Shown: in pieces, positions 1-13,955 of the stretch
How positions within the stretch are numbered: position 1 is the first letter of the stretch
Layout of the letters: each line of letters starts with the position of its first letter
Assembly: GCF_003334765.1 (NCBI RefSeq)
Contig: NZ_QOWT01000055.1
Length of the DNA stretch: 13,955 nucleotides
Reading direction: 5' to 3' (one strand)
DNA from: Escherichia coli
GTDB lineage: Bacteria > Pseudomonadota > Gammaproteobacteria > Enterobacterales > Enterobacteriaceae
Position numbers and translations under genes: made by a program
The notes under the pieces: generated by a model
Told to the model about the DNA's origin: nothing
Seen by the model: the letters and a program-made list of their open reading frames with translations, nothing else
The model's database searches: none

Positions 1-453
1 CACCGGGGACATCAGCAGGTGCTGTTTGTGGTGACGCAGGCCGACAAAACGGAGCCCTGCCATGAATGGGATATGGCAGGTATTCAGCCTTCTCCCGCAC
101 AGGAACAGAACATTCGTGAGAAAACAGATGCGGTATTCCGGCTGTTCCGGCCCGTACATCCGGTTGTGGCCGTATCGGCCCGCACCGGCTGGGAACTGGA
201 TACGCTGGTCAGTGCGCTCATGACAGCACTTCCCGACCATGCCGCCAGTCCCCTGATGACCCGCCTGCAGGACGAGCTGCGCACGGAGTCTGTCCGGTCT
301 CAGGCCCGTGAACAGTTTACCGGTGCGGTGGACCGGATATTTGACACGGCGGAGAGCGTCTGCATTGCCTCTGTTGCACGCACGGTTCTGCGCGCCGTCC
401 GTGACTCGGTGGTCTCTGTTGCCCGCGCGGTATGGAACTGGATTTTCTTCTGA
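1..453 (+). CDS. yeeP: GTPase of the YeeP/YkfA/YfjP family, C-terminal part (5' end lies outside the window)
   Basis: Frame 1 is open from base 1 to the TGA at 451-453. The translation (HRGHQQVLFVVTQADKTEPCHEWD...) matches my memory of the CP4-island small GTPases, including a TQAD G4-like motif. The position upstream of the island cargo slot is as in K-12 CP4-44. Confidence 0.85.
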   Translation, partial: HRGHQQVLFVVTQADKTEPCHEWDMAGIQPSPAQEQNIREKTDAVFRLFRPVHPVVAVSARTGWELDTLVSALMTALPDHAASPLMTRLQDELRTESVRSQAREQFTGAVDRIFDTAESVCIASVARTVLRAVRDSVVSVARAVWNWIFF

Positions 454-540
454 ACCCGGTGGTGATGTACCAGGCTGTTGTTACAGATTTTTAACTCCAT
501 GAAAACACTATGCAAACGCAGCCATACCCGGGTTGTCCCC

Positions 541-569
541 TTGCGTTGTGTTTCTCAAGTTAATAGAAT
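541..569 (+). promoter_or_regulatory. Sigma70-type promoter candidate: -35 TTGCGT (541-546), 17-bp spacer, -10 TAGAAT (564-569)
   Basis: Read directly from the sequence: 4/6 and 5/6 matches to TTGACA/TATAAT with optimal 17-bp spacing. It lies about 100 bp upstream of the ATG at 671. The predicted start site is around 576. Confidence 0.6.
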
Positions 570-571
570 AC

Positions 572-613
572 ATCGATCGTTACTATCATATCGATCGTTA
601 TAAACGATCGTTT
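572..613. promoter_or_regulatory. Cluster of three GATC-containing boxes (CGATCGTT at 574-581, 592-599, 605-612) with OxyR-like tetranucleotide periodicity; putative Dam/OxyR phase-variation operator
   Basis: GATC occurs at 575-578, 593-596 and 606-609. The 11-mer ATCGATCGTTA is repeated at 572-582 and 590-600. A perfect 12-bp palindrome AAACGATCGTTT lies at 602-613. ATCG-N7-CTAT-N7-ATCG-N7-CGAT (572-608) matches the OxyR consensus ATAG-N7-CTAT-N7-ATAG-N7-CTAT at 13/16 defined positions. Confidence 0.6.
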
Positions 614-670
614 GTAGTAAATGACCTCCTCCGTGGTTGTCATGAAAATGCGTCTTAGGAAGGTTAAATA

Positions 671-3067
671 ATGCACGAAAAGAACATCGCCCTGCTTTGT
701 GATGAAGCCGACCGACTTTTGCAACTGAACATTAATCTGCTCCGGCAAATGGTTGAGGAGCCAGATGTGTTATCTGACAGTAAGAACGAAAACAGACTGC
801 TTTTTGATAAACAGAAAGCACTGAAAAGAATTGAGGAGCTGGAGGGCGAACAAATCAAAACCGCCCGCAGGGAGATGGTGCTGGCTGTTGTCGGCACGAT
901 GAAAGCAGGCAAATCAACCACCATCAATGCCATTGTGGGGCAGGAAATTCTGCCTAACCGTAACCGCCCCATGACCTCTGTACCGACGCTCATCCGCCAC
1001 GTTCCCGGAAAAACTGAGCCGGTTCTCCATCTGGAACATATTCAGCCTGTCCGCAATTTATTAATCACACTGCAGGAAAAACTCGCCACCCCGGCAGGAC
1101 AGCAGGTCGCACAGACCCTGCAGCAAACCGGGGATACCCGCGAACTGCTGGATATTCTGACGGATGATGGCTGGCTCAAAAATGAATACCACGGGGAGGA
1201 GGAAATCTTTACCGGACTGGCATCGTTAAACGATCTGGTTCGTCTTGCTGCGGCAATGGGGACTGAATTTCCTTTTGATGAATACGCAGAAGTGCAGAAA
1301 CTGCCGGTGATCGACGTGGAATTCAGCCATCTGGTGGGGATGGATGCATGCCAGGGAACACTCACACTGCTGGATACCCCCGGCCCTAATGAGGCCGGAC
1401 AACCGCAGATGGAAGTGATGATGCGGGATCAACTGCAGAAAGCCTCTGCGGTTCTGGCTGTGATGGATTACACCCAGATGAACTCAAAAGCGGATGAAGA
1501 CGTCCGTAAAGAGCTTAATGCCATTGCTGACGTATCAGCCGGCCGCCTGTTTGTACTGGTCAATAAATTTGATGAGAAAGACCGCAATGGCGATGGGGCA
1601 GATGCCGTACGCCAGAAAGTTCCGGCAATGCTGAACAGCGATGTGCTGCCCGCCTCCCGCGTTTATCCCGGATCCTCACGCCAGGCATACCTGGCTAACC
1701 GTGCGCTTCATGAGTTACGGAAAAACGGAACCCTTCCTGTTGATGAAGCCTGGGTCGATGATTTTATCAGAGGTGCCTTCGGTTGCATGAAAAAAGAATA
1801 CGTCTGTAAAGACAGTGAACTGGCAACTGAAGGGGCGACAGACCTGTGGGAAGGCTCACTTATCGATCAACTGATAACGGAAGTCATACAGAGCTCACAT
1901 TCCAGAGCTGCGGCACTGGCGGTTGACTCTGCCGCCGCAAAACTGATGCAGAATGCAGAAAATATCAGTGAATACCTGTTGTTACGCCATCAGGGGCTAC
2001 AGCAAAGCATTCAGTCACTGCAGTCGCATATCACCAGCCTGCTTGCGGATATCCGGGAAATCGCGGACTGTCAGGAGCAGATGACCACTGATGTCAGAAT
2101 GGCCATGGAGGAGATCGATACTAAAACCCGGGAATTACTGACGGGGGTCTGCACCTCACTGGAAGAGGAGCTGAATGACTATTTCAGAAGCGGTAAACGC
2201 AAAGAACAGCAAATGCTGGAGGAAGAAGACGCAGAACAACGAAGGTCTCAGTCCGGATTATGGGGGAAAATTTCTCAATGGTCCGGTATCAACAACCAGG
2301 GCCGGGAGGATTACAGGAAACGAGATTTTGCCCCGGACAGCCCCGAAATAAAATTCAGTGATCGCAGGGAAGCCCTTGAACTGATGACGCAAATCGAATC
2401 GACCGTGACCAGCCTGCACCGTGAGGCTGAAGCACAGTTCCGGCCTGAGCTGGAGAAAATCGTCAGCGGGATTGAAACAGGTTTTCGTGGCACGGCCCTG
2501 TACGCCACAGAAAACATTGCCGGTCGCATCAATGCCCGCCTGGAGGATGAGGGCTTTACCGTAAAAATCAGTTTTCCGGCAGTCAGCCAGTTACAGACCC
2601 GGCTCGCGGTAAAAATAAATCTGAGTGCGCTTATGGAGGAAAGAACGGAGACCGTCACCCGTCGCCGTCGGCAGAGTGGCGTATGGGGAACCGTTTGTCG
2701 ATGGTTTGGCACCAGTGACCTGGGCTGGGAAAACTATGACGAGGATGTGAGTCGCAGCGTGATCAATATCAACAAGGTCAGAGAGGAAGTTATGTCACTG
2801 ACCCGGGCATATTTCGGGGAGCTGCAGGCATCCATTGAGCAGGATATTAACCAGCCCGTCCGCCAGGAAATCGATGCCTTTTTCTGCGCATTCAGGGAGA
2901 AAGTTGAACAACTGCGTAACACGCTGATTCAGAGCTCTGAGGATCATAAACGCGATCAGCAGGCGCAGGAACGACTTACCGGGCGACTTCAGGCATTAAA
3001 TGAAAGGGTTCCTGAGCTCATTACTGACAGTAAGGCGCTGAGGGAAGAGCTGGAGACAATGCTGTGA
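671..3067 (+). CDS. Bacterial dynamin-like GTPase, paralogue of CrfC/RdcA (YjdA), 798 aa
   Basis: Long ORF with an AGGAAGG Shine-Dalgarno at 656-662. G1 GTMKAGKST is at aa 75-83 (nt 893-919), G3 DTPG at aa 235-238 and G4 NKFD at aa 298-301. The N-terminal GTPase region (LAVVGTMKAGKSTTINAIVGQEILPNRNRPMT...) closely resembles E. coli CrfC as I remember it. A long helical stalk and a C-terminal coiled coil follow. Confidence 0.9.
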   Translation: MHEKNIALLCDEADRLLQLNINLLRQMVEEPDVLSDSKNENRLLFDKQKALKRIEELEGEQIKTARREMVLAVVGTMKAGKSTTINAIVGQEILPNRNRPMTSVPTLIRHVPGKTEPVLHLEHIQPVRNLLITLQEKLATPAGQQVAQTLQQTGDTRELLDILTDDGWLKNEYHGEEEIFTGLASLNDLVRLAAAMGTEFPFDEYAEVQKLPVIDVEFSHLVGMDACQGTLTLLDTPGPNEAGQPQMEVMMRDQLQKASAVLAVMDYTQMNSKADEDVRKELNAIADVSAGRLFVLVNKFDEKDRNGDGADAVRQKVPAMLNSDVLPASRVYPGSSRQAYLANRALHELRKNGTLPVDEAWVDDFIRGAFGCMKKEYVCKDSELATEGATDLWEGSLIDQLITEVIQSSHSRAAALAVDSAAAKLMQNAENISEYLLLRHQGLQQSIQSLQSHITSLLADIREIADCQEQMTTDVRMAMEEIDTKTRELLTGVCTSLEEELNDYFRSGKRKEQQMLEEEDAEQRRSQSGLWGKISQWSGINNQGREDYRKRDFAPDSPEIKFSDRREALELMTQIESTVTSLHREAEAQFRPELEKIVSGIETGFRGTALYATENIAGRINARLEDEGFTVKISFPAVSQLQTRLAVKINLSALMEERTETVTRRRRQSGVWGTVCRWFGTSDLGWENYDEDVSRSVININKVREEVMSLTRAYFGELQASIEQDINQPVRQEIDAFFCAFREKVEQLRNTLIQSSEDHKRDQQAQERLTGRLQALNERVPELITDSKALREELETML

Positions 3068-4467
3068 CTTCACCATTTATTCAACAAATTGCTGATAACC
3101 GGGTATGTCAGGTACTCACCTGTCTTCCTGAAAAATTTGTGGTTGATTTCGCAAACGGAATCGATGTTGCACAGGAGCATATCCGCACGGCCGGAGAGCG
3201 CACGTTCTTCCGGCGTTTAAAAGAGGGGCTGACCGGCGAAGGCGCTGCACGGCAGAATGCCATCAATGCGTCGCTTGCACAGGGCGTTGAGGCGTCCCTG
3301 CGCTGGCTGACGGAGATGACAACGTCACTTGCCACCACAAACTACGCGATTACCCAGGTAAACGACAGGGTCAGTTCACTGGTCAGTGATACAGCCAGGC
3401 TGGCGCATTATTCCGCAGATACGCGGGAGCAGTTACTCACCCTGGCCGATCAGGTTCACCATAAACTGAATCATCTTGAAGAAAAACTCCACCGTGTTGA
3501 CCAGGTTCAGCGGGCGCAGTTACATCTTGAGCAGATATTCTCATGGTGGAGCGCCGGGCGATATGCGTCATTTTCCCCTGCCGGACGTTGTTATGTGGCA
3601 CTTGAAGAGCTTCGCTGGGGCGCGTTTGGTGATGTGATACGTCAGGGCGAAACAGGCCAGGTTAACCAGCTACTGGATATTCTCAGACATAAAGCATTAA
3701 CGCAGATGGCACAGGAGAGTGGCGGTAGTGCAACCGTGCGTCTGAACACTCTGGACTGGCTTGGTGGTCAGGGCCGGGAGCAGGCAGATAACGAGTGGCA
3801 TGACGCGATTAACTGGCTGGGAGACTGGTGCAGTGAAGAGCAGCATCCGGTGACCCGTGTGCGCGACCCGGGCCGCCGGGGATACACAAAACACATGCTG
3901 CGTCTGCGGCGGGCCGGAGAGATAAACGGAGAACATGTCCCTGAAATTATTCTGCTCAACTCTCATGACGGTACCTCCAGCTACCAGATGCTGCCGGGTT
4001 ACTTCAGGTTCGTCTGCCAGAACGGGTGCGTCTGTGGCCAGTCTCTGGGGGAAGTGCGTGTTCCACACCGGGGAAATGTAGTGGAGAAAGTTATCGAAGG
4101 GGCTTACGAGGTGGTGGGCGTGTTTGACCGGATAGAGGAGAAGCGTGATGCCATGCAGTCGCTGGTCCTGCCGCCACCGGCACGCCAGGCGCTGGCACAG
4201 GCGGCACTGACTTACCGTTATGGTGACGAACATCAGCCCGTCACCACCGCCGACATTCTGACGCCGCGACGCCGGGAGGATTACGGTAAGGACCTGTGGA
4301 GCGCATATCAGACCATCCAGGAGAATATGCTGAAAGGCGGGATTTCCGGTCGCAGTGCAAAAGGAAAACGTATCCATACCCGGGCCATTCACAGCATTGA
4401 TACCGACATTAAGCTCAATCGCGCATTGTGGGTGATGGCAGAAACGATGCTGGAGAGCCTGCGCTGA
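3064..4467 (+). CDS. Chimeric ORF: RdcB/YjcZ-like dynamin-partner domain (aa 1-263) fused in frame to the C-terminal ~204 aa of a DUF932 protein (YfjQ/YafZ family)
   Basis: The GTG start overlaps the upstream stop as GTGA (3064-3067), implying translational coupling. From nt ~3853 (TRVRDPGRRGYTKHMLRLRRAGE...WVMAETMLESLR) the translation matches the YfjQ/YafZ family from about residue 70 to the end, as I recall it. The N-terminal part is coiled-coil rich (RQNAINASL..., YSADTREQL...) like the YjcZ partner encoded next to crfC. Confidence 0.8.
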   Translation: MTSPFIQQIADNRVCQVLTCLPEKFVVDFANGIDVAQEHIRTAGERTFFRRLKEGLTGEGAARQNAINASLAQGVEASLRWLTEMTTSLATTNYAITQVNDRVSSLVSDTARLAHYSADTREQLLTLADQVHHKLNHLEEKLHRVDQVQRAQLHLEQIFSWWSAGRYASFSPAGRCYVALEELRWGAFGDVIRQGETGQVNQLLDILRHKALTQMAQESGGSATVRLNTLDWLGGQGREQADNEWHDAINWLGDWCSEEQHPVTRVRDPGRRGYTKHMLRLRRAGEINGEHVPEIILLNSHDGTSSYQMLPGYFRFVCQNGCVCGQSLGEVRVPHRGNVVEKVIEGAYEVVGVFDRIEEKRDAMQSLVLPPPARQALAQAALTYRYGDEHQPVTTADILTPRRREDYGKDLWSAYQTIQENMLKGGISGRSAKGKRIHTRAIHSIDTDIKLNRALWVMAETMLESLR

Positions 4468-4548
4468 TGCCGTTTCCCTGAGTGAGGGAATCATTCAGCT
4501 TTCGTTCCTGAAAAACACACATTTATTTGTTATTTAAGGAGTTATCTC

Positions 4549-5028
4549 ATGAAAACCGTTTCTCAGAATACCCCCACAATTTATTCAGCTACAACACCAG
4601 AGAATAATCCGCCTCAGTTGGTTGCCAGCCTCGTCCCTGATGAACAGCGCATCAGCTTCTGGCCGCAGCATTTTGGCCTCATTCCACAGTGGGTGACCCT
4701 GGAGCCCCGTGTCTTCGGCTGGATGGACCGTCTGTGCGAAGACTACTGCGGTGGTATCTGGAATCTGTACACCCTGAACAACGGCGGGGCATTTATGGCA
4801 CCCGAACCGGATGACGATGATGGCGAAAACTGGGTACTGTTCAATGCCATGAACGGTAACCGCGCTGAAATGAGCCCGGAAGCCGCCGGCATTGCCGCCT
4901 GTCTGATGACGTACAGTCATCATGCCTGTCGTACGGAGTGTTATGCCATGACGGTCCATTATTACCGGCTGCGGGATTACGCCCTGCAGCATCCGGAATG
5001 CAGCGCCATTATGCGCATCATCGACTGA
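4549..5028 (+). CDS. Antirestriction protein (YfjX/YafX family, ArdB/KlcA-like)
   Basis: 159-aa ORF with an AAGGAG Shine-Dalgarno at 4536-4541. The sequence and its position between DUF932 and the RadC-like gene are typical of CP4-type islands. Confidence 0.85.
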   Translation: MKTVSQNTPTIYSATTPENNPPQLVASLVPDEQRISFWPQHFGLIPQWVTLEPRVFGWMDRLCEDYCGGIWNLYTLNNGGAFMAPEPDDDDGENWVLFNAMNGNRAEMSPEAAGIAACLMTYSHHACRTECYAMTVHYYRLRDYALQHPECSAIMRIID

Positions 5029-5043
5029 ATGGAGGCAGGGACA

Positions 5044-5520
5044 ATGCAACAACTTTCCTTTCTGCCCGGAGAGATGACGCCCGGCGAGCGCAGCCTCATT
5101 CAACGGGCCCTGAAAACCCTGGACCGCCATCTTCATGAACCCGGCGTGGCCTTCACCTCCACCCGTGCAGCACGGGAATGGCTGATTCTGAACATGGCGG
5201 GACTGGAGCGTGAAGAATTCCGGGTGCTGTATCTGAATAACCAGAATCAACTGATTGCCGGTGAAACCCTCTTTACCGGCACCATCAACCGCACGGAAGT
5301 CCATCCCCGGGAAGTGATTAAACGCGCCCTGTACCACAATGCCGCTGCCGTGGTACTGGCACACAATCACCCGTCCGGTGAAGTCACACCCAGTAAGGCA
5401 GACCGGCTTATCACCGAACGTCTGGTACAGGCACTGGGCCTGGTGGATATCCGGGTGCCGGACCATCTGATAGTCGGTGGCAACCAGGTTTTCTCCTTTG
5501 CCGAACATGGTCTGCTTTAA
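5044..5520 (+). CDS. yeeS: RadC-like JAB/MPN domain protein (YeeS/YkfG/YfjY family)
   Basis: JAMM-type motif HNHPSGEVTPSKAD. GGAGG at 5031-5035 lies 8 nt before the ATG at 5044 (MQQLSFLPGE..., the N-terminus I remember for this family). The ORF track's earlier ATG at 5029 is an alternative start. Confidence 0.9.
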   Translation: MQQLSFLPGEMTPGERSLIQRALKTLDRHLHEPGVAFTSTRAAREWLILNMAGLEREEFRVLYLNNQNQLIAGETLFTGTINRTEVHPREVIKRALYHNAAAVVLAHNHPSGEVTPSKADRLITERLVQALGLVDIRVPDHLIVGGNQVFSFAEHGLL

Positions 5521-5582
5521 CCCGTCACAACCACATCACACCTGTTTTCACTTTTATCTTCTGTCTTCAGAGGTATCCCATT

Positions 5583-5804
5583 ATGAAAATTATCACCCGT
5601 GGTGAAGCCATGCGTATTCACCAACAACATCCGACATCCCGTCTTTTTCCGTTCTGTACCGGTAAATACCGCTGGCACGGCAGTGCTGAAGCGTATACCG
5701 GTCGTGAAGTGCAGGATATTCCCGGTGTGCTGGCCGTGTTTGCTGAACGCCGTAAGGACAGTTTTGGTCCGTATGTCCGGCTGATGAGCGTCACCCTGAA
5801 CTGA
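5583..5804 (+). CDS. yeeT: DUF987 protein YeeT
   Basis: The 73-aa ORF (MKIITRGEAMRIHQQHPTSRLFPFCTGKYRWHG...) matches K-12 YeeT/YkfH family length and sequence from memory. Its position is conserved. Confidence 0.9.
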   Translation: MKIITRGEAMRIHQQHPTSRLFPFCTGKYRWHGSAEAYTGREVQDIPGVLAVFAERRKDSFGPYVRLMSVTLN

Positions 5805-5877
5805 GTGGGAATTCTGATGAGCAGAATTATCGCCACTACCGGACCATTCTTAGCCGATTTTCTGTAAGGATTTTATC

Positions 5878-6246
5878 GTGTCAGACACACTCCCCGGGAC
5901 AACACTTCCCGACGACAATCACGACCGCCCCTGGTGGGGGCTGCCCTGCACCGTGACGCCCTGTTTCGGGGCACGTCTGGTGCAGGAGGGTAACCGGTTG
6001 CATTACCTTGCCGACCGCGCCGGTATCAGAGGCCTGTTCAGCGATGCAGATGCGTACCACCTGGACCAGGCCTTTCCGCTGCTGATGAAACAACTGGAAC
6101 TCGTGCTCACCAGCGGTGAACTGAATCCCCGCCATCAGCATACCGTCACGCTGTATGCAAAAGGGCTGACCTGCAAAGCCGATACCCTCAGCAGTTGTGG
6201 TTACGTTTATCTGGCTGTTTATCCGACGCCCGAAATGAAAAATTAA
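5878..6246 (+). CDS. cbeA: Type IV antitoxin CbeA (YeeU)
   Basis: 122 aa with a GTG start and an AAGGA Shine-Dalgarno at 5866-5870. The sequence is near-identical to K-12 CbeA as recalled (SDTLPGTTLPDDNHDRPWWGLPCTVTPCFGARLVQEGNRLHYLADRAG...). Confidence 0.95.
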   Translation: MSDTLPGTTLPDDNHDRPWWGLPCTVTPCFGARLVQEGNRLHYLADRAGIRGLFSDADAYHLDQAFPLLMKQLELVLTSGELNPRHQHTVTLYAKGLTCKADTLSSCGYVYLAVYPTPEMKN

Positions 6247-6334
6247 CTCTCCAGAATAGCCTTCTGCTACGGCCTGGTGTTTTCACCACGCCACTTTTCC
6301 ATTTTTATATCTGCATATCAGGAAAATCTTCAGT

Positions 6335-6709
6335 ATGAAAACATTACCTGTATTACCCGGGCAGGCGACCAGTTCTCGCCCGTCTCCTGTTGAAATCTGG
6401 CAGATACTGCTGTCCCGACTGCTGGACCAGCACTATGGCCTCACACTGAATGACACACCTTTTGCCGATGAACGTGTGATTGAGCAGCATATTGAGGCAG
6501 GCATTTCACTGTGTGATGCGGTGAACTTTCTCGTGGAAAAATACGCGCTGGTGCGTACCGACCAGCCGGGATTCAGCGCCTGTACCCGCTCTCAGTTAAT
6601 AAACAGCATCGATATCCTCCGGGCTCGCAGGGCGACCGGCCTGATGACCCGCGACAATTACAGAACGGTAAATAACATTACCCTGGGTAAGTATCCGGAG
6701 GCGAAATGA
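6335..6709 (+). CDS. cbtA: Type IV toxin CbtA (YeeV), inhibitor of FtsZ/MreB polymerisation
   Basis: 124 aa (MKTLPVLPGQATSSRPSPVEIWQILLSRLLDQHYGLTLNDTPF...), near-identical to K-12 CbtA as recalled. It lies immediately downstream of cbeA. Confidence 0.95.
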   Translation: MKTLPVLPGQATSSRPSPVEIWQILLSRLLDQHYGLTLNDTPFADERVIEQHIEAGISLCDAVNFLVEKYALVRTDQPGFSACTRSQLINSIDILRARRATGLMTRDNYRTVNNITLGKYPEAK

Positions 6710-6900
6710 TGACACTGGAAGCCGACAGCGTTAACGTACAGGCGCTGGATATGGGGCACATTGTCGTTGACATTGATGGTGTTAATATCACTGAACTGAT
6801 TAATAAGGCCGCTGAAAAAGGTTATTCACTCCGCGTGGTGGATGACCGTGACTCTACCGAAACACCGGCAACTTATGCCAGCCCTCACCAGTTGCTGTAA
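6706..6900 (+). CDS. yeeW: YeeW-family small protein
   Basis: 64-aa ORF whose start overlaps the cbtA stop as ATGA (6706-6709). It matches K-12 YeeW/YpjJ family length and position. Confidence 0.8.
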   Translation: MMTLEADSVNVQALDMGHIVVDIDGVNITELINKAAEKGYSLRVVDDRDSTETPATYASPHQLL

Positions 6901-7055
6901 GACAATGCAGTGATGCAGGGTATAGTGCCATTAACCACAGAAACAGCACTGTTGTCCTGTATTAAGCAGGCAAGAGAAGATGTCCTTACCCTGCGCCATC
7001 TGCAGCTTCTGCACCAGAACCGGTGAATCTCACTCAACAGGCTTCATTTCCCCTG

Positions 7056-7085
7056 ACGCCAGCCTGAATACAGCTGGCGTTTTCA
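7056..7085 (+). terminator. Rho-independent terminator candidate
   Basis: Perfect 8-bp stem ACGCCAGC (7056-7063) / GCTGGCGT (7073-7080) with a 9-nt loop, followed by TTTCATTT. Confidence 0.6.
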
Positions 7086-7184
7086 TTTATAAACAGAAAG
7101 GAAAACCGATAATAATGGAATGGACGCCCCGACCATGAAGCAACGGTAGGATATTACTGATAAACCTTCCAGTGGAGGTGCGTT

Positions 7185-7265
7185 ATGGCCGTTTTAACGA
7201 TTAGCATTGACCTGACAAAAAATGAATTCCAAATCCACGGTCTGGGTAGGAACAGAAAAATCTAA
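7185..7265 (+). mobile_element. N-terminal remnant (26 codons) of an IS110/IS1111-family (DEDD) transposase
   Basis: GGAGG at 7174-7178, then MAVLTISIDLTKNEFQIHGLGRNRKI*. The I(G/S)IDL(G/T)KN.F.IH pattern is the typical N-terminus of IS110/IS1111 transposases. The ORF stops after 26 codons. Confidence 0.55.
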
Positions 7266-7314
7266 GCTCAGAAAACGGATTAAAGTAAGCGTCAACGGAG
7301 CACCGTATTGACGC

Positions 7315-7450
7315 TTATTTATTGGTGAGAACTACGTTCCATGGCAGGAGTTCGTCAACACGGTTGGAGGGCCATTCCGGCAGTATGCTCAGAATATGGC
7401 GCAGATACGCTTCCGGATCGATACCGTTCAGACGGCAGGTGCCTGCTTTT
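7315..7450 (-). mobile_element. C-terminal remnant of an IS66-family transposase
   Basis: The minus-strand translation ...GTCRLNGIDPEAYLRHILSILPEWPSNRVDELLPWNVVLTNK* ends at the TAA at 7317-7315. This is the characteristic C-terminus of IS66-family TnpC proteins. The upstream boundary is approximate. Confidence 0.7.
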
Positions 7451-7469
7451 CCGGCAACAAGCAGGAATC

Positions 7470-7697
7470 TCAGCGCTGAAGCAGGAATTAGAGGTAAAAA
7501 CGCCCTACCGGGCCATGAATCACCCGGTCATTGGAGTAGTAACCAAAGCAGATTTAGCCAGCATGGAACAAATATCTTTGGTGAAAAGTTGGTTACGGGA
7601 AGCTGGAGCGCACAACGTGTTAGTAACCAGTGCAGTTAATAACAATGGAGTTACAGAACTTTTTGCCTTGCTGCATACAGAAGAAGGCTGTTGTTAA
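7470..7697 (+). pseudogene. yoeF: C-terminal fragment of a EutP/PduV-family GTPase (yoeF-like pseudogene)
   Basis: The translation ...YRAMNHPVIGVVTKADLASMEQISLVKSWLREAGAHNVLVTSAVNNNGVTELFALL... resembles the C-terminal half of PduV/EutP. No P-loop N-terminus is present. The upstream part of the 118-aa ORF is antisense to the IS66 remnant. The start coordinate is approximate. Confidence 0.65.
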
Positions 7698-7755
7698 TTT
7701 CGATTGGTTCTCAGATGAGAATGATGACGGTGATACACAGATAAGAATCAATGAG

Positions 7756-7784
7756 CAATGAGGGTTGCCGGGCAACCCTCATTG
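7756..7784. terminator. Perfect 14-bp inverted repeat between convergent yoeF-like fragment and yeeX; probable bidirectional terminator/stem-loop
   Basis: CAATGAGGGTTGCC (7756-7769) and GGCAACCCTCATTG (7771-7784) are exact reverse complements. The repeat lies 14 nt downstream of the yeeX stop. No strong U-tract on either strand. Confidence 0.5.
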
Positions 7785-7797
7785 AATAAAACGGGAA

Positions 7798-8127
7798 TTA
7801 CTTCGCTTCGCCGTTTTTCATTTCGCCCATAGCTTTCAGCTTTTTGGAGATATCGCGGCGTTCTTTGGAGAGCTCGGCATTTTTGATGATGTAATCGTCA
7901 ACGCGATCTTCATAGTCACCTTTCATGCTGGCGATGATGCCCTGGATTGCTTCAACGCTCATCCCTGGCTTGATGTAATCGCTCAGGTTGTCCAGCAACA
8001 GGACGCGCTTCTGGTTGTCACGGATCTTTTTCTCAACGTCCTGAATTTCACGTTGCAGTTTGTTCTTACGACGGAACAGACGAACAAATTCCAGTACGTC
8101 CTGGAATGAAGGCTTGGTAGTTTCCAT
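7798..8127 (-). CDS. yeeX: UPF0265/DUF496 protein YeeX
   Basis: The translation [39 protein letters not shown]... (109 aa) matches K-12 YeeX. The ORF track's 131-aa version starts at an upstream ATG (8193) that I consider less likely. Confidence 0.9.
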
Positions 8128-8298
8128 TTTTATACCCCTGATAATGTGAGAGTCGGATTCGTTTAAGCAACCGCTATTCGTTAGGGCCAACATTACTCAT
8201 AGCTGCCGCAGATGACAATGCTTTTATCCCTTTTCACTATCATACCCTTTATCCTTGCTGAATCGAAGCAGCAGCAAGATGATTCTGAAGTTCAGGAA

Positions 8299-9357
8299 TT
8301 ATTTGCGCAAGGCCCGGCAAATCAGATTCGATAGCAACTCAAGCTGATGTGCCGTTTCCATGTTCAGCCACACATAACCATAGATTGGTGTTTCCACAAC
8401 CTTCAGGTCATGGTGGTTATTCAGCAACTGACGCAGCTCTTCCACAGCATCGTTCAATTTTTCCGTATTGGCAAAAACCGGCTGCGGATTACCTTCGTAC
8501 AGCGCATGAACAAGGCTCAGCAGTATTTGCTGCATCATATGCTGGGTATCACGAAGTTTTTGCGCGTTCAATAACACGAAATGGCTGGGGCGCGTGGCCC
8601 AGTATGCATTGATTTGCAACTCCAGCATACAAACCAGATTGCGATTAATGGTCTGGATACCTTCATATATCGATTTTGGAATACGGGTTTCTTTGCTGGC
8701 GGGCGCAATCAGCCCACGCATTTTCACGGCATCGGTCAGGAGTTTTTGTAGATGGCTTTCCAGACGCGGGCGTTCGAGTAAGTTCGGTGAGAATGCAGAT
8801 TGATAGACCCGATTATACTCGGTCAGACTTTTTGCCAGTTGAATGCGCCAGTGGATGAACGCCCGTTGTGGCCAGATACCGGTAAACAACATTGCCAGTA
8901 AAGAGCCGAGGATCACATCGCCGCTTCGCCATAACGCCGTATTAATTTCACCTGTCGGGGAACCAACAACAATTGCCAGCGTCACCCCAATCAATAAACC
9001 TTGATACGGTTTCTTGCCCAGCGCCAGCCAACCGCAAAGAAACATAGCCGCCGCGCACCAGACTAACATCAGCGGTAACGAGATTAACTCCAGTTGCAGA
9101 GCGATAAGACCTAAAATCGACCCCAACACCGTACCGCCAATACGTTCGAATGCGCGAGGGACAACGTTCCCCCAGAACGAGATTGGCCCCATAATCACCA
9201 CCATGGTGACCAGCGGCCAGGTGCTTTCCGGGATAGTAAACAGGCGGATAATGAGAAAAGTGAGCAGGAATGCCAGCGCGACCCGAGTACCATGCACAAT
9301 GCGGTAATGGCGGTATACCCGGATTTCAAACGGGCTTAATGACTTATCGGCACGCAC
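8299..9357 (-). CDS. yeeA: FUSC-family inner membrane protein YeeA
   Basis: 352-aa ORF (MRADKSLSPFEIRVYRHYRIVHGTRVALAFLLTF...). Length and sequence match K-12 YeeA as recalled. It has multiple hydrophobic segments in the N-terminal half. Confidence 0.92.
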   Translation of the reverse strand: MRADKSLSPFEIRVYRHYRIVHGTRVALAFLLTFLIIRLFTIPESTWPLVTMVVIMGPISFWGNVVPRAFERIGGTVLGSILGLIALQLELISLPLMLVWCAAAMFLCGWLALGKKPYQGLLIGVTLAIVVGSPTGEINTALWRSGDVILGSLLAMLFTGIWPQRAFIHWRIQLAKSLTEYNRVYQSAFSPNLLERPRLESHLQKLLTDAVKMRGLIAPASKETRIPKSIYEGIQTINRNLVCMLELQINAYWATRPSHFVLLNAQKLRDTQHMMQQILLSLVHALYEGNPQPVFANTEKLNDAVEELRQLLNNHHDLKVVETPIYGYVWLNMETAHQLELLSNLICRALRK

Positions 9358-9554
9358 GCAGAAACTCCGTAATGAAGATTAAAAGCGCTCATAACTCATC
9401 TGTCGGCCAGAAGGCGCGCCTCTGAATTATCCGACGGACAAACCGGGAACAGTGTAATTTCCCGGCAGGAGCGAAAAAATTGAAAGGCGCATCTTACTCT
9501 TTTCGCTTTCAAAAAAAGAGTGGTCTTCGCGTCAACACACCGCCCTGAGATGAA

Positions 9555-10028
9555 TTAGTGATGTTTTGGCTGCACCGCAACATACATTTCGATATCCCAG
9601 TACCCATCTTCCGCGCCATTGTTCAAGTAAACCTCGAAGCAGGGCTTTGGTAACATTTCATAAGCACTGTCCTGCAAGAGGCTATTAAAGAACTGATACC
9701 AGGGTTTAGCAAAATCATCACCGACTACACGAGCCACCGCCACCGCATATTGACCACCTGAAATTTCTGTCAGAATGACGCCCTCACTGTTTTCGGGGAG
9801 CGTAAAGTTATTCGGTACCGTCACGACGGTGTCGCAGCGTAATTTTTCGGCGGGTGTTTCATCCGGATTGTCGTAATAGACAGCAACCCACTCCTTCGGC
9901 ACAATATTTTTGCTATCTACCCACATCATCAACTGCTCAAAACCTTTCTTTACCGTCTGTTCCCACGGGCCAACGAGATGGAAACCTGCAACGGTACGTT
10001 TATCTTCCTGCTTAATCTCGTAGTTCAT
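9555..10028 (-). CDS. sbmC: DNA gyrase inhibitor SbmC (GyrI)
   Basis: 157-aa ORF ([37 protein letters not shown]...) matching K-12 SbmC. A LexA box lies immediately upstream. Confidence 0.95.
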
Positions 10029-10042
10029 GACGCCTCCATTAT

Positions 10043-10062
10043 TACTGTTTTTATATACAGTA
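10043..10062. promoter_or_regulatory. LexA (SOS) box upstream of sbmC
   Basis: TACTGTTTTTATATACAGTA fits TACTG-N10-CAGTA (CTG-N10-CAG) perfectly. It lies 15-34 bp upstream of the sbmC start codon. sbmC is a known SOS-induced gene. Confidence 0.85.
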
Positions 10063-10146
10063 TAGTTGCAATATTAAAACCACAAGGAATGAGTGTTGAT
10101 TATGCGAGCAGACTCGCACTCCTGCCAGTCTGCTGCAAAAGAAAGG

Positions 10147-11319
10147 TCAGGCCTTATGGTGGAAATAATCACTCAGGCGAGAAAACATGCTGCCTTCCCC
10201 GACAGATTCCAGGGTAACCAGCGGCCAGTGCGCCACCTGTTTATCACGGTCGTAAAGTTCAATTTCCCCTACCCGCTGATGGGCGCTAATTGGCGCGGTG
10301 AGCTCTTTACCATTAAGGGTATATTTGGCTTTGATATGTGGAATTTCGGCTTTCGGTAGCACCATCCAGAACTCTTGTTCCGTTCCCAGGGCGATATTTT
10401 CTTTATCACCATACCAGATGCGTTCCGTACCGACCTTTTTCCTACGGTGCAAAATTTGCACCGTAGTAAAGTTTTGTTGCCCCCAACGCAGTAATTTTTT
10501 TGCCTCTTCCTCACGACCTTTTGCGCTGTCAGCACCCATTACCACTGCAATGAGGCGACGCTGCCCGTCTACAGCCGAAGCAATAAGATTAAACCCGGCA
10601 CCAGAAGTATGGCCCGTTTTCAGGCCGTCAACATTCATGGTCTTATCCCACAATAACCCGTTACGGTTTTGCTGGGTGATACCGTTCCAGGTGAGGCTTT
10701 TCTCACTGTACATATGATAAAACTCGGGCTCGCCGTGGATGATAGCGCGAGAAAGCACGGCTAAATCATAAGCCGAGCTATGCTGGCCAGGTGCATCCAG
10801 ACCATGCACTGTTTCAAAATGCGTATCCTTGAGATGCAGCTTCTCGGCATAGTTGTTCATCATTTCAACAAACTGCCGTTGCCCACCGGCAATATAGTCA
10901 GCCAGAGCAACACACGCGTCATTTCCGGAATCCACAATTAAACCTCGGCTTAAATCACGTACCGATACGCGATCGCCCTCTTTCAAAAACATCAGTGAAG
11001 AACCGACAAACACCGGATTATCTTTCGCCCACGCATCACGCCCCACGGTGACAATATCGTCTGGCGTAATGCGATGACTATCGATAGCGCGATCCACGAC
11101 ATAGCCCGTCATCAGCTTTGTCAGGCTGGCGGGATTGCGCTGTTGATGCTCATTACCCGCGGTGAGAATCTGACCGGTGGTGTAATCCATCAATACCCAG
11201 GACTCGGCATGAATCTCTGGAGGCTGAGGTGAAAAAGGAATGTTTTCCGCCGCAAAACCAGACGATAAATTAAAAACGAACAAAGAAGCAGCAATAATAA
11301 GACGGCGTTTCAACAGCAA
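10147..11319 (-). CDS. dacD: D-alanyl-D-alanine carboxypeptidase DacD (PBP6b)
   Basis: The ORF has a signal peptide (MLLKRRLIIAASLFVFNLSSGFA) and the SxxK (SLTK), SxN (SGND) and KTG (KTGHT) motifs. The ORF-track start is a TTG at 11319. The sequence matches K-12 DacD as recalled. Confidence 0.93.
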   Translation of the reverse strand: MLLKRRLIIAASLFVFNLSSGFAAENIPFSPQPPEIHAESWVLMDYTTGQILTAGNEHQQRNPASLTKLMTGYVVDRAIDSHRITPDDIVTVGRDAWAKDNPVFVGSSLMFLKEGDRVSVRDLSRGLIVDSGNDACVALADYIAGGQRQFVEMMNNYAEKLHLKDTHFETVHGLDAPGQHSSAYDLAVLSRAIIHGEPEFYHMYSEKSLTWNGITQQNRNGLLWDKTMNVDGLKTGHTSGAGFNLIASAVDGQRRLIAVVMGADSAKGREEEAKKLLRWGQQNFTTVQILHRRKKVGTERIWYGDKENIALGTEQEFWMVLPKAEIPHIKAKYTLNGKELTAPISAHQRVGEIELYDRDKQVAHWPLVTLESVGEGSMFSRLSDYFHHKA

Positions 11320-11521
11320 ACCCTCAGGTGTTTCAAATAGCTGTTCTTTTTACGGAAATACTTATGAACTGGCTGGAATAAAGTGCAAGAAAATGTGACT
11401 ACTACCTCATTTTTATCTGACATGATCTGTTGCCACTCGCTGCCAAATTGTCGCGCTAAAGCTGATTAGCACGGTGATATTTGATACTCTGGCAGACAGC
11501 AGAAATAACGGATTTAACCTA

Positions 11522-11570
11522 ATGATGAATGACGGTAAGCAACAATCTACCTTTTTGTTTCACGATTACG
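11522..11570 (+). pseudogene. sbcB: 5' stump of sbcB (exonuclease I), truncated after codon 16 by an insertion
   Basis: ATGATGAATGACGGTAAGCAACAATCTACCTTTTTGTTTCACGATTACG encodes MMNDGKQQSTFLFHDY, the N-terminus of K-12 SbcB. The expected continuation ETFG... is replaced by AQYP and a TGA at 11582-11584. The divergent position relative to dacD is as in K-12. Confidence 0.85.
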
Positions 11571-11624
11571 CGCAATACCCCTGAGAACCGCCATGAACAA
11601 GGGTTTCATGATTTGTGATTTTAG

Positions 11625-11648
11625 TTTGGTACGCAATTTGGTACGCAA
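11625..11648. repeat. Tandem direct repeat 2 x TTTGGTACGCAA
   Basis: Exact 12-bp units at 11625-11636 and 11637-11648, about 55 bp inside the foreign DNA from the sbcB junction. Confidence 0.9.
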
Positions 11649-11887
11649 CACTATTTTCACTTCAGCGGGTAGTCATCAAACTCACCATAACGAGCATCGT
11701 TGATGATGTATGCGATCACCACAAATATCACATCTGGACTAGTTCCGTCTTCATGCGCAGGTATCTGTTCACGCCTCCCTTTCTGCAAATCCTAAAGATG
11801 AGATTTTGGGGTTTTGGGATATCTTTTTCTCCTCAGTTCTCTATCCATTCTACAAAGCAGTAATGAACCATCACTATGTGAAAGTGA

Positions 11888-11959
11888 GGCATCCGCTACA
11901 TTAAGCGCAGAGAAATGATGCAGTGGTGGGCGGACTGGCTTGATGAAAAGGTGGAGTGA
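11888..11959 (+). pseudogene. 3' remnant of a P4-type (IntA/IntS-like) tyrosine integrase
   Basis: The in-frame translation GIRYIKRREMMQWWADWLDEKVE* carries the RR.MMQ.WADYLD C-terminal signature of P4-family integrases. An in-frame TGA lies immediately upstream (11885-11887). No catalytic domain is present. Confidence 0.6.
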
Positions 11960-12411
11960 ACCACCTTAGCTATCGAATGACACAAAGCCTTGTAATCCAG
12001 TGCAAAGTCTTGTGTGCCTCAGTTTTGTCTAAGCGTTCTACTGAAACATAGTAAAATCGATAACGGCTGGAGATCATTCAATATCCGCACTATTGACTCC
12101 CCTCCAATAAACCGTGTAACGTACACCGTTTATAAGACAACCAAACAATAATAGAGCGAGTGAAATCATCAGTCTCAAATACCATTTATTGACGCAATAC
12201 TATCCAGTTCTGAACTAAATGACATAATTCGGTAATTAAATTAATGCATCGACATACCTTATAGATACGCCCCAATAATATAATGCTAATCCTCTTTGAA
12301 TAGAAAACGTTCAATACTCCTCACTAAATAGCATAGTATTTATATCTTCCCTTACAAAAAAAATTAAGGCATAATAATAAGCTTCCTTTAACGCTAGATA
12401 TTGAGGTTTGT

Positions 12412-12540
12412 ATGTATCGCAGCATCGCAGCATTTAACACATTTTGCTTTTCATTGGTATTTATTTCATTAGCAAATGATATATATTACCAATTAAAACA
12501 CTCGTCATCTCTCAATACATATATTTCCTATGCATTTTGA
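12412..12540 (+). CDS. 42-codon ORF with one hydrophobic segment, in the same frame as the downstream 359-aa gene (possible severed N-terminus)
   Basis: GAGG at 12403-12406 lies 5 nt before the ATG. The translation is MYRSIAAFNTFCFSLVFISLANDIYYQLKHSSSLNTYISYAF*, with TGA at 12538-12540. Only three sense codons (GGG ATT GCC) separate that stop from the ATG at 12550, in the same reading frame. Confidence 0.35.
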   Translation: MYRSIAAFNTFCFSLVFISLANDIYYQLKHSSSLNTYISYAF

Positions 12541-12549
12541 GGGATTGCC

Positions 12550-13629
12550 ATGACATACAATACTATATTCAAAATATACATCTCAATTTTCATTTCTGTT
12601 ATTGTCACTATAATAGCCATATCCGGTATAACATTCCTGGGGGACAACTGGATTATTCCAGACACATATCATCTATTTAATACTGCAAAATATGATACCA
12701 CATTTTCACTCAGCGATATTTATTCCCAGCATAAAACATCTGTTTTATTTCTCTTTATAAACAAAGTGCTCTATAGCATAGGGTTATATTCTTTCTGTAT
12801 CGCGAACACAGCAATGATTATCTATGCTTTTTTCAAACATCACGAAGACCGTAGATTTTGTTTTGTGTTTTTGGTTTTGTCACCTCTATTTTTCATTAAT
12901 ATACCGTTACCATCCAAAGATATAATGGTGACATTTCTTTTTTGCATATGGGTATATGCAGTTTACTCTGAGGCAAGCCTGACAAAAACAATCCTGCTGT
13001 CTTTAATCATCCTATTAGTTAGAGATGGCTTTGGGATAATTTTAATTGCCACTTCAATTATCTTAAAACAAAAGATAATATATAAAGCACCAATACTACT
13101 GATTATAATAGCAACTCTCATCGCATCTTTAATATCGGATGTTTTGCCTAACTATGCAAATGACTTTTTTCTGTTCCAGAGAGTAATTGATATAGCCAAT
13201 GAATATAATAGTTCAAGTTATATTCTTCGTATATTTGGGAATGTAACAAATTTCTCATCACGCAACCCATTGATTACTGATAAGTCCACATTAAACATTA
13301 CATTTATGTGCTATACAATCACGGGAGTTACTATATTGAGTACATTCCTTCTTTCAATTAAAGCAATACGTTCAAATTATAAAAGTGATGTCAGAATATC
13401 ATTTTGTTATTTTTTAATTACCATTGCTTTTTCTATTTCACCACTTATTCAAGCAAGATACATGGCTCCGTTAATTTTAATGCCGACATTTTATAAGTGT
13501 ATTTCAAAAAAAGATGTCTTTATTTGCTATATGGCAAGCATATTTATCTCAATAATATTATCATTATTATATGTATATTTAGGTGTTTACCCTGAAAAAG
13601 CACCAGTGGAAAACTTTACAATAAATTAA
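12550..13629 (+). CDS. Polytopic inner-membrane protein (about 10-12 predicted TM segments), function unknown; Wzy/EpsG-like or GT-C/GtrC-like surface-polysaccharide enzyme is a hypothesis
   Basis: An uninterrupted 359-codon ORF in very AT-rich DNA, where random stops are frequent. GAGGGA at 12539-12544 lies 5 nt before the ATG. Hydrophobic stretches alternate with short charged loops, plus two larger loops (aa ~31-64 and ~200-250). No acyltransferase-3 N-terminal motif was seen. Confidence 0.8.
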   Translation: MTYNTIFKIYISIFISVIVTIIAISGITFLGDNWIIPDTYHLFNTAKYDTTFSLSDIYSQHKTSVLFLFINKVLYSIGLYSFCIANTAMIIYAFFKHHEDRRFCFVFLVLSPLFFINIPLPSKDIMVTFLFCIWVYAVYSEASLTKTILLSLIILLVRDGFGIILIATSIILKQKIIYKAPILLIIIATLIASLISDVLPNYANDFFLFQRVIDIANEYNSSSYILRIFGNVTNFSSRNPLITDKSTLNITFMCYTITGVTILSTFLLSIKAIRSNYKSDVRISFCYFLITIAFSISPLIQARYMAPLILMPTFYKCISKKDVFICYMASIFISIILSLLYVYLGVYPEKAPVENFTIN

Positions 13630-13646
13630 CAAGAGAAAACCACCTA

Positions 13647-13696
13647 TGGCACCATCTCACAATAATAATATGATAAACATATTAGAGATGGTGCTA
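13647..13696. terminator. Stem-loop between convergent genes (possible shared terminator)
   Basis: GCACCATCTC (13649-13658) and GAGATGGTGC (13685-13694) are exact reverse complements, extendable by T-A and G-T pairs. The loop is 26 nt and AT-rich. No clear U-tract. Confidence 0.35.
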
Positions 13697-13747
13697 CTCC
13701 GAGCCACCCACAAGCAACACATTGAATTTATTCCAAAATAATTCATC

Positions 13748-13955
13748 TTATACTTCATAAAGGGCAGGCCAGATGACATCAGGCGCGGTGCTGGTATCTG
13801 TTGCCGCCACCGCGTCAATGTAATCCAGCACAGCGTTAAGCCGGGTGGTTTCTGCCTGCGTCAGCTTCCGCCCGGCCTGTAATTTCAGCTGAATCAGACT
13901 GATGGAAGCCATTGCAGCATCAATCAGCGACTGGCGCTTTACTTCTGCCGCGTCT
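13748..13955 (-). CDS. Phage tail fibre assembly protein (Tfa family), C-terminal 68 aa (5' end outside the window)
   Basis: The minus-strand translation is DAAEVKRQSLIDAAMASISLIQLKLQAGRKLTQAETTRLNAVLDYIDAVAATDTSTAPDVIWPALYEV*, with stop at 13750-13748. The ...L..W..Y...L..VDTSTAPDI.WP ending is the hallmark of TfaE/TfaQ-type chaperones. Confidence 0.8.
   Translation of the reverse strand, partial: DAAEVKRQSLIDAAMASISLIQLKLQAGRKLTQAETTRLNAVLDYIDAVAATDTSTAPDVIWPALYEV

Follow-up and report, generated by a model that had tools for sequence, protein, structure and literature searches.

What controls the dynamin-like GTPase operon that occupies, in an Escherichia coli island, the place of the K-12 autotransporter gene flu (agn43)? 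In E. coli, phase variation by Dam and OxyR is textbook knowledge for one gene family, Ag43. The DNA analysed is a stretch of 13,955 bp (the window). Positions 5068-8766 are 99.5% identical to the K-12 region yeeS...tmaR-yeeA, so that the window is located at the CP4-44 site, and positions 7-456 are about 96% identical to K-12 yeeP. K-12 carries yeeP-isrC-flu in the corresponding slot; an earlier note made from the sequence had placed flu there, directly after yeeP. The features needed below are as follows.

19..453, plus strand: 3' part of a yeeP-like GTPase gene, 96.4% identical to the K-12 yeeP pseudogene.
541..546, plus strand: candidate -35 hexamer TTGCGT, matching TTGACA in 3 of 6 positions, invariant in 13 dynamin-type alleles.
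564..569, plus strand: candidate -10 hexamer TAGAAT, inside the conserved TAATAGAAT.
572..608, plus strand: predicted OxyR operator ATCG-N7-CTAT-N7-ATCG-N7-CGAT, overlapping all three GATC sites.
575..578, plus strand: GATC-I, with G575 as the predicted transcription start.
592..610, plus strand: inverted repeat CGATCGTT-ATA-AACGATCG followed by TTTGT, a terminator-like match.
593..596, plus strand: GATC-II, invariant in all alleles and in all aligned flu/cah-type switches.
606..609, plus strand: GATC-III, at the centre of the palindrome AAACGATCGTTT, invariant.
619..670, plus strand: dynamin-specific part of the leader, near-invariant among dynamin-type alleles.
657-663, plus strand: Shine-Dalgarno box AGGAAGG, within the dynamin-specific leader.
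671..3067, plus strand: gene of a 798-aa dynamin-like GTPase (Pfam Dynamin_N, CrfC model), a paralogue of CrfC/YjdA/RdcA.
3064..4467, plus strand: chimeric ORF, RdcB/YjcZ-like residues 1-263 in frame with DUF932 residues 70-273.

The candidate promoter TTGCGT-17-TAGAAT (541-569) has a 17-bp spacer. K-12 flu, O157 cah, Citrobacter and all dynamin-type alleles have the same -10 hexamer, within the conserved TAATAGAAT. The -35 hexamer is the same as in O157 cah, whereas K-12 flu has TTGTCC at the aligned position. A sigma-70 consensus scan did not include this promoter among its matches. The promoter is credible because it is homologous to that of agn43, with the same -10 region, and not because of consensus strength. 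The hexamers, coordinates and spacer given in the earlier note were correct, but its description of the promoter as near-consensus does not hold, as the -35 hexamer has only half of the consensus positions and the scan missed it.

The octamer CGATCGTT encloses each of the three GATC sites, at 574, 592 and 605, and is found nowhere else in the window. The 11-mer ATCGATCGTTA is found at 572 and 590, 18 bp apart, and AAACGATCGTTT (602-613) is a perfect 12-bp palindrome. The window contains 23 GATC sites, compared to approximately 54 expected from base composition; the three sites considered here span 31 bp start to start, and the next tightest triplet spans 193 bp. The OxyR grid ATAG-N7-CTAT-N7-ATAG-N7-CTAT is matched at 13 of 16 positions in 572-608, where the tetranucleotides read ATCG/CTAT/ATCG/CGAT. 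No other site in the 13,955 bp has more than 11 matches, and with the extended Toledano motif this one scores 16/20. In the same scan the experimentally bound operator of K-12 flu has lower scores, 11/16 and 14/20. The three sites with their octamer, the spaced 11-mer, the palindrome and the grid score had all been noticed earlier and were confirmed.

In K-12, the isrC RNA (the flu leader) is annotated from the G of GATC-I (L001 position 2318), which is also the published agn43 start site. The equivalent position in the window is G575, and a start there would give a leader of about 96 nt.

The window was aligned to the K-12 yeeP-flu region, as had been proposed. Identity extends to just beyond the stop codon of yeeP, is then lost, and is back over the promoter-operator core, where window CTCAAGTTAATAGAATACATCGATCGTTA-CTATCATATCGATCGTTATAAACGATCG is aligned with K-12 CTCAA--TAATAGAATAAAACGATCAATATCTATTTTATCGATCGTTTATATCGATCG. 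The aligned stretch is longer in the O157 cah regulatory region, from the -35 hexamer through TTTGTAGT at 618. In local alignments of window 509-626, tested with 2000 shuffles, the score reached z = 13.8 for the K-12 yeeP-flu spacer and z = 17.6 for the O157 GTPase-cah spacer. The window and flu/cah have in common TAATAGAAT, CTAT and three sites of the form (C)GATC(G). By these alignments the promoter-operator region 541-618 is almost certainly a true homologue of the agn43-family switch. The earlier note had seen an agn43-type architecture in front of a dynamin-like operon, which agrees with the alignments to flu/cah (from -35 to about +45) and with the Dynamin_N domain encoded downstream. 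It had left open base-for-base identity with the K-12 flu operator, and the operators are not identical.

These alignments also bear on the trivial explanation, a chance cluster of GATC sites having no regulatory meaning. The bare pattern can indeed arise randomly. Besides the dynamin-type region in E. albertii, a version in two Citrobacter species and flu-type versions in Shigella, E. ruysiae and E. coli, a pattern scan of one genome per species (596 Gb) retrieved 19 matches, all in GC-rich genomes, that are unrelated: they share the pattern and nothing else and were discarded as chance. In the window, however, some 80 bp are aligned with two independently known agn43-family regions, and the element is in the same island slot. 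Homology effectively refutes this explanation, and its probability is negligible.

The likeness to agn43 (flu) and cah is detailed. In both cases the element is in the island slot directly after a yeeP-like GTPase gene; three GATC sites, each within CGATC(G), begin at the predicted +1, and CTAT separates GATC-I from GATC-II; neither the register CTAT-N7-ATCG-N7-CGAT nor the -10 to GATC-I distance differs; and there is one operator, a predicted one in the case of the window, downstream of the promoter. There are also differences. The core is only about 75-80% identical to that of K-12. The distance from GATC-I to GATC-II is 18 bp here and 19 bp in all flu/cah-type switches, Citrobacter included, GATC-I being 1 bp nearer to CTAT; this could alter OxyR affinity or switching rates. 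The leader is shorter (about 96 nt, compared to 222 nt of isrC in K-12 flu). Finally, the cargo of agn43/cah is an autotransporter, whereas here it is a dynamin-like operon: no autotransporter gene was found in the window, and the ORF downstream of the switch encodes the Dynamin_N protein.

Other switches of this kind are the Salmonella gtr and opvAB systems, which form heritable ON and OFF lineages via OxyR half-sites containing GATC and control envelope traits relevant to phage resistance (PMC2909390; PMC4856963). They have four GATC sites, arranged as two pairs, and their OxyR sites, which lie upstream of the promoter, are alternatives for activation and for repression. By architecture, the element in the window differs from them and is similar to agn43, with one predicted repressor-type operator downstream of the start.

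In agn43, OxyR represses from one site, methylation of the GATC sites abolishes binding, and a dam mutant is locked OFF. Cells are locked ON by dam overexpression (PMC2909390) and by oxyR deletion (PMC3764049). Work cited in PMC2909390 is quoted there to the effect that the oxidation state of OxyR does not control agn43 phase variation. By analogy, the sigma-70 promoter TTGCGT-17-TAGAAT would produce a transcript from the G of the first GATC, and one OxyR operator, at about +1 to +35, would hold all three GATC sites. OxyR, reduced or oxidised, would bind the unmethylated operator 572-608, block RNA polymerase at or just after +1 and shield the GATC sites from Dam, creating a heritable OFF state. 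When Dam wins after replication, the methylated sites would exclude OxyR and the promoter would fire, creating a heritable ON state. The leader of about 96 nt would join the switch directly to the operon, so that in intact loci the dynamin module would be expressed in a sub-population only.

It is quite probable that 541-618 is an allele of the agn43/cah-family Dam/OxyR switch that drives the dynamin operon, and, on the agn43 model, nearly as probable that it confers phase variation on this operon. The anatomy, homology, distribution, conservation pattern and gene content of the locus were observed directly; OxyR binding, differential methylation, the start site and bistability are what we infer for it. 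The literature, including methylome papers on ST131 and O111, yielded no site-level methylation data for the three GATC sites.

The earlier note had ascribed the arrangement to this strain. It is in fact widespread. Of 5426 complete E. coli genomes, 1986 have the 217-bp intergenic region, nearly all with at least 95% identity; among the carriers are ST131, O157:H7, NU14, the CFT073 lineage and MP1. E. albertii has it too. Since about one E. coli genome in three has the arrangement, probably only a sub-population of cells expresses this entire membrane-GTPase operon. The gene order GTPase, switch, dynamin, RdcB-like gene, patatin-like phospholipase is the same in all 18 dynamin-type loci examined. 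The upstream gene, which precedes the switch in all related islands, is annotated in related loci as "GTPase family protein". Among homologues of the dynamin, the best 120 matches all have at least 93% identity. Distant blastn searches of E. coli genomes with the switch did not reach the flu-type switches, the core being too short for the E-value limit.

An alignment of ten sequences with an invariant -10 hexamer and invariant GATC sites was rejected as evidence of conservation, since it is partly circular: seven of the ten rows had been found by a pattern containing those elements. It was replaced by a pattern-independent test. The 18 loci, collected with the entire spacer as BLAST query or via the protein, and independently of the motif, represent 13 alleles. 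There are 16 variable positions in 541-625, and none of them falls in the 28 positions of the -35 and -10 hexamers, the three GATC sites and CTAT (hypergeometric P = 7.4e-4). For the GATC bases by themselves (12 positions) P = 0.067, which is not significant, and the overall divergence of the alleles is low (about 97% identity).

This test bears on the possibility that the region is an evolutionary left-over: a promoter-operator homologous to agn43 that now serves as an ordinary promoter, constitutive or simply repressed by OxyR. The 1-bp shorter spacing between GATC-I and CTAT, or the new leader, would then have ended bistability. The 18-bp distance between GATC-I and GATC-II, found in none of the flu, cah and Citrobacter versions, fits this scenario, as do a leader unrelated to those of flu/cah past about +45 and the frequent decay of the operon (a frameshift in CFT073, IS insertions in PSUO2 and 720632, the deletion in the window). 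However, the polymorphisms avoid every predicted functional element, the version with 18 bp matches the OxyR grid better than that of K-12 (13 versus 11 of 16), the arrangement has been kept in E. albertii, and MP1 shows large, all-or-none-like expression differences in exactly this transcription unit. We consider a left-over unlikely. Bistable Dam/OxyR expression, which we infer, is strengthened by the conservation of the alleles and by the MP1 data.

These data come from an RNA-seq comparison of a Kapi1 lysogen of E. coli MP1 with a non-lysogen stock, two colonies of each in two media (PMC12922286). The cluster SID94_19700-19720 was the most strongly up-regulated in the lysogen in both media (PMC12922286). 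It consists of exactly the dynamin, RdcB-like and patatin genes and two hypothetical genes, and includes neither the upstream GTPase gene nor the downstream DUF932 gene. The spacer preceding it is 95% identical to window 454-670 and retains all three GATC sites. A large, medium-independent difference confined to the unit that starts at the switch fits a comparison of ON and OFF clones. In work on agn43, the choice of colonies that differ in phase is documented to imitate regulation and to produce false regulators (PMC3764049). According to the authors of the MP1 study, the expression change does not go along with the lytic-lysogenic decision, and no regulation of dynamins of this type had been described before (PMC12922286).

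The same data could reflect control in trans, either by a product of the prophage, as the MP1 authors proposed, or by oxidative stress via OxyR, and not stochastic heritable switching. The up-regulation in Kapi1 lysogens in both media is in line with this, and a paralogous operon on PAI-aspV was reported as up-regulated too, although the authors flag multi-mapping of reads for it (PMC12922286). If the PAI-aspV signal is real, a trans-acting cause is more likely than independent stochastic switching; for instance, the prophage might supply additional Dam-like activity that acts through the same switch. Such a prophage-encoded methylase, pushing the switch ON, would make a hybrid of control in trans and phase variation. 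On the other hand, the lack of correlation with the lytic-lysogenic decision, the multi-mapping and the use of only two colonies per strain stock (PMC12922286) argue against control in trans, as does the fact that the same design gave false regulators for agn43 (PMC3764049). Control by oxidative stress is further at odds with the independence of agn43 phase variation from the OxyR oxidation state, as quoted in PMC2909390. Overall, control in trans seems improbable, even more so than a left-over, and phase variation by Dam and OxyR is the preferred explanation.

The dynamin-like protein matches Pfam PF00350 (Dynamin_N) with 66.9 bits (cut-off 27). The NCBIfam CrfC model NF007368 is aligned over residues 1-797, with 556 bits. 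As this full-length match is below the equivalog cut-off of 1146 bits, the protein is a paralogue of CrfC/YjdA/RdcA and not an equivalog; identity is about 30% (PMC12922286). The exact 798-aa protein is common in E. coli. Intact loci encode the dynamin, an RdcB-like protein, a patatin-like phospholipase and two small proteins. The earlier note was right about the dynamin-like GTPase, but the ORF that it took for a partner is a chimera created by a private deletion, as seen from its Pfam domains, YjcZ (192 bits) and DUF932, and from BLASTP against the intact genes of strain 50579417 (L002). Relative to that strain, 2854 bp are deleted, with the junction at 3852/3853, and the patatin-like phospholipase gene and the two small genes have been removed. 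The junction is found in none of the 5426 complete E. coli genomes. Since this private deletion cripples the operon, the switch in the window probably drives just the dynamin and the chimeric protein.

Compared to the K-12 pair RdcA (YjdA/CrfC)-RdcB (YjcZ), the cargo genes are full-length paralogues, but they are island-borne, with a patatin-like phospholipase downstream and the GATC switch upstream. K-12 RdcA and RdcB activate the diguanylate cyclase DgcE (PMC6510439; PMC13463826). The dynamin-like anti-phage system Eleos (LeoA/LeoBC) resembles the locus in that dynamin-family GTPases are located on mobile islands beside other defence genes (PMC12922286). The locus in the window differs from Eleos in having only a marginal PADLOC match to LeoBC (19.8 bits, residues 29-89) and no LeoA partner. 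The RdcB-like and patatin genes do not match the Eleos models, and in PADLOC the dynamin, the RdcB-like protein, the patatin-like phospholipase and the two small proteins fit no defence model beyond marginal matches.

Decay has been observed at several related loci. The dynamin gene is frameshifted in CFT073 (L047 4012-6409) and truncated by an IS in PSUO2 (L033). The yeeP-like GTPase genes of MP1 (L037 17572-18445), PSUO2 and ST131 are frameshifted or truncated. In E. coli 720632 (L035 1781-2937), one IS600 has inserted about 36 bp in front of the -35 hexamer, separating the switch from the GTPase gene, and a second copy of IS600 breaks the dynamin gene.

A search of the literature on dynamin in combination with OxyR, Dam, GATC, phase variation or Ag43 returned no Dam/OxyR-controlled or phase-variable dynamin operon, in agreement with the earlier note, which knew of none. 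This kind of switch is already well known; its cargo and its prevalence are the new elements.

The switch is followed directly by the dynamin operon in 1986 of the 5426 genomes, by an Ag43/Cah gene and then the dynamin operon in another 635, and by an ORF of 154 aa in Citrobacter. It looks like a module of this island family that does not depend on its cargo. In the 635 genomes, the Ag43/Cah gene is separated by 110 bp from the same dynamin-RdcB-patatin operon. No promoter-like or terminator-like signal was found in this spacer (L046 4582-4693, O157 AR-0427), and the operon there may therefore be co-transcribed from the phase switch of the autotransporter itself. In Citrobacter amalonaticus (L009 4897-5501) and C. 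braakii (L024), a flu-type switch with three GATC sites follows the same GTPase gene and precedes the 154-aa ORF, which has no Pfam match, then more uncharacterised ORFs and then DUF932. This arrangement suggests a switch with exchangeable cargo.

The O157:H7 strain TR01 (L003 8288-8331) has a window-type dynamin leader downstream of cah in place of the usual O157 spacer. We considered TR01, with the order GTPase-switch-cah-dynamin, as the ancestor of the window arrangement by simple deletion of cah. This was rejected, as the TR01 junction is unique to that genome, the common O157 cah-dynamin spacer carries a leader different from the window type, and window 619-670 resembles neither that spacer nor the flu/cah leaders significantly. 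TR01 looks like a one-off recombinant of two kinds of dynamin locus.

Taken jointly, these observations can be read as a portable epigenetic module of CP4-44-type islands, with the dynamin module bet-hedged in much of the species and the "prophage-induced" expression in MP1 being a clonal phase difference; we regard this joint reading as evenly poised between right and wrong. If it is true, the switch moves about as a unit whose cargo can be exchanged, and in more than a third of E. coli genomes, ST131, O157 and commensals included, Dam and OxyR provide bet-hedging for a module with a putative role in membrane remodelling, phage defence or c-di-GMP signalling. This would be a second widespread class of epigenetically bistable trait, cytoplasmic or membrane-associated and not a surface adhesin. 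Bulk transcriptomes and mutant comparisons of these genes would then be prone to the same colony-choice artefact as for agn43, MP1 being a candidate case. Strains locked ON (oxyR or GATC mutants) or locked OFF (dam) would provide a handle on the function of the module, for which phage defence, membrane repair and c-di-GMP signalling are candidates.

In a urinary-catheter E. coli proteome, WP_000544720.1, a "dynamin family protein", is one of the proteins that differ in abundance, and its entry is near that of the phase-variable PapH (PMC13252197). Some protein with that annotation is therefore made.

The leader is unrelated to the flu/cah leaders beyond about 618-626 (about +45). Its part 619-670 has no significant similarity to those leaders or to the common O157 cah-dynamin spacer, and an Rfam scan of the whole window returned no family, an isrC-like leader included. 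The minimum-free-energy fold of 575-690 contains the hairpin 592-610, formed by the GATC-II/III region and followed by UUUGU. The fold is not significantly more stable than those of shuffled sequences (z = -1.7). The segment CCTCCTCC (also given as CCUCCUCC) at 625-632 can base-pair with the Shine-Dalgarno box AGGAAGG, to which it is complementary, and does so in the predicted fold. Such pairing could mask translation initiation, and together with the GATC-II/III hairpin it could modulate the output of the switch.

Follow-up and report, generated by a model that had tools for sequence, protein, structure and literature searches.

A decayed three-gene dynamin–adaptor–patatin operon as cargo of a CP4-44-type island in Escherichia coli

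Comparison with related loci showed that the interval 671–4467 of the window (the whole 13,955-nucleotide stretch of Escherichia coli DNA that was analysed) holds a three-gene operon that has decayed and that occupies the cargo slot in an island of the CP4-44 type. As judged from gene order in its relatives, the conserved unit consists of genes for a dynamin-like GTPase, an RdcB/YjcZ-family adaptor and a patatin-like phospholipase. The operon is known by annotation yet uncharacterised; it is a candidate defence module, and its copy in the window lacks the effector. The explanation that we favor, with a probability of about 60%, is that of a decayed island operon whose intact form is a probable abortive-infection-type GTPase–adaptor–patatin system. 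The features of the locus are as follows.

1..453, + strand: yeeP-type small GTPase gene, 3′ end (last ~150 codons), CP4-44-type island backbone
541..609, + strand: agn43-type promoter and candidate Dam/OxyR switch (alignment to the K-12 yeeP-flu regulatory region)
541–546, + strand: −35 hexamer TTGCGT (by eye against the agn43 alignment)
564–569, + strand: −10 hexamer TAGAAT (by eye against the agn43 alignment)
575–578, 593–596 and 606–609, + strand: three GATC sites of the candidate Dam/OxyR switch
671..3067, + strand: dynamin-like GTPase gene, intact, 798 aa (Pfam, NCBIfam, identity to RdcA)
3064..3853, + strand: RdcB/YjcZ-family adaptor gene, 5′ 87%, codons 1–263 of 301 (identity to relative L002)
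3852..3853, no strand: junction left by an in-frame deletion of 2,856 bp, 2-nt ‘GA’ microhomology (alignment to L002)
3854..4467, + strand: DUF932 gene, 3′ three-quarters, codons 70–273, in frame (identity to L002)
4549–5028, + strand: antirestriction gene (Pfam)
5029–5520, + strand: RadC/YeeS (Pfam)
5583–5804, + strand: DUF987/YeeT (Pfam)
5878–6246, + strand: CbeA (Pfam)
6335–6709, + strand: CbtA (Pfam)
6706–6900, + strand: YeeW (Pfam)

The 798-aa protein belongs to the dynamin superfamily of GTPases; within the RdcA/CrfC family, it is a paralogue that falls in the patatin-linked clade. The complete G motifs claimed in the preliminary description were found: G1 (GTMKAGKST, residues 75–83, in which K81 is the P-loop lysine), G3 (DTPG at 235) and G4 (NKFD at 298). 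The claimed kinship to CrfC/RdcA dynamins was also borne out, as Pfam Dynamin_N matches the protein with an E-value of 2.8e-18, NCBIfam CrfC matches residues 1–797 with 556 bits (E 1e-166; below the cut-off of 1146), and K-12 RdcA is 33% identical to it (E 9e-121), with about 48% identity in the G domain (residues 57–442). The protein is 100% identical to a cluster of 6,762 member sequences and is the commonest allele. When its AlphaFold2 model (pLDDT 77.7) was compared with the PDB using Foldseek, the top matches were SynDLP, BDLP, IniA and mitofusins (top E ~1e-12). The best-matching group, BDLP/SynDLP/IniA/Cj-DLP1-2 (E 8e-13 to 1e-7, probability 1.00), shares with the model a predicted G domain, long helical hairpins and a distal-end loop; global TM-scores are low (0.24–0.31) because the conformations differ. 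Sequence identity to BDLP-type proteins is 11–16%, and a profile-to-PDB sequence search picked up BDLP in its P-loop region alone (1.9e-7). The window dynamin shows neither a defined paddle nor a transmembrane segment. A patch that secondary-structure order, not coordinates, places at the tip of the stalk is only modestly enriched in hydrophobic residues (about 5 of 11 versus 31% overall). The TGA stop codon (3065–3067) overlaps the GTG of the next ORF (3064–3066) in the sequence GTGA, as had been noted; this overlap couples the two genes translationally.

That next ORF (3064–4467) had been taken for a coupled partner. It starts as an RdcB/YjcZ homologue, but the rest is DUF932 sequence, and alignment identifies it as a 467-aa RdcB′–′DUF932 chimera made by deletion. 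Residues 1–263 are 100% identical to the 301-aa RdcB/YjcZ-family protein of L002, and residues 264–467 are 100% identical to residues 70–273 of the DUF932 protein of the same relative. Pfam YjcZ matches residues 26–267 (192 bits, profile positions 1–243 of 272), and Pfam DUF932 matches residues 263–456 (profile positions 35–227 of 227). In the closest relatives, the two genes stand about 2.9 kb apart; window positions up to 3853 map to L002 at +8000, and those from 3852 map to it at +10856. The sequences joined at 3852/3853 have no similarity to each other. This illegitimate deletion took out the last 38 codons of the adaptor gene, the patatin-like phospholipase gene in its entirety, two small ORFs and, from the DUF932 gene, its first 69 codons. 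The C-terminal adaptor motif MPRLCSAxRL..M..EIF, which is conserved between island and K-12 RdcB proteins, is therefore absent from the chimera. Since both the effector and the adaptor C-terminus have been lost, the window copy most probably no longer functions as a system and is a remnant and not a candidate working system. The intact GTPase gene could keep some activity by itself. The deletion flanks are 99.3–99.7% identical to an intact relative, and with so recent a deletion a still undamaged dynamin gene is expected. Because the adaptor and DUF932 are fused, DUF932, which had been regarded as the downstream boundary of a yeeP-to-DUF932 slot, falls within the interval as the C-terminal part of the chimera. 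The junction was not found in 5,426 complete E. coli genomes, and among the 153 billion gene positions of a large collection the exact chimeric protein turned up on a single contig. An identical chimera is present in GCA_965137835.1, an independent NCBI assembly, on a contig with 30 differences from the window over 12.4 kb. No lineage expansion of the chimera was seen in the complete genomes, the metagenomic relatives or the 153-billion-position collection.

Sequence comparison already contradicts the reading of the interval as an intact, working two-gene module, in which island cargo would comprise a dynamin GTPase and its dedicated coupled partner. Both ORFs are open and overlap by 4 bp, and over its first 263 residues the partner is genuinely homologous to RdcB/YjcZ, but the partner joins two unrelated genes through the 2,856-bp deletion, lacks the conserved family C-terminus and is as rare as described above (one contig; junction in 0 of 5,426 genomes), and all other copies bear a patatin gene as the third gene. 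We regard this reading as highly improbable. It is just as hard to credit that the deletion is an assembly artefact and that the real genome holds an intact operon: the junction is unique with respect to complete genomes, and paralogous island copies, which are common (up to five per genome), can mislead short-read assemblers, yet GCA_965137835.1 shares the chimera in spite of its 30 differences, and a clean 2-nt microhomology joint between dissimilar sequences is not where assemblers collapse repeats. An active remnant, in which the dynamin alone, with chromosomal RdcB or with the chimera, would cross-talk with DgcE/c-di-GMP or the membrane, or in which the DUF932 fusion would have a new function, is unlikely. 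The undamaged ORF of the commonest allele, the intact promoter region, the G domain similarity to RdcA (about 48%, residues 57–442) and the direct protein contacts through which RdcA works (PMC6510439) are in its favor. However, overall identity is low (33% to RdcA; 31% between the RdcB-like protein and RdcB), the recent deletion predicts an undamaged dynamin in any case, the open frame of the chimera has a chance expectation of one in three, and its lineage has not visibly expanded.

Elsewhere, the operon is widespread and cohesive. The triads of the close relatives L001, L002 and L008 are intact with 4-bp gene overlaps, and an intact triad is present in every close metagenomic relative with downstream DNA, so the two-gene module of the preliminary description has to be extended by the patatin gene. 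When a genome with at least 80% of the operon covered is counted as a carrier, the intact operon is found in 2,443 of 5,426 complete E. coli genomes (45%), which hold up to five copies each. IS-flanked copies on IncF plasmids (58% dynamin identity) also have the three genes together, mostly overlapping; 11 metagenome contigs of 47–63% GC (32–55% identity) and seven named genomes likewise keep the three together. The triad occurs in Pseudomonas, Cupriavidus, Vogesella, Gallionella and Methylomonas, with 32–58% dynamin identity beyond E. coli. Carriage is patchy and strain-variable, with repeated independent decay of the operon. In the patatins of the relatives, the motifs GGGxxG, GxSxG and DGG are preserved, and a signal peptide is lacking. 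In a neighbour-joining, midpoint-rooted tree, whose rooting cannot decide between two- and three-gene ancestry, RdcA/RdcB-type pairs form one patatin-less clade and patatin-linked operons form the more diverse remainder. On this tree, the chromosomal RdcA/RdcB pair represents one clade of the family, without a patatin, and the earlier term ‘transferred paralogue of CrfC’ does not fit. ‘Undescribed’ was likewise too strong a word for an operon present in 45% of complete E. coli genomes, since PGAP family names are already attached to its genes and a 2026 transcriptome paper, which found strong expression of the operon in a single lineage of E. coli MP1, called it “putative dynamin phage defence” (PMC12922286).

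The closest characterised relative is the RdcA (CrfC/YjdA)–RdcB (YjcZ) pair of K-12, which has the same two families, gene order and 4-bp overlap as the island operon. The G1–G4 motifs are common to both, including the K and T mutated in RdcA, and the RdcB C-terminal motif is kept in intact island adaptors and truncated off in that of the window. The differences are the low identities (33% for the GTPase and 31% for the intact island adaptor; 556 bits versus the CrfC cut-off of 1146), a patatin as third gene and a roughly 40–50-aa stalk-loop insert in the island clade, and the mobile, strain-variable location behind an agn43-like switch, whereas RdcA–RdcB is a core operon controlled by FlhDC/FliA (PMC6510439). 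[quoted passage not shown] By analogy, this pair is a likely template for a GTPase and adaptor that switch on a partner enzyme. In the intact operon, the GTPase would read the cellular state, either GTP versus (p)ppGpp, as for RdcA, and/or membrane perturbation sensed via a loop at the end of the stalk. GTPase and adaptor together would license an attack on the inner membrane by the patatin phospholipase, a cytoplasmic enzyme, in parallel to DgcE activation. The outcome would be an abortive-infection-type anti-phage response. The patatin-like phospholipase is the likely effector, a role parallel to that of CapV in CBASS; other defence systems also kill through a phospholipase. The likeness to CBASS/CapV extends to the effector class of intact copies (a cytoplasmic patatin with Gly-rich loop, GxSxG and DGG) and to the WYL/CapW-BrxR-type regulators that adjoin many operon copies. 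However, the operon has no cyclase or nucleotide-signal gene, and instead of a cyclic nucleotide a GTPase/adaptor pair would activate its patatin. The patatin match to the PADLOC CBASS phospholipase model is marginal (9.9e-5, 19.8 bits). Eleos (LeoA/LeoBC), whose defence needed the GTPase P-loop (bioRxiv 10.1101/2022.05.11.491447), is similar in having a dynamin-superfamily GTPase in defence islands, and the dynamin of one distant triad, L058, gives a match to the stalk of PADLOC LeoA (6e-12). It differs in that it pairs two dynamin-like proteins and lacks both a lipase and a YjcZ protein, and the window dynamin scores only 19.8 bits against PADLOC LeoBC; the window operon was therefore rejected as Eleos, and the earlier parallel does not amount to identity.

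Gene neighbourhoods back the earlier suggestion that a defence role is plausible. In six of seven named genomes, a WYL/WCX or BrxR regulator is at most a few genes away, and in Vogesella and Gallionella it lies directly upstream on the same strand; neighbours in these genomes include GmrSD, a NERD helicase, SIR2, a ZorA-like gene, PIN toxin–antitoxins and an integrase. A custom WYL HMM gave matches at six of 11 distant metagenomic triads and one weak match among patatin-less pairs, and a WYL protein is nearby at 12 of 18 distant loci (a raw count from a small survey). The triad of L058 adjoins an operon of WYL, ZacB-like and SNF2 helicase genes, L074 has a NERD-UvrD helicase nearby, and in L001 type I restriction-modification genes adjoin yeeP. 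PADLOC v2 has no model for the operon. No homologues were found among 50,697 phage records, which leaves no phage-encoded counterpart as a basis for argument. It is conceivable, if doubtful, that the intact operon is instead a module for the remodelling or repair of membrane lipids, for stress or for host interaction, in which a membrane-shaping dynamin would guide a patatin lipase and the island location would reflect mobility only. This would agree with the links, reviewed in PMC12922286, between bacterial dynamins and the repair of membranes or the formation of vesicles, the lack of a PADLOC defence-model match, the virulence and adhesin genes of carrier islands, and the position of some distant copies among housekeeping/transport genes (Methylomonas L092; tested neighbours in L070 and L059). 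The recurrent, cross-phylum-level link to WYL/BrxR and to restriction, helicase or toxin–antitoxin genes argues against it, as do the absence of a secretion signal from the patatin and the patchy carriage with repeated independent decay, which is typical for costly defence cargo.

The island setting agrees with the preliminary description. Positions 1–453 are a yeeP-type 3′ end, 96.4% identical to the K-12 yeeP pseudogene and 97% identical to an annotated ‘GTPase family protein’ of L001; in L090, the gene is full-length (290 aa) with MMR_HSR1. The antirestriction and toxin–antitoxin genes follow as expected, and the backbone at 4549..6900 is 98.8% identical to K-12 CP4-44 from yeeS onwards, in which flu/Ag43 plus yeeR fill the slot taken here by the dynamin module. 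Islands bearing the three-gene operon also contain virulence and adhesin genes. The phase-variable promoter that had been proposed corresponds to an intact upstream region homologous to the agn43 Dam/OxyR switch (mechanism described in PMC4872104), with the same island, slot, promoter segment and TAGAAT −10 and three near-identically spaced GATCs; a consensus scan did not call the hexamers of 541–569. GATC spacing is 18/13 in the window versus 19/13 in K-12, GATC-I to GATC-II being 1 bp shorter, and the window has a single match to the pattern GATC-N14-GATC-N9-GATC, where 0.01 would be expected. The long agn43 leader (isrC region) is absent from the window, and agn43 drives an autotransporter adhesin, whereas the candidate switch here precedes a cytoplasmic GTPase operon. 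In E. coli islands, expression would probably be ON/OFF phase-variable through Dam/OxyR competition, and in other proteobacteria a WYL/BrxR-type regulator may take the place of this switch. Most E. coli operon copies, that of the window included, stand behind a homologue of the agn43 switch, and the three GATCs lie at −96/−78/−65 in most E. coli-clade loci examined, E. albertii included.

The partner of the dynamin-like GTPase is encoded by a fusion of two unrelated gene families. The features concerned are as follows:

1–453: 3′ end of a yeeP-type GTPase gene
671–3067: ATG-started open reading frame (ORF) for the 798-aa dynamin-like GTPase, with a stop codon that overlaps the GTG at 3064
3064–4467: 467-aa ORF (the chimera), YjcZ/RdcB and DUF932 end to end
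chimera residues 26–267: YjcZ/RdcB (Pfam PF13990), profile positions 1–243 of 272
chimera residues 263–456: DUF932 (Pfam PF06067), profile positions 35–227 of 227

The overlap of the dynamin stop with the GTG start of the next ORF, and the small YeeP-family GTPase upstream, had both been reported in the preliminary description and are confirmed by the sequence. The coupled GTPase/partner pair proposed there does not stand, as the partner is an RdcB–DUF932 fusion that arose by a 2,856-bp deletion. The closest relative among complete genomes, E. coli 23CRST032 (L002), is 99.7% identical to window 1–3853 and collinear with the window on either side of 3852/3853, where 2,856 bp of its sequence are absent from the window. 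Chimera residues 1–263 are 100% identical to the first 263 residues of the 301-aa RdcB-family protein of L002, and residues 264–467 are 100% identical to residues 70–273 of its DUF932 protein. Microhomology at the joint is just 2 nt (GA), and the fusion frame stays open because 2,856 is divisible by three. The lost DNA comprised the last 38 codons of the RdcB-family protein (hereafter the adaptor), the gene of a 356-aa patatin-like phospholipase, two small ORFs without a family match and the first 69 codons of DUF932. The window thus encodes no full-length RdcB/YjcZ protein, the C-terminal 38 residues being replaced by DUF932 sequence, and no separate full-length DUF932 protein, the remainder of which is fused in frame to the adaptor; with neither the patatin gene nor the adaptor 3′ end, the three co-oriented, overlapping or abutting genes found in relatives are not present together.

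Neither the 5,426 complete E. coli genomes nor the 80 metagenome loci that were compared contain the junction. The exact 467-aa chimera is encoded on one contig of a large assembly collection (GCA_965137835.1), which has 30 differences from the window in 12.4 kb. The same chimera on a diverged contig rules out an assembly artefact and shows that the deletion is real and has been passed on within a small lineage. We put the probability that the window locus is a deletion derivative of a three-gene operon at about 0.95. Because it has no effector and its adaptor is truncated and fused, the window copy is most likely inert as a system. After a recent deletion one would expect the dynamin gene to be undamaged, and its integrity is no argument for retained function; the copy in the window is an ordinary product of decay, and the apparent GTPase/partner pair is a remnant that is unsuitable as it stands for phage or c-di-GMP assays.

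All intact relatives carry three genes, so the two-gene module of the preliminary description has to be abandoned. Their gene order is dynamin (798 aa), RdcB-like adaptor (301 aa) and patatin-like phospholipase (356 aa), with 4-bp overlaps. The adaptors match PF13990 in full (profile positions 1–272), and the tail that is missing from the window holds the motif MPRLCSAxRL..M..EIF, the segment in which the island adaptors and K-12 RdcB (otherwise 27–31% identity) are most alike in the alignment. The Gly-rich loop and the GASIG and DGG motifs are retained in the patatins, which lack a signal peptide. Among 5,426 complete E. coli genomes, 2,443 cover the 4.4-kb operon to at least 80% and another 170 match it only in part; the operon is carried by almost half of sequenced E. 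coli and also by many other proteobacteria. In one E. coli strain, BE2-5 (L009, NZ_CP032986.1, 7985–11727), the same island has decayed independently at the same chromosomal site as in the window: the dynamin gene and the 5′ end of the adaptor gene (the N-terminus of the protein) are deleted, the patatin gene and two small ORFs are retained, and the DUF932 gene has lost its 3′ end and runs into a DUF957 fragment. This case and the 170 genomes with partial matches suggest that the module has been lost piecemeal and repeatedly.

Outside the CP4-type islands, copies on IncF plasmids of E. coli, Klebsiella and Enterobacter (58% dynamin identity) contain the same three genes, flanked by IS elements and without any CP4 backbone. 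A search of genome contigs with the dynamin as a single-protein query gave matches in E. albertii only, and the first protein-homologue search returned only E. coli proteins of at least 93% identity. When a 41%-identical homologue was used as the query, Pseudomonas spp. including P. aeruginosa, Methylomonas, Gallionella, Vogesella and Cupriavidus were retrieved, and Dynamin_N, YjcZ and Patatin were consecutive in all seven named-genome contexts. No homologue was found in phage records. Metagenomes were scanned by alignment and with HMMs built here from the operon proteins. Every close relative with enough downstream DNA had a full-length adaptor and a patatin, and 11 loci with 32–55% dynamin identity, on contigs of 47–63% GC, kept all three genes, mostly overlapping; about 14 loci consisted of dynamin and adaptor without a patatin. 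The patatin-less pairs, together with K-12 RdcA (CrfC, YjdA), fall into one clade of a neighbour-joining tree, and the patatin-linked dynamins form the more diverse remainder, the tree being midpoint-rooted, so that it does not fix the direction of change between two and three genes.

The two small ORFs that follow the patatin gene in E. coli (227 and 136 aa) were rejected as components, as they have no Pfam or PADLOC match and are absent from L001, another of the compared loci. They are not homologous to a 253–268-aa ORF without a Pfam family that lies directly 3′ of the patatin gene in P. aeruginosa, Metapseudomonas and one metagenome locus, and which may be a fourth component in some lineages. 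Its copies (29–31% identity between distant loci, 72% between two pseudomonads) are located at:

13395–14156 in compared locus L091
13396–14157 in compared locus L096
11409–12215 in compared locus L058

The elements that define a dynamin-superfamily GTPase domain (G1 GxxxxGKS/T, a G2 Thr, G3 DxxG and G4 N/TKxD) are all present in the 798-aa protein. The G1 P-loop GTMKAGKST occupies residues 75–83, T102 in NRNRPMT provides the G2 Thr, and DTPG and NKFD are located at 235 and 298, respectively. Pfam Dynamin_N scores 66.9 bits (cut-off 27; E 2.8e-18). An AlphaFold2 model computed with 112 diverse homologues (mean pLDDT 77.7, pTM 0.64) has a G domain that is followed by very long helices (447–527, 565–626 and 700–759), i.e. 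a helical neck and trunk with a fold like that of solved dynamin-like proteins. The best Foldseek matches of this model in the PDB all belong to the dynamin superfamily, with E down to 8e-13 (SynDLP 7zw6, BDLP 2j69, IniA 6j72, mitofusins and Cj-DLP1/2 at the top). A sequence search against the PDB gave nothing beyond a P-loop-level match to BDLP. The motif positions agree with the initial assignment of complete G1/G3/G4 motifs, and the K81 named there is the P-loop lysine.

All patatin-linked dynamins share an insert, at residues ~514–556 of the window protein, that is missing from the RdcA clade in the alignment. It coincides with a low-confidence loop (528–550) between the antiparallel helices 447–527 and 565–626 of the AlphaFold2 model. 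The loop bears a short Gly/aromatic/aliphatic patch of modest hydrophobicity (~45%), which is conserved in kind across all patatin-linked homologues and which the RdcA clade does not have. By its topology in the model, the loop would form the distal tip of a helical hairpin, in the place of the BDLP paddle, and it might bind the membrane.

The similarity to RdcA raises the question of whether the dynamin is simply an island copy of that protein. The NCBIfam CrfC equivalog model (NF007368) spans residues 1–797, and identity to K-12 RdcA/CrfC is 33% (E 9e-121). This identity, the score of 556 bits against a curated cut-off of 1146 and a position outside the RdcA clade in the tree rule out equivalence. 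The genetic setting differs as well: CrfC/RdcA, with DgcE activation or beta-clamp binding as its functional hallmarks, is encoded in a two-gene rdcA–rdcB operon in a core chromosomal context, whereas the island relatives have three genes and mobile contexts. Identity with Eleos, which consists of two adjacent dynamin-like genes (LeoA and LeoBC models; bioRxiv 10.1101/2022.05.11.491447), is likewise ruled out, as the window has one dynamin gene, the LeoBC model reaches 19.8 bits (E 8.6e-5) with no stretch passing, and LeoA has no match. The operon is not CBASS either. The PADLOC v2 matches of dynamin and patatin are only marginal, and the same collection has no model for the adaptor. As PADLOC gave nothing above noise for the dynamin, chimera, intact adaptor, patatin or neighbouring hypothetical proteins, the operon is not assignable to a catalogued defence system.

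The operon is not undescribed, as had been supposed. Exactly this operon is present on two islands of E. coli MP1, where it is reported as the most strongly up-regulated gene set in a lysogen, with regulation stated to be undescribed, and it was named a putative dynamin phage-defence system (PMC12922286); operon genes have also been recorded on an O118 island (PMC13182975). A literature search, which covered full texts with subscription journals largely outside its scope, found no experimental study of the dynamin, RdcB and patatin combination. The best-rated reading is therefore that the operon has been noticed before, is uncharacterised in function and combines known kinds of elements, namely dynamin- and phospholipase-based defence and RdcA/RdcB-type activation. 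In a study of olaquindox evolution of E. coli ATCC 25922 (PMC7696260), 122 'mutations' were listed in crfC, 75 in a patatin gene (rssA), 10 in yeeP and 3 in yjcZ; these counts look like read mis-mapping between paralogous island copies, not selection.

The preliminary description had placed the locus in the cargo slot of an island, and window 457–5067 indeed stands in for the flu (Ag43)–yeeR segment of K-12 CP4-44, between flanks that are 96–99% identical to K-12. Upstream of the dynamin gene, the sequence can be aligned with the K-12 yeeP–flu regulatory region and shares the −10 TAGAAT with agn43. Just 3′ of this −10, an OxyR-site-sized segment contains three GATC sites, at 575, 593 and 606 (spacing 18/13 bp, compared with 19/13 in K-12), an arrangement that occurs once in the window against 0.01 occurrences expected by chance. 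GATC sites at −96/−78/−65 are present in most E. coli-clade loci examined, including E. albertii and alleles with nearby substitutions, and a query over the switch region and dynamin start was at least 80% covered in 1,979 of 5,426 genomes. At agn43, Dam methylation of three GATC sites competes with OxyR binding, which results in heritable ON/OFF expression (PMC4872104). Because of the homology to the agn43 region, the same phase-variation mechanism probably operates at the island dynamin promoter. A consensus promoter scan did not call the agn43-like −35/−10 pair and called a weaker overlapping pair instead. It also labelled the GATC-II/III palindrome 'terminator-like', a label that we attribute to the repeated CGATCG. 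Neither Rfam families nor tRNA genes were found in the window.

In roughly a dozen E. coli-clade loci with 88–95% dynamin identity, the DNA ~125 bp upstream of the dynamin start is of a wholly different type and free of GATC sites (as in compared loci L029, L045–L050 and L052–L054), so the same operon has at least two promoter types. In many non-enteric bacteria, genes for WYL-WCX or BrxR-type regulators are located immediately upstream of the operon or close to it, whereas the E. coli island copies have the GATC switch without such genes, which looks like a swap of regulatory logic. Regulator genes near the operon include:

7768–8799 in compared locus L094
8041–8973 in compared locus L095
5540–6637 in compared locus L064
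331–1362 in compared locus L067

They are also found nearby in L058, L059, L074, L076, L091, L093, L096 and L097.

Six of the seven named-genome contexts have a WYL-WCX or BrxR-type regulator gene no more than a few genes from the operon; those of Vogesella and Gallionella immediately precede it on the same strand. Other neighbours in these genomes are GmrSD, a NERD helicase, SIR2, a ZorA-like protein, PIN toxin–antitoxins and an integrase. A WYL HMM built here matched in 6 of the 11 distant metagenomic three-gene loci and gave one weak match among the patatin-less pairs. One metagenome locus adjoins an operon of WYL, ZacB-like and SNF2-helicase genes, another a NERD–UvrD helicase, and in E. 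coli C6 a type I restriction–modification system abuts yeeP. Housekeeping or transport genes lie beside the operon in Methylomonas and among the tested neighbours in two metagenome loci. The link to defence, drawn by association from 18 loci with no formal background for comparison, is suggestive and falls short of proof.

The mechanism proposed here starts from what is observed for the operon, i.e. its gene content, three-gene coupling, catalytic motifs, fold and contexts, and from the properties of its chromosomal relatives. RdcA is a GTPase with an inhibitory GTP-bound state that senses GTP versus (p)ppGpp and is recruited to the membrane, and RdcA and RdcB activate the membrane enzyme DgcE by direct contact (PMC6510439; PMC13463826). 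By analogy, a disturbance of the nucleotide pool or membrane by infection would lead the GTPase and adaptor to license the patatin phospholipase at the inner membrane, and the outcome would be an abortive-infection-type response; expression would be bistable in E. coli and WYL-regulated elsewhere. We give defence by phospholipase in the intact operon roughly even odds, and the combination of locus reading, mechanism and switch is, on balance, the explanation that we favour. A broader scenario is tentative and, in its entirety, rather improbable: an uncatalogued, widespread anti-phage system in which an RdcA-like GTPase, as a nucleotide or membrane sensor, and an adaptor unleash a patatin on the cell's own membrane, with bistable agn43-type Dam/OxyR expression in E. 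coli and WYL/BrxR control elsewhere, and of which the RdcA/RdcB–DgcE c-di-GMP pathway is a domesticated, effector-swapped offshoot.

The comparative data supply a testable model, a GTPase and adaptor that license a phospholipase, with defence as the likely role. They suggest, too, how the operon is likely to be regulated, namely by a Dam/OxyR phase switch in E. coli and by WYL regulators in other bacteria. They also place the RdcA/RdcB–DgcE pathway as one branch of a larger effector-coupled family, which may help explain how RdcA and RdcB act. If expression is indeed bistable under Dam/OxyR, only part of an E. coli population would pay the cost of the system. The Kapi1-lysogen comparison in MP1 involved two clonal lineages with two colonies each (PMC12922286); should the three-GATC switch also be present in the MP1 copies, a difference in phase state between the two lineages could account for the 'strongest up-regulation in lysogens' in place of prophage cross-talk.

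Two minor features were noted towards the right-hand side of the window:

7341–7697 and 7322–7639, + strand: ORF with a EutP/PduV GTPase domain, C-terminal third only (profile positions 86–142 of 143)
12550–13629, + strand: 359-aa ORF without a Pfam match, in a low-GC block

The EutP/PduV ORF is a gene fragment, the counterpart of K-12 yoeF at the right-hand edge of CP4-44, and in relatives it adjoins a transposase remnant. The low-GC block (11,900–13,955, after dacD) has 29–33% GC, compared with ~50% elsewhere. BE2-5 has this DNA too (100% identical), and there a tail-fibre assembly gene, prophage remnants and an integrase lie between it and sbcB. Because this counterpart runs into prophage genes and an integrase, the block looks like the margin of a degraded prophage that carries an unknown cargo gene.

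Follow-up and report, generated by a model that had tools for sequence, protein, structure and literature searches.

A fused rdcB-DUF932 reading frame in a CP4-44-type island of Escherichia coli, very probably the scar of a recent 2856-bp deletion

In an Escherichia coli genomic island, a single reading frame of 467 codons (positions 3064 to 4467, plus strand) joins an RdcB-like part to a DUF932 part, which raises the question of whether it encodes a new two-domain protein or is merely what a deletion left of two genes. We analysed it within a window of 13,955 nt (contig NZ_QOWT01000055.1, assembly GCF_003334765.1), where the window denotes this whole stretch of DNA. The original prediction, made from the sequence alone, had described one continuous frame and this was confirmed; it opens with a GTG start that overlaps the stop of the upstream dynamin gene as GTGA. 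The encoded protein is identical to GenBank entry CAM3814923.1, annotated as “hypothetical protein ESCO106035_23100”. With high confidence we interpret the ORF as what one recent deletion of 2856 bp left behind.

The host element is a CP4-44-type genomic island at the yeeP ... yeeS-yeeT-cbeA-cbtA ... yeeA-sbmC-dacD locus. Directly upstream of the chimeric ORF lies an intact gene for a dynamin-family GTPase of 798 aa (positions 671–3067, plus strand; Pfam Dynamin_N, E 2.8e-18), with which the island's dynamin-RdcB-patatin operon begins. This GTPase shares 33% identity with K-12 RdcA (BLASTP) and scores 556 bits against the RdcA/CrfC equivalog model (NCBIfam NF007368), below the cut-off of 1146; judged by sequence, the island dynamin is a paralogue of K-12 RdcA/CrfC and a distinct protein. 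The first intact gene past the scar (positions 4549–5028, plus strand) encodes an antirestriction protein of 159 aa (Pfam Antirestrict, E 6.9e-37). An Rfam search of the window found nothing.

Both halves of the chimeric protein belong to known families, as had been predicted. A Pfam search matched residues 26–267 to PF13990 (YjcZ; profile positions 1–243 of 272, E 1.3e-56), with 192 bits against a curated cut-off of 27, which assigns the first ~263 residues to the RdcB/YjcZ family, and, as expected for this family, the gene directly follows a dynamin-like GTPase gene and is coupled to it. The domain is not full-length in the chimera, as the last 29 profile positions are absent. Residues 263–456 matched PF06067 (DUF932; profile positions 35–227 of 227, E 8.3e-43), with 147 bits against a curated cut-off of 23. 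Here profile positions 1–34 are absent, so that the chimera lacks a complete stand-alone DUF932 domain (~270 aa), whereas the intact parent covers positions 2–227.

Many complete E. coli genomes align to the whole window at 99.7–99.8% identity in two collinear pieces. As reference for the comparison we used one of these undeleted close relatives, the locus L005 of E. coli S1-SRL-01-C, whose dynamin gene is 100% identical to that of the window. The sole large difference from these relatives is 2856 extra bases present there, at window position 3852/3853. To locate the junction, we compared the window three ways, against the rdcB flank and the DUF932 flank as they occur in L002, L003 and L005. 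Base by base, the ORF tracks rdcB through nt 790 of that gene and DUF932 from its nt 207, with the switch at ORF nt 789/790 (window 3852/3853); this and the PF06067 match bear out the predicted collinearity with DUF932 residues 70–273 from nt ~3853. The junction itself (positions 3852–3853, plus strand) is the dinucleotide GA, common to both parental sequences, a 2-nt microhomology within the interval of ~3845–3860 that had been proposed for inspection. The 38-mer GAAGAGCAGCATCCGGTGACCCGTGTGCGCGACCCGGG marks the scar.

The rdcB-derived part (positions 3064–3853, plus strand) corresponds to nt 1–790 of a 906-nt gene, i.e., to residues 1–263 of 301, and lacks the last 38 residues of its parent (264–301). 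It differs at one position from rdcB of O145:H28 strain RM13514 and at none from that of L005. The DUF932-derived part (positions 3852–4467, plus strand) comprises nt 207–822 of an 822-nt gene, i.e., residues 70–273, without the first 69 residues of the parent; it matches the DUF932 genes of S1-INA-02-A and L005 at 100% identity. Compared with its parental parts in L005, the fused ORF carries no substitution and has thus not diverged since the event.

The related islands that keep separate genes define the deleted segment. In L005 the 2856 bp contain rdcB nt 791–906, a gene for a patatin-like phospholipase (356 aa), two genes for hypothetical proteins of 227 and 136 aa, and nt 1–206 of DUF932, in agreement with the proposed loss of one stretch running from the 3′ part of the partner gene into the 5′ part of the DUF932 gene. 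Beyond that earlier account, the deletion also took the operon's third, enzyme-like member, the patatin-like phospholipase gene, which overlaps rdcB by 4 nt in L005. Two terminator-like hairpins of the parental arrangement sit within the deleted segment, and there is now no terminator-like site between the dynamin operon and the downstream antirestriction gene.

The truncations remove conserved parts of both proteins. The lost RdcB residues include 17 invariant positions, W265 ... R277 M278 P279 R280 ... E294 F296. The missing C-terminal block, MPRLCSAxRL...EIF, is also found in K-12 RdcB, which is only 27% identical overall to the island protein. K-12 RdcB (YjcZ) assists RdcA, a dynamin-like GTPase that activates the diguanylate cyclase DgcE; it binds RdcA and is required for this output (PMC6510439, PMC13463826). 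The C-terminal helix and arginines of RdcB are predicted to take part in binding RdcA, and function was abolished when the charge of these interface arginines was reversed (PMC13463826). On the DUF932 side, the lost residues include the invariant block L54–Q69. AlphaFold2 modelled the intact RdcB parent as mostly helical, with one long helix (residues 59–164, pLDDT about 77–90), at low overall confidence (mean pLDDT 62.9) and especially weakly at the C-terminus. The description of the first ~263 residues as coiled-coil rich is only loosely supported by this model. The model of the DUF932 parent (pLDDT 48) was unusable. Because both parent models are poor, the argument for loss of function draws on sequence conservation. 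For neither the RdcB nor the DUF932 family did profile searches of the PDB turn up a relative of solved structure, and literature searches yielded no functional study of DUF932.

How such an ORF may have arisen can be outlined from these data. Illegitimate recombination at the GA microhomology would have linked nt 790 of rdcB to nt 207 of DUF932, in frame by luck (a chance of 1 in 3), with loss of the RdcB C-terminus, the whole phospholipase gene, the two hypothetical genes, both hairpins and the DUF932 N-terminus. The lost phospholipase gene was the third, translationally coupled member of the dynamin-RdcB-patatin operon. The chimera is presumably still produced, because the native rdcB start, coupled to the dynamin stop, is retained. 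It would function neither as RdcB nor as DUF932, since both truncations take out invariant residues, and is probably an expressed yet functionless by-product. As the phospholipase is gone, the three-gene module would be out of action, and its disablement is the most likely outcome. For the question of whether the module functions, the phospholipase loss gives a firmer answer than the fusion itself. Transcription of the dynamin operon now probably runs on into antirestriction-radC-yeeT-cbeA-cbtA.

The scar is rare. Although 1114 complete E. coli genomes carry at least 80% of the window, the junction occurred in none of the 5426 complete genomes, and an exact search found it in neither species-representative genomes nor JGI metagenome contigs. 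The exact chimeric protein was encoded on one other draft contig, GCA_965137835.1, in a collection of 15 billion proteins. This contig shares the junction with the window, differs from it at 30 flanking positions and by one indel and has a different cbtA allele; because of these differences in the flanks we count the junction as present in two assemblies, which might nevertheless derive from one strain or one read set. Widespread homologues with the same two domains, which would have pointed to a native architecture, were thus not found. In protein clusters, stand-alone RdcB (301 aa) has 4088 members and stand-alone DUF932 (272/273 aa) 18,561, 7588 and 2275. RdcB and DUF932 have also been fused independently elsewhere (P0017 in L007, and P0027), with different junctions and only one or two sequences per cluster, and DUF932 is also sporadically fused to dynamin, Ag43, RadC, antirestriction and DUF987 proteins. 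Fusions so scattered, in such small clusters and with such different junctions, point to decay instead of a selected architecture.

Three apparent relatives of the fusion were discarded. K-12 YeeR, at the equivalent place of CP4-44, had no Pfam match and no DNA similarity to the region. A match in Nissle 1917 with “100% coverage” is no fusion but spans a DUF932 gene and the rdcB copy that follows it in a tandem duplication, and the top-scoring database match, P0016 (471 aa), comes from a metagenome set and consists of DUF932 segments repeated in scrambled order.

The in-frame junction, the retained, translationally coupled native start, the occurrence in two assemblies and the existence of the independent fusions could suggest that selection kept the deletion because the chimera works as a new two-domain protein, in which the RdcB-like part brings DUF932 to the dynamin or the reverse. 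We consider this very unlikely. One in three random deletions gives an in-frame outcome anyway, the other fusions are small clusters with different junctions amid many sporadic DUF932 fusions, both halves lack invariant residues, and neither divergence since the event nor a single complete genome with the junction was seen. It is similarly improbable that a stable chimera could still bind the island dynamin through its RdcB-like helices and carry the DUF932 core to the membrane, with a new activity or a dominant-negative effect; if so, the latter would hit paralogous modules of dynamin and RdcB at other places in the genome. In the same improbable reading, selection to ease a cost could have favoured losing the phospholipase effector.

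That the strain truly has the intact arrangement and the junction is an artefact of assembly or sequencing deserved attention, as the locus is one member of a paralogous island family in which repeats are common (window-matching places per genome: median 3, up to 19), and clustered SNP patches separating the window from L005 and L006 could reflect repeat collapse. However, the two sides of the junction share only 2 nt and thus offer no repeat or k-mer overlap that could mislead an assembler, and the identical junction recurs in the second assembly next to different flanking SNPs and another cbtA allele, which leaves little probability for this explanation. The least probable reading of all, to which we give almost no credence, takes the fused form as ancestral and the separate genes as born by insertion of the 2.9-kb segment. 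We found no point in its favor, and it is already refuted by the two Pfam domains, both cut short in the fusion and whole where the genes are separate; moreover, stand-alone RdcB homologues of ~300 aa in Pectobacterium, Klebsiella, Yersinia, Morganella and Lelliottia, as well as K-12 RdcB, keep the conserved C-terminus. The deletion scar therefore remains our preferred interpretation.

Comparison with known systems places the ORF further. K-12 RdcB and the chimera's N-terminal 263 residues have PF13990 in common, and K-12 rdcB follows rdcA with a 4-nt overlap, as the rdcB part in the window follows the dynamin gene. The island form is a paralogue whose operon has three genes, one of them for a phospholipase, and the chimera, unlike K-12 RdcB, lacks the last 38 residues with the conserved block. 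The undeleted relatives L005, L001 and L002 show the same gene families and order as the dynamin-RdcB-patatin operon, whereas in the window the phospholipase gene is gone and rdcB is truncated and fused. A dynamin-RdcB-phospholipase operon was reported as co-regulated (PMC12922286), the only paper that literature searches returned on a dynamin-patatin defence system. PADLOC-DB 2.0 assigned no system and matched neither the chimera nor intact RdcB or DUF932; the dynamin weakly matched LeoBC (E 8.6e-5 over 60 residues) and the deleted patatin “Effector phospholipase” (E 1e-4). CP4-type DUF932/UPF0380 genes such as yfjQ and yafZ of K-12 stand alone upstream of an antirestriction-RadC-DUF987-CbeA-CbtA block. 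The window's gene order downstream of the scar is the standard one for them, and over its last 204 residues the chimera matches P0044, the common 273-aa DUF932 protein of E. coli, at 100% identity. In contrast to those genes, the remnant has no upstream region of its own, and its translation comes about only through the rdcB frame, of which it forms the tail. The ORF is typical, without notable difference, of the chimeric ORFs that microhomology-mediated deletion leaves in decaying prophages and islands, with which it shares a 2-nt microhomology, a single event, truncation of both partners, a rare and lineage-specific occurrence and no later divergence.

The scar is therefore ordinary, rare and lineage-specific and does not represent a new kind of protein. 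For annotation and for the gene content of this strain, the 467-aa “hypothetical protein” is better read as a fusion pseudogene. In other E. coli, the dynamin-RdcB-patatin module is a candidate for a role in defence or membrane stress; in this strain it should be scored as broken despite the intact dynamin gene. More generally, CP4-type islands appear prone to sporadic deletions in the stretch that separates their dynamin genes from the DUF932 gene, and the chimeric ORFs left behind can inflate counts of “novel domain architectures”.

The uninterrupted 467-codon ORF at window positions 3064-4467 (+) begins with GTG, and in the tetranucleotide GTGA its start overlaps the stop of the dynamin-family gene (798 aa) lying upstream. 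Pfam assigns YjcZ/RdcB (PF13990, profile positions 1-243 of 272, E = 1.3e-56) to residues 26-267 and DUF932 (PF06067, profile positions 35-227 of 227, E = 8.3e-43) to residues 263-456, i.e., both domains are incomplete at the junction. The ORF call and these assignments bear out the original prediction of a 467-codon, two-part frame, down to its residue numbers. The N-terminal part belongs, in truncated form, to the RdcB/YjcZ family; K-12 RdcB is a paralogue of it (27% identity) and not the equivalent, and the upstream dynamin is a paralogue of RdcA/CrfC (33% identity; 556 bits vs an NCBIfam equivalog cut-off of 1146). The C-terminal part derives, likewise truncated, from the common E. coli DUF932 protein. 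The K-12 gene in the equivalent position, yeeR, is unrelated. No solved structure for the RdcB or DUF932 family was found by sequence, and structure predictions were too weak to contribute. A 265-codon antisense ORF (window 3697-4494, -) opposite the DUF932-derived part has most likely stayed open by chance, as it opposes a coding region.

Mapped base by base, the chimera matches the intact rdcB of O145:H28 RM13514 up to rdcB nt 790 with one mismatch and the intact DUF932 gene of S1-INA-02-A from nt 207 to the stop without any. The sole sequence common to both parents at the junction is the dinucleotide GA at window 3852-3853, within the stretch (~3845-3860) proposed for a microhomology search. 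Since the junction G is the third base of both rdcB codon 263 and DUF932 codon 69, the join is in frame. The predicted product comprises RdcB 1-263 and DUF932 70-273, so that the split first given approximately (RdcB ~263 aa, DUF932 ~70-273) proved exact.

In a whole-window search, 1114 of the 5426 complete E. coli genomes carried at least 80% of the window in one place; the best matches (99.8% identity) consisted of two collinear pieces spanning 16,810 bp vs 13,955 bp. The undeleted relative S1-SRL-01-C (L005) encodes a GTPase, dynamin (798 aa), an RdcB-family protein (301 aa), a patatin-like phospholipase (356 aa) whose gene overlaps rdcB by 4 nt, two hypothetical proteins (227 and 136 aa) and DUF932 (273 aa), followed by antirestriction, RadC/YeeS, YeeT, CbeA, CbtA and YeeW and, at a greater distance, TmaR, YeeA, SbmC and DacD. 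Relative to this arrangement the window lacks 2856 bp, comprising the last part of rdcB (nt 791-906), the genes for the phospholipase and the two hypothetical proteins, the intergenic regions and the first part of DUF932 (nt 1-206), precisely the type of loss that had been proposed (partner 3′ end, DUF932 5′ end and everything between). Two terminator-like hairpins lay within the lost segment, one just after the phospholipase gene (L005 8056-8072) and a strong one, with 13 pairs and a T-run, immediately upstream of DUF932 (L005 9423-9452). Compared with the two parental parts in L005, the fused ORF carries no substitution, and the dynamin gene is identical as well; the deletion is therefore recent. 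Differences from L005 and from L006, a sequence with the same deletion, are confined to two tight clusters, 13 SNPs at the GTPase gene end (window 17-168) and 17 in the antirestriction/radC genes (window 4823-5524), and the remaining ~12 kb are identical to L005. Such clustering resembles the outcome of gene conversion from paralogous islands or of assembly differences related to repeats.

None of the 5426 complete genomes covered a 301-bp query with the junction at its centre, all matches ending at the junction, and the exact junction 38-mer was absent from a one-genome-per-species collection and from JGI metagenome contigs. Among ~15 billion sequences, the exact 467-aa protein occurred in one record, CAM3814923.1 ("hypothetical protein ESCO106035_23100"), on an 18.7-kb contig of GCA_965137835.1. 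That contig, which is not the source of the window, ends at window 12438 and shows 30 clustered differences and one indel vs the window around an identical junction. The scar thus exists in at least two assemblies; this recurrence, together with an overlap of only 2 nt, makes an assembly artefact unlikely. An ancestral fused form is excluded, as both domains are truncated in the chimera and RdcB homologues of other genera have an intact C-terminus. Stand-alone RdcB (~301 aa; one cluster of 4088 members) and DUF932 proteins (272/273 aa; clusters of 18561, 7588 and 2275 members) were abundant in the homology search. Fusions, which the original prediction expected to be widespread were this the native form, were scattered over clusters with no more than two sequences each, in which DUF932 or RdcB is linked to nearby genes (dynamin, Ag43/pertactin-type autotransporter, ESPR signal peptide, RadC, antirestriction, DUF987, patatin). 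Hence the two-domain form does not represent a native architecture, and the chimera joins many other products of sporadic deletion in these islands. The many small clusters suggest either that small deletions are frequent in CP4-type islands or that assemblies have mixed paralogous islands into chimeras. An independent RdcB-DUF932 fusion (P0017, 328 aa) lies in another strain and in an island adjoining ghrA (GCA_013057765.1, locus L007, 5551-6537); its junction is unlike that of the window (rdcB nt ~289, DUF932 nt ~110), and the neighbouring dynamin gene is truncated too. An ENA assembly encodes P0027, in which dynamin, RdcB and DUF932 are joined; P0017 and P0027 both interrupt RdcB within about one codon of Ile96/Thr97.

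Several further features of the region were observed. The 124-aa CbtA toxin gene is intact in the window (6335-6709), has a 1-nt frameshifting deletion at window position 6555 in L005, without the 2856-bp deletion, and in L006, with it, and is annotated as frameshifted in S1-INA-02-A; the distributions of the two lesions are not congruent. yeeW (window 6706-6900) is just a 64-aa N-terminal fragment of DUF5983, followed by a PduV/EutP-type GTPase fragment (window 7341-7697) likewise found in K-12 CP4-44; both represent further island decay. Within window 11570-13955, K-12 similarity ends 49 nt into sbcB, and the next ~540 bases share 91-96% identity with the attachment-site end of lambdoid phages mEp234, 2851 and several Stx phages, so that sbcB appears to harbour a prophage; tail-fibre-assembly and integrase genes lie further along in L005. 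In the assembly of Nissle 1917 (NZ_CP007799.1, 261346-279232), the rdcB-patatin-...-DUF905-DUF932 block is duplicated in tandem, and a partial dynamin remnant separates the copies.

An alignment of 20 RdcB-family proteins from E. coli, Pectobacterium, Klebsiella, Yersinia, Morganella and Lelliottia revealed 17 invariant positions within residues 265-296 (among others W265, S266, T268, L274, P275, R277, M278, P279, R280, S283, A284, E285, R286, M291, E294 and F296), and the chimera has none of the 17. K-12 RdcB, despite the low overall identity, still shows a recognisable MPRLCSAxRL...EEIF block. In K-12, the predicted RdcA-binding interface includes the C-terminal helix and arginines of RdcB, and reversing the charge of the interface arginines abolished both interaction and function (PMC13463826). 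By analogy, binding of the chimera to the dynamin is probably at least partly lost. In its DUF932 half, profile positions 1-34 and the invariant block L54-Q69 are absent. The deleted phospholipase gene, translationally coupled and third in the operon, encodes the operon's only enzyme-like partner. The three genes have been described as an operon with shared regulation on E. coli islands and put forward as a candidate phage-defence module (PMC12922286); the module is not listed as a system in PADLOC-DB. The dynamin gene of the window is intact but most likely orphaned. As the coupled rdcB start is kept, the chimera is probably still translated whenever dynamin is, and, with both terminator-like sites deleted, transcripts of the dynamin operon probably continue into antirestriction-radC-yeeT-cbeA-cbtA. 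That the chimera is a selected, functional new protein seems very improbable to us: the frame is open across the junction, but this is expected by chance in one of three deletions and nothing else supports it.

The deletion fusion was thus correctly described and interpreted. The chimera is real, the scar of an ordinary microhomology-mediated deletion that is restricted to a rare lineage, and its value lies in annotation, as a probable fusion pseudogene in a dynamin module that is most likely disabled, rather than in new biology.

Follow-up and report, generated by a model that had tools for sequence, protein, structure and literature searches.

Some phages carry a copy of the gene end that they displace on integration, as phage 21 and e14 do in icd and many tRNA-gene integrators do at their targets. 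The exonuclease I (ExoI) gene sbcB of Escherichia coli is an integration site of Stx2c phages in O157:H7 (PMC3519850, PMC4645166, PMC7175801) and of phage Sf101 (PMC4159516), and phage remnants at sbcB are also on record (PMC7175801). The attachment core published for Sf101 is CGTAATCGTGAAA (PMC4159516), and the phages with this type 2851 core comprise Stx2c phage 2851, Stx2 phage 1717, Sf101, HK544, and mEp234. The literature on sbcB phages that we covered names sbcB as the site without a word on regeneration of the gene, and we found no statement in it that ExoI activity persists in sbcB lysogens.

Here, we describe an sbcB junction in a stretch of 13,955 nucleotides of E. coli DNA, referred to as the window (assembly GCF_003334765.1, contig NZ_QOWT01000055.1). 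This junction is a type 2851 attL, most likely that of a decayed prophage, and it is likely that sbcB is regenerated at the corresponding attR and that the strain is ExoI proficient.

The sbcB junction in the window

The features around the junction are as follows.

10147-11313, minus strand: dacD, the host gene of the left flank (RefSeq annotation of identical DNA in the relatives BE2-5 and TC_EC10; listed open reading frame)
11522-11584, plus strand: displaced native 5' end of sbcB, a 20-amino-acid stump, MMNDGKQQSTFLFHDYAQYP and a stop (from translation and identity with uninterrupted sbcB up to 11570)
11558-11570: 13-bp core TTTCACGATTACG, the attL crossover sequence, identical in attB, attR, and phage attP
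11571-12096: conserved int-distal arm (P') of type 2851 attP, 526 bp, with 95% identity to mEp234, 91% to 2851 and 1717, and 92% to Sf101 over a shorter matched part
11615-11863, plus strand: 82-codon open reading frame (ORF) within the attP arm, counterpart of the hypothetical protein gp17 of Sf101 (70 of 82 residues identical)
11627-11647, plus strand: TGGTACGCA twice in direct orientation, at 11627-11635 and 11639-11647; putative arm-type integrase binding sites

Left of the stump, dacD, sbmC, and yeeA stand in their usual chromosomal order, and dacD marks the chromosome as collinear with a standard dacD-sbcB neighborhood. The sbcB ATG lies at 11522 on the plus strand, and translation of 11522-11599 gives MMNDGKQQSTFLFHDY up to the junction, followed by AQYP and a stop. 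The stump thus consists of 16 native and 4 foreign codons, with a TGA at 11582-11584. Uninterrupted sbcB (BL21, L003) is identical to the window up to 11570, beyond which BL21 continues with AAACCTTTGG (ETFG) and the window with CGCAATACCCC; position 11571 is the first base of the alignment at which the two differ. The sequence 3' of 11570 matches the right arm of the free-phage attP of HK544, mEp234, HK140, APC_JM3.2, and Sf101.

In a five-sequence alignment, we compared the window junction with the empty site, with the second junction as found in a relative, and with the attP sites of HK544 and Sf101. The window combines the left side of attB with the right side of attP, the second junction combines the left side of attP with the right side of attB, and the same 13-bp core runs through all of them. 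The window junction is therefore the int-distal junction (attL) of an element with a type 2851 integrase. The sequence TTTCACGATTACG is present in all five free-phage attP sites examined and agrees with the published core; the HK544 and mEp234 records label it attP "type 2851," and in that of phage 1717 it is marked as the insertion duplication.

An earlier note, made from the letters of this stretch, had described an intact sbcB start and 16 intact codons, a departure after 11570, and a TGA soon after, and translation and the BL21 alignment place each of these where the note had put it. The break was attributed to a phage-related insertion, and it is indeed one, site specific in that it falls at the published att core and continues as the attP arm. 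The stump was called nonfunctional, correctly, as 20 codons cannot be an exonuclease, and sbcB is, as the note said, a documented integration site of Stx2c phages (PMC3519850, PMC4645166, PMC4159516). The duplicated att core that the note expected is the 13-bp TTTCACGATTACG, common to attB, attL, attR, and attP. The note further took everything downstream of the break to be AT rich, which is true of 12097-13764 (about 28 to 34% GC) but not of 11571-12096, where GC content is 41 to 44% in windows across the arm. The tail-fiber assembly gene that it placed at the end of the stretch agrees with the RefSeq annotation in relatives (13748-13955).

Within the arm, the two copies of TGGTACGCA are likely arm-type Int sites. 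The motif occurs three times in the window, where chance alone would give 0.21 matches, and it is also repeated beside int in the other arm (L001, 26731-26750). The 82-codon ORF starts just 5' of these putative sites and spans them. It has no Pfam or PHROG match and may be a by-product of conserved att DNA and not a gene.

Regeneration of sbcB at the second junction in relatives

The window ends at 13955 inside the tail fiber assembly gene (tfa), about 4.3 kb before int and attR, and the right-hand side of the element was read from relatives. Among 5,426 complete E. coli genomes, 73 cover at least 80% of 11300-13955, which holds the junction and the neighboring cargo, and the best 30 listed are 100% identical to it. 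The span between stump and second junction is likewise held at 80% or more by 73 genomes, as is an 8.2-kb query reaching from the stump through the complete sbcB; many accessions are common to the three lists. For the 8.2-kb query, the best 60 of the 73 genomes show 100% coverage and 99.8 to 100% identity. In 56 of these the match is one unbroken piece, and each of the 60 carries the annotation "sbcB: exodeoxyribonuclease I." The closest relative compared, TC_EC10, matches the window base for base over 6556-13955 (7.4 kb). We infer that the strain from which the window comes has the same right-hand side as these relatives.

Directly after int, BE2-5 and TC_EC10 have a 474-codon ORF beginning MTGTDKQPTFLFHDYETFG. 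Its product matches the NCBIfam exodeoxyribonuclease I equivalog NF008746 over residues 5 to 473 with 814.7 bits (cutoff, 260) and aligns with the solved E. coli ExoI structures 4jrp and 1fxx over residues 5 to 474. It is identical to BL21 SbcB at 468 of 474 positions, and all six differences lie in the first eight residues. Its N terminus is supplied by the phage: an in-frame ATG and 15 further codons (MTGTDKQPTFLFHDY) that mimic the sbcB start are present in all five free-phage attP sites examined and at the 1717 prophage junction, and in these six they read ATG ACA GRC ACA GAT AAR CAA CCT ACC TTC CTC TTT CAC GAT TAC G. Over TFLFHDY, the mimic and the host gene differ at three nucleotides, all synonymous, and only the first eight residues, which are poorly conserved, contain nonsynonymous differences. 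A phage-type sbcB 5' end occurs in 582 of the 5,426 complete genomes. An exact search for an attR-specific 32-mer, in one genome per species, returned a single E. coli record and thus no exact copy of the hybrid junction outside E. coli/Shigella, although diverged copies would escape such a search.

The catalytic role of N-terminal acidic residues is established for the DEDDh family, and in HDYETFG we take the first two to be Asp15 and Glu17 (K-12 numbering). The stump retains the Asp and lacks the Glu. The hybrid protein reads ...TFLFHDYETFG and contains both: the core supplies the Asp codon, and the host side contributes that of the Glu. ExoI deficiency, which the earlier note had proposed, does not follow from the broken start, because the mimic is fused to the remainder of sbcB at the other junction; a complete 474-amino-acid SbcB is rebuilt there in relatives (73 genomes hold at least 80% of the DNA between stump and sbcB). 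The note had hedged its proposal with the words "unless the phage end reconstitutes the gene," and that proviso describes the relatives correctly.

The arrangement would arise as follows. The type 2851 tyrosine integrase would act site specifically within codons 13 to 17 of sbcB, at the core (11558-11570), and the native promoter and first 16 codons would be left at attL as a dead 20-codon stump. The int-proximal arm of attP would bring in the mimic with its ATG, and recombination in the core would join this to host codon 17 and everything beyond it at attR, giving a 474-amino-acid ExoI. Since the 5' end of the gene is what is replaced, the hybrid gene must take its start codon and leader, and presumably its promoter as well, from the phage, specifically from the 181-bp arm between int and the mimic. 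Like phage 21, e14, and similar integrators, the element would thus use an attP-borne surrogate for the displaced part of its target and restore an intact ORF at one junction. It differs from these classic cases, which replace the 3' end of the target and keep the native promoter, in replacing the 5' end.

These observations have a bearing on annotation, as a gene start cut short by a prophage does not amount to a knockout if the phage brings along a substitute for the displaced end. Scoring sbcB as disrupted from the attL side would give wrong predictions of recombination and mutator phenotypes in roughly a tenth of complete E. coli genomes.

AT-rich cargo beside attL

Beyond the attP arm, the window contains the following features.

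12097-13764: AT-rich cargo block, about 28 to 34% GC, replacing about 200 bp between the corresponding HK106 sequences
12550-13629, plus strand: 359-amino-acid orphan polytopic membrane protein with a GT-C glycosyltransferase fold
13748-13955, minus strand: 3' part of tfa, cut at the window end (RefSeq annotation of identical DNA; 93% identical to the HK106 tfa region)

The cargo block has no match among 50,697 phage records, and it occupies the position of oacB in Sf101. RefSeq annotates only 12814-13629, the last 271 residues of the 359-codon ORF. The protein has no Pfam, NCBIfam, or PHROG match, a profile search of PDB sequences returned nothing, and Foldseek against the BFVD viral structures gave nothing significant. 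A word-indexed search of 5.8 billion proteins turned up only two clusters, and an exhaustive search yielded 69 distant relatives. The structural model built from a 38-sequence alignment is a confident one (pLDDT, 92.7); it is polytopic and can be superposed on solved GT-C enzymes. By sequence, the protein does not belong to a curated GT-C family (such as PMT_2, GT87, or Glucos_trans_II/GtrC), and only 1 of the 38 relatives touches GT87, with an E value of 1.6e-4. Residue D38, just after the first helix, is invariant in the 38 and may correspond to the acidic residue that GT-C enzymes conserve in their first extracytoplasmic loop. A homologue with 60% identity adjoins an Acyl_transf_3 fragment. 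No gtrA or gtrB partner lies beside the cargo ORF.

Two known elements help to place this gene. Sf101 shares the integrase, the core, and the sbcB target, and the attP side of both is laid out as an 82-amino-acid ORF, a same-strand membrane-protein conversion gene, and an opposite-strand tail gene. However, Sf101 is a complete 38.7-kb P22-like phage with the O-acetyltransferase gene oacB, whereas the element described here is decayed and carries an unrelated orphan GT-C fold protein. CPS-53 (KpLE1), the cryptic prophage at argW of E. coli K-12, differs in its integrase and contains gtrABS. Its yfdR/yfdS/yfdT-type early genes are about 95% identical to those of the sbcB element, and the two share the general order of conversion gene, tfa, tail-fiber stub, early genes, and excisionase, but the element at sbcB has no gtrA or gtrB. 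The cargo ORF (12550-13629) is probably a lysogenic-conversion gene that modifies a surface glycan. This unannotated gene is the only item at the locus with some discovery value, and it sits where serotype-converting phages keep their O-antigen modification genes.

Probable expression of hybrid sbcB

Conservation of the mimic and the intact ORFs suggest that the hybrid sbcB is expressed, in which case it would be transcribed from the phage arm. We consider it unlikely that the gene is an intact ORF that is silent or strongly underexpressed, leaving the strain functionally ExoI deficient or hypomorphic. Such silence would be in keeping with the native upstream region having stayed with the stump at attL and with int being divergent, so that no phage transcript is expected to enter sbcB; there is also no obvious Shine-Dalgarno sequence before the hybrid ATG, and a consensus scan found no sigma-70 promoter in the 181-bp arm upstream of it. 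The same scan, however, found nothing credible upstream of native sbcB and is uninformative on the hybrid gene because it missed the native promoter too. More generally, promoter and terminator scans of the P arm, the native sbcB upstream region, and the interval from attL to the cargo gave counts at or below chance and are no guide to expression of the hybrid. Retention of the ATG and mimic in the five attP sites and in 1717, with synonymous differences from the host in the conserved part, would be hard to explain if the gene were unused. The ORF is moreover unbroken in both relatives that we translated and annotated as exodeoxyribonuclease I in the best 60 of the 73 genomes, and the phage-type start is found in some 10% of complete E. 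coli genomes. If the hybrid gene were silent nonetheless, the phenotype proposed in the earlier note would be reached by a different route.

A second scenario, which we hold to be about equally improbable, concerns regulation on both sides of the element. The stranded native sbcB promoter would drive the 82-codon ORF and the GT-C cargo gene about 1 kb downstream, and ExoI would depend on a P-arm promoter bound by Int. No terminator-like site was predicted between the stump and the same-strand cargo ORF, which, together with the native upstream region remaining on the stump, leaves room for promoter capture. Were this so, the prophage would have captured a host promoter for its conversion gene, and a host DNA repair nuclease would have come under phage-arm control.

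Nature of the inserted element

An expressed, regenerated sbcB remains our preferred reading, and the relatives allow the element behind it to be described in full. Between the cores, it measures 6,653 bp in BE2-5 and 6,672 bp in TC_EC10, and by the annotation of both genomes it consists, in order, of the attP arm, the AT-rich cargo, tfa, a tail-protein fragment, yfdR/yfdS/yfdT-type genes, an AlpA-family gene, and int. The Int of these relatives is a 392-amino-acid tyrosine integrase with Arm-DNA-bind_3 and Phage_integrase domains. The AlpA match in Pfam is below the gathering score, and RefSeq assigns the gene to the AlpA family in TC_EC10 and in phage records. The module of int, alpA, and P arm is 98 to 99% identical to 27 phage records, including 2851, 1717, several Stx2c, Stx2a, and Stx1a phages, Sf101, HK544, mEp234, and HK140. 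No stx, Q, lysis, replication, immunity, or head genes are annotated in the remnant of about 6.65 kb in BE2-5 or TC_EC10. In these relatives, the element is a 6.65-kb decayed prophage and not an Stx phage.

By every feature that could be tested, the window junction is a member of the already known type 2851 sbcB system. The element shares with phages 2851 and 1717 an identical core, the integration module (98 to 99% for int, alpA, and the P arm; 91% for the P' arm), and the same insertion point in the 5' end of sbcB. Unlike those 55- to 65-kb inducible Stx phages, however, the element is a 6.65-kb remnant in the relatives, lacking stx, lysis, replication, immunity, and head genes, and the cargo beside attL in the window is different.

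Because the right junction lies outside the window, the strain could in principle carry a complete, inducible lambdoid prophage, possibly an Stx-converting one, or could have lost the attR side so that sbcB is truly disrupted. The same integrase module is borne by Stx2c, Stx2a, and Stx1a phages in O157:H7. We nevertheless regard both possibilities as very improbable: the cargo block matches none of the 50,697 phage records, the junction with its cargo (at least 80%) is found only in 73 genomes and the remnant with sbcB in the same number, and the last 7.4 kb of the window is that of TC_EC10, which carries the remnant. The toxin cargo that had been suggested for the unseen part of the element is thus missing from its 6.65-kb counterpart in relatives, as are lysis, replication, and head genes, and there is no sign of Shiga toxin from the sbcB locus in this lineage. 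Allelic variation or an assembly chimera at 11570, with no insertion at all, has nothing beyond the abruptness of the change to recommend it and is ruled out by a breakpoint exactly at the published 13-bp att core, a continuation that is a phage attP arm, and the same junction in 73 independently assembled complete genomes.

Other features of the window

Comparison with TC_EC10 revealed further differences in the part of the window to the left of sbcB. At 3852/3853, the window lacks 2,854 bp that are present in TC_EC10. The missing DNA takes in the 3' part of an RdcB-family gene and the 5' part of a DUF932 gene, together with a patatin-like phospholipase gene and two hypothetical genes. The deletion creates an in-frame RdcB::DUF932 fusion of 467 codons (ORF 3064-4467, plus strand), at whose junction 2 bp (GA) overlap.

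The cbtA toxin gene of a CP4-44-like island (6335-6709, plus strand) is intact in the window, with 124 codons; the TC_EC10 copy has a 1-bp deletion, corresponding to window base 6555, and is annotated as frameshifted. Across 3852-13955, the two sequences differ by 17 substitutions, all of which lie in 4823-5524, the antirestriction and yeeS region, with none in the remaining 8.4 kb. Such clustering points to a small patch of recombination between paralogous islands of the CP4 type.

Follow-up and report, generated by a model that had tools for sequence, protein, structure and literature searches.

The 13,955-nt stretch of Escherichia coli DNA analysed here (hereafter the window) carries a reading frame of 42 codons that ends at a TGA immediately upstream of a 359-aa ORF lying in the same frame, which raises the question of whether a single gene has been split by a nonsense mutation or a separate leader precedes a complete gene, and, in the latter case, what role such a leader might play. 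The features of the locus are compiled in Table 1. Direct reading placed the leader start at ATG 12412-12414 and its stop at TGA 12538-12540, and bore out the arrangement described in the earlier note, in which the ATG at 12412 is preceded by GAGG, the ATG at 12550 follows in the same frame after three sense codons (GIA), and the G and A of the leader TGA form the first two bases of the main-gene Shine-Dalgarno sequence GAGGGA. The combined frame comprises 405 sense positions (42 + TGA + 3 + 359) rather than the 404 given there, a trivial discrepancy. Translation of the leader in the frame from 12412 yields MYRSIAAFNTFCFSLVFISLANDIYYQLKHSSSLNTYISYAF. An 8-nt tandem repeat inside the small ORF had been overlooked.

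Table 1. Features of the leader and glycosyltransferase locus (positions in the window; main ATG, start codon of the 359-aa ORF)
Feature	Coordinates	Strand	Remarks
Prophage-derived DNA upstream of leader	11902..12411	+	blastn of window 11300-12560 against L014, L013 and L023
Candidate promoter-like site CTTACA-16 nt-AATAAT	12351..12378	+	Consensus scan; ~25 nt upstream of leader Shine-Dalgarno
Leader Shine-Dalgarno GAGG	12403..12406	+	5-nt spacer to ATG; direct reading
Leader ORF	12412..12540	+	42 codons + TGA; phase-0, contracted allele; read from sequence
8-nt simple sequence repeat ATCGCAGC x2.25	12416..12433	+	TRF on window; begins 1 nt after leader ATG
Phase-1 leader stop TAA	12435..12437	+	112 nt before main ATG; allele L023; conserved in houtenae allele
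Phase-2 leader stop TAG	12470..12472	+	77 nt before main ATG; alleles L010, L013, L014, L017
Predicted RNA hairpin	12504..12548	+	12507-12515 (AUCUCUCAA) pairs with 12537-12545 (UUGAGGGAU); local dG -11.8 kcal/mol
Main-gene Shine-Dalgarno GAGGGA	12539..12544	+	Overlaps leader TGA; invariant in all alleles
Predicted 359-aa GT-C-fold polytopic membrane glycosyltransferase gene, uncharacterised family	12550..13629	+	Complete; GC 0.29-0.33
Convergent tail-fibre assembly gene, 3' part	13748..13955	-	Runs off window end; RefSeq annotation of identical DNA

Homologues of the 359-aa ORF at 90, 60, 40 and 28% identity (356-365 aa; 364, 363, 356 and 365 aa) all start at the equivalent of position 12550, with in-frame stops located 0-40 codons upstream of their starts. 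The earlier note had proposed aligning homologues in search of a sense codon in place of the TGA; the TGA was present in every allele, up to 11% nucleotide divergence, and none of the homologues found showed similarity to the upstream 42 codons. The main gene displayed an omega of 0.13-0.14, corresponding to purifying selection, versus 1.31 for the distal 34 codons of the leader (10 nonsynonymous and 2 synonymous changes), and on these substitution counts the leader peptide appears to evolve neutrally, without purifying selection. The nonsense mutation of an ancestral ~404-aa protein envisaged in the earlier note was at odds with the homologue starts, the universal TGA and the difference in omega. 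As judged from these comparisons, the locus is very probably not a split gene: the 359-aa ORF is complete, and the upstream TGA an original feature rather than a mutation. The small ORF is thus to be neither merged with the main gene nor called a pseudogene. RefSeq genomes annotate the main gene as a 271-aa fragment.

A profile search with the main gene retrieved 154 representatives, mostly of 355-440 aa, some distant members being 20-40 aa longer at the N-terminus. The AF2 model of the product (pLDDT 93, pTM 0.92) displayed a polytopic GT-C core fold. Asp38 (in the motif IPD) did not vary among 73 family members; the model places this conserved acidic residue between helices 3-25 and 37-49, in the loop after TM1, which is presumably the first extracytoplasmic one. 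In the model, this succession of TM1 and the invariant Asp38 loop matches the canonical N-terminus of GT-C enzymes, and the product is predicted to be a GT-C-fold membrane glycosyltransferase. Scans of the main gene against Pfam, PHROG and NCBIfam gave no match, nor did any Wzy Pfam model; likewise, no match was obtained in a PDB sequence-profile search or by tblastn against 50,697 phage records, nothing significant emerged from a BFVD fold search, and a genome-contig scan returned only a distant Marinospirillum homologue. Distant homologues with 26-28% identity (L004, L005 and L007) are polytopic non-flippase membrane proteins occupying the Wzy position of Wzx/Wzy clusters. The prophage copies do not lie in Wzx/Wzy-dependent polysaccharide clusters. 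The enzyme is predicted most likely to be a surface-polysaccharide (O-antigen) polymerase or branching enzyme, and the guess of a Wzy/GtrC-type enzyme in the earlier note is consistent with both the GT-C fold and the genomic slot.

As for that slot, homology to intact prophage alleles begins at ~11902, which corresponds to the 3' end of the integrase gene in those prophages, and positions 11900-12097 matched DNA next to int/att of lambdoid and Stx phages at 89% identity. On the other side, the tail-fibre assembly gene identifies the site as the slot for serotype-conversion cargo in the prophage, and Caudo_TAP Pfam matches were found in all related loci. Neither gtrA nor gtrB was found in this slot, from the integrase/att end to the tail-fibre assembly gene, either in the gene calls of the related loci or in the ORF list of the window. 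In comparison with the S. Milwaukee allele L023, the leader and the gene were 96.6% and 97.3% identical, respectively, versus 74-77% for the flanks; to judge from these identities, the repeat, the leader and the gene travel together between different prophages.

The repeat of the leader, which reads as CAGCATCG in other alleles, lies outside the enzyme ORF; changes in unit number frameshift the leader, and any effect on the enzyme would be indirect. Among E. coli and Salmonella prophage alleles that are nearly identical elsewhere, the copy numbers were 2.25, 3.25, 7.25, 9.25, 12.25, 13.4, 15.25, ~25, 31.75 and 63.75, the tract of L009 comprising 31.8 copies with a 100% match. E. coli prophage alleles only 1-3 SNPs apart over ~4 kb carried 7, 9 or 12 copies, and two Salmonella Milwaukee records whose 13-kb flanks are 100% identical carried 31.75 and 63.75 copies, although long-tract copy numbers in assemblies may be inaccurate and this exact doubling could reflect an assembly difference. 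Among 74 otherwise identical complete E. coli genomes, 73 were identical at the window allele and one, JCH8249, differed by a single additional unit, which shifts the leader frame. The short unit is thus repeated perfectly head to tail and differs by whole copies among near-identical strains, as in simple-sequence contingency loci, and there is next to no doubt that the tract is hypervariable. Short-read contigs break at the repeat tract. An IMG/VR scan for the repeat returned a Salmonella Milwaukee contig only, and the 60%-identical homologue has no repeat. Literature searches on the sequence of the repeat, on octanucleotide or uORF-coupled phase variation and on repeat-based phase variation of the O antigen yielded nothing on this locus.

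Since the unit of 8 nt is not a multiple of three, each unit gained or lost by slipped-strand mispairing shifts the leader frame, and all three phases were found among the natural alleles, the leader ORF of other alleles ranging from 22 to 173 codons according to repeat number and phase. In phase 0 the leader ends at the TGA within the main Shine-Dalgarno sequence, 9 nt from the main ATG, and an upstream stop near the downstream ribosome-binding site, as translational coupling demands, was found in this phase only. Despite 13 substitutions, no stop interrupts the phase-0 frame, and in the houtenae allele (11% diverged) the phase-2 stop is TAA and thus still a stop. The leader Shine-Dalgarno sequence and ATG were conserved across alleles, and ATATTGAGGTTTRTATG at the former was kept in all E. 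coli and Salmonella alleles, the flanking upstream bases being variable. Phase 0 was not significantly enriched, with four of the eight alleles ascertained independently of phase (those found via the phase-0 peptide query were left out of the count). In the window allele, the shortest known of this leader, the tract has 2.25 copies, and a T-run shorter by 1 nt keeps it in phase 0.

These features suggested a mechanism in which the repeat would determine how closely ribosomes translating the leader approach the intact 359-aa prophage cargo gene, which starts at ATG 12550 with its own GAGGGA Shine-Dalgarno sequence. In phase 0, ribosomes would reach the TGA overlapping that Shine-Dalgarno sequence, 9 nt from the ATG, whereas in phase 2 and phase 1 they would stop at the TAG 77 nt and at the TAA 112 nt upstream, respectively. 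Translation of the phase-0 leader alone would deliver ribosomes to the main start and open the sequestered ribosome-binding site, and the repeat number would therefore switch the glycosyltransferase ON and OFF, heritably and reversibly. With its tract contracted to 2.25 copies in phase 0, the window allele would therefore be essentially locked and is predicted to be ON. An allele of 2.25 copies can hardly phase-vary. As regards the strength of this proposal, we lean slightly toward the repeat controlling expression of the main gene, and that such control would act through translational coupling is put forward tentatively; the chances are about even that the locus is a slipped-strand contingency locus gating the glycosyltransferase by coupling, the window carrying a contracted phase-0 allele. 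The termination-reinitiation suggested in the earlier note is therefore retained as the favoured direction, in the form of a repeat-driven, frame-dependent coupling switch, and not as a means of producing two isoforms.

Whether the RNA itself would assist such coupling was considered from the predicted hairpin, which sequesters the leader TGA together with the main-gene Shine-Dalgarno sequence, the pairing probability of the latter being ~1.0 in three diverged alleles. In a control with shuffled leaders, however, 76 of 300 (25%) reached equal pairing of the Shine-Dalgarno sequence, and the hairpin was dropped as strong evidence; no covariation was seen for it. An Rfam scan identified no leader, riboswitch or SECIS family. 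Promoter-like sites in the region did not exceed the number expected from shuffling; both hexamers of the listed candidate were conserved in the Salmonella allele. The chance expectation of the leader ORF was estimated by shuffling the upstream 250 nt 20,000 times with the mononucleotide composition kept. ORFs that start with ATG, comprise 40 codons or more and end at most 30 nt from the main ATG arose in 2.2% of the shuffles, and such ORFs accompanied by a Shine-Dalgarno-like motif in 0.055%, both by criteria set after seeing the data.

The strongest competitor of the coupling switch is that the repeat is hypervariable and the leader ORF unused, the tract lying in an untranslated 5' leader or promoter-proximal region and acting as a length rheostat on transcription or mRNA, or being a neutral VNTR; in that case a repeat unit free of stops and an AT-rich sequence would account for the 42-codon ORF and for its sharing a frame with the gene. 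A rheostat of this kind is known from Haemophilus, in which 7-bp repeats upstream of hmw1A and hmw2A modulate expression by their length. The neutral leader peptide, the hairpin not above its shuffled control and the lack of phase enrichment all agree with an unused leader, as do the abundance of 40-codon ORFs in the AT-rich DNA here and the frequency obtained in the shuffles without a Shine-Dalgarno motif. Such a reading nevertheless leaves unexplained a good Shine-Dalgarno sequence and an ATG placed 1-4 nt before the tract in all alleles, a combination with an ORF ending at the main start that is rare by chance, a phase-0 frame kept open and a phase-2 stop retained despite substitution (TAG to TAA), and an architecture mirroring that of neuO, whose VNTR directly follows the start codon. 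We consider an unused leader unlikely, though deserving of serious attention. The lack of constraint on the leader peptide is as compatible with an untranslated leader as with a purely regulatory uORF. Given this lack of constraint and the weak hairpin control, the small ORF may also be fortuitous, as the earlier note had allowed.

Alternatively, the leader might encode a functional small hydrophobic peptide made in phase 0 only, for instance an inhibitor of the host O-antigen polymerase by analogy with Iap of Pseudomonas phage D3, whose gene precedes wzy-beta; phase variation would then affect either the peptide alone or both peptide and enzyme. The phase-0 products have in common the hydrophobic segment FNT(F/Y)CF(S/L)LVFISL directly upstream of the GT-C gene, and the occurrence of distant homologues of that gene where Wzy is expected would suit such a function. 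The omega of the distal codons, about tenfold that of the gene, argues against it, as does an N-terminus ranging from 0 to ~20 QHRSIAAS octapeptides across alleles, and T-rich sequence would encode a hydrophobic stretch in any case. Furthermore, Pfam, PHROG and NCBIfam scans of the leader ORF gave no match, and a search of 5.8 billion proteins with the leader peptide found only alleles of the same locus and unrelated repeat-encoded ORFs. We regard a functional peptide as improbable. Other metagenomic ORFs containing the QHRSIAAS repeat were set aside as unrelated loci in non-glycan contexts, and a metagenome scan for the leader returned one contig, whose allele is that of the window.

Lastly, a change of TGG or another codon to TGA in a ~405-aa ancestor with reinitiation at 12550, or a UGA-readthrough isoform with an additional TM helix, would accord with the shared frame of the phase-0 leader and the gene and with the longer N-termini of some distant family members, but both readings were rejected as scarcely credible in view of the common start Met and upstream stops of the 90, 60 and 40% homologues, the TGA of every allele, a neutrally evolving leader of variable length that is often out of frame, the absence of SECIS or other RNA families from the Rfam results, and the inverted topology that an extra TM helix would presumably impose, which would leave the Asp38 loop facing the wrong side.

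If the coupling switch is true, it would represent a new regulatory design, with the repeat located in a leader ORF and not in the enzyme, and a sequence-based phase variation of surface polysaccharide in E. coli and Salmonella, as opposed to an epigenetic one dependent on Dam/OxyR. Naturally occurring phase variation by slipped-strand mispairing is regarded as very rare in E. coli and Salmonella, with neuO as the textbook case, and the known O-antigen phase variation of Salmonella is epigenetic. The enzyme, if functional, would add a new unannotated GT-C family to the serotype-conversion functions of prophages. Both the switch and the family bear on serotyping, vaccine antigens and the variability of phage receptors.

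Among known systems, the gtrABC loci of SfV/SfX/P22/CPS-53-type prophages resemble the present locus in location, the low-GC cargo being flanked in both by the integrase/att end and a convergent tail-fibre assembly gene, and in specifying, as GtrC, a polytopic membrane enzyme of the GT-C fold. They differ in that the gene here adjoins neither gtrA nor gtrB and matches no Pfam, PHROG or NCBIfam model in sequence; moreover, the known Salmonella gtr operons are phase-variable by the Dam/OxyR mechanism and not by repeats. The phage-encoded O-antigen polymerases with a small inhibitor peptide, known from phage D3 (iap-wzy-beta-oac) and Salmonella phage epsilon15, likewise belong to converting prophages in which a small hydrophobic ORF directly precedes a polytopic gene of GT-C type, and the parallel extends to the distant homologues at the Wzy position and to the 60% homologue, which adjoins an Acyl_transf_3 fragment; in contrast, the small ORF here is unconstrained, has a repeat-encoded variable N-terminus and is without homology, and polymerase activity is only predicted. 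With classical translational coupling the locus shares an upstream stop overlapping the downstream Shine-Dalgarno sequence 9 nt from the start codon and a downstream ribosome-binding site predicted to be base-paired within the upstream ORF (a pairing equalled by the aforementioned quarter of shuffled leaders), whereas here a mutable repeat would change the upstream frame and thereby switch the coupling.

By analogy, the closest precedent is neuO of the E. coli K1 prophage CUS-3, which has been termed a "mobile contingency locus" (Deszo et al. 2005, as cited in PMC3046976). In neuO, a 7-nt VNTR located 2 nt after the start codon occurs in 2-93 copies, and the gene is ON only at multiples of three (PMC3046976). 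Both are prophage-borne genes for surface-polysaccharide modification (predicted for the locus here) with a perfect tandem repeat of a unit not divisible by 3, placed 1-4 nt after a start codon, and the copy numbers span similar ranges (2-93 for neuO, 2-64 here); copy number modulo 3 sets the downstream frame in each case, and a periodic peptide results whichever frame of the repeat is read. The units differ, with 7 nt (AAGACTC) in neuO and 8 nt here, as do the products, a soluble O-acetyltransferase versus a predicted GT-C membrane glycosyltransferase whose switching we infer. Most importantly for the mechanism, the repeat here belongs to a leader ORF distinct from the enzyme ORF and terminated by a TGA 9 nt before the enzyme start, and any control must therefore be indirect, through coupling, rather than by a frameshift in the enzyme. 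We accordingly suggest, at somewhat less than even confidence, that the locus may be a second, previously undescribed enterobacterial prophage "mobile contingency locus", in which an 8-bp repeat would toggle translational coupling onto an uncharacterised GT-C family, within a cassette that would move between unrelated prophages and lock when its tract collapses.

Re-reading of the sequence bore out the layout described in the earlier note, namely a leader ATG at 12412, its TGA at 12538-12540 and the in-frame ATG at 12550, and further identified an 8-nt tandem repeat within the leader that the note had not seen. The region has a GC content of 0.29-0.33 versus ~0.5 in the remainder of the window. 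When the 250 upstream bases were shuffled, with criteria chosen post hoc, upstream ORFs with 40 codons or more whose end lay no further than 30 nt from the main start arose in 2.2% of shuffles, and ones additionally carrying a Shine-Dalgarno (SD) motif in 0.055%. The leader SD and ATG (ATATTGAGGTTTRTATG) were kept in all alleles.

Features of the leader, the glycosyltransferase gene and their surroundings in the window
Feature	Coordinates	Strand	Remarks
ORFs of the 5' half	671-4467, on to ~7700		798-aa ORF and overlapping 467-aa ORF
Direct duplication	11625-11648		perfect, 12 nt, TTTGGTACGCAA x2
Likely attachment-site arm	11900-12097		~89% identity to phage int/att-end DNA
Leader SD GAGG	12403-12406	+	read from sequence
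Leader ORF	12412-12540	+	ATG 12412, 42 codons, TGA 12538-12540; product MYRSIAAFNTFCFSLVFISLANDIYYQLKHSSSLNTYISYAF
Repeat tract	12416-12433		8-nt unit, 2.25 copies
T run after tract	12433-12435		TTT
Predicted hairpin	12504-12548		AUCUCUCAA (12507-12515) paired with UUGAGGGAU (12537-12545)
Main SD GAGGGA	12539-12544	+	overlaps leader stop TGA
Main ORF	12550-13629	+	359 aa, ATG 12550, in frame with leader
RefSeq call	12814-13629		271 aa, internal ATG 12814

The same tract was found in an S. Milwaukee prophage as 31.8 perfect copies, with a leader ORF of 122 codons stopping at the same TGA, and in further alleles at intermediate and greater lengths. The flanks of the E. coli prophages L014-L018 differed by 1-3 SNPs per ~4 kb, and the two Milwaukee records (L009, 5630-5883; L023 = CP030175.1, 9378-9887) were 100% identical over 13 kb, their tracts differing by exactly 32 units, which may be genuine variation in culture or a difference between the assemblies. 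Such a copy-number spread with near-invariant flanks is the signature expected of slipped-strand instability. In E. coli JCH8249 (L010, 9160-9190), TATCGCAG was duplicated (+8 nt) and the leader became a 22-codon ORF ending at TAG, indicating that even a 2-copy tract is able to slip; the 2.25-copy tract of the window is practically fixed, 73 of the 74 genomes being identical and one slipped by one unit. Five short-read contigs broke inside or just after the tract (L019, L020 and L024, gene at 148; L021 and L022, gene at 117), showing that the repeat breaks assemblies, and many members of the NCBI 90% protein cluster are labelled 'partial'; long-tract alleles are thus probably under-counted. 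The octamer (CAGCATCG)n, translated as QHRSIAAS repeats, also turned up on unrelated metagenomic contigs, within short predicted ORFs (L028 4001-4228, L029 and L030 4001-4303) that adjoin genes unconnected with glycans (RNase T2, AhpC, AI-2E transporter).

Repeat copy number and leader phase of the alleles (long-tract values hinge on assembly quality)
Copies	Allele	Phase
2.25	window-type	0
2.25	L031, prophage with integrase still present	
3.25	E. coli JCH8249 (L010), sole variant among 74 otherwise identical genomes	2
7.25	L014, L017	2
9.25	L015, L018	0
12.25	L016	0
13.4	S. houtenae (L026)	0
15.25	S. enterica (L027), CPS-53-like prophage adjoining mlaA-yfdC	0
~24.9	L013	2
31.75	S. Milwaukee (L009)	0
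63.75	S. Milwaukee (L023)	1

Since the unit is stop-free in all frames, the copy number and the run of three or four T after the tract fix the leader frame. Phase-0 leaders end within the main SD at the TGA, 9 nt from the main ATG, phase-2 leaders at a TAG equivalent to 12470-12472 (77 nt away) and the phase-1 leader at a TAA equivalent to 12435-12437 (112 nt away). The T run is one nucleotide shorter in the window-type allele than the TTTT of all long-tract alleles, which is what brings the 2.25-copy allele into phase 0; a TTTT run would put it out of phase. In S. houtenae the phase-2 TAG was replaced by TAA, the stop being retained. Between the window and L023 (97% protein identity), the leader (96.6%) and the gene (97.3%) were more similar than the flanks (74-77%), indicating that repeat, leader and gene travel together as a single cassette. 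The 42-codon ORF is a repeat-bearing leader in its contracted, phase-0 form.

One of the three possibilities raised in the earlier note, a nonsense mutation splitting a ~404-codon gene, was not borne out. A fused 405-aa query against 5.8 billion proteins gave matches of 359, 364, 363, 356 and 365 aa, all confined to the part downstream of 12550, and the TGA was retained in the diverged S. houtenae (90% identical) and S. Milwaukee (97% identical) alleles. In the alignment, a Met at the column of 12550 opens three of four homologues, and P0004 (28% identity), as called, begins ~19 residues inside it. No similarity to the leader was found in the DNA upstream of the homologues, where in-frame stops occur 0, 3, 26 or 40 codons before the gene. 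The Nei-Gojobori omega was 0.13-0.14 for the main gene which, together with the homologue starts and the kept TGA, indicated that this gene is intact and selected; the 34 leader codons beyond the repeat gave a value of 1.31, from 10 nonsynonymous against 2 synonymous changes, which indicated a leader peptide without constraint. The TGA splits no gene. In complete genomes annotated by PGAP, RefSeq WP_139499480.1 gives only the 271-aa product; homologues, the AlphaFold2 prediction and further NCBI entries (359 aa) show the start to be at 12550, so that this call drops TM1 and the invariant Asp38. A 60%-identical homologue (L002, 735-1829), which follows an Acyl_transf_3 fragment and has no tandem repeat, is preceded by an unrelated ORF of 40 codons (607-729) whose TGA falls 5 nt before the GTG start; this may be a leader-ORF arrangement of independent origin or a coincidence.

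Searches of the 359-aa protein against Pfam, PHROG, NCBIfam and PDB sequences gave no match, and when 1.84 billion representatives were searched with a profile, only 154 relatives were retrieved. Asp38, Arg303 and Tyr304 were invariant among 73 aligned family members, and AlphaFold2 with this alignment, run on P0001 (sole difference from the window product, Y327H), reached pLDDT 93 and pTM 0.92. TM1 (residues 3-25) and, after it, the Asp38 loop form a canonical GT-C start; an extra N-terminal TM helix would be expected to invert this start. Distant homologues were located in Wzx/Wzy-type clusters, in the orders Wzx, DUF268, family member, methyltransferase (L004); GT1, family member, Bac_transf (L005); and GT1, GT10, weak Wzx-like ORF, GT2, GT4, family member, ManC, WbaP (L007), a position that is the expected place of the Wzy polymerase. 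Given this position, and since Wzy-type polymerases are GT-C enzymes themselves (PMC10920833), we classify the protein as a surface-polysaccharide GT-C membrane glycosyltransferase, predicted to be a polymerase or branching enzyme.

The window represents E. coli chromosome running from a CP4-44-type island through tmaR-yeeA-sbmC-dacD, the low-GC cargo and a convergent tail-fibre assembly gene to a degraded prophage whose end is marked by an integrase adjoining sbcB. Among complete E. coli genomes, only 74 of 5,426 contained the cargo gene, each at at least 99% identity. Similarity to intact prophages begins at ~11902; in those of E. coli, integrase, leader and gene are followed on the opposite strand by tail-fibre assembly, collar fibre and Mu gp48-like genes. 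The slot between integrase and tail fibre is that of gtrABC in CPS-53/SfV-type converting phages, and gtrA and gtrB were absent at the cargo locus. The likely attachment-site arm, a prophage boundary beside dacD, resembles unannotated DNA of lambdoid and Stx-converting phages (mEp234, phage 2851, Stx2 phage 1717), and the direct duplication lies between dacD and the prophage. The 5' half, annotated in matching genomes with dynamin family protein, RdcB family protein, patatin-like phospholipase and CP4-44-type island genes, is unrelated to the leader finding.

RNA folding predicted a hairpin with a local dG of -11.8 kcal/mol and a predicted SD pairing probability of ~1.0 in three diverged alleles. 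A phase-0 leader ribosome would open this hairpin and end translation on the main SD, phase-1 or phase-2 ribosomes would stop short of it, and glycosyltransferase expression would then depend on the repeat number modulo 3. From this model we infer repeat-dependent control of the glycosyltransferase via the leader. The structural argument is weakened by a control with shuffled leaders, 76 of 300 of which sequestered the SD equally well, and no covariation was seen. Phase 0 was also not significantly over-represented among the alleles when two found by a phase-0 peptide query were set aside. The main rival is that the tract acts via leader length or transcription or is neutral.

The Salmonella O-antigen phase variation known so far (gtr, opvAB) is reported to be epigenetic, and a literature search found no paper on the present repeat-leader-glycosyltransferase locus. 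The nearest known parallel is neuO of prophage CUS-3, in which a 7-nt VNTR of 2-93 copies lies two nucleotides past the start codon and the gene is ON only if the copy number is divisible by three (PMC3046976). The present locus differs in its 8-nt unit, in a repeat that resides in a separate leader ORF instead of in the enzyme, and in having a GT-C membrane protein as the enzyme. Judged from its sequence, the present locus would represent a variant of the contingency locus, its functional link being one that we infer.

What the first reader, a model, noticed from the sequence alone, without database searches (positions are those of the whole stretch)
12550..13629. AT-rich prophage moron encoding a 359-aa polytopic membrane protein in the classical lysogenic-conversion position
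**Seen directly.** DNA from ~11950 to ~13740 is strikingly AT-rich compared with the flanking core genes (by eye roughly a quarter to a third G+C; not computed). It still carries an unbroken 359-codon ORF with about 10-12 hydrophobic segments and two larger hydrophilic loops. The gene is convergent with the tail-fibre assembly gene and lies between it and the att junction.

**Established knowledge.** In P22, Sf6, SfV/SfX and related temperate phages, O-antigen-modifying genes (gtrABC, oac) occupy exactly this slot between the tail fibre/spike genes and attP. They are also AT-rich polytopic membrane proteins. Phage-borne Wzy polymerases are known too.

**Inference.** This is a candidate serotype-converting or superinfection-exclusion factor, but no gtrA/gtrB partners and no acyltransferase-3 signature are present. 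It may therefore belong to an uncharacterised family.
Basis: partly seen in the sequence, partly recalled or inferred. Interest (0 to 1): 0.66.

Follow-up and report, generated by a model that had tools for sequence, protein, structure and literature searches.

The report
Phage-borne substitute O-antigen polymerase candidate
A gene left behind by a decayed prophage in E. coli O86 strains encodes a membrane glycosyltransferase of an unnamed family that most likely links O-antigen repeat units in place of the strain's own broken polymerase, which could explain why O86 bacteria make two different surface polysaccharides from one building block.

Summary
An intact 359-codon ORF (12550-13629, 30% GC) lies between a tail-fibre-assembly gene and an att junction (30-bp core, 11541-11570). 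The element is a 6.6-kb prophage remnant in sbcB, not a whole prophage.

Distant relatives sit in Wzx-dependent polysaccharide clusters, beside flippase, GT11 fucosyltransferase and GT2. None has gtrA/gtrB.

In 5,426 complete E. coli genomes, the ORF occurs in 74, and all 74 carry the O86 O-antigen cluster. Every listed carrier has a poly-G slip in the cluster's own wzy (G9 in all but one, which has G8). The six O86 genomes without the ORF were checked in five cases: four have the intact G11 tract, one G10. Two of those were confirmed to have an intact wzy and an empty att site.

Best reading (about 0.55): a phage-borne repeat-unit polymerase that replaces the resident Wzy. Main rival: a GtrC-like side-branch transferase.

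An octanucleotide repeat in a leader ORF (2, 3 or about 32 copies) suggests phase-variable translation.

All of this is computational.

The parts
11513..11570 (+). Duplicated 5' end of sbcB (ATGATGAATGACGGTAAG...). Its last 30 bp (11541-11570) are the att core repeated at the other end of the element.
   Evidence: Window 11400-11570 matches the dacD-sbcB intergenic region and the sbcB start in >5,000 genomes. A 30-bp overlap of the two alignment blocks appears between the empty-site genome Res13 and the carrier BE2-5.
11571..12096 (.). attP-proximal arm, shared at 93-95% identity with unrelated prophages integrated at sbcB. It contains a 12-nt direct repeat, TTTGGTACGCAA x2, at 11625-11648.
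   Evidence: Hits H27-H29 cover window ~11406-12096 and then diverge into nleG7/lambdoid tail genes or a P22-like tailspike. Tandem repeat found.
12097..12411 (+). AT-rich 5' region of the moron (promoter not identified). It is homologous to L006 ~6380-6740.
   Evidence: GC 0.29-0.37. No ORF in any frame. Promoter-like sites are not above chance. Same sequence lies upstream of the 97% copy in L006.
12412..12540 (+). Leader ORF: 42 codons, own GAGG Shine-Dalgarno. It is in the same frame as the main ORF. Its TGA (12538-12540) overlaps the main gene's Shine-Dalgarno.
   Evidence: Sequence. Also present in L006, expanded to 122 codons and ending at the same stop. Frame analysis.
12416..12433 (+). 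Octanucleotide tandem repeat ATCGCAGC, 2.2 copies here. There are 3 copies in strain JCH8249 and 31-32 perfect copies in L006.
   Evidence: TRF. Direct reading of L023 and L006.
12497..12545 (+). Predicted RNA stem. AUCUCUCAA (12497-12505) pairs with UUGAGGGAU (12537-12545), which sequesters the main gene's Shine-Dalgarno.
   Evidence: RNA fold of 12400-12580: MFE -36.6 kcal/mol, z = -3.17, 1 of 200 shuffles as stable.
12550..13629 (+). 359-aa polytopic GT-C-fold glycosyltransferase: the candidate O-antigen repeat-unit polymerase.
13748..13955 (-). 3' end of the convergent phage tail-fibre-assembly gene, which runs off the window.
   Evidence: PHROG tail assembly chaperone / tail fiber assembly hits, E 5e-18. 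Annotated as a 197-aa 'tail fiber assembly protein' in BE2-5.

Best explanation
The ORF encodes an inner-membrane GT-C-fold glycosyltransferase. Its active site (Asp38 in the first periplasmic loop, plus conserved Arg/Asn/Gln/Tyr in the other periplasmic loops) faces the periplasm.

I propose it is a Wzy-type repeat-unit polymerase that a temperate phage brought in as a moron. It would take Und-PP-linked O86 pentasaccharide units flipped by the resident Wzx and join them into O-antigen chains. In doing so it replaces the cluster's own Wzy, which in all carriers examined has a slipped poly-G tract. In the carrier examined in detail this is G11 to G9, truncating the protein at residue ~183 of 466.

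All GT-C enzymes of this structural type that have been characterised are inverting. The predicted product is therefore the beta-linked form of the O86 polymer, while the resident Wzy would make the alpha-linked form.

Expression may be switched on and off. Slippage of an 8-nt repeat in a leader ORF decides whether leader translation reaches, and melts, a stem that hides the main Shine-Dalgarno sequence.

Shown: ORF, fold, conservation, genomic contexts, co-occurrence statistics, repeat polymorphism.
Inferred: substrate, polymerase activity, linkage, the coupling switch.
For: 2. Topology. 13 of 15 conserved residues are periplasmic. K+R make up 29% of cytoplasmic loops and 8% of periplasmic loops.
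3. Context. In all 10 informative contigs that hold distant relatives (GC 28-67%), the neighbours are polysaccharide-synthesis genes. A Wzx flippase is adjacent on three of the contigs with relatives, representing two distinct relatives. GT11+GT2 are adjacent in four relatives, with Gmd, Glf, GT4 and methyltransferases elsewhere. No GtrA/GtrB appears anywhere. Another polymerase-like gene (Wzy_C) appears in only one contig.
4. The O86 unit itself is built with a GT11 alpha-1,2-fucosyltransferase.
5. Co-occurrence. 74 of 5,426 complete genomes carry the ORF, and all 74 carry O86-type wzy. Six O86 genomes lack the ORF (80 records, 154 places).
6. wzy state. In the listed rows, all 55 carriers have the short wzy tract (54 G9, 1 G8). 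All 5 listed non-carriers have G11 (4) or G10 (1).
7. Two non-carriers were inspected directly. Both have an intact 466-aa wzy and an empty dacD-sbcB site.
8. Carrier BE2-5 and non-carrier Res13 differ by 12 substitutions in 24 kb. Three of the 12 fall in the 1.4-kb wzy.
9. Selection. dN/dS is 0.14 against a 97% copy in another phage. The ORF is intact in a remnant that has lost nearly everything else.
10. Literature. O86 strains are reported to make two O-polysaccharides by different polymerisation of the same unit (Yi et al. 2006, title cited in PMC7685785 and PMC4815439). The beta1->4 form is listed in PMC7685785 and the alpha form for O86:B7 in PMC4815439. Bona fide Wzy of clan GT-C3 have an N-terminal long loop with conserved Asp and Arg (PMC10920833). 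Phage-borne Wzy are known in P. aeruginosa D3 (PMC4815439) and A. baumannii (PMC9241936).
Against: - No sequence or profile link to any established Wzy family. hhalign gives 0.3% to O86 Wzy, 0.1% to O104 Wzy (GT122/EpsG) and 3.1% to a 30-sequence EpsG profile.
- No conserved His, unlike clan GT-C3.
- In one relative's cluster, a separate Wzy_C protein is present.
- The ORF/wzy-slip association probably traces to a single ancestral haplotype, so it counts as roughly one evolutionary event.
- Homopolymer lengths can be miscalled in long-read assemblies. The G10 non-carrier and the G8 carrier are ambiguous.
- A G9 tract might still give some full-length Wzy through transcriptional slippage.
- There are no expression or LPS data.
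- Which O86 structure belongs to which genotype is unknown.
Confidence: 0.55

Rival explanations
1. A GtrC-like periplasmic side-branch glycosyltransferase. It would add a single sugar from an Und-P-sugar donor to the O86 antigen or to another envelope glycan. The Und-P-sugar would come from host or other-prophage GtrA/GtrB-type proteins.
For: - The best structural matches (ALG12, Pmt4, PIG-M, ArnT, ALG3/6, PimE) all use lipid-P-monosaccharide donors.
- The gene sits where gtr operons sit in converting phages. K-12 CPS-53 shows gtrABS next to tail-fibre-assembly genes.
- The remnant carries CPS-53-like yfdR/yfdT genes.
Against: - No gtrA/gtrB next to it, next to the 97% copy in L006, or next to any of the distant relatives.
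- hhalign to K-12 GtrS gives 0.4%.
- The relatives lie inside Wzx-dependent clusters, where a polymerase is expected, and usually no other polymerase is visible.
- This reading does not explain the exclusive link to O86 genomes with a slipped wzy.
- If wzy is truly dead, there would be only one O unit per LPS molecule to modify.
Confidence: 0.25
2. A GT-C enzyme that acts on a different lipid-linked glycan, for example ECA, colanic acid, a capsule or the LPS core/lipid A. Under this reading its link to O86 is only hitch-hiking with a ~26-kb linked haplotype.
For: - The ORF lies ~26 kb from the O-antigen cluster, so linkage alone could produce the association.
- The carrier haplotype looks monophyletic: 99.9-100% identity over wzy and the ORF.
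- ArnT-like enzymes modify lipid A.
Against: - Distant relatives are embedded in repeat-unit clusters with a flippase and fucosyltransferase, not in lipid A/core loci.
- The wzy tract has not reverted in the 54 of 55 listed carriers that keep G9, although reversion by slippage should be easy.
- Purifying selection acts on the ORF.
Confidence: 0.1
3. A functionless or unexpressed passenger: a relic of prophage decay with no current role.
For: - It sits in a decayed remnant.
- No promoter was found above chance.
- The repeat tract has collapsed to 2 copies.
- PGAP calls only a truncated version.
Against: - A 1,080-bp ORF at 30% GC stays open and >=99% identical in 74 genomes. Only one shows a possible indel.
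- dN/dS is 0.14 versus the copy in another phage.
- It keeps a good Shine-Dalgarno sequence and a conserved catalytic-type residue set.
Confidence: 0.07

Closest known systems
Phage-borne O-antigen/capsule polymerases: P. aeruginosa phage D3 Wzy-beta (with Iap), Salmonella epsilon15 beta-polymerase, A. baumannii phage-encoded Wzy (PMC4815439, PMC9241936, PMC13228068)
   Same: A polymerase gene carried by a temperate phage outside the polysaccharide locus. It takes over polymerisation of the host's own repeat unit while the resident polymerase is silenced, and so changes the inter-unit linkage.
   Different: - Those proteins are recognisable Wzy (Wzy_C or CAZy GT12x/13x families). This protein matches none of them.
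- Here the resident Wzy is silenced by a poly-G frameshift, and no inhibitor peptide such as Iap was found.
- The function here is inferred, not shown.
- No such case was found in the literature for E. coli. PMC7685785 only speculates about one.
CAZy clan GT-C3 polymerases (GT122/123/124, Pfam EpsG), e.g. E. coli O104 Wzy (PMC10920833)
   Same: - Similar size (~360-390 aa).
- Long conserved loop near the N-terminus carrying a 'PD' motif with a conserved Asp.
- Conserved Arg residues on the periplasmic face.
- Located in Wzx-dependent clusters.
- Predicted inverting mechanism.
   Different: - No Pfam EpsG hit for any of 63 members.
- Profile-profile probability is only 3%.
- The conserved His of the clan is absent.
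GT-C (A-type) glycosyltransferases with solved structures: ArnT, PMT, ALG3/6/9/12, PimE, PIG-M, AglB/PglB/STT3
   Same: - First periplasmic loop with two short helices and an acidic catalytic-type residue.
[quoted passage not shown]
   Different: - 5-12% sequence identity.
- It lacks their soluble periplasmic or luminal domains.
- Donor and acceptor are unknown.
- Its genomic context is repeat-unit polysaccharide synthesis.
GtrC serotype-converting glucosyltransferases (gtrABC of SfV/SfX/P22; K-12 CPS-53 GtrS)
   Same: AT-rich polytopic membrane protein encoded next to tail-fibre genes and att in a temperate-phage genome. Predicted to alter the O-antigen.
   Different: No gtrA/gtrB partners. 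No detectable similarity to GtrS. Relatives are chromosomal cluster genes, not phage genes.
Simple-sequence-repeat contingency loci for LPS genes (e.g. tetranucleotide or octanucleotide repeats in Haemophilus LOS genes; from my own knowledge)
   Same: A tandem repeat whose unit is not a multiple of three lies just 5' of a surface-glycan gene, and copy number differs between isolates.
   Different: The repeat lies in a separate leader ORF rather than in the enzyme's own reading frame, so any switch would work through translational coupling. This kind of switch is unusual in E. coli. It is untested.

Membership tests
GtrC (serotype-specific transferase of a gtrABC operon) | Encoded with gtrA (flippase) and gtrB (Und-P-glucose synthase) immediately upstream | tested here: not met
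   No ORF in any frame of 11320-12549. No GtrA/GtrB Pfam hits in the window, in L006 or next to relatives. K-12 CPS-53 shows the expected gtrA-gtrB-gtrS layout for contrast.
GtrC (serotype-specific transferase of a gtrABC operon) | Sequence similarity to a known GtrC | tested here: not met
   hhalign of the family profile against K-12 GtrS/YfdI gives probability 0.4%. Sensitivity is low because the target is a single sequence.
Classical Wzy / O-antigen ligase superfamily (CAZy clans GT-C1 and GT-C2; Pfam Wzy_C, O-ag_pol_Wzy) | Match to the Pfam/NCBIfam polymerase models | tested here: not met
   No hit for the protein or for 62 relatives. hhalign to O86 Wzy gives 0.3%.
Classical Wzy / O-antigen ligase superfamily (CAZy clans GT-C1 and GT-C2; Pfam Wzy_C, O-ag_pol_Wzy) | Long conserved periplasmic loop near the C-terminus; fold like WaaL/SEDS | tested here: not met
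   [not shown]
Wzy in the functional sense (repeat-unit polymerase of a Wzx/Wzy pathway) | Encoded in a Wzx-dependent repeat-unit cluster as the polytopic non-flippase protein | tested here: met
   This is true of the distant relatives in 9 of 10 informative contigs. One contig also has a Wzy_C gene. The window copy is phage-borne, but it is confined to O86-cluster genomes.
Wzy in the functional sense (repeat-unit polymerase of a Wzx/Wzy pathway) | Required for O-antigen ladder formation; uses Und-PP-linked repeat units | not testable with these tools
   Needs LPS gels of deletion and complementation strains, or an in-vitro assay.
CAZy clan GT-C3 (GT122/123/124; Pfam EpsG) | Long loop close to the N-terminus with a conserved Asp, plus two conserved Arg | tested here: met
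   EL1 30-64 carries invariant D38. R158 and R303 are invariant; R211 and R238 are nearly so. The feature list comes from PMC10920833.
CAZy clan GT-C3 (GT122/123/124; Pfam EpsG) | Conserved His | tested here: not met
   Each His of the protein is conserved in at most 2 of 63 sequences.
CAZy clan GT-C3 (GT122/123/124; Pfam EpsG) | Detectable profile similarity to family members | tested here: inconclusive
   hhalign of A2 against a 30-sequence EpsG/GT122 profile gives probability 3.1%, E 0.014, over 217 columns. The two 'PD' motifs align in register. No Pfam EpsG hit.
GT-C fold, A-type (ArnT/PMT/ALG/OST-like) | Structural similarity of the TM core; first outer loop with short helices and an acidic residue | tested here: met
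   [not shown]
Acyl_transf_3 O-acetyltransferases (Oac) | Pfam PF01757 match | tested here: not met
   No hit. A truncated Acyl_transf_3 gene lies upstream of the 60% homologue in L002, but it is a separate gene.
Simple-sequence-repeat phase-variable locus | Repeat unit not divisible by three, in or just before a coding region, with copy number differing between isolates | tested here: met
   8-nt unit with 2.2 copies (window, L005), 3 copies (JCH8249) and 31-32 copies (L006).
Simple-sequence-repeat phase-variable locus | Copy number switches expression on and off | not testable with these tools
   There is only a model. The leader ORF reaches the -9 stop when copies = 2 mod 3, and the SD is predicted to be sequestered.

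The most novel reading that the evidence does not exclude
This protein founds a fourth, so far unclassified lineage of bacterial repeat-unit polymerases, with an ArnT/OST-like (A-type GT-C) fold.

A phage delivered it to an E. coli O86 haplotype, which is now widespread (it includes ST38-type clinical isolates). There it replaced the resident retaining Wzy after a poly-G slip.

This replacement would be the genetic basis of the long-known O86 dichotomy: the same pentasaccharide unit polymerised in two ways, beta1->4 to fucose or alpha to galactose.

Its translation would be phase-variable, through an octanucleotide repeat that sets the frame of a coupled leader ORF.
Probability: 0.3. Interest if true: 0.85.

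Novelty: new variant of a known kind. Interest (0 to 1): 0.72.

Why it matters
- **In-silico serotyping.** E. coli O types are called from wzx/wzy in the galF-gnd cluster. If a gene 26 kb away in a prophage remnant does the polymerising in most sequenced O86 strains, 'O86' covers two chemically different antigens. The 74 carriers among 80 O86 genomes include many ESBL and carbapenemase-era human isolates. The two antigens present blood-group-B-like epitopes differently.
- **An old puzzle becomes testable.** The 2006 finding that one O86 unit is polymerised in two ways could be checked with one deletion and one complementation.
- **A candidate answer elsewhere.** The same idea may apply to near-identical clusters with different linkages, such as O90/O127 and O118/O151.
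- **A new polymerase family.** It would add a family with an A-type GT-C fold to the known polysaccharide polymerases. That bears on how inverting polymerases evolved, and on glyco-engineering.
- **An unusual switch.** The repeat-controlled leader ORF would be a rare example of simple-sequence phase variation in E. coli.

Tried and rejected
- **Direct family searches.** Pfam, NCBIfam and PHROG searches of the protein found nothing.
- **Phage records.** tblastn against 50,697 phage records found nothing.
- **Word-indexed protein searches.** They returned only 2-3 clusters.
- **First AlphaFold run.** With 2 sequences it was unusable, at pLDDT 41.
- **Other structure and sequence searches.** PDB sequence search: no hit. 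BFVD viral fold search: nothing meaningful. AFDB50 was unavailable.
- **Contig scans.** The GTDB genome-contig scan found no relative. The metagenome scan failed with the broad alignment and gave only 5 short contigs with a narrower one.
- **The '122-aa ORF' upstream in L006.** I first suspected it was GtrA. It is an artefact of the 8-nt repeat array, with a spurious Gp5_trimer_C hit.
- **Degraded gtrA/gtrB or oac in the 1.2-kb leader.** Rejected: there are no ORF remnants, and most of that DNA is the duplicated sbcB start plus a shared attP arm.
- **Divergent copies in other E. coli serogroups (e.g. O90).** None found at blastn sensitivity.
- **Promoter and terminator scans.** Not above chance.
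- **Primary O86 papers.** I could not obtain Yi 2006, Guo 2005 or Woodward 2010. The assignment of linkages to strains therefore rests on two secondary sources and my memory.
Full report
**1. The observation**

The window holds an unbroken ATG-initiated ORF at 12550-13629 (+), 359 codons. G+C is 0.30 in the ORF and 0.32 over 11950-13740, against 0.51 for the first 11.3 kb and 0.54 for the last 215 bp.

The rest of the window is E. coli chromosome. It holds a CP4-44-like island (dynamin-like GTPase, YjcZ/DUF932, antirestriction, RadC), then tmaR, yeeA, sbmC and dacD.

Downstream of the ORF, on the opposite strand, the 3' end of a tail-fibre-assembly gene begins at 13748.

RefSeq annotates only a 271-aa 'hypothetical protein' starting at Met89. 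The long form is correct for two reasons. The first 88 residues are conserved in a 60%-identical homologue from the initial Met-Thr onwards. They also contain the family's invariant Asp38.

**2. The element**

In complete genomes the ORF lies in a 6,623-bp insertion between dacD and sbcB. The order is: ORF, tail-fibre assembly, a partial tail protein, small hypothetical genes, yfdR- and yfdT-like genes, an HTH protein and a tyrosine integrase next to sbcB.

I compared a carrier (BE2-5) with an empty-site genome (Res13-Lact-PEB01-20). This gives a clean insertion flanked by a 30-bp duplication, which maps to window 11541-11570, the fifth to fourteenth codons of sbcB.

The next ~500 bp (to about 12030-12096) are shared at 93-95% identity with unrelated prophages at the same site. 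After that they diverge. An EHEC lambdoid phage carries nleG7 there, and a P22-like phage runs straight into its tailspike.

What survives here is a remnant, however, not a prophage. The 1.2 kb between dacD and the ORF has no ORF in any frame and no trace of gtrA, gtrB or an acyltransferase.

**3. The protein family**

Pfam, NCBIfam and PHROGs give nothing, and no phage record encodes it. The word-indexed search of 5.8 billion proteins found only the protein's own cluster (319 member sequences) and one 60% homologue.

An exhaustive HMMER scan of 1.84 billion cluster representatives found 83 relatives at E<1e-3 and 49 at E<1e-10. Most are 360-400 aa and 16-37% identical.

Across 63 full-length members:
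- Invariant positions: D38, N86, R158, D159, G259, R303 and Y304.
- Nearly invariant positions: P121, K123, R211, N231, N234, R238, S295 and Q301.

None of the 63 belongs to any Pfam or NCBIfam family. The only trace is one weak GT87 hit.

**4. Structure**

With the 63-sequence alignment, AlphaFold2 gives pLDDT 94.3 and pTM 0.92. The earlier 2-sequence run was useless.

Helix positions and charge distribution give 11 TM segments, N-in/C-out. K+R make up 29% of cytoplasmic loop residues and 8% of periplasmic ones. Thirteen of the fifteen conserved positions face the periplasm.

Asp38 opens the first of two short helices in the first periplasmic loop. This is where A-type GT-C enzymes carry their catalytic acid (established knowledge of ArnT, PglB, PMT and ALG6).

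The protein is therefore a periplasm-facing glycosyltransferase that uses a lipid-linked donor.

**5. What the relatives do**

Every informative contig that carries a distant relative is a polysaccharide-synthesis cluster:
- epimerase-GT4-methyltransferase-[X]-GT11-GT2-GT4-epimerases
- Wzx-[X]-methyltransferase-GT11-GT2
- [X]-GT11-GT2
- Gmd-Wzx-DUF268-GT11-GT2-[X], seen in two samples
- GT2-[X]-methyltransferase
- [X]-GT4
- GT4-[X]-ManC ... initiating transferase, Wzy_C, Wzz
- four further metagenome contigs (28-67% GC) with Glf, NTP-transferase, GT4, epimerase, GT2, methyltransferase and AsnB-like neighbours

No GtrA or GtrB was seen anywhere.

In these clusters X is the polytopic protein that is not the flippase. 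That is the place of the repeat-unit polymerase. Only one cluster holds a second candidate (a Wzy_C protein, which could be a ligase).

**6. The E. coli population pattern**

The ORF occurs in 74 of 5,426 complete genomes, always >=99% identical and always at this site.

The first carrier I inspected has the O86 O-antigen cluster ~26 kb away (gmd-fcl-gmm-manC-manB-wzx-wbnI-wzy-GT-alpha-1,2-fucosyltransferase). Its wzy is flagged 'frameshifted; internal stop'. The lesion is a poly-G tract of 9 instead of 11, which truncates the 466-aa Wzy after ~183 residues.

O86-type wzy is present in 80 genomes. A chimeric query (ORF + wzy) returned 80 records and 154 places. So all 74 ORF carriers are O86, and six O86 genomes lack the ORF.

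Among the 60 rows listed:
- All 55 carriers have the short tract: 54 with the G9 span and one with G8.
- All five non-carriers have a longer tract: four with G11 and one with G10.

I inspected two non-carriers directly. Both have an intact wzy (WP_158642084.1) and an empty dacD-sbcB site.

One of them, Res13, is nearly the same haplotype as carrier BE2-5, with 12 substitutions in 24.2 kb. Three of the 12 fall in the 1.4-kb wzy, about five times the expected number. This fits relaxed constraint on a real pseudogene.

The ORF itself is under purifying selection. Against the 97% copy in IMG/VR contig L006 there are 19 synonymous and 10 non-synonymous changes, giving dN/dS 0.14.

**7. Link to the literature**

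[quoted passage not shown] 2006, Carbohydr Res 341:100). I could only see the title, through the reference lists of PMC7685785 and PMC4815439.

The Liu et al. review gives O86 a beta1->4 Wzy linkage. Taylor et al. list O86:B7 with an alpha linkage. The resident O86:B7 Wzy has been shown to be an active polymerase (cited in PMC12004945).

[quoted passage not shown] I found no paper reporting one, nor any on the wzy slip in ST38/O86:H18.

Meitil et al. 2024 (PMC10920833) classify Wzy-type polymerases into 14 CAZy families in three clans. Clan GT-C3 (GT122-124, inverting) has 'an architecture completely different' from the others, with the long loop near the N-terminus and conserved Asp, His and two Arg.

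That description fits this family except for the His. But I could not show homology:
- The O104 Wzy (GT122, Pfam EpsG) gives hhalign probability 0.1% as a single sequence.
- A 30-sequence EpsG profile gives 3.1% (E 0.014), although the alignment does put the two 'PD' loop motifs in register.
- The classical O86 Wzy gives 0.3%, and K-12 GtrS gives 0.4%.

**8. Mechanism proposed**

Shown:
- a periplasm-facing GT-C enzyme
- relatives in the polymerase position of Wzx-dependent, fucose-containing repeat-unit clusters
- strict confinement to O86 genomes whose own polymerase gene has a slipped poly-G tract (G9 in all but one listed carrier)
- purifying selection

Inferred: the protein polymerises Und-PP-linked O86 units in place of the resident Wzy. 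Characterised GT-C enzymes of this structural type invert. It should therefore make the beta-linked O86 polymer, while the resident Wzy makes the alpha-linked one. This mirrors the alpha-to-beta conversions by phages D3 and epsilon15.

I put this at about 0.55. The chief rival (0.25) is a GtrC-like side-branch transferase. The best structural matches use lipid-P-monosaccharide donors, which favours it. The absence of GtrA/GtrB everywhere, the cluster contexts and the wzy pattern all count against it.

The population association is probably one evolutionary event on one haplotype, so it is suggestive rather than statistical proof. Poly-G lengths from long-read assemblies also need checking.

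**9. A possible switch**

Twelve bases upstream... more exactly, 138 nt upstream of the main ATG, a leader ORF starts at 12412 with its own GAGG. It contains an 8-nt repeat (ATCGCAGC) present in:
- 2.2 copies here
- 3 copies in strain JCH8249
- 31-32 perfect copies in L006

When the copy number is 2 mod 3 (as in the window, and by frame also in L006), the leader ORF ends at a TGA that overlaps the main gene's Shine-Dalgarno, 9 nt before the ATG. Otherwise it stops 77 or 112 nt upstream.

The leader RNA folds more stably than shuffled controls (z -3.2). A 9-bp stem pairs the Shine-Dalgarno (12537-12545) with 12497-12505, which lies inside the leader ORF. A ribosome finishing the leader ORF would open that stem.

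This is a model for phase-variable translational coupling and is untested. In the E. coli remnant the tract has collapsed to two copies, so it is probably nearly locked.

The resident wzy carries a slippery tract of its own, with G8 to G11 observed.

**10. Verdict**

The specific Gtr/Oac analogy is not.

The best-supported reading is a phage-borne substitute O-antigen polymerase of an unclassified GT-C family. That makes it a new variant of a known kind of system. It has a concrete, cheap experimental test and a direct bearing on an unexplained O86 structural dichotomy and on in-silico serotyping.

Noticed in passing
L014:14016-14026 (BE2-5 O86 wzy; intact-allele positions ~509-519), outside the window: The resident O86 wzy contains a homopolymeric G tract that differs between genomes. 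Direct alignment shows G9 in BE2-5 against G11 in Res13. Match spans imply G9 in 54 listed carriers, G8 in one carrier (1424KP, which would be back in frame minus one Gly), G11 in four non-carriers and G10 in one non-carrier (JE86-ST02). It looks like a slippage-prone on/off site in its own right, or in part a long-read homopolymer error.
   Followed up: partly
window 12416-12433; L006:6748-7001; L023 (JCH8249): An octanucleotide tandem repeat lies in a leader ORF upstream of the gene, with 2.2, 3 and 31.8 copies in different sources. An 8-nt unit shifts the frame with each copy, so the leader ORF ends 9, 77 or 112 nt before the main ATG.
   Followed up: partly
window 12550 vs 12814: RefSeq/PGAP annotates the gene from Met89 (271 aa, WP_139499480.1). 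This cuts off TM1, the first periplasmic loop and the invariant Asp38. In most carrier genomes the 5' part is left unannotated.
   Followed up: yes
window 11400-12096; L003, L004: The 5' end of sbcB is an integration hot spot used by at least three different prophage types that share a ~500-bp attP arm: this remnant, an EHEC lambdoid phage with the T3SS effector gene nleG7 in the same cargo slot, and a P22-like phage with no cargo.
   Followed up: partly
window 11625-11648: A perfect 12-nt direct repeat, TTTGGTACGCAA x2, lies in the shared attP arm. It may be a pair of integrase arm-type binding sites.
   Followed up: no
window ~11895-11960 (+): One reading frame gives '...KRREMMQWWADWLDEKVE*'. 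By eye this resembles the C-terminal end of P4-type integrases. It may be a relic of an older integrase gene inside the shared arm. I did not verify this with any search.
   Followed up: no
L002:133-411: The only close homologue (P0002, 60% identity, from SRA run SRR29999890) lies downstream of a truncated Acyl_transf_3 (O-acetyltransferase-type) gene in GC-richer DNA. It has no octanucleotide repeat. This is another hint of a glycan-modification neighbourhood.
   Followed up: no
window 3064-4467: A 467-aa ORF combines a YjcZ-like domain (residues 26-267) with a DUF932 domain (263-456). In other genomes DUF932 is a separate ~273-aa protein, so this is either a fusion or a deletion junction in the CP4-44-like island.
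   Followed up: no
literature (PMC7685785), not in the window: The E. coli O90 and O127 clusters are almost 100% identical, yet the polymers differ in inter-unit linkage (beta1->4 vs alpha1->2 on the same fucose-containing backbone as O86). O118/O151 is a similar pair. A second polymerase outside the cluster, like the one proposed here, could explain these pairs. No copy of this ORF was found outside O86 among complete genomes.
   Followed up: partly
NZ_AP021935.1 (WP2-W18-ESBL-10): This one carrier shows +3 nt in the leader region and +2 nt inside the ORF, and the ORF is unannotated there. It is either a real inactivation or an indel-prone assembly.
   Followed up: no
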